Assembly: GCA_020137815.1 (NCBI GenBank)
Contig: CM035362.1
Location: 2,480,001 to 2,544,000, forward strand
Origin: Hormiphora californensis
Taxonomy: Eukaryota; Animalia; Ctenophora
Length of the DNA stretch: 64,000 bases
Reading direction: 5' to 3'
Positions 1-64,000 of the stretch are shown here, in pieces. Position 1 is the stretch's first letter, and each line of letters begins with the position of its first letter. Position numbers and translations under genes: made by a program. Below the pieces are notes generated by a model that was not told the origin of the DNA, did no database searches, and was given only the letters and a program-made list of their open reading frames with translations.

Positions 1-106
1 TCTCTCCCTCTCTATCTATCTATCTCTCTCCTCCCCCTCTCTCTTCCCCTCTCCCCTCCCCTCTTTCTCTCCCATCACCCTCACCTCAGTGACACCTCAC
101 CCTCTC

Positions 107-637
107 CCTCCAGGCATGTTTGGGGATCTACTCTATCTCCCTCCCCTCTCCCCTCTCTTCCCCTCACCCTCTCCTTTCTCTCTCCAGGCATGTTTGGGGA
201 TCTACCAGCCAGTACAGGATCACACAGAGAGCTCATCCCCCTCTCTCTCTCTCCCTCTATCTATCTATCTCTCTCCTCACCCCTCACCCTCACCCTCTCC
301 TTTCTCTCTCCAGGCATGTTTGGGGATCTACCAGCCAGTACAGGATCACACAGAGAGCTCATCCCCCTCTCTCTCCCTCTTTCTCTCCCATCACCCTCAC
401 CCCTCACCCTCTTTCTCTCCCATCACCCTCTCCTCTCTCTCTCTCCAGGCATGTTTGGGGATCTACCAGCCAGTACAGGATCACACAGAGAGCTCATCCC
501 CCTCTCTCTCCCTCTTTCTCTCCCATCACCCTCACCCCTCACCCTCTTTCTCTCCCATCACCCTCTCCTCTCTCTCTCTCCAGGCATGTTTGGGGATCTA
601 CCAGCCAGTACAGGATCACACAGAGAGCTCATCCCCC
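107..637 (+). repeat. Tandem array of a 3' splice site plus exon start (5 copies)
   Basis: CT-tract + CCAG|GCATGTTTGGGGATCTA..., with the AG ending at 113 (truncated copy), 187, 313, 448 and 583. Confidence 0.95.
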
Positions 638-3600
638 TGATTGAGAAGCTGATTGAACTGCTGAAGTCTGGCGGTGGTAGGAATACCCTCCTAACCGCAA
701 TTACAGGTAAACATATATATGACCATATTTGGTCATACAATTGTAAGACCATATGTGGGCAGGAAGTAACTGGTAATACTCCAACTACAGGTGGTACAAA
801 GACAACTCTGACAAGCACGGAGAGAGCGGTACGGCAGCCGGCATTCCTTGCGCCAGCTGTAGCCCCAGCACCTTCCAAAATCCGGCTGGTTCTACCCGGA
901 ATTCCAGAGGAAGAAGAAGAGGAGGAGGATAATAAGGGTAAGTGGTAGAACAGTACCACATACCTAATTACAGCCAGGAAAACAGACGTTTTTTGTCAAG
1001 TTAATCGATTTCCTAACTCCTAATTCCATCACAATTCATTAGTTGGATCTGGTGGGCTGTACAACGTTCCCGGGGGAGACTTGATAACTCAACTTCATAC
1101 TGACTCTGGGGAGCTCTTAGATCTGACCTACAAACAAGGGAAACTGTACGATCAGAATGATAACGTGGTTACAAACCTCTTCAAGGTAGATGTTACCATG
1201 GTAACCACTGGTTGGTTAACCTAACATCATCAGGGGTTTCATTGCGGTTATCATTAAACCCCTTCTTTCACAGCATGGTGACATTGTTTATGGAGCTGAC
1301 GGTAAACTCTACGACAAGGATGGCAATGTTATCACCTTGTTATACAGACCTGATGGTTCCTCCTATCCCATCAATTACGAGAAAAAGAAGAAGAAGAAAA
1401 AGTTGAAGAAACAACCAACTCGTGTCAAGGTTACCCTATCTGAGACGGATCCTAAAAAACTTGCAATGAGGCAGATGTTGGAGAAACATACACTTGAAAC
1501 AGTGGCTCTGGAGGACGAGCTAAATAGGAAGAAAATCGAAATGGTCAACCGAATTATCAGTGAGTTTTATTGCTCCTTCATAAAGATGAATATGTTCCGT
1601 TGTGCTCCTTTATAAAGATGAATATGTTTAGTTGTGCTCCTTCATAAAGATGAATATGTTTAGTTGTGCTCCTTCATAAAGATGAATATGTTCCGTTGTG
1701 CTCCTTCATAAAGATGAATATGTTCCGTTGTGCTCCTTCATAAAGATGAATATGTTCCGTTGTGCTCCTTCATAAACACAATTAAACAGGTGATGCGGAG
1801 AGTAAGAAGAGAGCATTGAAGAAAGATATACAGGGACAGCTGCGTGTGGCTCTACAGAATGCCTCAGATACCGACGATAAGAATGCTATCGTCATGAGGT
1901 AAGTCATGAGTCGCAGATCAAAAAAAGTCAAAGCTTCACAGCTACCAGGTTGGGCCAGACCCAGAAAGGAACCCGTCAGTATGATAAATGTATGGTTAAC
2001 TGTTGACTAAGAAACACATAACCCCTGCAGGTACGCCGAGATGTTGGATAGAAAGACGGGTGAGATAGAGGAAGAGAAGAAGAAGGCCTTGAAGGATATG
2101 ATGGAGAAACTTGCTGATGAGATTGTGGAAAAGAAGACAGCATTAAGGAAGAAACAACTTGCTGAGGTATAGTAATTAGTAGTTGATTTAGATTTTCAAT
2201 GCAGTTATAAGTTGCATTTTGAAGGATAGGAGACTGATATAATAGATGATGATTGATTTTATATTTGTTTTAACGTACTTCCTCTTTAGATTGACGCGGC
2301 GGGTCTGACAGAGGAGGTTGATGCAGCTCTACCCCATCTCAGACACAACATTGTCCCTAACAGATCCAAAATAGCAGAGGACCTGGAGAAATTAGCAAAG
2401 CAACAGGTATGATAAAGAGATCACGGCGGTCTGATTCCCTCCGAACCCGCTCATCTTCTTCCCTCCCAGCATGAGCTCTCCCAGCTGTATTACTAATCAC
2501 CCTTATTACAGGAGATCCTGGCAGCTGAGATGAAGAAGTACCTGGCGGAGGATCAAGCCAGAGCTGAGATGAGCATGGATAGTGATATGAAAAGGGAGCT
2601 GGATAGAGAGATGGAGGAGAGGTGCAGGAGAATAACTTCTCTAGGTGAGAATTATTATGATTATTATAGGAGCTTCAACAACAGTCGATGTTAACACAAT
2701 CCCACGGTAACCACATGTTAACAACAGTCGATGTTAACACAATCCCACGGTAACCACATGTTAACTCCCTGATGTTCTATGACAGGCTCCAAGACGGCTG
2801 ATGTAACGGAGAAAGTCAGGGAGATGGCGACTAGTTCAACCCAGACACGTAACACGGGCAAGATGAGAGATAACATGAGAGAGAGGATGAAGAGAAAGAA
2901 AGAGGAACGAAGGTAATAATTCGAACTGAAAACATGCACCTAAAGTAAACCAACTGTGTTGCTTTTTCGATTTTTGAGTGATTGAACCTTATAAATTTCC
3001 CTATAGGAGGAAGAGTGCAGTTCCTACGGAAGATCATCTGATACAAACTGATCCCGAAGAGGGAGAGGAAGGGGCGTATAGAACTGATATACCTGGCAAC
3101 CTGCATATTGCAGATGATCTCAAACAAGATGTGAGTTTATCCACAGACTACAACCTCCACATCCTCTCCAAGTGTCCCTTGACCCAGCCTTCTGTATGTC
3201 TCCCTTCCTTTATAATAGTCCACGCCCTTGACCCACGTCCCACGCCTCTATCTCCCCTCCAAAAAACTCTCCATCTTTCCAAGCATCCCAAACCACACCC
3301 TTCACCCCTCTCCCTCCCTCTCTCCCTCAGATTCAGCTGGATGCGGATCTCCATGATGCCACGCTGGCCATCCTCTCTGTGGTGGAGGAACATGCCCGAA
3401 ACCAGGAGGAGGGAGACACCGTCAACCAGCTAGAGAGGGTCTTCAGAGACCAACTGAAGGGGGAAACAGATGAACTGATTGCTGCTTACTCTGCTAGTGT
3501 CACTGAGGTAGGATATTTCGAGAATCATGTTCATATCTTTTGTTTGGATCACGCACTGCAGATTGTTCACTGTTTAGAATCATGTTGCTAGGCAGATTGT

Positions 3601-6600
3601 TGTTCACTGTTTAGAGTCATGTAGCTAGGCAACCGGCCAACCGGCCAACAGGAACAACTTGAGTTGCTATAACAACGTCACTCCCTCATCTAGGCAAGAA
3701 GCAGGCTGTCTCATGAGAAGGATCGTGCTCACAGCAACTTAGAAAGTAGGCTCGCTGCTAGGAAGAAGCTGAGAGAGGAAATGACGACACGGTCTGTCAA
3801 GGATGATACTGTTAATGAAAATGGACTTGGAAAGGTACTGCAGTAAAATTCGCCCTTCCGTATCATACTTGCTCCTAATTCCCTCTCGCCCAGCTCCCCG
3901 TATCAGACCTTGCATCCACATTCCACGTTAGACCTTGTACAATGTTTTGAATTTCAAAGCTCAAGTTCAAATAGTTATACAGCAGCTCATTAAATTAAAC
4001 ACCTCCCCTCCTTTCACAGCTCGGCCTATCAGAAAGTGAAGTTCAACACGAGGTAGATACCCTCACGGACAAAATATCCAGTAAACTAGATCTTGCTAAA
4101 TCACAGGGTGATCTGGTTAGGAGCCTTGATGACAAGAGATCAGCTGTCATTGACCGACTCAACAAGGTATATTTAGCTTAAGAAATGGGTTGGAGTTGGG
4201 GAGTGGGAATCGTTATTAGGGGTGGGAGTTAGATGGCTGGGGTGAGGTCTTGAACCACTATATAATATACTAGCGCACCCACGCATCTCCAAATTATAAT
4301 AGAGATATGCCTCCTAACACCTATTCCCCTCTCAGGAAGAGGAGACTCAGAGAGATGCTGATGAAAAAGAGGAATCTCTCCGATCTGTACGACTTGCTGA
4401 GACCCTAACTTCTAAAGTTGACTCCTCCCTGTCTGCTAAGGAGGCGGAGTTTATCAAAGAGCTCAAGGAACGAGAGCACCAAATGGAGGAAAATGAGAAA
4501 GAAAGATTGATGAAGGAGCACGCGAGGTGAAATGGCAAAATTGAAGGAAACTCTGACTGCTCAAAAAGACAAACAAGTGTCAAGTATGAAGGCACGACTT
4601 GAAGAGCGACGAAGGCTCAAGGAGATGAAGATGCAGGAAAAGCGGGCTGCCGAACTGGAGAGAGTGAGAGTTGAAGGAGAGAAGGAGATCACCCTAGGCA
4701 GGAGGAGGGGGAGACCAAAGAGAAGGAGAAAGCAGGCGCTATCCACTCTGGTTCACGATATGTTGGATGTGGGAATGGATGGAAAGGCCCAGGCTATTAT
4801 CCACCACATGTTGACACAACGCCATCTCAAGGAACGAGTAATGTTGGATCGACAACAGAAATCTGAACTAGCAGCAGCTGTCCAGCAGGCTCGTTGTGAC
4901 GTCACGACATCACGTGACGTCACGCGTGATCAAATCCTCACGCGACAAGAGGAGGAAATAGCGTCACTACTCGAGGAGTCTGCTTCCCTTGCCCCGGAGA
5001 TCCTGGTGAAGAAACAGGAAGAGTTGAGGAAGAGACAGAACAGAGAACTTGAGGAGTTCGATGCAGAAACCCAGGAGGAGCTGGAAAATAGGGTGACTGA
5101 AGTGACTGCAGAACGGAAGGTTCAGTTTTCTGTCCAGACTCTAGAACTCAAAGAGAAACAACTAGTTGAGATGAGCCAGTACCTCAGGGAGCTGACCGGA
5201 CAAGAAGACAGCACGGCTGCTAAAGAGGCCGTTGAAATGGCCAGACAGGCCCAGGAGCAGCGTGCTGCAATCACAATGGAAACCGAACAGAAGATGGCGC
5301 TGCTGAAGGAGGAGAGACTGAAGAGGGAGGAGGAGATAAGGAAGAAGATGGCCGAGGAGGTATCTGTGTTAGAGAGAGAGCTAGAGGAGGAGGAGAAGAG
5401 ACATAAACAGAGGGAGGTAGAGGTTGAGAAACAACATGATCTGATGGCAAGGAGGAAGTTAACAGATCGGGAGAGAGAGTTGACTGGCGAGTTGAAGGAT
5501 GCAAGTGAGATGGAGAAAGAGGCGATACTTGCTAAATACAATGAGGATTGCAAGAAGATTTCCAGTCTGATGGGTAGTGAGAAGGAAAAGAGCAGGAATA
5601 AGTTGAAGGAACAGTTAGAGGCGAGGAGAAACAAACGGAAAGCTTCAACTCTGAAGAAACTGGAGGAGAAGGAATGTGAGGAGATGAGGGAATTAGATGT
5701 TCAGATCAGATCCACCAAATCCCAAGCTCTACTTGATGGTGCCCAAAGTATTGACAAAGTCTCTCAATCTACCTTCCTATCTGGTCCTGGTGCAGGAGGA
5801 TCACAAGATGAGGAGGGTGGGGATCAGGGAGAGGGAGGAGAGTTGGAGAGGATGTTCCACGGAACGGATCTTTTCAAACAACTCTGTAGTATTGAGGAGA
5901 TGTTAGGTGTTAAAGCCGGAAATGTCCTCAAAGTGTCTGGCGATGCTAAATCCAGACCTTATTTGGATATCAGGGATGCACAGTGGGCCAATAGTGGCAC
6001 TTTGAAACCAATTGATGCTACTAAACTGTCACCCAGCAACTTCGTGGTATACAGGTGATTATGATTTTCTCTTTTTCAATATTGTTTAGTACCTTACGTA
6101 TTACTACAACAAGTTGTGAGACTGTGAGATTATCAAGAAAGATCTTCAAGCCTCCTTTACTCTCATTACAACGTGATTCCCTTGATTCCCCCTTCTAACC
6201 GCAACTCCATGCGTTTCCAGGTTTGGTCTGTTCCTATCTCGGCTGCTGAAGAGTCGTTGTGGCTTCCCATCAGTCACTGTCCTACTAGCAGACTCACTCC
6301 CTCATAACACATACAGGAACAACGCTTACCGACACTCTTACTTCTACAAGGTATAGACCACGAGACCTGCTTCTCATATCAAGTTAAATTGTGTATAAAA
6401 CCTAACAGTAGGGTTTTTGTAAAATCCCGAGGACCTATCCCCGAATAATAGGAATTTTTGTCTCAAGGTTGATGAACAAGTCTTGTTTGTACGGAAAGAG
6501 AGGACGGATAGTGTGGGAGAGTTCTGCATTGTGGTGGCACACGCTCTAGCCCATATTCACACCGAAGGTATATGACAAGTGACAACTGACAAATGACATA

Positions 6601-8051
6601 ATAAACTTTTAAATCAAGTATAATGTACTCCTTCATAAAACTTTATTATAAAGTTTTATGAAGGAGCACATTATACAGTGTACTCCTTCATAAAACCTGC
6701 CATATATTAATATATCTCTCCCCCTGATAGATATGCGTGACGACAACAGTCCCTTCTTCCTACGACACTTTTATCGTGCTCTCCGGCTAATCTGTACTGA
6801 CATGTTCTTCGGCCGGACATCCCAGCAGACTGGCCCTGCTTTGGGTGGCGATGATGTTAATACTTGGGAGTATTGTCTCTCACTTGGAAGGTAAGGCATC
6901 GTGTGAATACTGTTTCAACTAAAAATAATCTCAAATCGAATTTCAGATCTCCCATTTTAGGTCGAACTTGTTTAAACAGGGTTATATATTAGAAACGCAT
7001 TCACCCCTATAACTATTTTCAGATCCAACTCTGAGAAGTGTGATGTGCTGGGTTCCCTTGTTAACCTCCGTGTAACTGAACCTACCTCTCTGAACTTCTC
7101 ACCCCACGAAATGGTGAACCGACTGGAACAAATCAAGGACTCCAGTGAGTGTTATAATTAATTTGTGTCTTTCGGTACCAACATTGGCAACACTTTATAG
7201 TTTATTAAAAAGTTTGAGTTTGTTTGTAGAGTTCGAAGTTTTGGTAGCAATAGCCACGAATTTGAACTGCCCATTTTCAAAACTCACATTTCGCAACCTT
7301 CTTTTTAAGACGTGATGCACGATCTGAGGTCCATGACTCTGGAGGATAATACTCCTTCATCAAACTATCTACAGAGGAGAGTTGAACAACTAAACGGTCT
7401 GTCCGAGGGGTCAGCTGATTTCAAGACTACTCGAAAGGTATGTGGTAATGACAACCAGGGGGGGGGGCTGGTTGTTCTGTGAGGGGTTTAGTTGTTATTT
7501 CTTTTAGATCACAGCTGGTCTTGATATTCTTTGCCATGCTACGCAGTCTGTCTATCGGCACTTAAGCTTACGCTCGCCCTTCGGGCTCGCGTAAGCTCGC
7601 ACCGGGCCTTCGGCCCGGTGTGAGAGCTGACAGACAAGGAACATGTCAAGATATTCTCTGACCAGAATCAGAAACTAAAATTACGGCCAATTCCCATGCA
7701 GGCGGCAACATATGACTCAATCATAAGAGGAGAGAAGGAGCAACTTGGACGGCAACTTGACGACCTTTCTGTGAGAACTCTAGAGAATGCCAAACGTGCC
7801 CGACAACTAGCACTCGATAAGGTACGTAATGATAATGAACAGATGGAAAACAAAACCAAATAAGAGAGGATATTTCCCCCTTTGTTTCTCATTTAATAGA
7901 CTAGCAAAACCGCACACATTTCCAGGCTATCCTGTCATTTGATGTGCAAGAATCCCGAATGGAAAGTCTGTTTGGGGAAAGAGATGAAATTACGAGCAGG
8001 ATTGATGCTCTCGACACAGAGCTACAAAAAAAGCAGCAGAAGAACGAATAA
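584..8051 (+). CDS. 3' portion of a large multi-exon coiled-coil protein with a globular C-terminal domain (5' end outside the window)
   Basis: About 20 phase-compatible GT-AG exons, e.g. 584-706, 791-937, ~1274-1559, ~4336-6054 and last exon 7926-8051 ending TAA. E/K/R-rich heptads are followed by YLDIRDAQW...VTVLLADSLPHNTYRNNAYRHSYFY...VLFVRKERTDSVGEFCIVVAHALAHIH. One apparent +1 indel lies at ~4528. Confidence 0.85.
1571..1776. repeat. Intronic 32-bp minisatellite (~6.4 copies)
   Basis: Unit TGCTCCTTCATAAAGATGAATATGTT(CC/TA)GTTG. Confidence 0.95.
6619..6696. repeat. 57-bp palindrome plus an adjacent third copy of the TACTCCTTCATAAAAC motif
   Basis: TATAATGTACTCCTTCATAAAACTTTA-TTA-TAAAGTTTTATGAAGGAGCACATTATA, then CAGTGTACTCCTTCATAAAAC. 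Confidence 0.85.
7531..7649 (+). mobile_element. 119-bp MITE with GC-rich internal hairpins
   Basis: 8-bp TSD GATATTCT (7523-7530 and 7650-7657). Termini TTGCCATG...CATGTCAA. An internally deleted inverted copy lies at ~54301-54385. Confidence 0.8.
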
Positions 8052-9059
8052 TATATTTAGTTTGAGACAATTTTTAGTTTGTATAGAGTTTACTATTTTC
8101 ATATCTGTATTTATTTAAGATTTTTATGTGATTTTGTATACCGAATCAGAGACCCATGACCCAAATCTTGTAAAATTACTCCGTGACCTAAGTAGTTTAG
8201 CATGATATAGAGTCAGAGACAATAAGCTGTTGAATTGTTATTCAGAAATGTAGATCAGATTGAACTGAAGATTCAGATTTCAGAAGTATCTTGACCGTGA
8301 CCAAACATGTTTTAGAATGTTTTGAACCTGCATTCTTAATATTATCATTGTTGTAGTATTTTAGTTGTGTTGATTTATATTATTATCAAGGTTTACTGAC
8401 CACAAAATTTAGACTGCTTTATTTTGAAATTGGATAGGTAAACGGTACGGGTTATGTAATTGTTATTACATTTGGAACAGCATTTACTATACATATTTGA
8501 TTGAATTATGCAAATAGCATTCATCAATGGCATACCACTTGCGCAGCGTTGTATTTGCGCGCGAGAAAACGCCGCGCGAAATAAATTTCATGAAATGCAA
8601 AATTTTGCATTTCGCAAAATAGTGAAAAGTTGGCATGCGCTGCAGACCCTAAGTGCGCACGTTTTCCACGGCTTGCTGCAGCGTGGGCCGTGGGCCAAAG
8701 TGAAAAGCGAGAAAACGTGTTTTGACTTTTGCCCCTTGACTTGATGATAACATCAAATAAAAATCTCACTGGAGGCGAAAAGGAGCCGCTTGGCAGTCGG
8801 CGCTCCTTTGTCAAGGACTCTTCAGTGAGTGTGTGTTTGAAGGACAGCTAATTTATTATTTATTTATTACCGAATCTGTGTGTATGTGTTTGTGATTGTC
8901 TGTTTGTCTGTGAATGTGTTTGTACGTGTGTTAGTATGTTTTTGTATTAACCGTTTTGTATTGACTGCTGATGTTGTGTTTTGCGTCTGTGACTTTGTGT
9001 ATTCTGTTTAATCTGTTTTTATGTTTGTCTGCTTGTTTTGTTAGTTCGTTACCTTGTTT

Positions 9060-9292
9060 TCTATAACCCCTTGTTCCTCGTATTTTGTGCATCTAATGCT
9101 ACTAGGATGTGTATCACTGTCTCTAAGTATTGTTTAAACCGCTTTAGGAAACCGCTGATGTGAACTGTATATTTTCACCTCTCAGCCTTGTATCACTTTA
9201 TTAGTGTATGGTGTAAGAGCGGGACGAAGTTATATATTAATTGTGTGACTTTGTGATAAATTGTGCGTAAACTTAAACTTAAACTTAAACTT
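9060..9292 (+). mobile_element. Probable 3' end of a non-LTR retroelement (L2/CR1-like tail)
   Basis: Ends in (TAAACT)4 after a T-rich, UTR-like stretch. No RT ORF seen; the 5' boundary is uncertain. Confidence 0.35.
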
Positions 9293-10131
9293 GCCTTTCA
9301 GTTTTCACTCCACCTGACCGGGCCCGGGGCTTTATCTGTGCTACAGACTGAAGGAGCGTGTATCTTGATTTGGCCAATGTAAAACGGTGACGGGTGATTA
9401 TGATAATACAAATTTAAAATCAGTGCCAAATGAAAACTGTAAAGTGTGATATTAAATTATGCAACTGTACGACCAATGGAGCAATTTACGTGCCTCATGT
9501 TAATCACCTCTCGCACTTCCAATTTAATTTGAAAACTTTTTAACACGTGCCTCCGGTTAACATTCTTTAAAATCGCACTATCATGATACCGAGGTGGAAC
9601 TTTCGAAACTGCAAATAACATATTGCTTTCTAACACTTTAGAAATACAAGTACATACATCATTGAAACAAATTGTCTGGAAAGGGGAAACCATTCATATT
9701 TCATTTCATCTAGCTTGTCCTCCAGTGCATCAATTTATCTCATAAACTTGATGTCGAAAATCAGGTCAGTATTTCTCAGTTTGGTGTAAGACTGCTAAAA
9801 ATGTGTTTTAGTTTTGGACAAAAATCAAAATACTGGGTAGATCCTTGAACATCAAAATATGGTTGTCAGTTGTCTCGTTCCGTAATAAGCGTTTGACTTG
9901 GGATTAGCCTTTCTGGAATTTAAGCAATGGATATTTGTGCAAGCGAAATGACGCAACAAGCGAAATGACGCAAACCTGCCAACTTTTCTCTCGCCGTGCG
10001 TGTTTGTGCTTATTGGTGAGAATCTGCTAGTCGCGTGTGCGGCGCTGAGAGAATCCTGAAGTAACACGCGCACCCCTTGTATATATTTTGCTATGCTTTA
10101 CATTCGCTTATAATTCCGACTTGTTATAGAT

Positions 10132-11514
10132 ATGTCTGATAGTGATCGACGCCAACTATGCCCGGGTTTGGAGTTCCTCAATATCCCTGTGTTGGACACC
10201 TTTAAGCTGTACCTCCAATCAACTGATGAAATGAATGTCTCTCCACTTGTACTAGCTCAAGCAAGTCCGGAGTTATTTCGCGTGATGAAGACACTAAAAA
10301 AAGAGGAAGCTGGTTTGGACCTTTCGGACTACCAAGATGAGGCAGTTCGATCAATGGTCAAAGCACTGTACTCAGGGAAGGAACCAGATATAACTTTTGA
10401 TTACTTTCGAGATATCCTAAAGTTAACGATACACTGGAAAATCGAATGGGCTACTGATATGTGTTACAGTTGGTTCCGTAAGCATGTCAATTCCATGGCA
10501 GATGTCCTTCAAGCCGGGCCTTTACTAAAAGAAGCGTGTTTTGTCTGGGAACAGTTTTCCAACATGGATCCGATTAATTTTCTAACTCGGCACATTTGTT
10601 ACGATCTTGAAGGCAGGTTGACGTTGACCGATATGCTTTGTGAGAGGTATCGGAGTCTATCGAAAATTGAACTAAAGATTTTGCTGGTGTGTTCGCGGTG
10701 TGATTGTGATCATAACGGATGTGCTCTTCTTCAATCTCTTTTTTCGAAATTGAATTCAGAAATCACAGCAGGTGGATTTGCCCTGTGTAGCAACGGAAAG
10801 TATCTACTCGAAAACTCATGTCTGGATTCCCTGCCACCAGAGAAAATGGGCATTTTTTACAGACGTCTTGGATCGCTCCTCGATAATCATAGGCTTCTGA
10901 ATCAAGATGACCTTCTCTGGTTACTAGATTTCAGGAAACATTGTCTTGGGGAAAATGATCACTCCTGCAAATTTGACTACTCTAAGTTCCACAATTTTGG
11001 TCAAAGTGTTTCTGAAGAGGACAAGTTTGAATGGTTTCTCGGCAACAATGATCAATTCTCAGTCCTGTCACATTTCCTATTTAATTTGTATGCTCGTGTT
11101 GATTTGGTGAAGGTACAAGATCCAGTTAAACGTATTGTGGCAATAAAGAAGGCACGAAGCTGGAATGGTGTACCATCATCGGTGTTCCCAATGTTCCACA
11201 ACCTTGTGGGCTCTCAGGAGTTGTTTAGTGAGGAAGGCTGGCAGAAATTTAGCAACGGAAACTCACCAGTAGTGTATTTTACAGATAAAACATGGCCAAC
11301 ATGCTGGAGAGACGACTTTGGCTGCTCATTCGAAGTAGCGGATGTTAAGTTCAAAAAAGTTGGTCGCCATGGAATTGCTACAAAAGGAACTCTTCGGCTG
11401 GACACATTAGGATTAGGAGGGCATTTTCACGAGAAGCGCTATAAAAATAGACATATTTTGTTTGAAAGACTGCAAGGTAGTGATCATTTTTCTGTTTGGA
11501 TTGAAAACATCTAA
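10132..11514 (+). CDS. Intronless 460-aa protein with an N-terminal BTB/POZ-like domain
   Basis: VSPLVLAQASPELFRVM...LDLSDYQDEAVRSMVKALYSG...ITFDYFRDILKLTIHWKIEW follows the BTB pattern. The C-terminal region is not recognised. Confidence 0.75.
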   Translation: MSDSDRRQLCPGLEFLNIPVLDTFKLYLQSTDEMNVSPLVLAQASPELFRVMKTLKKEEAGLDLSDYQDEAVRSMVKALYSGKEPDITFDYFRDILKLTIHWKIEWATDMCYSWFRKHVNSMADVLQAGPLLKEACFVWEQFSNMDPINFLTRHICYDLEGRLTLTDMLCERYRSLSKIELKILLVCSRCDCDHNGCALLQSLFSKLNSEITAGGFALCSNGKYLLENSCLDSLPPEKMGIFYRRLGSLLDNHRLLNQDDLLWLLDFRKHCLGENDHSCKFDYSKFHNFGQSVSEEDKFEWFLGNNDQFSVLSHFLFNLYARVDLVKVQDPVKRIVAIKKARSWNGVPSSVFPMFHNLVGSQELFSEEGWQKFSNGNSPVVYFTDKTWPTCWRDDFGCSFEVADVKFKKVGRHGIATKGTLRLDTLGLGGHFHEKRYKNRHILFERLQGSDHFSVWIENI

Positions 11515-11613
11515 ATGAAGGGTACATGTCTAGAGGTAGCGTAGAAATCATGTCTATTAGATCATGTCTCAACTTTGTTTGACAAAACTGAACCTGCGTG
11601 CTATCGAGATTGG

Positions 11614-11681
11614 TAGCACACACTCGTGATTGGGTGAGACAGACAGTATCGGTGCAAGTCACCGGGGTCAAGCAAGGGACC
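11614..11681 (+). repeat. 68-bp dispersed repeat, copy 1
   Basis: Near-identical to 61023-61090 (TAGCACACACTCGTGATTGGGTGAGACAGACAGT...CAAGCAAGGGACC). Confidence 0.8.
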
Positions 11682-12632
11682 GTATTGAGTGCTATTATCG
11701 TTGCTTGTCACATCCAATAGTCGGACTAACACATGGATTGAGAAATAGTCGCGCTGACGTCGAAAAACACAGACGGACGAAACTAGCTGGGAGTTTTCGT
11801 TGTAACATACACACTTTACAGTTTGCATGCACTTTTTTGTTGCCCAGCTCTAATACAAATATAATGGACTTTTGATTCGCCCATTATCTGATCTAGTTTG
11901 GACGTTTGTTCGTAATGCATATGTTTTGTTTTTTTTAAAACAATGTCTAATCTCTGTTGTGGTTTTTATTTTATCAATAGAAGACAGAAGTTTTTGCATT
12001 TCTCTGTGGTCGTGCTCTGTCTTCGGCTAACGTTGCCACACACTGTACGCTATGATGGAGCATAACGGTTCAGGTTTGATGAGTATTTATAATTAAGTGT
12101 TGGAAACACGTTTATCTCTTTAACGGTTAACCGTCATATATATTGGCTAGCTGCATAAATGATCAAGTGTCAGCTTAAAATGTTTTCTTTTTTATGCGTG
12201 TTGGATGTAGTGAGCGGTCTTGTAATCTTGTAATCTTGTTATCTTATTCGTGTACAAACTACACAGGTGTCAGTTCCTTACAGAGCCTCGCCCTCCCTGG
12301 AAAATATCCGTATCCAGTCCAAACTCCAAGATTGAATTGTTGTTTTGTTTTGGGTATCCGAGAACCGGTGGGCGATCCGGAAGTCTCTTCATCCATTCCC
12401 CTAGTAGTACGCTTTTTGACTTTAGATTAACCTTTTTGGAATGAAAAAATCACGGCCCGGTGTCCTGTCAGCCTCTTATCTCTTATCTCTTTTGGATATT
12501 TATTATTAATGTAGATTGCTAATCAACTAGATGGGTACGGGTAACACTTAGAGCGGCTGTCGGTATTGCAGTTGATAGTGTGAGACGAATCTGAAAAAAG
12601 AAGAAGCAGGTTGGAAAGATGTTTTGCATATA

Positions 12633-14182
12633 CAAGGTGGGCCACGGATTGTTGGTCATGGTTAGCGAGGTGGTACGTCAAAACGGTGATAGTTGTGAGA
12701 ATAAAAATTATGGGAGCACTCTGGATCAATTCCTTGGTAACTTTTTCCATAATTTTTGGTCAAAAATTCGAAAATTCATTTTTCATTCCTTCATTCATTT
12801 CTCGTTCATTCATGATGTGAGCATCCTAATTTTCCATCATTATGCTATTTTTCTTTGGCTTGAATTTATCTTTCCAATGAGCACCATGAAAATGAAATTG
12901 AAGCACCAGGTCACTCAGCAGTTGAGAAAATGTTCATGCATGATTTTGGCTCTTTTTGCGACTTTCAAACAGATGTATCACGGCTACCTTTCGTTCAATC
13001 TTCTTAAAACTTTGGGAAAACATTGGATTAGCAAAGACCTTTGCTCACAAGAAAAATCAAGGCCAAAGGTCAAAGTTCATTTTGCATTTTTGTTAGTTCA
13101 TTCCGTTCATTCAGGAACCAACATCCCTAAAGTGATGAAAAGGTTTGGGTTTTGTTTGTCCCATGTCCTGCAATGACAGAGAGGTGTAATAGCGTGTTTC
13201 CGGGCTAGTTTGTGGGTGTCCATGTGATCATGATGATATCGGACACCTTTTCTGAGCCATGATTAAGGGATTTTCTCAAATTCAAGCATGTAACTGGGTT
13301 TTTCTGCGATTAGTACCGTGCAGCAATGTTATGAGATCTCATAACACCTCAAAAATGATGATTAGCTCAATGAAATGAGTTGATTTATGATGTAATTGTT
13401 CGTTTCGTTCAATTTGACATCGGTTTAATCTTAAATCAACTCATTTCATTGAGCTAATCATCATTTTTGAGGTGTTATGAGATCTCATAACATTGCTGCA
13501 CGGTACTAATTGCAGAAAAACCCAGTTACATGCTTGAATTTGAGAAAATCCCTTAATTATGGCTCAGAAAAGGTGTCAGATATCATCATGATCACATGGA
13601 CACCCACAAACTAGCCCGGAAACACGCTATTACACCTCTCTGTCATTGCAGGACATGGGCCAAACAAAACCCAAACCTTTTCATCACTTTAGGGATGTTG
13701 GTTCCTGCATGAACGGAATGAACTAACAAAAATGCAAAATGAACTTTGAACTTTGACCTTGATTTTTCTTGTGAGCAAAGGTCTTTGCCTATCCAATGTT
13801 TTCCCAAAGTTTTAAGAAGATTGAACGAAAGGTAGCCGTGATACATCTGTTTGAAAGTCGCAAAAAGAGCCAAAATCATGCATGAACATTTTCTCAACTG
13901 CTGAGTGACCTGGTGCTTCATTTTCATTTTCATGGTGCTCATTGGAAAGATAAATTCAAGCCAAAGAAAAATAGCATAATGATGGAAAATTAGGATGCTC
14001 ACATCATGAATGAACGAGAAATGAATGAAGGAATGAAAAATGATTTTTCGAATTTTTGACAAAAAATTATGGAAAAAGTTACCAAGGAATTGATCCAGAG
14101 TGCTCCCATAATTTTTATTCTCACAACTATCACCGTTTTGACGCACCACCTCGCTAACCATGACCAACAATCCGTGGCCCAC
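12633..14182. mobile_element. ~1.55-kb palindromic foldback element, Tc1/mariner-like, non-autonomous (subfamily A)
   Basis: Left end TA|CAAGGTGGGCCACGGATTG. Inverted arms of ~755 bp flank a ~40-bp spacer centred near 13410. The right end lacks the last few terminal bases. Confidence 0.9.
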
Positions 14183-14416
14183 AATCTCTCCAAAACAGTA
14201 GACAGCTAGCTCCTTCTTTTGGTGTCTGGTGATCTCATTTCACCAGACCAACTGCACCGTACACCGTCACTAATCAACAACACCGAACATTAATCATCGG
14301 CTGGATGCCAGCCAACTATGCAAATAACGGTGTTGTTTTAGTTGTTGTGTTGGGTGTAATTGGGTAATGTATAATTTACAGAATAGTGGCACACTGAAAC
14401 ATAATCAATCTTTCAG

Positions 14417-14489
14417 TCTCTCTCTCTCTCTCTATCTCAGTCTCTATTCTCTCTCTATCTTTCTCTCTTTCACTATCTCCCTCTCTCTC

Positions 14490-14550
<61 letters not shown>

Positions 14551-14557
14551 CTCTATA

Positions 14558-14632
<75 letters not shown>

Positions 14633-14645
14633 CCCTTTCTCTCTC
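14417..14645. repeat. (CT)n microsatellite
   Basis: Direct inspection. Confidence 0.95.
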
Positions 14646-15160
14646 AATATTGCTGCACATAGTCTCGTGATTGGCCATTCCTACACACAATGCACAATAC
14701 ACACACAACAGCACATGAAGCTTTCTGCATACCATCATTTTCATGTTGCACTTTAGTCAGGTACTATGTACTAATTGTACTTCTTACTTGTGTACTAGCG
14801 TTAGATAGTTAGCGGTAAGTTGTACACTGTTCAGTTAGTAAGCTAACGACATCGTTATTTATCCTCTCTCTTACTCTTGAAACAGCTTTGTACATTTTAT
14901 TTGTTAAGTAACAAACACGATGCCTTTTTTAATTGACACGATCTGCGATTACTATAATTGTAGCTGATTATAGTTTGTATAATTGTGTGTAGAACACTGT
15001 AGCTGTTACATAAACAACCAGTAGATACACTGTACTGCTCAGTCAGTATACATTGTACACAGCTCACTCTAACTAGATACCAAAATCTTACTATGTTCTT
15101 CTTTTTTAGAGAAGTTTGGTTTAAATCCAAACACAGTTCTAACACTAACATGTTATAGCC

Positions 15161-15668
15161 ATGGCAAGTCACCTAGGTACCTTTAAAATCCTGATAATCG
15201 GGGACAGTGGAATCGGGAAGAGTTCCCTTATGATGAGATTTGTTGATGGACACTTCGATCCTGACATTTCAGCTACAATCGGTTAGTACTTATAGTATCA
15301 TTACAGTTGCCCTGTTCGATCCTCTCTCTAGCTCTTTCTCTCTCCATAGAAGAGGGTTATAACACACTTGTGTCATATACAGTAATATTATTATACTACG
15401 ACAGTTATAATAGTATGTAGTATGATACTACCACGTGCCAGTTATTCGACTGGAGCCATATATTGTGTTGGCACTTTCCTGAAAAACAGTTTTAATAAAC
15501 TGAATATTATAATACACACACTCAACACCCCCTCTCCACAGGTGTTGATTTTAAAGTTAAGACTCTGTGTGTCGAAGGAAACAATGTAAAGCTCGCCATC
15601 TGGGTATGTAGTGTGACGTGTGTGTGAATTCGAGGTGTGACGTGTGTGTGATGAGTGTGTGATGAGTG

Positions 15669-15699
<31 letters not shown>

Positions 15700-18113
15700 A
15701 ATTCGAGGTGTGACGTGTGTGAATTCGAGGTGTGACGTGTGTGAATTCGAGGTGTGACGTGTGTGAATTCGAGGTGTGGCGTGTGTGTGTGTGATTGTAT
15801 CGGATTATAAAATGTGTAACTGGTGACATGTGTCGACGTGTCGTGTGTGTGTGATAGATGTGCACACCCATTCCCAAGTGCTCACTTTCTTGATTCTCAT
15901 ATTCCGTATCTGGGCAGACTGGTAACACACAAAAAGTCCAATCTTATCAGTGGCGTAGCCAGGGTTTTGAGCATGGTAGTGCATTAAGAATTTGAAGTAG
16001 TGCACCTTTAATGACGGAAAATTTTACCGATTTTTGTCGATTTTTGAGAAACTGAGAGCAGTTTAAAACAATATGAAGGAGGCACAGCCCCCACGAGCAG
16101 GGTCCAGGAATTGCAAGCCCTGGTGGGGTCGTTGGGCGAAGCCCCCGGAAATTTTTCCTGATTTTTGTCAATTTTGACAATCTGAGAGCATTTTGAAAAC
16201 AATAATTCAAACATTATGAAGGAGGCAAAGCAGAGGCACAGCCCCCATGAGCAGGGTCCAGGGATTGCAAGCTCTGGTGGGGTCGTGGGGCGGAGCCCCC
16301 GGAAATTTTTCCCGATTTTTGTCAATTTTGACAATCTGAGAACAATTTGAACACAATCACGTAAACCAAGAAGGGTAATACACCATGGATAGCACAATCC
16401 TAGCAATCAATTGGGTGTTGTGCTGTTATCCCACCGAGGCATGGAACGCATGGTACTGGCGATTGCTCTCTATAAACTTGTCACCTGAACCCCTATCTTT
16501 TTCTCGTTCTTTGTGCTTTATCTCTATTTGTTTGGGATTCAGTGTCGTACATTACATCTCAAACGCTAATTTCGGTATCCTACCGAACTCCGAAGTAGTG
16601 CAATTTCGATAAAAATTTAGGCGTGGTAGTGCAAATCAGGAAAATTTGAGGTAGTGCAGTTGGGAGCGCTCAGGTAGTGCAATGCACGTTTGCACATACC
16701 CTGGCTACGCCACTGAATCTTATCTTTGTATAATACCATCTTCAAGTCAACTTTATTCCTTCAGGATACAGCTGGCCAAGAGAAATTCAGAACTCTCACA
16801 CCCAGTTACTATCGAGGAGCCCACGGAGTTATTCTGGGTGAGTATTAGCCACAATTAACCACTATTCTAATAATAGGTCCTTCGAGACAAGAGAATTCTC
16901 TGAAATGAACGCCCGAATTTCTTTGACCTGAGAGAACCTTCCACTGATGATCTAATCCCTTGTTCCCACTGCATCGAAACTGAAACATCCTATCTCCGAA
17001 AAGGATTCCTATCTCTCTCCTATCTTTCTCCTATCTCTATTCGCTATGACGTCACACAGTGTACAACTCACACTGTACTTCGTGGCAGAGTCTACTTGCA
17101 GGAGGGCGCGGGCCCTGTTTTGTAGATCTCTGTGCGCGCGCTATATCACATGATATCACCCCGGGTGGAATGTGGAGTTCTAAAATTAGGAAACATGTGA
17201 ACAAGTAAAACTTGTTGAAAAATTGCCGCTTCCCAAGCAACAGACTCACCCGGGTTGGCAAGGTATCAAGAAGTAGCTCATCTTAATTCCAACCTAAATT
17301 TTAAATCCAACTCCCTTCTTTCATATTTGACGGTTGACCTTTATCAAAACATCTCTAGTCACACACTAATTCCCTAACGTTAATTTTGATCCTCCATTTA
17401 TCCCTCTCAGTGTACGATACGAGTGTTCGTCAGACCTTTATGAACCTTGATACGTGGAGGCAGGAGATAGACACTTACATAACCAGACAGGGAGTTGTTA
17501 GGATGTTGGTGGGCAACAAGATTGACAAGGTGAGAGATTGTTGCATGAGTATCTAATTAGTGTACTGCACTCCGTTGTCATTTATTTCATTTTCATGGTT
17601 AAGTCCTTCGTGATCTATCTTACCCGAACAACCAGAACTCACTATAATAATCCCCACTACTACTATGTACTACCCCTCTCCCTCTAATATCACTCTCTCC
17701 CATCCCACATTAAAACCTCCTCCTTTGATCATCCAGGACAGGGACGTGTCACGAGATGAGGGTGAGGGGTACGCCAGGAAACACAGAATGCTGTTTATTG
17801 AGAGTAGCGCTAAAACAGAGGAGGGAGTTCAGGATGCCTTCGAGGAACTTGTTACAAAGGTACCAGCACACTCACAACATGATTTCGATAAAATATATTT
17901 CAAATATATTTGAAACCATGTCCCAGCTGAACTTGTTTTGTTCAACCCCGGGGCGCAGTTAGACAGAGTCGAGCAAGACAAAGCTGAAAATCGTTTTTCC
18001 TAAACTCCCTTGTTCAGATTGTCCAGACCCCAGAGTTGTGGGACGCTTCTTACAGCGGTGGAGTGGACCTAAACAAGGAAAATGGAGGTGGTGGTGGAGG
18101 TTGTGGGTGCTGA
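15161..18113 (+). CDS. RAB18: Ras-related small GTPase Rab18
   Basis: Exons 15161-15281, 15542-15603, 16765-16837, 17411-17529, 17737-17859, 18018-18113. Motifs [62 protein letters not shown] and C-terminal CGC prenylation site. Confidence 0.95.
15610..15795. repeat. Intronic minisatellite (GTGTGAATTCGAGGTGTGAC-type units mixed with (GT)n)
   Basis: About 5 copies in Rab18 intron 2. Confidence 0.85.
15948..16715. mobile_element. Non-autonomous hAT-like element (768 bp) in Rab18 intron 2
   Basis: TIR CAGTGGCGTAGCCAGGG / CCCTGGCTACGCCACTG. 8-bp TSD AATCTTAT. Internal ~150-bp direct repeats; GTAGTGCA subterminal motifs. Confidence 0.9.
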
Positions 18114-20509
18114 GCAGAGATCCGTATGTGATCTGGATCTTGTTCTGAGTGGATCTGAGCTGGTGTTGGGACAATTGTAATGACCAGTGTAACTAGGTTC
18201 TATATATAATGTTAAACTTCTGTTTGATTGCTTTGAGAGATAAAGATATTGTATAAAATCAGATAGAGTCTGGCTGGATTGAGTTCCAATTGAGAGATTG
18301 AACCTGAGATGAATTGGTTGTTGGAGAGTCTACAGATAGACATTATGTGTACACGTTACCTTTTTAGCAAGCATGAAATGAATATGAAGAACATAACAAT
18401 CATATGATGAAGTGAAGTGTTTCCGAAAGTGAAAAAAGAAGTTTGTTTCACAATTGTGTATAAGTATTTGGTTTCTCTCTTTCTGGAATATATCGTGTTT
18501 AACTTTGCTAATGAGTTAGTTATGGCGGGAGATAAAAATTTGCTTTAATTTTAGCAGTGGAAAATTCGAGCTGAATCATTAAAACTGGAACTCATCTCGC
18601 GCGGCAGTTCATTTGCGCGTGACTAAATGCGCGCTTCCTTTTAATTTAATTCATTTTATAAATTGAATTTTCCACCCAAAACACGAAAGAACTTTTTCCA
18701 GAAAATGCGCATTTCACATTTGTTTGACGATTCCAACGGCTCCACTACTCGTGATGCATGTAACACTAACACATGACGTGGTAGAGAGGTAAGTTATGAT
18801 ATAGCGGTCTTGCTGGAAATACCGACCATGATGACGTTTCCTGTCGGATTGTGAAGGTCCTCAAAATTGCAAGAAATCGGCTCATCAAGTTATTGACTTT
18901 CCCTGCAAATTTACCAGTCGTTATAACGATTAAATAAAAAGAAAGTTCAGGAATAAGAAAGACAGACAGAAAAGAAAGGCTCGGAGCGAGCTGAGAGAGC
19001 GCGATCGAGTGAATTACAGGCGTTATTGGAATTTCCTGGTGAGAGAGAGCGAGCGAGAGAGATAATTATGCTCATAATTGTGTCGCAGATCCCACTCTCA
19101 GCTTGCTCTTGTGATCGTGTGTTAGTAATTGCATTCTCAAACAAATTCTCATTCGAATATTTCACAGTTCGCAGACTTCGTAGATTGCGAATAACTGAAT
19201 AAGATTCAACTTGGCTGCGTTTTTAGTGAGCTTTTATGTGACGTGTGTACTGTGTGGTTATGAGGCATGAGCGATTGATACATATTTGATGACCAAATGA
19301 CAATACATAAAGTGTAGCGATATTGTCCTCAAGTTATAACTCTCACGGATTATCTATCCTCGCTAGACAAGGAATTTCTACCGATCCATTGTACTCGAGA
19401 AGTGATGATCATTTGATGCTCTATGTAAAAATGAATGTATAGTATGTATGTCCCTGACTCTTTCGAATTTCTAGATATTGGAGAGGAAATCGGAAGACAA
19501 CATGTCTTCAAACTGGACTCTCTATCTCGTTTTAGAATTTAGATTGGATGGACAAGCTACTTGATTTTGTCGTGTAAGGTATCATTAGTCTGTTGAATTA
19601 TGAAATGGAGGGAGAGATAGTGTATTCAATAGTTCACGGACCATACTCTAAGTATAATTTTCTTTGCATATATTCATGTTTATGTCCTCCCGACTACAAA
19701 AGTCTAGCCTATAATACTTGCAGTTTTAAAACACGCTAATGTTTGTCCTGTCAATTGTGTCTGCACAAATTACATAGTGCAATGCGTACCCAGCCTAATA
19801 TTGACACCGTGTAGTGGTCAGAGTCACCATGGAGCGTCCAGCGTCTTAACTATTCTTGATTCGAAAAAATAGAACGAGAGAATTGAGAAAATGAGAACAG
19901 AGAGAAATAGCGAAAGGAGAGAGCCTTGTAAAACTAGCGGCGATAGCTGTAATTTAAGCGGGTTTTATCCAAACACTTCACCTACACTCACACAGAGAAA
20001 GAGAGAGAAAAACGGAGACAGAGAGAGAGAGAAAACGGAGACGGAGAGAGTGAGAGAAACGGAGACGGAGATGTATTATTGCAATTGTTCAACAGTTATA
20101 ATACTGGCTGAAATTAGCTACAGCTTAGCGCTTGAACCGCGGTTATGTGTGCACCACAGTGTGATGGCCCATCAGCTACAGAACAATACTTTTGCTGCAT
20201 CACACGGGTTTCTTGCTTTCTGCATTCAGGATTTCAGGACCTATCATCGATAGATATGTTAAATGTTTCATAGAAACTTCAATGTTTCGTCGATATATAT
20301 TCTGTAGAGACTAGAGATATATGTGCTGAAGGCAGAAGGCAGTTTTCTACACGAAAGGCGAAACTGCATTATGTTCTGTACATGTAGACACACATGGGAA
20401 CTTTTGACATATATCACACCATTAGTGTCTCGCGGTGCTTTTCTACCGGGCGATTTCTGTCCGGCTGATGTGCCACTCCAGTGAAAATGACCAGGAAATA
20501 TGCATTATA

Positions 20510-22073
20510 CAGGGTGTCCCATATATTCTGTGGGTCGGTTGGCGAGCTGTCACGCAAAAACGGTGATAGTTGTGTGAAAAGAAACTACGGGAGTGTGCTG
20601 GATTAATTCCTTCCTAACTGATTGCTTTGTTTTGAATTTGAATTTCAAAAGTTCATTTTTCATGAATGAACATTCCTGCCATTCATTCATGAATTCTGAA
20701 ATATTGTTTACCTTGAGTAAGTAACTTTTCTTTGGCTCGAAATTATCTTTCCAATGAGCACCATAAAATTGAAATTGAAGCACCAGGTCACATGGCAGTT
20801 GAGAAAATGCACATGCATGATTTTGGCTCTTCCTGCGACTTTCAATCAGCTGTATCACGGCTACCTTTTGTTCAACCGTTTTAAAAATTTGGGTGAACGT
20901 TGGATAAACAAAGATCTTTGCTCACAAGAAAAATCAAGGTCAAAACTCAAAGTTCATTTTTCATTTTTGGTTGTTCATTCCACTCATTCAGGAACCAACA
21001 TCCTCAAAGTGATGAAAAGGTATGGGTTTTGTTTGGCCCATGCCCTGCAATGACAGAGAGGTGGTGTAGCGTGTTTCTGGGCTAGTTAGTGAGTGTCCAT
21101 GTGATAATGATGATACCTGACACCTCTCTGAGCCATAATTAAGCGATTTTCTCAAATTCAAGCATATGAAATGGGTTTTCCGCCATTGGTATCGTGCAAC
21201 AATGTTATGAGATCTCATAACACCTCAAAAATTATGAATATCTCAACGAAATGAGTTGATTTATGATAGAAAAGATTAGAACCATTGTCAAATTGGACTA
21301 AACTAACGTTTTCAATCGTGAGTCAACTCATTTCATTGAACTAATCATGATTTTTGAGGTGCTATGGGATCTCTTGACATTGTTTGCACGATACCAATCG
21401 CAGAAAGCCCATATCACATGCTTGAATTTGAGAAAATCCCTTAATTATGGCTCAGAGAGGTGTCAGGTATCATCATGATCACATGGACACCCACTTACTA
21501 GCCCAGAAACACGCTACACCACCTCTCTGTCATTGCAGGACATGGGCCAAACAAAACCCATACCTTTTCATCACTTTAGGGATGTTGGTTCCTGAATGAG
21601 TGGAATGAACTACCAAAAATGAACTTTGAGTTATGAGTTATGACCTTGATTTTTCTTGTGAGCAAAGATCTTTGTTTATCCAACGTTCACCCAAGTTTTT
21701 AAAACGGTTGAACAAAAGGTAGCCGTGATACAGCCGATTGAAAATCGCAGGAAGAGCCAAAATCATGCATGCGCATTTTCTCAACTGTCATGTGACCTGG
21801 TGCTTCAATTTCAATTTTATGGTGCTCATTGGAAAGATAATTTCGAGCCAAAGAAAAGTTACTTACTCAAGGTAAACAATATTTCAGAATTCATGAATGA
21901 ATGGCAGGAATGTTCATTCATGAAAAATGAACTTTTGAAATTTAAATTCAAAACAAAGCAATCAGTTAGGAAGGAATTAATGCAGCACACTCCCGTAGTT
22001 TGTTTTCACACAACTATCACCGTTTTTGCGTGACAGCTCGCCAACCGACCCACAGAATATATGGGACACCCTG
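20510..22073. mobile_element. 1564-bp palindromic foldback element, Tc1/mariner-like, non-autonomous (subfamily B)
   Basis: TA|CAGGGTGTCCCATATATTCTG ... CAGAATATATGGGACACCCTG|TA. Inverted arms of ~750 bp. Homologous throughout to 12633-14182. Confidence 0.93.
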
Positions 22074-22888
22074 TATATTCCATATATTTTCCAAGCATGA
22101 TATCATTTATCCCTCTCCAAAAGTGTCTGGAAAAGTTCTGTACTCTTTTTGAAATGTCATCAACTTTTCAAAGCTATATTTCTGTGTGTATACCTTGAAC
22201 TGCAGATGCTGTAGACTAAGCTCAGTTTGGACTCTAAGTACTAAATATATTACTGTACCTACTCTTGTTATTACTTTTCTTTCCCTTTTCCTTAATTTAG
22301 GTTCGTTGCCAAATTATTAATTTGTGGCCTACTACTGCTGTGGTGTTTGAAAACCTTTGCAGTTCCATGAGGGAAGTTGTAACATAAGTCACTACACACA
22401 TTATAAGTCACAACTATACAGTTACTGTACAGCTGTGTACATCTCGGTTTTCTAGTCATGTCTCGTGTGACAATTTGTACCTCTTCAATCTGGTAGTCAG
22501 TTGGAAGTGATGAAATCTGTTGAAAAGTGATGAAACACTTACAATGTATAGAAACACTACAGAAACACTAGTCTCCAACTTAGAATTCTTTACTTTGCAT
22601 TCTATCTATTGTAGTTTTTACTTGCCAGTACAGTGCTGTAATAACTCATATTATTTAGAATCACATTTCTTCATTTCCCTGCATTCTGTCTGGGGGAGAA
22701 ATCGGTTCATCAGACTTCAGACCGGGTGCCACCTGGAGAGGTCCTTTAGCACACACAGAGACACAATAACAATTGCTCAATTCGCTTTGAAACTCTGAAA
22801 TATATTGCAACATCAGACCATTGCAGTATCTCTGTTCTTGATCCTTAGTCCTCCCTTGCAATATTTATTGTTGCAGTGTTAATATGTC

Positions 22889-25800
22889 ATGATACGGGTA
22901 ATTTGGCTACTTTATTTTGCCGGTAAATGTTCTATCATGTTCAATAGTCACGTTCACATGTGTCTGCAATCAAATGAGAGTTGTCGTGATATATATCTCC
23001 CAAATATTACCTCTAACAAAAGCTCCAAAAAGCACCAGCCTCTCCAACCAACCAACCAAACATCTCCAAATTATACACGCCTCTATCATTTCAGGGTGTA
23101 CAGTACTGGGAGATAGATACTGCAGCACAGTTTACAACTCCTGTGAGAGGGCAGTACCATCTTCGTGGTCAGATAAATCTAACAATGAATCATCACTTCT
23201 GTTAGGTTAGCCTAGATCTGTAGTAATACAATTGGGATTTTGGCAATTTTAATATATGCACTGTTATAGGTCAACATAAAAATTCTTTCTCCTCATTTTG
23301 TACATAATCACCCTGATCACTGATCACCCCCTCCCCCCTAGGTGGTGAAGCATCCAATGATGACCGGTATACAGCGGTAGTGAGTGCTATAGTGCCTCTA
23401 TCTGAATGTGACAAACAGGGAAACTGCGTGACTCAACCACATCGAGCACTTGATGTTGTCGGGTACGGGTCTTTAAATTTAGGGCACCAGTCACCACTAA
23501 ACAACACCTGAAGCATTTGTTTTTCGTTTGTTGATTTAGAATCAGATTCCAATTCTTCCTCTTACTAACTACAGCCTATGTGTTTTATGTGGAGTAAAAG
23601 TCCCTTGTTACCTAAAACTCGAATCGTTACAGTTTGATATCGGCTCTAGAAACAGTAACGGTATCCGGTGATGTGTGTTTGGTGGTGGAGGTCTGTGATA
23701 CCCAGCATAACCCGATTAGGGCCACCAAAATAGTGAGTCTATAAGTGCCGGACACCTGCACGGAGTGGGCCCGGGGGACTTGAACCGTTCGTCCCGGGAA
23801 CCGTGGAGATTGAACATTTCAATGCAATTACATGTGTCTAGTTCTAAAGTTGGTTTCTGTCAACTGTTGATCATCAAATTTTCCTGATTCCTAACCAATG
23901 ATATACCTGCACGTAGGTTGGCTCCTTCAACTACTACACCGCTGTTGGGACGTGTGGAGGGTGTGAGAACTCTGTGTGTCTCACAGAGTCTTGTGGAGAG
24001 TCCACATGTAGTGGTGGAGGAAGTGGTGGAAGTAGTGGTGGTTGTGGGACATGCTCTAGGTTTGTTTATTATAGGCAATTCTTTTTTGTTTTTATCTCTT
24101 ATCTGCCAATTTTATATATAACTTGCTTCAGTCTTCTGTCTTCGGTATTTTGAAACCTGAAAGTTCTAAACACACTCCCACTCCCACCAGGTCCCATATT
24201 GCTATCCTGGGTCCAGGCTCACCCCGAGAGAGTAAAGCTCTGGCGGACATAACGACAGCATTGGATCTACCCCAGATACTGTATAACTCTGGGACTAACT
24301 TTAGTGATCCTAAAAGATACCCTCTGTTACGTCATCTTGCACCCGACTATGAGGTAACGTGATGAATGATCTGTCTTCTGACTATGAAGTTTGAGTACAA
24401 TTATTGTACTAACTTGAATTAATAACTTTTGTCAATTCAACGACCTCTGTCCGATAGTATGTTATGATTCGTCAGTAAGAAATCAAATGTTTGAACTTAT
24501 AGGTACAAGCTGAGAAGATGATATCAATTGTTAAGGAGATGGGGTGGCAGTACGTTGCTGTCATTACAACTTCTGATCCATACGGAACCATCGGGTACTA
24601 GACGTGTAGTGTGATGATCTTTTTTTCATATTATCATTTATGCCAATGCTCTGACCACGGCTCTCGAAAGAAATTAGAATCGGGCAGGACAATGCTCTGA
24701 AAGTATCATTCCATTGAAAATACTAATTATTCTATCTCGTGATTTATCAGGTATGAGCTGCTGAACAAAAAGTTTACTGATCTGGTAGCAAGTCAAGATG
24801 AAGGGGTTGATAAGAACTGTTGTCTGCAGCTCTCAACCCGGTTATTGAACTTTGAAATGAGCCCTGATGATATCAAGGTGCAGTTATCTGCCCTAAAGTA
24901 AGTGTAATATCCAGCTTTATACAGCAGCTGTTAGTTTTGGTAATGAAATTATCCCTCTGTTATGGCTCACTATGCAATAAAAGGGGTGACTTCGTAACCA
25001 ACTGTTAGTTTGTATTATAATATTCTCTGTGACCTATCAATTATAAGCTGAATATTTCACTGCTAGAACGAGGGTAAAGGTGATAATTCTATGGATGGAG
25101 GGACTCTACGCAGATCCTGTCCTTGGTTATTTTAATGAAATGGGAAGGAAGGACACAGTGTTCATTGCATCTGATGGGTGGGCCGTGGATTCCCTGCTCC
25201 TTCATAAATATAGACATCTTTTATCTGACAGGTATAGTTCACTGCTCCTTCATAAATATAGATATCTCTTATCTAACAGGTAGCACTATACAACACACTG
25301 CTCCTTTATAAATATCTATTATAAAAAGTTCAAAACGTGATTTTTAATAATCTCGTCTCATCACATTTCCAGATTTGTTGGCGTGTTTCCAGAGACTGAA
25401 CTCAGCCACAATCTCAAGTGGGAGACGTGTCCAGGAGTGATCGCACGAATTACCAAGAACAGCGATGCTGTTAAAACGTAATTCACACTTTTATTTCTAG
25501 TTACTAAATTCCTACTAAATTCTTCCTAAACTCTTATTTATTTCTTCCAGATGTGAAGAAGCGGAGGCCTTGGTATCAAGATCACTGGTAAACGGTTATG
25601 CAGGGTCAATGCAGAAGGCAGTTAGTTTACTTCAAGAATCTTTCAATCCCGGAACACCACAGAAACCCACAGCTGCACTCCTAAAGTGAGAACATAATAC
25701 GTCATTTAAAATGTTGCTAAATGCCTTTTAGTTTGAACTATTTTCTAATTGAGAGTCTTGTTGTAATACGCAACCCCCTCTTGGATCCATTGCAACCTAT

Positions 25801-28800
25801 TCTCGCTACGCGACCTCGATCTCACTCAGGTGTCAATGTCACCAACCCCCCCCCCTCAGATCTGCCATCATGGCCCAGTTGGGATCAAGACGGGATGTTT
25901 CTGATAGAATGCTGGTGTATAGCGTTAACAAAGAAGGAAAGCTACTCCCCACTACATCCTACCTTCAATACCCACAGAACATATCCTCCTCTTGCAGTGA
26001 TCCCTGTGGTACCGGACAATACAGGGTAGGTTGTAGACAGGAACCGACCGACACAAGTAAACAACCAATCGGAACTCGTTATTGAGGTCACGTGACTGGT
26101 TATCAGCTAATCAGGGACCAGTATTTCCTGATTCGGTCGGTTCCTGGTTGTAGAGATATTGAGGTAGATCCCAGACTTTCAGATATGACCTTTTAGTCAG
26201 TCTGAGCTGGCGTGAGAAACATTATAATTCACAAGATTTCAAACCACACAAGGGCAGCTAGTACCCCACGAGAGGACTAAATGCCGGGAAGTTTTTTAGT
26301 ACCCTCACTCACAATCGAGTCGCCTGACAAGCTGTGTTCGTATGAACAATTCAAACTCACGAGAACTCATGACCACACACACTCTTTACTTGTACTCACT
26401 CTTATACACACTCTTATATCCAGGTAACCTCGAAGGAGAGTCCGAGATGTTGTTACACGTGCAGGTCGTGTGGAGAGGGGAGTATTGTGGATGAGAATCA
26501 CAAGTGTCTCATGTGTGATAAGTGCTCCATGCCTAACCACAACAGGTACATCTCTGTGTTAGTAGTTTAGAAGTGAATGTTGTTCGTTCGGCGTGTTGGT
26601 TGGCAAAACTATTTTATGTGCCCAAATAAGGAAAACTGATTTTCACTTATCTGGAAATTTGTGAATATTTTTGAATGAATTTGATTGATCCATTCCTCAT
26701 AGTTACCGCTTCAGTTGCAATAGCAACCATAGAATTGGCGTTAAATGTGTAAACAAAGGGAGCTATTTAAACAAGAAATTTGAATATAAAAATGCAAAAA
26801 ACAACGGTTTCCCTGTTTCGGTAGGGCTGAACTACGTGCCTATTCACCGGTGCTATCCCGCTACTGACCAGTACGGAAGCTTTTGCCTGCTGGCTTTCGC
26901 CCCTGGGCCTGTACGCTTCTCACTATCAACCTGGACCGCTTAGCCTACGCTTAGCAGCCCATATCGGCACCAGCCTTAGCGTGGACACCAGCTCAACATA
27001 GCACAGCGCAGCCCAGAACTCCCCACCTCAAGACATCCCGCTGTTAGCGCCTCCAGGTAGCTGGATTACAGACTCGCGCCACTGAGCCCGGCGAGAGAAG
27101 AAGAATTGAGAGCTCTTTATACTGTGCTCTCTCACTGCAGATTATTCCTTATAAGGGATAATTCACAACACACAATACCTCACTACAGCTCTTCCTGCTC
27201 TTACTCTGGCTCATATTCATAACAAAACACATTTATAGCAAGAGTTGGCCTAATTATTTGTCTCACAAAAAACTGTCTTTTCCGAACCGTCATGTACAGT
27301 CGGACCCCGATTTACCGGAACCCCAATTTACCGGGAGGATAAACTTCCCCCATTTGTGTTGTACTTACTCCAAATTTAACCATTTTTACCTCCGTTTCAG
27401 GACGGAATGTGTGGAAAAAGCTGTAGAGAGTTTCACAATCAAAAAGGGAGACTTCATAACAGTTTCAATCTTTGTTATGAGTGTGTTGGGGATGTTCACT
27501 AGTGTTTTTATTATCGTGACTCTATTCAGACACTCTACAACTCCTATCGTTAAGGCGTCCTCTGTTCAACTGTGTTACATCATGCTATGTGAGTTCTTGT
27601 ATCGGGGAGGGGGGGTGTACTACACTATTGGGACTATAACAGAGAATTAGGAAAAGGAGAGGGGTACTTCCCCCTTCATAAGGGGAGTGTGTGGGTGGCG
27701 GGAAATTTAGAAAAAGAATGGTGGAAATTCCACTGGCCATGAAAGTATGTACCTCTATACTAGGGTTAATTCTTGATTAGACATACAGTTGTAATTAAAT
27801 CCTGTTAATTTAAACTTCTCCCCTACAGTTAGTTTGATTGTCCTGCTACTAGCACCTATTATGATGGTGATGGGACCTGGGGAGACTACCTGCCCCCTTC
27901 AGAGATACGTCATAGGTAGGTCATTGTCAGGAACCGACCGAATCAGGAAATACTGGTCCCTGATTGGTTGATAACCAGTCACGTGACCTAAATAACGAGT
28001 TTTGATTGGTTGTTTACTTGTGTCGGTCGGTTTCTGGTCATTGTACTTCATACTTCATTGTCTTACATGTGGTTTCATCTGGGTATGAATGAATGATACT
28101 AAACAACTTTGTTAATTCTCCCAATTGATTCAATCCTTAATTCCCCGTGTGTTTTAGGTCTGGGTACAGTTATTCCCATTGCTGTCCTCTTTGCAAGGAC
28201 CAACAGGATAAACACGATATTCAACAGGAGATCTCTGGTGATAAACCAGCTACAGAAAATGACCATGAGTGTGAAATACAATGTCATCCTTGTAGCTGCT
28301 CTTGCGTTTATTCAGGTATTAATGTTAATTGGAAAATTACAATAAAGTTTATTGTAACTATCGAATTATGTTTAATGTAAACGATTTTGAAATGGGGTTT
28401 ATGTGGTTTAACCCCATTTTGTTCAGAGAATAATTCTAGAAATCATTATGCCCCCTTTCCTTCAGTTAATAACATACCCCCTCTGTTCATCATCTGTTCA
28501 TAATATCCCCCCCCCTCAGTTTATCATCTGTTTTGCACTGCACCTGTTCCACGATAAGAGCATGCAGGATAATGGGGAGCACTCTATACACGTTAAAAAG
28601 TTATGCATAATGGATATACACCAACACAACTTTAAAATGTGTAATGAGGTAATGACTATATGACGTCATAATGACTATATGACGTCATAATGACATAATT
28701 ACAACAGCTGGGGAACAGTATCCCTAAGATGATTTACCAACTGCAGCTAAATTAATACTTTTCTCCCTGAGCGTGGGAGTAGTATAATACTCGTATTACA

Positions 28801-31800
28801 GACAGTTGAGTATTACCTTGAGAAAGTGTACCAATTATTAATTAACTAATTAACTCTCTTCCTACAGGAACAGATGGTGCTCGTCTATGTTTGGATAGGA
28901 TATGTTTGTGGATTGATCCTCGCTACCACTGTGGTGGCTTATAAAACACGGAGACTACCTACCAACTTTAATGAAGCTAGGTGGGAAGAAAGAACTTTCC
29001 CTTCCCTAGTCTCTAGAGCAGTCTCTTCATGGCTGCTTCTCCTAAATCACCCCTGATCTCCCCCCCCCCCCCCCCCCCCCCCCGGTTGTGTCCTGTTGAG
29101 TGAACTTAGTAAATAACTCCCCTTTCCTAATCTCTAGAGCAATCTATTATATCTCCCCTCCCAACCCCTCCCAACCCCGACCCCAGGTACATCTCCTACC
29201 CCCGGACCCCCCAGGTACATTTGTCTGGTTATGTTGGTGGTAATTGCCCCCCCAGGTACATTTGTCTGGTTATGTTGGTGGTAATTGCCCCCCCCCCCCC
29301 CAGGTACATTTGTCTGGTTATGTTGGTGGTAATTGTCCCCCCCCCAGGTACATTTGTCTGGTTATGTTGGTGGTAATTGTCCCCCCCCAGGTACATTTGT
29401 CTGGTTATGTTGGTGGTAATTGCCCCCCCCCCCCAGGTACATTTGTCTGGTTATGTTGGTGGTAATTATCCCCCCCCCCCCCAGGTACATTTGTCTGGTT
29501 ATGTTGGTGGTAATTGTCCCCCCCCAGGTACATTTGTCTGGTTATGTTGGTGGTAATTGTCCCCTCCCCCAGGTACATTTGTCTGGTAATGTTGGTGGTA
29601 ATTGTCCCCTCCCCCAGGTACATTTGTCTGGTTATGTTGGTGGTAATTGCCCCCCCCCCCCCAGGTACATTTGTCTGGTTATGTTGGTGGTAATTGTCCC
29701 CCCCCCCCCCCAGGTACATTTGTCTGGTTATGTTGGTGGTAATTGTCCTCACAATCTCCACCGTCACTACCTACATGGTCCTGGATGACAGGGCTAACAT
29801 TGTCTACCAGTGTTGGAGCATCATCATTGCAGTCTACTCTATACTTGGTTAGTACCACCACCATATATGGGCATACACTACCATATATGGACATACACTG
29901 TCATATATGGTGATTATTGGCGAGAAAGTTGGTAAACTACTTATAACAGTAACACATTACACCCATCCCAGGTATCATATACGGCCACAAGATGTATGTT
30001 ATCTACGTTATACCAGAGGCAAATACCCCCTGTGATACTAACATAGCCCTGAAAGAGTTTATTAAAAGGGTAAGGTCTTGTTTAGCTAGTAACCACCCAA
30101 TTTAGCACCATGATCAATCAAGAGGCTTGTAGAATACAACCATTTGGGTAATGTACAGTAACTGTACAGCAACTGTACCCAAAGTCTGTATACTTATGTA
30201 AATGAGTATCTTCATATTTGATTCCGTAACTAATGTCTGTCGCTACCCACCTAACTCTGGAGCCTGTTGTTGATTACTAGAAGTAGGCAACACACATGCT
30301 ACACTATACTCAAAAAGCAGCCCTGCAGGGCCCTGATTTCTAAAAAACACATAACACAATCTCTCTTTCTGAGAGCATCTAGACAGGGGGTACGGAGGAG
30401 TCAACAAATAGTGTTGTAGTACATCGTCCACGTCGTAAGAAGTTTGTTTCCAGCTTTTCATTGAGACAACTTTAAAAAAAGGAGAGCTGATGTATCTACT
30501 GTGTGCGTTTGTTGTGTCTTTCTCTGTTTGTGTCTTCATGTTTGTGTCTTTCTTTTTGTGTTCGTGTCTTTTTGATTTCGTGCTATTATGATTTATGTTT
30601 GTGTCTTTCTGTTTTTGGGCTATATACTGTTCGTGCCTTATTGTTTTTGGGCTATTATGTTTGTGTCTTTCTGTTTTTGGGCTATATACTGTTCGTGCCT
30701 TATTGTTTTTGGGCTATTATGTTTGTGACTTTCTGTTTTTTGGCTTGATTTTGGGTTATTTCTATTAAAGTTTAACTGGCAAATGTCAGTCCCTACTCCG
30801 TTATTGTCTGTTACATGGTAGTTTATACTGCTAGTGTGTCGCTCATATTCGTGGTTTGGCTGTTTATTTTAATGAAACATCATCATGTCAACTGTTGTGG
30901 TTGTTTAACGACCATGATGGCAGAGAGATAACGAGGGAGGGCGAAAGGAAGCAAGGAAAAGAGGAAGGGAGGTAGAAAATGTGAGATGAAAAGCTGTTTT
31001 ACAGTGTGACGGGCTCCCACATTTCGGGATATTTTCAGTTCCAAGTTTGGTAAAATTTTAATGGAGACATGAAACACCCTTCCTTTTACACTCCCACACT
31101 CTTGTTACCCACCCCGACACCCGGCTCACCTCTATAATCCCCGATACCCCACTCCACCCCACTGGGACCCCACTCCAACACCCCACCCACCTCTCTGTAT
31201 GTTATAGAGCGGACGGAGCAGTAGATCGGAGAGTGTATCCCAACAACCAATCACCCCTTCAATCCGCCGGACAGCCTCTGATCGCCGTCCCGGGTACAGT
31301 GTTTCCACTCTGGCTCTCACCGCCCCGCCGCCCACCCGTCGGACCATGCACCGTCCCTCCACGCTGTACCGGCAGCAGGAAAGCAGGGAACTCTGGTCGG
31401 GTACCCAGGGTGGTGACGGGAAGGCCGCTGAAGTTCGCAGATTTTATCTTGGTCTATACCGCCGCTTTATGACCAACTGATAATGACACGCTGAGAATGG
31501 GGTGCAACCAATACACGCTGCGGTTTGTGTTGGCACTCGCAGAGCTCTGAAGGGGTGTTTTTGAAGCCTTGAATACTACCAGTTTTTAGCACCGATCTGT
31601 TAGGGACCGTTTCTACTTCTACTATCCGAGTTGTGTTATAATACTTCATCTATTGAAGCCGGCACATTTTATCACGCTGCTATATTTGACGGCCATTCGT
31701 TTTATTCCGCTGACTACCACTCGCTCTAGCACGTTTTACTCACTTCCTTGATCATCCAATCTACAAAGCTGTGCCACCATTTAGCTCACTTCATTAAGCT

Positions 31801-32111
31801 GCCACCTTCCCACTTCTCCGCATCCAATATCCATAGTTTTGCAAAAGCTGCTGCCACCTTCCCACTCCTCCGTTTTGCAAAAGCTGCTGCACCCTTCCCT
31901 CTCCTTCTCTTCCTCATACTAACCACACTTCTCCACCTTCAGGACTCTGAACGTCAACAAAACACCAGCTACTCCTGCCTACTCATCCCCCGAAGCAACA
32001 CCACTGACTGCAACCACCCCCGGTCTAGACCTGCTGTCGCCAATTCGGCACCGGGCAGGTCGAAGTCTGTCCCTACAGCTACCGGGGTACCCGGCCACCA
32101 GGCTCCCCTAA
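22889..32111 (+). CDS. Class C GPCR (metabotropic glutamate receptor-like): signal peptide, Venus flytrap domain, Cys-rich domain, 7TM
   Basis: About 20 exons. Motifs MIRVIWLLYFAGC, AILGPGS, LPQILY..FSDPKRYP, MGWQYVAVITTSDPYG, FIASDGW, SCSDPC..CCYTCRSC, TPIVKASS, ARTNRI, YKTRRLPTNFNEAR, HKMYVIY. The C-tail exons (~31208-31395, ~31943-32111) are tentative; the model is secure to 30069. Confidence 0.88.
24938..25000. mobile_element. 63-bp hairpin mini-MITE, copy 1
   Basis: TGGTAATGAAATTATCCCT...AGGGGTGACTTCGTAACCA. 11-bp flanking duplication with one mismatch (GCTGTTAGTTT / ACTGTTAGTTT). Confidence 0.75.
25194..25312 (+). repeat. 48-bp tandem duplication of an exon end plus 5' splice site
   Basis: CTGCTCCTTCATAAATATAGA...CT(G/A)ACAG|GTA occurs twice (exon ends 25231 and 25279), plus a partial third copy. 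Confidence 0.9.
26038..26146 (+). mobile_element. 109-bp hAT-like MITE, copy 1
   Basis: TIR CAGGAACCGACCGA / TCGGTCGGTTCCTG. 8-bp TSD GTTGTAGA. Confidence 0.92.
26796..27092 (-). ncRNA. RN7SL: Signal recognition particle RNA (7SL), full length
   Basis: Minus strand reads GCCGGGCTCAGTGGCGCGAGTCTGTAATCCAGCTAC (Alu domain)...GAGTTCTGGGCTG...helix 8 CCCAGG-GGC-GAAA-GCC-AGCAGG...TCAGTAGCGGGAT...GTGAATAG...T6 terminator. Collinear with metazoan 7SL; ~297 nt. Confidence 0.93.
27116..27121 (-). promoter_or_regulatory. TATA box upstream of the 7SL gene
   Basis: TATAAA on the minus strand at -29 to -24 from the 7SL 5' G (27092). Confidence 0.55.
27297..27351 (+). mobile_element. Truncated pogo/Tc1-like MITE end
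   Basis: TA|CAGTCGGACCCCGATTTACCGG. Related to the element at 56370-56466. Confidence 0.6.
27928..28036 (-). mobile_element. 109-bp hAT-like MITE, copy 2 (inverted)
   Basis: Same family as 26038-26146. 8-bp TSD GTCATTGT. Confidence 0.92.
29180..29747 (+). repeat. Tandem array of the GPCR TM6-exon acceptor plus exon start (12 copies and 1 partial)
   Basis: Unit (C)nCAG|GTACATTTGTCTGGTTATGTTGGTGGTAATTG of 41-49 bp. Only the last copy (exon start 29714) continues into the rest of the exon. Confidence 0.95.
30583..30745. repeat. ~60-bp T-rich tandem duplication
   Basis: GCTATTATGTTTGTGTCTTTCTGTTTTTGGGCTATATACTGTTCGTGCCTTATTGTTTTTGG repeated ~2.5 times. Confidence 0.8.
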
Positions 32112-32639
32112 TGGGGTCAGGTGGAGAGATCATGTTTGGGAAATCTTCCAAAAAAACTTCAATTGCGATGTGTGCTAGCCTTCAAAAGTTTAAAAATGAA
32201 CAAGAAAATGTGACCCCCTAATCGTGTTGACTGCTAATGATGTGTGATGATTATGAGTGATTTGAGAAGCCGATATATAATTTTCATTTATTGTGTTTGT
32301 CTTTTTCATTTTTTTTTCTTTTTAAACCGGTTGTGCTTGGAGAATTTTGTTAAAAAACTCACAAAAACTAGCACATCATCTGACATCTGACTCTTCCCAC
32401 GATTTCTTGGCCAACCAGCTTCATTCTGCAAAAATAATATTTGCAGCAAATCAATCAGCTTTCCTCTCTCCCTCTTTCTCTTTCTCAGAGCCTCTTTCTC
32501 TCTCAGATTCCTCATTCTCAGAGTCTCAGATTCTGCTTTCTCTCAGTTTCTGCTTTCTCTCAGTTTTCTCTCTCTCTCTCAGGTTCATCTTTCTCCCTCA
32601 ATCTGGATCCTCTCTCGTGTTTTCTCAACTCGATGGTGT

Positions 32640-34265
32640 CCCCATGATAGTCTTTCAGTATGTTTTCAAGTTGTTCTTGACACAGTTCTGCGGACCAAAT
32701 GAAATTGTCAGTGTTTGCTCCACATCCTCCTATCGTCAGTGGAAAGACTCGTTAATCAGGGTAAACTTCACCATAGGTCCAGCCTCCAACAACCTCTGTC
32801 TCCTTTGCCTCTTTCTCTCCACATATCCCTCACATATCTGCAGACATACGAAAATAGCAACCCCCATAACACCAACAGAGCTCATCATCCAACTACCATG
32901 GGCGTGATGGTTGTTTATCTGTTGGAGTAGGGAGCCAGCAGCCAGGAACCCCAGGGAAGACCCTGCATTCCATCCCAACACCCACAATGTATCACAAACA
33001 TTCTTCTGCCTGTGTGAAAGGTGCCTCTCTCCGATGTTAGTCTGCATCGACTCCATGTACTTGAGGGTGATACAGGAGCAGATGGGATCACCTAGCCCTG
33101 CTAACACGATCCCTACCCAAGAGAGGTACTGAGAGTTGGTGTAGAGGGTGTCCATTGTAGTGGTGTAGAATGTGAGGAGGAGACCGACAGAGACCATGGA
33201 GCCACCAAGGATGCACTGTTTACCAACAGATAGGATCTTCCTATCTCCAATAAACCCGCCGACAAAAAACCCAACAGCTACCGAAATAGGGATACATCAT
33301 GACGTAGAGACTCGCCTTAGCGATGGATATGCTACAGCAGTGGCTCAGGTAGGGTGTGGTTCACCATCAGGATGTACGGCCCACACGAGTTTATCAGGAG
33401 TTGCCCAAATAAGGGCACAACGACTAGTTTTCGTCAGCGGTTCCTCGTCCTCTTCCTCCATGAGGGGGGTTAGGTCTTCAATAGAGGGTGCCTCCGGGAT
33501 AAAGGGGGTTGTATCACGAGGGATGAAGATTATACAACACGCCATAGCACACGCCATAACGGTTATCGCGAAGGCGTACGGTGCGATGAATCCCCATTTC
33601 TCGTAGAGATGATCCTGCTGCTGCTGTTGCCATGGTTATACCAACATAACATGAATGTACCTGTTACCAGACTGTTTATTAACACAAACTTGCCCGGGAA
33701 CCATACCCTCACACAGTCTATTTGGGCTCGGAATATGAGCGCAGTCAGCACCCCCAGGACAATTCGAATACTCAGGCATGTCAGGGAGAAGGTGTGTTTG
33801 TTGGAGATTGAGTCGGAGATGGAGAACCCCACTGAAAATGCTATAAACACAACCAGAAATGATACAAGGAGGTATTTAGAGTTCATTTTGATCTTTAGTT
33901 TAGCAAGTCCAACCTGAATAGCGACATCAAAGATTGGTGCTATGACACACCCAATACCAATACCCGCTGCAATAAGTCCCAGGATTAGTACCCGCCACAT
34001 CTCTCTCAGCCTGGAAGTGTATAACAAAGAAGGTACTCCCAATATACGTATTCAAGTTGAGAGATATACAGGAGAAGGAGAGGGATGCCAGGAGGAGGTA
34101 GCCACCACAGGATAACGTTTTGAGTGTTTTTGGAGGTAGGGAGGAGCATTCACTGTCGGTGTAGGGAGGTGGGCTGTCTGCCAAGAGGGTTGGGGTTCTG
34201 GGAGGGGTGCTGGGAGGCGAGCTGATGGGGGAGTCATCTATCAGGGGTGAGACTGTGTCGTCCAT
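32640..34265 (-). pseudogene. Intronless MFS transporter (SLC18B1-like) broken by several frameshifts: pseudogene or sequencing errors
   Basis: Consecutive hydrophobic segments in shifting frames: LLLASLSFSC..STFFV / LILGLIAAGIGIG..RIVLGVLTAL..VRVWFP / LYEKWGFIAPYAFA / VAVGFFVGGFIGD..VGIVLAGLGDP..WVLGWNAGSSLGFLAAGSL. At least 5 frame changes. The 3' end is approximate. Confidence 0.7.
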
Positions 34266-34510
34266 GACTACAGCTGAAACAAGGGGTTGGAATTGTTAGA
34301 GTTGAGTAATTGGGTTCACAATGTTGGATACATAGAGGGCGATTAAAAATTAAAATTTAATTTCTACTTCTAAGCAAGCTTCAAAATAATGAAGTATATA
34401 AAGTGCTAATATATACTCAAATGATGGAGTGTGTAAGATAACAGACAATAATGATCCCAACAGAGTGTTTCAGATATAGAGATGATGTTCAAGCGTCCTA
34501 AAGCTCTCAA

Positions 34511-34511
34511 A

Positions 34512-34578
<67 letters not shown>

Positions 34579-34580
34579 TC

Positions 34581-34644
<64 letters not shown>
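34511..34644. repeat. (CT)n microsatellite
   Basis: Direct inspection. Confidence 0.95.
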
Positions 34645-34647
<3 letters not shown>

Positions 34648-35551
34648 TATAGACACACTTGCGATGTCAGAAACGGCTTGTGGGCACATGCAGACAGAGA
34701 AACAGTGAAGAAGAGAGAGAGAGAAACCCGATAGAGGGAGTAAAAACACAGAGAGGGGTAAAGAAGAGAGAGTGAGAGAAAGTTAGAGAGAGATAGTTCT
34801 CTCTCTAAACGAAGAGGGAGAGCATCTACCTTGTGGATGGTCCGATGGTATAGTTCTAAAAATATCGAGAGGGAGAGAGATAGATATAGAGATAGATAGA
34901 GAGAGATCAGAGAGCAGACATAGAGAGATAGCTAGAGACAGTGTAGCCGCGATGTGCTCGATCATTGCGGGAATGGTATAAGCTCTGAAGAGAAGGAAGT
35001 ATAGACTATCAACTAAAAAAGATAGAGAAAGAGGAAGATAGATTAGAGAATGAACACGAAGACGCTAGAAAACGCCCATTGAAAGTCATCGCTCTCGATT
35101 TTTGTCTCGTTCTAAATTGGAAGTTATTCGGTTTAAGAAATTCCAACAGTGTATGCCACTGTCTGGAGAATGATCTTGCAGCTGCTGGTTATGTGGTTGA
35201 TTCTAAATAAGGCCTTGCGATAAACGGTTCCCTCTAGAACTATACCAGTCACCTTGAAATAGCCAACCTATAACTAATACTAATTAGAGAGCTCGGAAGG
35301 AAGCACCACACAGTCCCCTGTCCCTTGAGGCTTAAGTTAAGATTGAAAGGAAAAGAATCAAAGCAAAATGTTAAATCTATGATAAGGATCGAATCAGACA
35401 CAACAATTGCAATTATTGGTCAAGAAGATCACTGACTGAAAACCAAATGCAGTTCAAAAAGACTGACCTTTAAACCAAGCGAGTTGTGAAAATGGCTGAG
35501 TGCGGTTTTCGGGTTGTTAATCAATTCTTGTTAACAAGTCCCTGCTAAAGA

Positions 35552-35744
<193 letters not shown>

Positions 35745-37160
35745 ATGTGTTATTGTTACACCTATGTCATATGTGCACACAATCAGAGCCGGTTTGATGA
35801 ATAGAAAGGGGACAATTTGAAGTGCGAAATCGTCTCAAGACGTGCGAAATTGTCAAAATGGGTGTGACGAGTTGGCAAAACCATCGTGCAATCAAGACCA
35901 AAATAAAGGTACAAAAATAGGTTGTCTGATCCTAAAAACAGCGGTTACAATTATAGTTATCCTTAGAGGACTTCTGCAATTTCCAGCCCTGCTACCACAC
36001 CGTCTTTTTATCATTCTTCTTCTTCTCCTACGAGTGCTTGATCTAAGTTCATGTACCCAAGGAACTTTTACGAACCGCGGAATCGTCGGCACAAAGTTAT
36101 GATCCCATAGGCAATCCCTAGCCCCCTACGTGACGATCATGAACCACCCAACAACCTATCGAAGAATCTAGTGTCCTGCGAGCTTAGGTGAATATGAATT
36201 TCTTCGAATTTAGAATGAGCCAAAACGGAGGTCACAAGCGGCACGTGTTTCACGTACTTTAAATACTGTTATTATTGGAGTGATCTAACCGTCTGTAATG
36301 TTGTTGTAATTAAAAAAGATCGCCAGTCGCCACCTCTGAATTATAGAAATTGATTTGGAAGAATGCCAACCCGGAAATGGTATCCATGGAGATATTAGTC
36401 ACGGAATTTGATGTGAAGTTGGTACGTGACATGTGAAGTTGGTACGTGACACGTGAAGTTGGTACGTAATTCCCGTACTCATTTTAATGTCTCCTTGTTA
36501 TCGGTAATATGGCAGATAACGGATAGATACACATGTAGTTATGTGTGATACGTGACTCACATCAGTTATGTGAGTCACGTGTGTCGATAACAATTGATCA
36601 TCAATCGACAATCACATGTGCGAACAATGGATGGGACCGTCTGTGTGTGTTTATATTTCTAAAAAAACAAAGTTTGTGACGCAACTTTACCACAACTGGT
36701 TCGATGATCGAGAATTGTAATTGGTTAACTGGTCTGTAGCTGTGTGACGTGATTAAGACGCTGAACTGAAATGTTACATGTTTCCTGCATGGAGAGAGAA
36801 AATGGTTCGCGTTTCAATTTTTCTTTCACTCTGTTATACCTAACAATCTATACCTACCTATCAGCTGTAAACGGACAAGTAAACAGACAGGTTGGACAGT
36901 GAACAGGCACGAACCATGACACACACGAACACACATACCTACCTGCACCCTCATTATCGAATCCAAGGTTTTATATCCAACATGGTGGCCATGAAGTACG
37001 GCCGTTACCTGTAAATACAAGTCTTAATCAGCAGTTAATAAATTAACCATTGTAATTGTATTCCAATCAATATCTTGAGTCGCTTGACACTGTTTAGAAT
37101 AAAAAGAAAGTATGAACAATTCAATCAATATCACCATAATATGATCACGACGTCATTACT

Positions 37161-38354
37161 GGGGGGGGGGGGGGGGGTGACACGTAACACTTTGTAACAC
37201 TTTGTAACATGTGCAGAAAACTTTTTGTGCACGTTACATGTTACAAAGTGTTACAAAGTGTTACATAGTGTTACAAAGTGTTACAAAGTGTTACATAGTG
37301 TTACAAAGTGTTACATAGTGTTACAAAGTGTTACATAGTGTTACAAAGTGTTACATAGTGTTACAAAGTGTTACATAGTGTTACAAAGTGTTACAAAGTG
37401 TTACATAGTGTTACAAAGTGTCACAAAGTGTTACATAGTGTCACAAAGTGTTACATAGTGTCACAAAGTGTTACAAATTGTTACAAAGTGTTACAAAATA
37501 TTTACAAACACACAAGGATTTGTAGCGAAGCAAATTTTCAATCTTTGACCAAAAAATTGATTTTGGAAAAATTTTATTTCTTTTCCAACAGAAACGTTGT
37601 ATATCATCTTATTAAGTACAAAGAATCGATTACCAATGAAAAAAAGTCGATTGGGTCACAACTCACAGGTGACTCAGCACATAGGGGGCCTCTGAGAGGC
37701 ACAATACTTTTAATATCACTCTAAAAACTTTACCGTTGTCTAAACTTCATATTTTTCTTTACCAAATGGACTATTTCAGCCCTGATTTCCACAGTCGATG
37801 ACATCGGAGGCTCAAAACATCCGCAAATTATTAAAAAAGTGTATGTTTTAACCCTAGGAATGATTTAAAACTTTTAGATGTGTTCTAGAAAGACACCAAA
37901 GTCATTCAAATTAGTTATTCACCAACCGTCTTATATATTTTGTAAATATTTTGTAACAATTTGTAACACTTAGTAACAATTTGTAACACTTTGTGACACT
38001 ATGTAACACTTTGTAACACTTTGTAACACTATGTAACACTTTGTAACACTTTGTAACACTATGTAACACTTTGTAACACTATGTAACACTTTGTAACACT
38101 ATGTAACACTTTGTAACACTATGTAACACTTTGTAACACTATGTAACACTTTGTAACACTATGTAACACTTTGTAACACTATGTAACACTTTGTAACACT
38201 ATGTAACACTATGTAACACTTTGTAACACTATGTAACACTTTGTAACACTATGTAACACTATGTAACACTTTGTAACATGTGCATAAAACTTTTTGTGCA
38301 CGTTACATGTTACAAAGTGTTACAAAGTGTTACGTGTCACCCCCCCCCCCCCCC
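37161..38354. mobile_element. ~1.2-kb Foldback-type element with poly-G/poly-C termini and 10-bp tandem arrays in its inverted arms
   Basis: G17-TGACACGTAACACTTTG... and ...GTGTTACGTGTCA-C15. Arms are built from GTGTTACA(A/T)A decamers around a ~420-bp unique core. Flanking direct repeat ATTACT (or CATTACT). Confidence 0.9.
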
Positions 38355-39676
38355 ATTACTGATCCCGCGGGTACCATTAAATGTACTACCGCGGACCACC
38401 AATATCAGGTGTGTCATGTTGGTATGTACCAGGTGTGTGTACCGAATTCGATTCTTCGCTTCATTGCTCCCCCAAATTGGATCATTTGAAAAAGCTCTGC
38501 ACCTACTGCTGCCGGAGCTAGGAAGGGATCGTAATGTGATACTCTCAACTAGGAATAGAACTCTCCAGCGTCCCATTTCGAAATATTTTTTGTGAAATTC
38601 ACCGCAGTTCTATTTATTCATGTTACAAGTTCCTAGGCCTATTTTAGTTCAGAAATGTTTTATCTAGAAATAGGTAATACTTGAAACTATCCAGAGTTTC
38701 AGAATCCTATTGGCCAGTGGTTAGACTGTTGATCAATAGGTATAAGTACTCTTTTATGAATTGTTAGGCGTTCGAATTGATGTCCAACCTAGGCTTTTAC
38801 TTTTTACTCCCTCTCCCCCCCCCCCCCCCCAAGACTAGGAATTCACCAGCTAGGATTCACAATTGAGCCGCACTAATGACATTCCATAATAAGACGAATA
38901 ACCCATTCAACGCTGATCAACCCATGCTGTACCATTCTCCTGCTGACAGTGTCATGTTGCTATCTTGTTGACATTTCTATATCCCAATAATCCACTCTTC
39001 CGGCCTAATTGTGTGTACAATCTTCCCTACTGGCTCTACCTTGGCCTTGCTGCATCTCCAATGGAGAATGGAGAGTTTCGACTCTTATAACCAACATTGC
39101 CACAGCACGGAGCAACTACCCAGCTTCTCTCTGTTGTTCTTCTGGCCCATTTCCAGTAGTATTTAAGACTGGGTGCGTTCATTGTTTGCTTTTGAAAGTG
39201 TGTTCTCCCTGTGTAAACATAGGGGTGTTGGTGTGATCTTTTCTCTCGTGAAAGAAATGTGTGTTTCTGCTTTTGTTCCACGTTGCAAAAATATTGATGG
39301 TGAAAGTGAGAGGAGAGTGAGAATGTGAGATTGAAGTATGGCAAGATTTGATTTGTGGCCGACAAAATACCACAGCTCTTCTTATACCATGATCTACCGT
39401 CATAGATCTCATAGCAGTCCTTTTTATTGTTTGATGTTTCCTTGTCTCTGAGTTACGGCTAAAAAGAATGTACCTAAGTTTGTTTCATAAACACGCGGTA
39501 TTATAATACCCGCTACGTGTTACCGAATAATTCATGCCCACAGAGAGCAGAGAGGCCAGAGAGCAGAGAGGACAGAACTCCATGGAGCTCCATTCATTCT
39601 GTTGTGAAATCCTTTGTGTTTTGTTGGATTCTAGCCAGCTGTGATCATCCCTGGGGCAGTGGCCTCATCTCTCTAA

Positions 39677-39763
<87 letters not shown>

Positions 39764-40052
39764 CTCTGTTCCCCTGGCTATAACAAAAGCGACTCTGACC
39801 CATCAACATTGCTGCTACATCTGAAGAGTGAAGTGTAACAGCTGTTGATATAATTCTTGAACCGTAAACCCAACACTACTTGGCAATTTGCCTAATTTTC
39901 GGTACCTTCCGGTGGCTGGAATTTGAGTGATGACATCTGTTAACTTTACTTTGATACATCATCACGGCACACACACACCAATTGACTTTGATTAGCTTTA
40001 TCCACTTTGTTGGTTTACCAGCTTTCTGGTAATCTCACTATTCACTAAGTAT

Positions 40053-40616
40053 CAGGGGTGTAGGAATGATTTTTCAAGTGAGGGGGCGAAGTCACGTGAC
40101 CAACTAAAGTGCGATTTTTAATTATGCGAACCGCTCACGCGCATTAATAATAACATAATTCCATTTGCGCGTGCTAAATCCGGTTCTTGATAAGATAGAG
40201 ACTTGTCATTGGTCGCATTAGAAAGATAACATTTTTCTCTTTCTAACGCAATCAGGATCAAGTCTTTATCTTATCAGGAGCCAGAGATATGATCGAAACA
40301 ACCAACAAAAAACTTTCCCACGGTGCGTGGGAATTTTTTGCGGTTCGCTTTATTAAAAATCGGACTTTACAGCGCTGGCCAGCGCCCAAGAAATTTTTTT
40401 GTGAGCAAGATTTAGCCACCTATTCCATTGCATTTACTATACATCGGGCGGAGCGACAGCGGAGCCCGAGAAAATATTTAGGATTTTGAGCCAAAAAGTC
40501 ATGATTTCGTCATTTGGGAGTGAGTGTTGACTGTTTGCGACAAAAGTGAGGGGGCGAACCTGGCCAAAAGTGGGGGGGCGGCCGCCCCCCTCGCCCCCCC
40601 TATTCCTACACCCCTG
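40053..40616. mobile_element. Non-autonomous hAT-like element (564 bp)
   Basis: TIR CAGGGGTGTAGGAAT / ATTCCTACACCCCTG. 8-bp TSD CTAAGTAT. Confidence 0.9.
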
Positions 40617-40994
40617 CTAAGTATGTCGTCGAAAGGGCCATTTGAAATACTGTGGGTGGGGTTGGTAATTCTGGTAATAATGAATAGTCCAGGTAAAGTA
40701 AGTGAAGGGCGTTTACTTCGTTTAGTGATTGCCACTTTCACAAGCATAGCTTACCCTGCAGAGAGACCAGTGACCGCTAATCAATTATTGACCACGAATT
40801 TCCCACACCATTTCTTGTAGACGCTTGTCCCAGCTCTAAGTTTCATAGGCTTGACTAGTTATTTCTAGATCCATAAATGAGTTCCATTTTCCTGTCAGTG
40901 TCACCGCAAATCCTGATACTTGTCTACAGGCTAATACGCAATATGTCCTTATAAATGCATAGCACCATACATGATCGTACTGTACTAAACGTAT

Positions 40995-41062
<68 letters not shown>

Positions 41063-41992
41063 GGAGAGAGGGAAAGATGGATATAGAGAGAAAATGTGAG
41101 AGTATAATAATGCTGCAGTTCATGGACCATAACGGTAACCTGTCACTTACTATACGATCATGTAGATCTTTCTCTTTGTAGACAGTGTGCTATGAGTGTT
41201 CTCCCTATTCTATATCGCTCCTGTTATATTGGAATACCTTGCAAGATTGACAATCTTTCCCCGAATAATGATTTTCCATATTCGGAAGATGATTGTCCAT
41301 ATTCATGTCAGTTGGCAAATTGTAACAGTGTGCACTTTTGTACTTTAGACAGAGTGAGGAAGAGACCTCTGGTATTATAGAGGGGGATGGACAAAAAGAG
41401 AACGAGTAGTACATATAAGCATGTTCCGTTAGTTGGCATGATACCTTTTTCTAGTGGTCCGCCAAACATTGTATGCTGAATGGTCTACAACATAAAACTT
41501 TTAATCGAACCATCTTTTATTTGCTAAAGTTCTATCTTGGAATTCTCCCATAGATGTCAATATGATCATAATATATTGATAATTGTCTCAATCCTTCCCA
41601 GAAGGATTCGAGAATAGAATTCTATTGGGTTTGCACTGTCTGATCTCTCCCTTTCAATCCATCTCCCATGTATAATAAGTCCATGCCTTCTCACTCTCTC
41701 TAAATAACGTCCAGTCTATCTCACTCTCTCCCTAACGTTCTGACTTTATCGTGCGTTAACTTCCGCCTTCTTCTATACTCATACACAAGCACAGTCTACC
41801 TGCATCTTTCTCTATCTCTCATTCTCTCTCTCTCTCTTGCTATCCTCTTTATCTCTCTCTTGCTCTCCTCTTTATCTCTCCCTTTCTCTCCCTTTCGGTC
41901 TCTCTCTTACTATGTACTGCTAGACTCTCCTTTGCTGTCTTTGTGTTTGCGTTTGTAGTTGTGTGGTTTAGATAGCAAGCCTCTATCATTCT

Positions 41993-42065
<73 letters not shown>

Positions 42066-42810
42066 CTCTCTCTGTCCATCATTCACACTCGATAAACAAA
42101 ACGGTGTCCTCTTGGAAGTTTCCACTTCTAATAGTGTATCTGTAGAGAGAGAAGCAAGTAATGAAGAGATATAAGCAGTCTGTTATAGTAGAGAGAGAGA
42201 GAGAGAGAGAGTTAGAAAGAGAGAGAGAGGGGGAGAGAGTGTGGATAAGATAAGTTCGGTGTGGTTGAGAAGAGATCTATGAATAGGACTACCACTATAA
42301 CCATTACTTATGCTTTTGGCTTCAATTTTCACTCGGCCTAAGTAAGGACCAGTGAAAAGAAGGACAAATACACCTTGACTGTTTCCTTTTTGAAGATGAT
42401 ATCTTGCTGATGTTCAACTCTCTATTCTCTACCCCGGTCACTCCCTCGAACCTCATCCCGATGCCTGGACTTTAGCCTTCTATCTACCCCGTTCCCCTCT
42501 AATCTCCCAGCTTCTATCGCCCCCTTTGTGTTGCCCACTTTGCTCACATTTTCCAGAGACTGCACTGTATGTTTGTGTACTAATCCTCACCGATTGCTTT
42601 TCTGCTTGTTTTCCATTACCATTTCATATGTTACACCCGCATATATGTGATCACACACAATGTTACTGTAAACAATGCATATGTAGTTATTTTTAGTACC
42701 CTTCCCCCGCTCTTTGTTGTTTTTATGCGGTGTGGTACTTCTAATAACAATTTTAAAGGAGTTATTTAGATAGTTCTACAGTGTAAGCAGTGGTATATTT
42801 TTACCCGCTA

Positions 42811-42912
<102 letters not shown>

Positions 42913-43105
42913 CTCTCTCTCTGGATAGTCTGCAGCAGCACAGCTTAGATAGTGTCTCAATACAACTAGTGCTTGTAGCGAAGTACATTGTTCTCCTAGG
43001 TCTATCTACAGTCGTGTATAGCTTGTACTATAATCATTGCGTGTATTGTATAAAATATATTGTACTATTTTGTCTGCAATGTATTGTGTACTAGTCGAGT
43101 ACATT

Positions 43106-43153
43106 ATATTCTTGGAATTCGGGACTAGATCTAGTCACGAATTCCAAGAATAT
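43106..43153. repeat. 48-bp near-perfect palindrome
   Basis: ATATTCTTGGAATTCGGGACTAGA|TCTAGTCACGAATTCCAAGAATAT. Confidence 0.8.
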
Positions 43154-43465
43154 GTCAGCAGTAAGTAGGTCTACTTTGCTTGTTTGGATCTTGCTTGTTA
43201 TTGTTAGCACACAAAAGACCTCTTTAAATTTTACACAACAGCTCTTTGTAAAAGTTGTTTGTACTTTGTGTGAATGATTTACTGTTTACATTTTATTTTG
43301 ATCAACAATAAATGCCCCCCCCCCCCCCTTGCACCCATTTTGATTCCTACTGGATTTGAGTTCCTAATCGTGTTATTGTTAGTATGCTAACAGCTCCTTC
43401 CACAGTTTCAGTATGTAGGGGGACACATCACATTAGGTCCTGCTGCTATTTCACACTACAACTAG

Positions 43466-46400
43466 ATGGGAGATCTTAGGAGGGCGGACTCCCGGGAGAG
43501 AATCAATCACCTGCTCAGTGACATTAGAGGTAGGTGATGTGTCATGTGGTGACAATATAGTGACATAAAGGTATCAGTATAGTGGCATAAGAGGTAGGTT
43601 GTGAGAAGATATCAACCTTCCCTGAGAATGAGAAATTGTGGTTTTGAACTGTTGTATGCACGCTCAACGGACACTGGACAGTACAGAATTTTCACCTTCA
43701 TTTATTTATCCATAAACCTATAGCTCCTAACAACTATCCCCCTGTATAGACATTGTGAACGATCATGGTAGTGCTATTGATGAGCTGAAAGAGATAAAGA
43801 AGAAGAATGAAGAGATAGCGAAGACCAAGAAAAGGGTTGACATACCGTCAATCGTGGCAGGCACTAAAAAGTATGTGATATCTGTTGTGCAGTAGCTCAC
43901 ACTGCATTAGATTTCGTTCGGGTTCGGCAGATATCTGTTGTGTAGAAAGTACTGGGATTTTACTGATTACTGAAATTTTTAATGCTCCCTGTACCTGTTT
44001 GCTTTTCATCTATGAAACATTTCACCATCCTCCTTCCTACTCTGTATTTTCCCCAGGAGTGAGATAGACATCCCTCACCGCCGCACTAAAGCTAGTGAAC
44101 TACATGGTGAGATATTGAAGAGGAGCAAGTACAATAACAAAGAGGAGTATGAACCTGCCCCTAGTAGTATAACTAGTTCTACTGGGACAGATCCCATCCC
44201 CACTCCCATGGTAGGTTGTTAGCAATCATTGTTTTTAGGAATCTTAGAACTTCCCACACCCATGGTACGTTTTCCAGCGCTTCAGGCATTGATAGGGGTT
44301 GTTAGTGGTCATTGTTTCTGATTGAAAACTAGAAACCTAAGAACCTAGTAAAACCAGATAAAACAGATTTTCGTTCGTAATATGGACTCACTTCCTCCAG
44401 ATTGAGCCAGAGAGAGTATACAATGTTAACACCGCTCCACCACCACGCAACGGGGATCCGTCACCCATTGCGGATAAGCGGAATCTGAGAAGACAAAAAA
44501 GTATCGAGAGAAGAAGTAAGTCTGAAGTCTTCTGTCTCTGACGTGATAGTTTCTGCTCTTGCTGAATGGAATTGTGTTTGATTGTTCAGATCCATGATCC
44601 CTAATCAGTTCTTCACATAATCTTCACGACTCGCTTGACGCTTCTCTAGCTCCCTTCTCCCCTGTTCGATCCCCTCTCTCCCCGTTCCGGGTTAAACATA
44701 ACAACCTTTCTCCCCTGCTCAGAGATAATAGACGCGATCAGAAAGAAAGCAACAGACCCACCACCACCAGCTCCAGATAACTCAACCTCGGACCCACCAT
44801 CATCCCGACCTAGTAGAGAGAGAAGGCGACCCCCGCCACCCATACGAGTTGAAGAGAGGAGGGCCCCAGAAACAGCAACTTCAGCTCCAAAAGCAGCACG
44901 ATCTCCACCTCCCCCTAGGGAAACGAGGAGGTCTCGACCTACCACCCCTCTCACCCCCGGTATGTTGGAGTGTGATGATATGATGTGTTGAATTCAACAC
45001 CTTTGTTTTGTTAAACGCCGGGGAGAGAGGGTCGAGCAAAATTAGGATATTTTGTTTTTATTATGATCCTTGATCCACTGCCAAATCCTAAAACTTGAAT
45101 CTAGGTTTAGATCTTGTTGTTGTTTTAAGTTGGGTTTGTGACCGCAGACCCCGTCCTGTTCATTATTGTGAGATGTGTCTGGACGGAAACGCGCGTTGAT
45201 TCAATCATTACGAAAGTGCACCTGTTCAGCATTTCAGATGTACACAGTACACAAAATGTATTCGGACAATCAATCAATCAATCAATCTAATCATTTGCCC
45301 CTTCTGACTTGTCAGTTGTGTCACACTGATGAAAACTGAAAATACTGGGTCCCCAATTGTTGCACCCAGTTGTTCTAGATCAGATCGCTTGTTAGATGTC
45401 ACATATCTCTCTCGAGTACTTAAATATGCAGCAGCACCCTGCACTGCAGTATGATCTTATTGGTAATAATTATAGAATCCTCGTATGCAGTATGTAATAT
45501 GCATCAGTATAATCCTATTGCTGAGAAGTGAGCTAAAGCTGCAAATGAACTGGGGAGAACGGACATTGTGAAAGCATACCAGTCCGCAATCTAACCCTCT
45601 TTCTCTCTTTCCTTCTCTCTCTTTCCTTCTCTCTCCCACTCTCACTATCCTTTTCTTACCAAAGCTCTTTATTTGTTCAGCCGTATCGTCCTGTATCATC
45701 ATCTTTTTATTTTGGCCTCTTCTTGCATCCAAGATATTTAAAAAGGGCGCAAAGTTAACTTTTAACATAGCGTCCCGCTCCCTCTAAATCACGTAATGTG
45801 AGGAAATATCATTTTTTAGAAACATCGTGTGTTTTTTCGGCCAGCTGGCTCCCCTATTTAGACCGTATCTCATTTCACAATGTTGTTGGCTCGCTGCCAA
45901 CGTCCCTTCAATTTTATTTTCCTCTTGGTCCTGTAATTTGTAAGCTTTCAAACTTTCAATTTTGTAAAGTTACAATTCAGTTGTTTTATAGAACATGTTT
46001 GATCCTCAGTTAGTTAGCTTCATTGCTTCGTATCTGTCTAAAAACTTGGAAAAACGTTCACATGGTAATTTGGTGGTTAACAATCGAGCCAATTCCGTCA
46101 GAGCGAGAACCGTGGTCAGAGAATTGGTCTGACATAGCCAATTAGCATTCCAATTAACCCTTTCTCTCATTCCCAGGTCGAGCGAAGACACCAGACTACC
46201 ATTACCGAATAAGAAGGGACAGTGAGGGGTCTGTTGAGGTTGGGTACATTGAGGAGCACAGTGTGGAGACAGAATGGCAGGCAATCAGGAGTAGGAAAAC
46301 CAGCAGCTCAAACGAAGGTAGAGATTGTGTGTGAATGATTTGATTGCTATACCTGCTAATTAATTGCTAATTGATCGCTAATTCATTAATAATTGATTGC

Positions 46401-49400
46401 TAATTGATTGCTAATTGATTGCTACCGCTAGCACCAAGAGCAGCACCTGCTGGCAGTTCCCTACCCCGAGGTAGTTTCCTTGGAGGTCCACGCAGGAAGA
46501 TTGTTGTTGACCGCTGTGCCGATTGTGAGGGAGGAGGTAATTAATTAATTAGTTGCTAGATAATTAAATCAAATGATTAAGTGTTTGCTACATGTACGCA
46601 TGCTATGCCTGACTTACTAATTGTCATGTCTGTTATACCTCCCCTCCCCTCTCAGATTCTCCCCCGGAGATTGAGATCCGGATCTGTAAGAAGGGAAGAT
46701 GTCCCAAGCACGAGCCCGAGACCGATCTCTCCCTTTATTCCACCAATGTGTATAACACTGATAAACCTGCCCTGATGTGCGGGAACCCCAACCCACCAAG
46801 GAGATCTAGCTCCCTGAATAGGATCCCACCTGAACCCCCACGAAGCAAGACAAAGAGTAAGTTGCACACGTCCAGGAACTTCCCCCGGACTGGTAGAGAC
46901 TGAGAAGTGAGAGATCGTTCGATCCTTCATCCTATACCACCTTCTAGGTAAAGCTAGGTACCTCTAGCTAAATAGGTATAGCTATTATTGACACCCCCTC
47001 GTTCCCCGCTAGGTGCTGTTGACACCCCAGCCTCCTCCACCCTCCCCCACTACCGGGCCCGTTCACCTGCAGCCATGGAACTGGAAAGAGTCACCAGGAC
47101 TCTGAACATGCTAAAGGCAGAGGTTGATAGTATTGTTAGAGATAGTAACGAGGACTTGCCTCTCAACGTCTCGTGAGTACTAAATTAATTAAATATGGGC
47201 GGGATATCAAGACAGTGCAATTATATAATAAAGGGATCAATTTTAGACATCAGTAATTTCCATCAAATTATATTAAATTTAGAGCTAAATTTTTAACAAG
47301 TAAATAATAAATTTAGAACTAAAATCTAAACTTTCTTCTAGACTCCTACTAAACAGACCATTACAGAACCCAGCACCCACCCGTAAGAAACTAACAGCCT
47401 TCAGACCCCACCTCACAACCACAGACACCCTGTCTGGACAGTACAAAACATCAACATCCAATTATAATTCTGGCACCCTGCCAGCCCAGAAACACTCTCA
47501 CTACCTCTCCACCACTCCAGATATAATGAGATCCCTATCTCCCCTGATTGAGAGGAGTACCGGATCTTCCTCCCCTCTTGATCCTAGGATACGATCACCT
47601 AGATTGGGAGGGAGATCAAGATCAAACAGTGGGACATTTTGGGCTGACTCACCCCTTGTTGAGAGGGGTACCGGATCCTCCCCATCTCCAAGAAGATCTC
47701 TCTCCACCTCTACACCCAGATCTAGTGAGGGTAGGAGATCTTCCTCCACTGATGGGAGGAGGTCCCCTGGGGAATGGAACACCTCCCCTCTCCACAGAAG
47801 ATCCCAATCACCTACTGGTAGACCTGACAGAAGGTCCCAATCACCTACTGGCAGACCTGACAGAAGGTCCCAATCACCTGGAGGGGAAGGTAGACCTGAC
47901 TCACCTGCGGGGGACAACCAATCAGTAGGTAGCGGGAGGAGGTCCCCCATTGCATTCAGAAATAGTGGCAGTATTATAGTTCCAGAGGTCAGACAGTCAA
48001 CTGAACGGTTGAATTTCTTATCACCTCCCGTCACACCCATCAGACGATCTCCCTCACCTACTCCTTCATCAAAATCTTCATCCACATCTTCATCCAAGTC
48101 TTCTAAATCATCATCAGAAGATCTGGTTGGACTACGTAAACCTACCAAAGTGTACTCTAAATCTGCCTCCGAGACTACTGCAACAGACGCACAGCAGTTA
48201 TATGCCCGACGAAATGACATCCGCTACACAATATCCAAACCTAGTGTTCACACCGCACCGACTATAACACTCTACAGAGACGGGGTAGTTTCACCCTTCC
48301 AACCCATATCATTGACTGATACACGACTTATTGTTAGTTCTCCGAGGGAGGGTAATTATGAGTTGGTTCACACTCCAGATGTGTTTGAGAATACTGTCAA
48401 CTCACCTGCTGAATAGAGTGGTTAGGACACCTAAAGATTTAGGGGGTGTTTCTTTAGTTTTAGGAAAACAGAAATTCAGACAGAAATTCAGACAGAACTC
48501 CAGAAATTCAGAGATTCAGAAATTCTACTAAGCTAGTACAGAGACATGGATTAATATTTTGTACAGATTCAGAAACTAACCCACCACTTCCCTCAGGATA
48601 ACAGATTCACCACGACCCTACTCTCCCTACCACCCGGACAAGACACCCTACTACCGTGCTCGCTACCACTCTGAACCCCAGTCCCCAACCGGCCAGAACG
48701 ATGCCACAACATCAACCACTGACATCCTAAACCCTCGATCCTCCAAACCCTACACTCCCAAAGAAGCTCCGATCAAGGAAACGAAGAGGTCATCCCCTAA
48801 ACCTCTCCTTCTATCAACGCATACCCTAGAAGTACCCAATGATGACCTCAGCACCCCGCTTTTCACTCTGGAAATGGAAACTGAGACTTTATCCGATGCA
48901 TCCCCGACAGTGTCATATAATAAGGTGGCACCTGTTCAGAATCAATTCTATGATATGGATCATTATGAATCTGAGTGTGATCTCGGAGCAGGGGTTAGTA
49001 GTTTCCATATGAATGTTAACCAGGGCCCTGGGTTACCTAAAAGGGAGGAACAATTGTTGACCCCACCTCCCCTACCACCGCGAGAAGGGGAGGAGGAGGA
49101 TGAGGAGGAAGAGGAGGAGGGGGTAAATGGTATCACTCTAAAAGGAGAAAACTTGTTCGATCCGTTCCACATTGGTACAACCTATGTCATCCTGTCTAGG
49201 CAGAATCATGGTCGGTTCAAGTTTTCAACCACTCCTGACCCAAACAGATCTCTTCCTGGAAGTCCCAGGGGTGCCCGAAGTGCCCGATCCGTACCATCCC
49301 CAGACCTCATGCCCCCAGGAAGTCCTGCTTCCAGTTTTAGAGGTAGAAGCCCAAACTCTACCCTGCCCCGTGGTGTTGCCAGCCCAAACTCTACCCTACC

Positions 49401-50226
49401 CCGTGGTGTTGCCACCCCAAACTCAACCCTACCAAGAGGCACGCCCGCTGGATCACCTGCCCGAGAGCTCTCCCCGGGACCAGGACCTGTTATCCGACCA
49501 ATTGAGGCTGCTACAACCCAGGCAAGTCCGATGAACGGGGATGTACTGCACTCCCCTGTTGCGGTGATGCCACCTAAACGAGAACTCTACAAACCGAGAT
49601 CCCTTGCTGGGTCCCTCGCCTCCCTAAATCTCTCCAAAACAGATCTGAACAAGAGTGGTGGTGGTAGACCTGGTTCTAGTTTCTCTCCTCCCCTCATCCC
49701 ACCCAGATCTGCAGCACGGGATCAGTCTCTTCCTAGAAGCCCAGAACAACAACTCCGCAAATTTAACAGGCCTGTAAAAGAACCAGCATTCAGGGAAGTC
49801 GCAGTGGATGTTCCTAATGCCCCTCCACCGGTAATCAATACCAGGAAACCCTCCATACAGGAAGTGGAGATGGAGAAGAAGAACCCGGCTGCACGGCAGT
49901 ACCACCTCCAGAATCTATCCTCTCCTAATTCTTCCTTCCGATCCTCCTCCCCCAGTAATAACAGGGGGAACTCCCTGAGACGGAAGATCCCTGAGGTTAG
50001 GATGCTTGGTGGTGAATGGAAAGAGTTAGCTCAGAGATTAGGGTATGATAACTCTCACATTGCTAGCTTCTCAGTGGACTATCCTAACCCAGGACAGGCT
50101 CTGTTAGATCATTGGTCGAAACAGAAAGACGCTAATTTAGATGAGCTATTGTATCATATGAAGGAGTTGGGACTTTGGAAAACAGCTGATACGTTAGACA
50201 AAACTTTTGATGATATTGCTGTGTAG
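43466..50226 (+). CDS. Pro/Ser/Arg-rich adaptor-like protein with a C-terminal death domain
   Basis: Phase-consistent exons 43466-43529, 43750-43870, 44057-44210, 44401-44515, ~44723-44959, 46177-46317, 46431-46536, 46656-46856, 47013-47172 and 48597-50226. The C-terminus EWKELAQRLGY..IASF...PGQALLDHW....ANLDELLYHMKELG fits a death fold. Confidence 0.78.
47342..48416 (+). CDS. Alternative terminal exon (Ser/Arg/Pro-rich, no death domain) of the death-domain gene
   Basis: Acceptor TTCTTCTAG|A, phase 2, open for ~358 codons to TAG. Includes the RRSQSP repeats of ORF 47526-48416. Confidence 0.7.
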
Positions 50227-50946
50227 GAATATTGGTAGGAGTGTTGTACTTATCACATTTTACATTTGATCCCTTCATCTGACATCAATATATTGAGTTT
50301 AGGTTCTGTGCGAGTAAATCTATTGAGACATTTTTATTATTTACATGTTGTTATGACGTCAGAACTAGTTTGTGGACTGTGGTTTCGTCTTGGCCGTGTT
50401 TATACTTTATACAGATAGAAAATGCAGGCACAACTGCAAATAGGTAGATCAGTATGAGTGTGAGTTTTGACATCAGATGATTCATATTTCATGATCTGGA
50501 TTCGATCATTCAGACACCATTGCAATTGCATTTATGAATTGCATCATTGAAATGAATTGCATTGTTTATTGCTACTATCGCCAATATTGTACCACCAATT
50601 TTTAAGATGTTTTATTTATCAACCGGAATTGTGGTGGTACTTGGTAAAATGGATAATTTTGGTTTTAAGCTCTGGCAAGCGCCATTCGTGGCGCGCAAAT
50701 ATTTTACGCGCGTAACAAAACAGCATACCGCGCGCGTTTATTTTTATAAAATTTTACTTTTTACATTCTGGCCCGGCCCGGTCGCGATTTTGTTTTTTAA
50801 AATATTTTTCTCGCTGTTTTTTATTTTTCCGCTACAAGGGCTCTGCTAGGATTTTCCTTAAAGTTGGTAGACACAGAGCCCAATTATAGTATAAACCATA
50901 CTATTTTCGGAAGGATTTGAGACCTAAAATAATTAAATCAGAAATA

Positions 50947-61695
<10,749 letters not shown>

Positions 61696-62367
61696 GAATG
61701 TGGTACTATAGGATGTATTATAGGGACAGCAGTTTCCGGATCGTTATATATGGATCGTTAGAGATCGTTGCGTTGCATTGATATGGCGATGGCCATGCAC
61801 CCCTCATACACCCATTATTATTTGTGAGGTTTTTGTGAGAAGTAGAAAGATGTATGCTAAGTTTATTGCAGCAGGCTGCTAGGGTCATGGATCTGCAGAA
61901 TCAGATTTGTTGGGCGAATATTTGATGGTACAGCTCGTCTTACAAGTTGAGGTCTGTGTTTTTAACCCCATCGCGTTTTGTAAATATTGTTTTGTGTTTA
62001 AACTTTAAAGTGAGGGCCCAGTAAGGGACATGTCTGTAACTGTGAGTCTTGCTTGGAGAGAGATATTGGTATTTTTTTGCTGACTGGGCCAGTGACAGTG
62101 TGTTAATTTTGTTCTATGTTCGATAACATGTCATTCAAGACCGATTATGTACGTGTCAAATTTCAATAACTTACACTATACCTATTAGGCTAAATTAATT
62201 ATTGATGCTTTTCGGTGAATTAGATTATGAATACTGCCAGTTTCAGTTTTAATTCTTATCTTAATGGTATTCAGTTGAAGTTAAAGTTTAAACCAGTGGC
62301 AGTTTGAAATTGGTTGTTTTTGTTTTTCAATTTGATTAAAATTGTAATGGAGCGTTTTACTTTGACT

Positions 62368-64000
62368 GGTAAGTCGGAAGAACCTGTCCGTTCCTCTCAT
62401 GAGCGCTCATGAGTGTATCATGAGTGTGTCATGAGTGTATCATGAGTGTATCATGAGCGCTCATGAGACGTTTTTAGGTGTTTCAACGTCTCATGAGCGC
62501 TCATGAGTGTATCATGAGTGTGTCATGAGTGTATCATGAGCGCTCATGAGTGCTCATGAGACCTTGCTCATGAGCGCTCATGAGACATATGTCTCATCCC
62601 ATCTCTGTTTCAATGTCTCATGAGCGCTCATGAGACGTTTTGACCTACATGTGCTCATGAGTGTATCATGAGACATGTCTCATGAGACGTTAGGGTTAGG
62701 GTTATGGTTGGGTTTAGGGTTGGGCTAGGGTTAGGGCTTTCCTTTAGGTCTAGGGACCCGTAGGGACAGGGTTAGGGTTGACCCATAGGCTTGGACCTAG
62801 CCCTACCCTCTACGGGTCCCTAGACCTAAAGGAAAGCCCTAACCCTAGCCGGTAAGTCGGAAGAACCTGTCCGTTCCTCTCATGAGCGCTCATGAGTGTA
62901 TCATGAGTGTGTCATGAGTGTATCATGAGTGTATCATGAGCGCTCATGAGACGTTTTTAGGTGTTTCAACGTCTCATGAGCGCTCATGAGTGTATCATGA
63001 GTGTGTCATGAGTGTATCATGAGCGCTCATGAGTGCTCATGAGACCTTGCTCATGAGCGCTCATGAGACATATGTCTCATCCCATCTCTGTTTCAATGCC
63101 TCATGAGCGCTCATGAGACGTTTTGACCTACATGTGCTCATGAGTGTATCATGAGACATGTCTCATGAGACATATGTCTCATGAGACGTTAGGGTTAGGG
63201 TTATGGTTGGGTTTAGGGTTGGGCTAGGGTTAGGGCTTTCCTTTAGGTCTAGGGACCCGTAGGGATAGGGTTAGGGTTGACCCATAGGCTTGGACCTAGC
63301 CCTACCCTCTACGGGTCCCTAGACCTAAAGGAAAGCCCTAACCCTAGCCCAACCCTAAACCCAACCATAACCCTAACCCTAACGTCTCATGAGACATATG
63401 TCTCATGAGACATGTGCTCATGATACACTCATGAGCACATGTAGGTCAAAACGTCTCATGAGCGCTCATGAGACATTGAAACAGAGATGGGATGAGACAT
63501 ATGTCTCATGAGCGCTCATGAGCAAGGTCTCATGAGCACTCATGAGCGCTCATGATACACTCATGACACACTCATGATACACTCATGAGCGCTCATGAGA
63601 CGTTGAAACACCTAAAAACGTCTCATGAGCGCTCATGATACACTCATGATACACTCATGACACACTCATGATACACTCATGAGCGCTCATGAGAGGAACG
63701 GACAGGTTCTTCCGACTTACCCCCTAGCCCAACCCTAAACCCAACCATAACCCTAACCCTAACGTCTCATGAGACATATGTCTCATGAGACATGTCTCAT
63801 GATACACTCATGAGCACATGTAGGTCAAAACGTCTCATGAGCGCTCATGAGACATTGAAACAGAGATGGGATGAGACATATGTCTCATGAGCGCTCATGA
63901 GCAAGGTCTCATGAGCACTCATGAGCGCTCATGATACACTCATGACACACTCATGACACACTCATGAGCGCTCATGAGACGTTGAAACACCTAAAAACGT
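62368..64000. mobile_element. Outer Merlin-like palindromic element (runs off the window)
   Basis: Starts GGTAAGTCGGAAGAACCTGTCCG. It is interrupted after 62850 by a near-identical element and resumes at 63722. Confidence 0.85.
62851..63721. mobile_element. Inner 871-bp Merlin-like palindromic element with TCATGAG arrays and TTAGGG-like repeats
   Basis: GGTAAGTCGGAAG...CTTCCGACTTACC termini. 8-bp TSD CCCTAGCC (62843-62850 and 63722-63729). Confidence 0.92.

What the first reader, a model, noticed from the sequence alone, without database searches (positions are those of the whole stretch)
29180..29747. Twelve-fold array of a splice acceptor in which every copy is an AG|GT ratchet-like site
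Seen: the acceptor and first ~33 nt of the GPCR TM6 exon are repeated 12 times (plus a partial copy) with variable poly-C lengths, and only the last copy leads into the full exon. The upstream exon ends in AG and each copy starts GTACAT, so splicing to any upstream copy recreates AG|GTACAT, a possible 5' splice site. Established: first-AG scanning should favour upstream decoys; AG|GT is the signature of recursive splicing and of the tandem-duplication model of intron gain. Inference: the gene tolerates the array by re-splicing or by exon-definition skipping of 11 decoys. With three more cases in this window, this may be a genome-wide splice-junction amplification process.
Basis: partly seen in the sequence, partly recalled or inferred. 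Interest (0 to 1): 0.8.

Follow-up and report, generated by a model that had tools for sequence, protein, structure and literature searches.

The report
Comb-jelly receptor splice-acceptor "mirage" repeat
In a comb-jelly receptor gene, the end of an intron and the first 32 bases of the next exon are repeated twelve times in a row, a kind of repeat already described in lancelets and humans, and the cell likely splices straight to the last copy instead of ratcheting through the others.

Summary
The array is real: 12 acceptor-plus-exon-start copies (11 decoys and the true exon) and a partial copy, in intron 17 of an intact ctenophore class C GPCR. Public contigs of two studies contain the tandem junctions, and one run holds what read as array-free alleles with the same intron, so it is a length polymorphism, not intron gain. 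The copy number of 12 is unconfirmed. This is an amphioxus-type 'mirage' (PMC3087553), akin to human CBS 844ins68. The ratchet reading is possible but unsupported. For it: the regenerated donor scores like real donors, and CAG|GTACAT is this gene's intron-12 donor. Against it: AG|GT only reflects conserved Arg-Tyr codons, 20 of 51 acceptors here are AG|GT, the window's two other acceptor arrays are AG|GC and AG|AC, and units (41-49 nt) are shorter than any intron here (73 nt). Junction duplications are not enriched (3 of 54 acceptors, p about 0.1). Most likely: microhomology-seeded duplication at a C-rich acceptor, direct use of the last copy, decay of mis-spliced RNA. No RNA covers the junction. 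The scan noted this kind before, in this genome and others (unreviewed notes).

The parts
23095..31480 (+). Class C GPCR gene (ANF_receptor, cysteine-rich and 7tm_3 regions), 20-exon model, 5' end not defined
   Evidence: Pfam hits; tblastn; model with direct 28980-29714 junction is one open frame of 915 aa, 49.6% identical over 892 columns to Mnemiopsis P0006
28868..28980 (+). Exon 17 (TM5 and third inner loop, ends ...FNEA-R); ends in AG; donor TAG|GTGGGA
   Evidence: donor scores at the 63rd percentile of 51 local donors
28981..29713 (+). Intron 17, 733 nt with the array; about 156 nt in an array-free allele
   Evidence: X6 record 17
29168..29220 (+). Separate 28-nt duplication of the C-rich tract, AG and 6 exon bases; gives the partial copy at 29187
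   Evidence: TRF period 28, 2.0 copies; also present in X5 record 14
29207..29713 (+). Array of 11 decoy units: 32-34 nt of exon start, C run of 7-14, AG. Each unit is acceptor-like and donor-like at AG|GTACAT and holds a GTAAT branch-like motif that doubles as a weak internal donor (GTG|GTAATT, 25 nt into the unit)
   Evidence: tandem junctions in X1 and X5
29714..29847 (+). Exon 18 (TM6 to start of TM7), the twelfth and only frame-preserving acceptor; its own donor is TTG|GTTAGT
   Evidence: differences in DNA runs are synonymous
26543..26551 (+). Real donor of intron 12 of the same gene, CAG|GTACAT, identical to the nonamer in every array copy
93..638 (+). Second acceptor array, in a coiled-coil gene: exon starts at 114 (partial), 188, 314, 449 and 584 (true); context AG|GC; full-copy spacings 126, 135, 135 nt
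61516..61597 (+). Third acceptor duplication, before the putative last exon of a Na+/H+ exchanger gene: 37-nt unit, context AG|AC, upstream exon ends CG, 8-nt microhomology
   Evidence: this exon is inferred from sequence and frame, not from homology
25190..25320 (+). Donor-side duplication at GPCR exon 8: 48-nt unit with exon end and donor copied downstream (in frame), plus a partial third copy
   Evidence: first donor gives no insertion against homologues

Best explanation
This is a minisatellite made of the intron 17/exon 18 border of a ctenophore class C GPCR, varying between alleles, and the spliceosome likely skips the eleven decoys and uses the last acceptor directly. Origin (inferred): the C-rich acceptor tract misaligned with a short C-containing stretch 32-34 nt into the exon, giving a tandem duplication that then expanded by slippage or unequal exchange; the C runs keep changing length. 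Splicing (inferred): only the last copy is followed by a full exon and lies closest to that exon's donor, and the array lengthens the intron from about 156 to 733 nt, which would favour pairing across the exon. Any transcript ending on a decoy is frameshifted with a stop at least 59 nt before the next junction (shown) and would be removed by nonsense-mediated decay (inferred). The AG|GT is incidental: it comes from the Arg-Tyr codons, and the donor it regenerates would be masked after splicing, as at other junctions of this kind (inferred from Drosophila and mammals).
For: Gene intact only through the last copy. 28 of 28 exon differences listed for DNA runs are synonymous, so the gene is under purifying selection (33 rows were not shown, and one X7 row was left out). 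Two X6 contigs go from unique intron through a single acceptor into the exon continuation (records 17 and 18). X1 and X5 hold tandem junctions, X5 in about ten forms with different C runs. Unit lengths ignore frame. Breakpoints of all three acceptor arrays sit at short matches between exon and tract, and these three tracts are among the 8 most C-rich of 54 (p = 0.002, post hoc). AG|GT background is 20 of 51 acceptors; 12 of 51 junctions regenerate a donor within the real range, 11 of them with no array. Precedents: amphioxus mirages, reported not to disturb splicing (PMC3087553 passages; PMC3902484 passage); CBS 844ins68, where the downstream copy is used (PMC7490669 passages); exon-centric proximity for introns over about 250 nt (PMC9225289 passages); EJC blocks regenerated sites (PMC8184009 abstract); microhomology-mediated duplication (PMC13167724 abstract).
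Against: Three decoys (29304, 29485, 29665) score as high as the true acceptor (14.6-15.8 bits against 14.7), so strength does not single out the last copy. Most introns here are short (41 of 51 under 250 nt), which suggests intron definition, where the upstream acceptor is preferred; PMC9225289 says exon definition reduces the upstream 3' preference rather than reversing it. The regenerated donor (6.5 bits) outscores the exon's own donor (5.3) and the internal one (5.8). Direct splicing and re-splicing give the same mRNA, so an intact frame cannot separate them. In the array-free contigs only 11 letters lie beyond the repeated part, under the tool's 31-letter bridging rule, and an assembler could have dropped a loop. 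EJC and exon-definition behaviour were not tested in ctenophores.
Confidence: 0.7

Rival explanations
1. The copies work as dual-specific sites and much of the correct mRNA is made in two steps. Either exon 17 joins an upstream copy and the regenerated AG|GTACAT is spliced again to the last acceptor (ratchet), or an upstream copy first acts as donor to the last acceptor, cutting the array out and restoring a single acceptor.
For: Regenerated TAG|GTACAT is at the 37th percentile of 51 local donors and above 97% of 880 intronic GT sites; unspliced CAG|GTACAT is at the 51st percentile and is the real donor of intron 12. It outscores the internal GTG|GTAATT 25 nt downstream, the layout of a Drosophila ratchet point with a cryptic exon (PMC8605326 Introduction). 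The zero-length route is the only frame-keeping rescue, as the 25-nt microexon shifts frame. Tandem AGGT sites are used both ways in human UBC (PMC10809524 abstract and section 7).
Against: AG|GT is explained by codons and background. The AG|AC array cannot ratchet, and no GC donor occurs among the 51 modelled introns. A one-unit step (41-49 nt) is shorter than the shortest local intron (73 nt), so a splice to copy 11 would likely be a dead end. Known ratchet points are conserved and lie in long introns; this array is polymorphic in a 733-nt intron. The finished mRNA carries the same regenerated donor in every allele, so it must normally be silent.
Confidence: 0.15
2. The array allele is a leaky or weak allele: upstream acceptors capture a large share of splicing, the products are destroyed, and the allele persists because it is buffered by the other allele or by low need for the receptor.
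For: Decoys are as strong as the true acceptor, come first, and all give premature stops. Short introns suggest intron definition. Alleles without the array coexist.
Against: Arrays occur in samples of two studies, X5 units carry two different synonymous forms of the exon codon at the breakpoint, suggesting repeated origin or turnover, and published mirages give normal mRNA.
Confidence: 0.11
3. The long array is largely an assembly artefact: a short duplication inflated to twelve copies, with C-run differences from homopolymer errors.
For: X1, from the sample with the best match, shows a single tandem junction at depth 11.1, about one haplotype's worth. A one-base frameshift in another gene's exon near 4521-4532 may be an assembly indel.
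Against: X5 shows about ten distinct junction forms. Units 6 and 9 carry private substitutions and two units an interrupted C run. Contig assembly removes alternative paths, so one junction in X1 does not bound the copy number.
Confidence: 0.04

Closest known systems
Amphioxus 'mirage' minisatellites (globin BflGb6 and BflGb9, Adh3, troponin C, PGBD5); PMC3087553 passages, PMC3902484 passage; the original Adh3 paper (PMC117041) was not held
   Same: Tandem copies of intron 3' end plus exon 5' start (BflGb6), unit size within the 10-72 bp given for Adh3, copy number differing between haplotypes, splice signals kept in the copies, both acceptor and donor borders affected in one genome.
   Different: Ctenophore rather than cephalochordate; variation is mostly in a pure C run; every copy is AG|GT; normal splicing was shown by RT-PCR there and is untested here.
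Human CBS c.844_845ins68 (PMC7490669 passages)
   Same: Polymorphic duplication of intron end (52 nt) and exon start (16 nt); the downstream copy is the one retained in mRNA.
   Different: Two copies, not twelve; mechanism studied experimentally there.
Human F7 IVS7 37-bp VNTR (PMC1557585 abstract)
   Same: Minisatellite spanning an exon-intron border, leaving identical, normally silent splice sites.
   Different: Donor side; the first copy is used. It matches the 25190-25320 case better than the finding itself.
Recursive splicing ratchet points (Drosophila Ubx, kuz, Bx; PMC8605326 Introduction) and dual-specific sites of human UBC (PMC10809524 abstract and section 7)
   Same: Acceptor directly followed by a usable donor; tandem arrangement as in UBC; weaker donor a short way downstream.
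   Different: Ratchet points are conserved, in long introns and shown by intermediates; UBC units are 228 nt, exonic and in frame. Here units are 41-49 nt, out of frame, polymorphic, and no intermediate was seen.
Intron gain by tandem duplication (Rogers model; potato RdRp case, PMC4974935 abstract and passages)
   Same: The potato duplication also crossed an intron-exon border; an AGGT duplication can in principle excise itself.
   Different: No new intron or exon results here: donor and acceptor positions equal those of array-free alleles, and the internal donor would give a frameshifting 25-nt exon.

Membership tests
Mirage minisatellite | Head-to-tail repeats whose unit spans an exon-intron border | tested here: met
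Mirage minisatellite | Copies keep splice signals | tested here: met
   All 12 upstream copies have AG; scores 2.6-15.8 bits, within or above the range of real acceptors
Mirage minisatellite | Copy number or length varies between haplotypes | tested here: met
   Array-free contigs in X6, tandem junctions in X1 and X5; contig evidence only, with the caveats given
Mirage minisatellite | Normal mRNA is still made from the authentic site | tested here: inconclusive
   Intact frame and synonymous-only differences are indirect; no RNA covers the junction
Recursive splicing ratchet point | Acceptor immediately followed by a usable donor after splicing | tested here: met
   TAG|GTACAT at 37th percentile; same nonamer as the intron-12 donor when unspliced
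Recursive splicing ratchet point | Cryptic short exon with a weaker downstream donor | tested here: inconclusive
   GTG|GTAATT 25 nt downstream scores 5.8 against 6.5; a small matrix from 51 sites cannot rank these reliably
Recursive splicing ratchet point | Located in a long intron and evolutionarily conserved | tested here: not met
   733-nt intron; decoys absent from other alleles
Recursive splicing ratchet point | Splicing intermediates or lariats at the site | not testable with these tools
   No nascent RNA or raw RNA reads offered
Intron gain by tandem duplication | A new intron position absent from the unduplicated allele | tested here: not met
   X6 record 17 has an intron between the same donor and acceptor without the array
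Microhomology-mediated tandem duplication | Short identical arms flank the single-copy unit | tested here: inconclusive
   Here the arm is only about 1-3 nt of C/TC; clearer in the other arrays (8 nt at 61540-61597, a C run at 93-638)
Class C GPCR (host gene) | ANF_receptor ligand domain, cysteine-rich region and 7tm_3 domain | tested here: met
   Pfam hits on exons (the 7tm_3 pieces fall just under the whole-protein cut-off); homologues carry PF01094, PF07562, PF00003

The most novel reading that the evidence does not exclude
The array is a self-excising ladder: because each copy is both acceptor and donor, upstream copies are really used and then removed by a second splice, so AG|GT borders can amplify to high copy number at no cost while other borders stay at low copy or in frame (12 copies out of frame at AG|GT; 4 copies spaced in frame at AG|GC; 2 copies before a last exon at AG|AC). 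This would be recursive splicing in a short, polymorphic ctenophore intron, with natural array and array-free alleles as a built-in test.
Probability: 0.13. Interest if true: 0.62.

Novelty: new member of a known kind. Interest (0 to 1): 0.24.

Why it matters
As a mirage it is ordinary in kind. It adds a ctenophore case with allele evidence: array, partial-copy and array-free alleles of one intron. That makes a compact natural test of how the 3' splice site is chosen among a dozen near-identical acceptors in an animal with short introns, where upstream sites would be expected to win. If re-splicing were the rescue, it would extend recursive splicing to short polymorphic introns in a very early-branching animal and link junction sequence to how far a repeat can expand. 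It also matters for annotation: such arrays break gene models and short-read assemblies.

Tried and rejected
Genome-wide test of AG|GT enrichment: no whole genome is held, so only 51 introns of three genes were used. RNA: no RNA holder listed; X7 gave one contig 87% alike over 29763-29839 that continues like a spliced exon 18-19 join but starts downstream of the junction and nothing on exon 17; this says nothing about expression or acceptor choice. Intron position in other ctenophores: a motif scan of metagenome contigs found 0 matches; genomic context of the homologues was not available. RNA structure as selector: folding 28981-29850 pairs the AG of all copies including the last (unpaired probability 0.00-0.23), so it does not discriminate. 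Acceptor strength as selector: rejected, three decoys match the last. Frame-keeping inclusion of units or of the 25-nt microexon: rejected, all give stops or shifts. Junction enrichment: 3 of 54 acceptors against 4.1% of intron positions (p = 0.38) or 2.0% after collapsing arrays (p = 0.10, 0.29 without the finding itself); 0 of 52 donors pass, with the exon 8 case just under threshold; 0 of 1099 sampled exon-interior positions. A report of mirages in ctenophores did not appear in my searches (listings only, plus passages of PMC8527503); supplements and subscription papers were not seen. G-quadruplex-driven instability on the template strand (15 G runs) was considered from recall and not tested.

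Full report
Observation. The array is as described: twelve copies of AG followed by the first 32-34 bases of an exon, at 29215 to 29714, plus a partial copy at 29187. The twelfth is the exon itself, so there are eleven full decoys. Units are 41, 48, 44, 43, 46, 48, 43, 45, 45, 47 and 49 nt, the variation lying in the C run. Ten of twelve match the 32-base exon start exactly; units at 29437 and 29573 carry one substitution each. The partial copy belongs to a separate 28-nt duplication with a different breakpoint.

Host gene. Pfam gives ANF_receptor and 7tm_3 hits on nearby exons. The exon has six homologues at 73-84% identity, the named one from Mnemiopsis leidyi, so the window is from a ctenophore. 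A neighbouring exchanger exon is 99% identical to an EukProt entry whose id style I recall as Pleurobrachia; the species is not established. A 20-exon model joining 28980 directly to 29714 is one open frame of 915 aa, 49.6% identical over 892 columns to the Mnemiopsis protein. All six homologues read FNEARYICLVM across this junction. Every upstream acceptor gives a stop 59-563 nt before the next junction. All 28 exon differences listed for DNA runs are synonymous (33 rows were not shown and one X7 row was left out), so the gene is under purifying selection.

Is it real, and is it fixed? Contigs of X1 and X5, from two studies, contain joints running from the exon start back into the C run. X5 has about ten forms with different C-run lengths. 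X6, filed under the same sample as X5, has a 234-nt contig that runs from exon 17 through a different intron of about 156 nt and one acceptor into the exon continuation, and a second contig with one acceptor after 84 unique bases (records 17 and 18). I read these as array-free alleles. Caveats: only 11 letters lie beyond the repeated part, an assembler can drop loops, these runs are 90-99% alike and may hold several individuals or a close relative, and contigs cannot count copies. X1 shows only one junction form at depth 11.1. The intron therefore most likely predates the array, and nothing was gained. Some X5 units carry, at the breakpoint codon, the same synonymous base as the array-free X6 exon, while others carry the window's base, which suggests repeated origin or turnover from the linked exon.

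Is AG|GT a signal? From 51 homology-supported introns in three genes (the last exons of the GPCR and exchanger rest on frame only), 20 acceptors are AG|GT and 10 junctions are AG|GT after splicing. Here the motif is the Arg and Tyr codons. The two other acceptor arrays in the window are AG|GC (93-638) and AG|AC (61516-61597); two of three being AG|GY is expected by chance (p = 0.43). So re-splicing is physically possible. But 12 of 51 junctions regenerate donors in the real range, 11 with no array, and the finished mRNA of every allele has this same site, so it must normally be silent; in Drosophila the exon junction complex does this (PMC8184009 abstract). Units are shorter than the shortest local intron (73 nt), so stepwise ratcheting is unlikely and a splice to copy 11 would likely not be rescued. 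Known ratchet points are conserved and in long introns (PMC8605326 Introduction).

Is there a special process? Junction-spanning duplications occur at 3 of 54 acceptors and 0 of 52 donors (one donor case just under threshold), against 4.1% of intron positions or 2.0% after collapsing arrays (p = 0.38 and 0.10; 0.29 without the finding), and 0 of 1099 sampled exon-interior positions. This fits ordinary duplication in a repeat-rich genome, tolerated at acceptors and purged inside exons, but power is low, and unreviewed notes on other pieces of this genome give higher rates (11 of 62; about 1 in 6) that I did not check. One pattern stands out: the three duplicated acceptors are among the 8 most C-rich tracts of 54 (p = 0.002, post hoc), their most upstream copies are equally C-rich, and breakpoints fall at short exon-tract matches, as expected for microhomology-mediated duplication (PMC13167724 abstract).

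Mechanism. Shown: anatomy, reading frames, site scores, tandem junctions in reads, single-acceptor contigs. Inferred: misalignment at a C-rich tract made the first duplicate and slippage or unequal exchange expanded it; the last acceptor wins because it alone has a full exon and is nearest that exon's donor, helped by the intron growing past about 250 nt (PMC9225289 passages); errors are removed by nonsense-mediated decay. Neither strength (three decoys equal the last) nor predicted structure selects the last copy. I give this 0.70, two-step splicing as a major route 0.15, a leaky allele 0.11, and an inflated assembly 0.04. No RNA covers the junction, and mature mRNA alone could not separate the first two.

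Known kind. Tandem repeats of intron end plus exon start, variable between haplotypes and not disturbing splicing, were named mirages in amphioxus (PMC3087553 passages; PMC3902484 passage; the original Adh3 paper was not held). Human CBS 844ins68 is the two-copy case with the downstream acceptor used (PMC7490669 passages), and the F7 IVS7 VNTR is the donor-side mirror (PMC1557585 abstract). UBC shows that tandem AGGT sites can be used both ways (PMC10809524 abstract and section 7), and a potato gene gained an intron from a border-crossing duplication (PMC4974935 abstract and passages). Three of four mirage features are met here and the fourth, normal splicing, is supported only indirectly. My searches showed no published ctenophore case, but covered open papers only. 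The scan has noted the same kind in this genome and in others, after I had reached this reading.

Verdict. Real, polymorphic, a new member of a known kind; interest 0.24. The boldest reading not excluded is a self-excising ladder of dual-specific sites (probability 0.13, interest 0.62 if true).

Noticed in passing
window 93-638: In this AG|GC acceptor array the three full decoys are spaced 126, 135 and 135 nt, all in frame and stop-free, so upstream acceptors could add 42-45 aa units; unlike the GPCR array, frame may be under selection here (chance about 1 in 9, as two spacings are identical). The upstream exon lies off the window.
   Followed up: partly
window 4521-4532: One-base frameshift inside the long exon of the coiled-coil gene against homologue P0012; assembly indel or broken allele.
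   Followed up: partly
window 6628-6670, 1571-1776, 25190-25320: A 12-base motif forms a palindromic, MITE-like element at 6628-6670 and recurs in the 32-nt intronic array at 1571-1776 and in the GPCR exon 8 donor duplication, where it coincides with coding sequence; it may have seeded that duplication.
   Followed up: partly
window 28480-28530: A degenerate copy of the start of GPCR exon 16 lies just upstream of its C-rich acceptor, perhaps a decayed mirage; a 19-nt repeat also starts right after this exon's donor (28650-28694).
   Followed up: no
window 28981-29214, runs X5 and X6: Intron 17 differs strongly between alleles (replaced segments, no long C run in some, a G-to-A change at donor position +3 in most X5 and X6 contigs) while exon differences are synonymous.
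   Followed up: partly
window 32700-34300 (minus strand): A long open frame resembling a membrane transporter lies on the opposite strand just downstream of the GPCR; not annotated further.
   Followed up: no
window 62400-64000: Inverted arrays of an 11-nt repeat interleaved with short GTTAGG/CCCTAA telomere-like runs.
   Followed up: no
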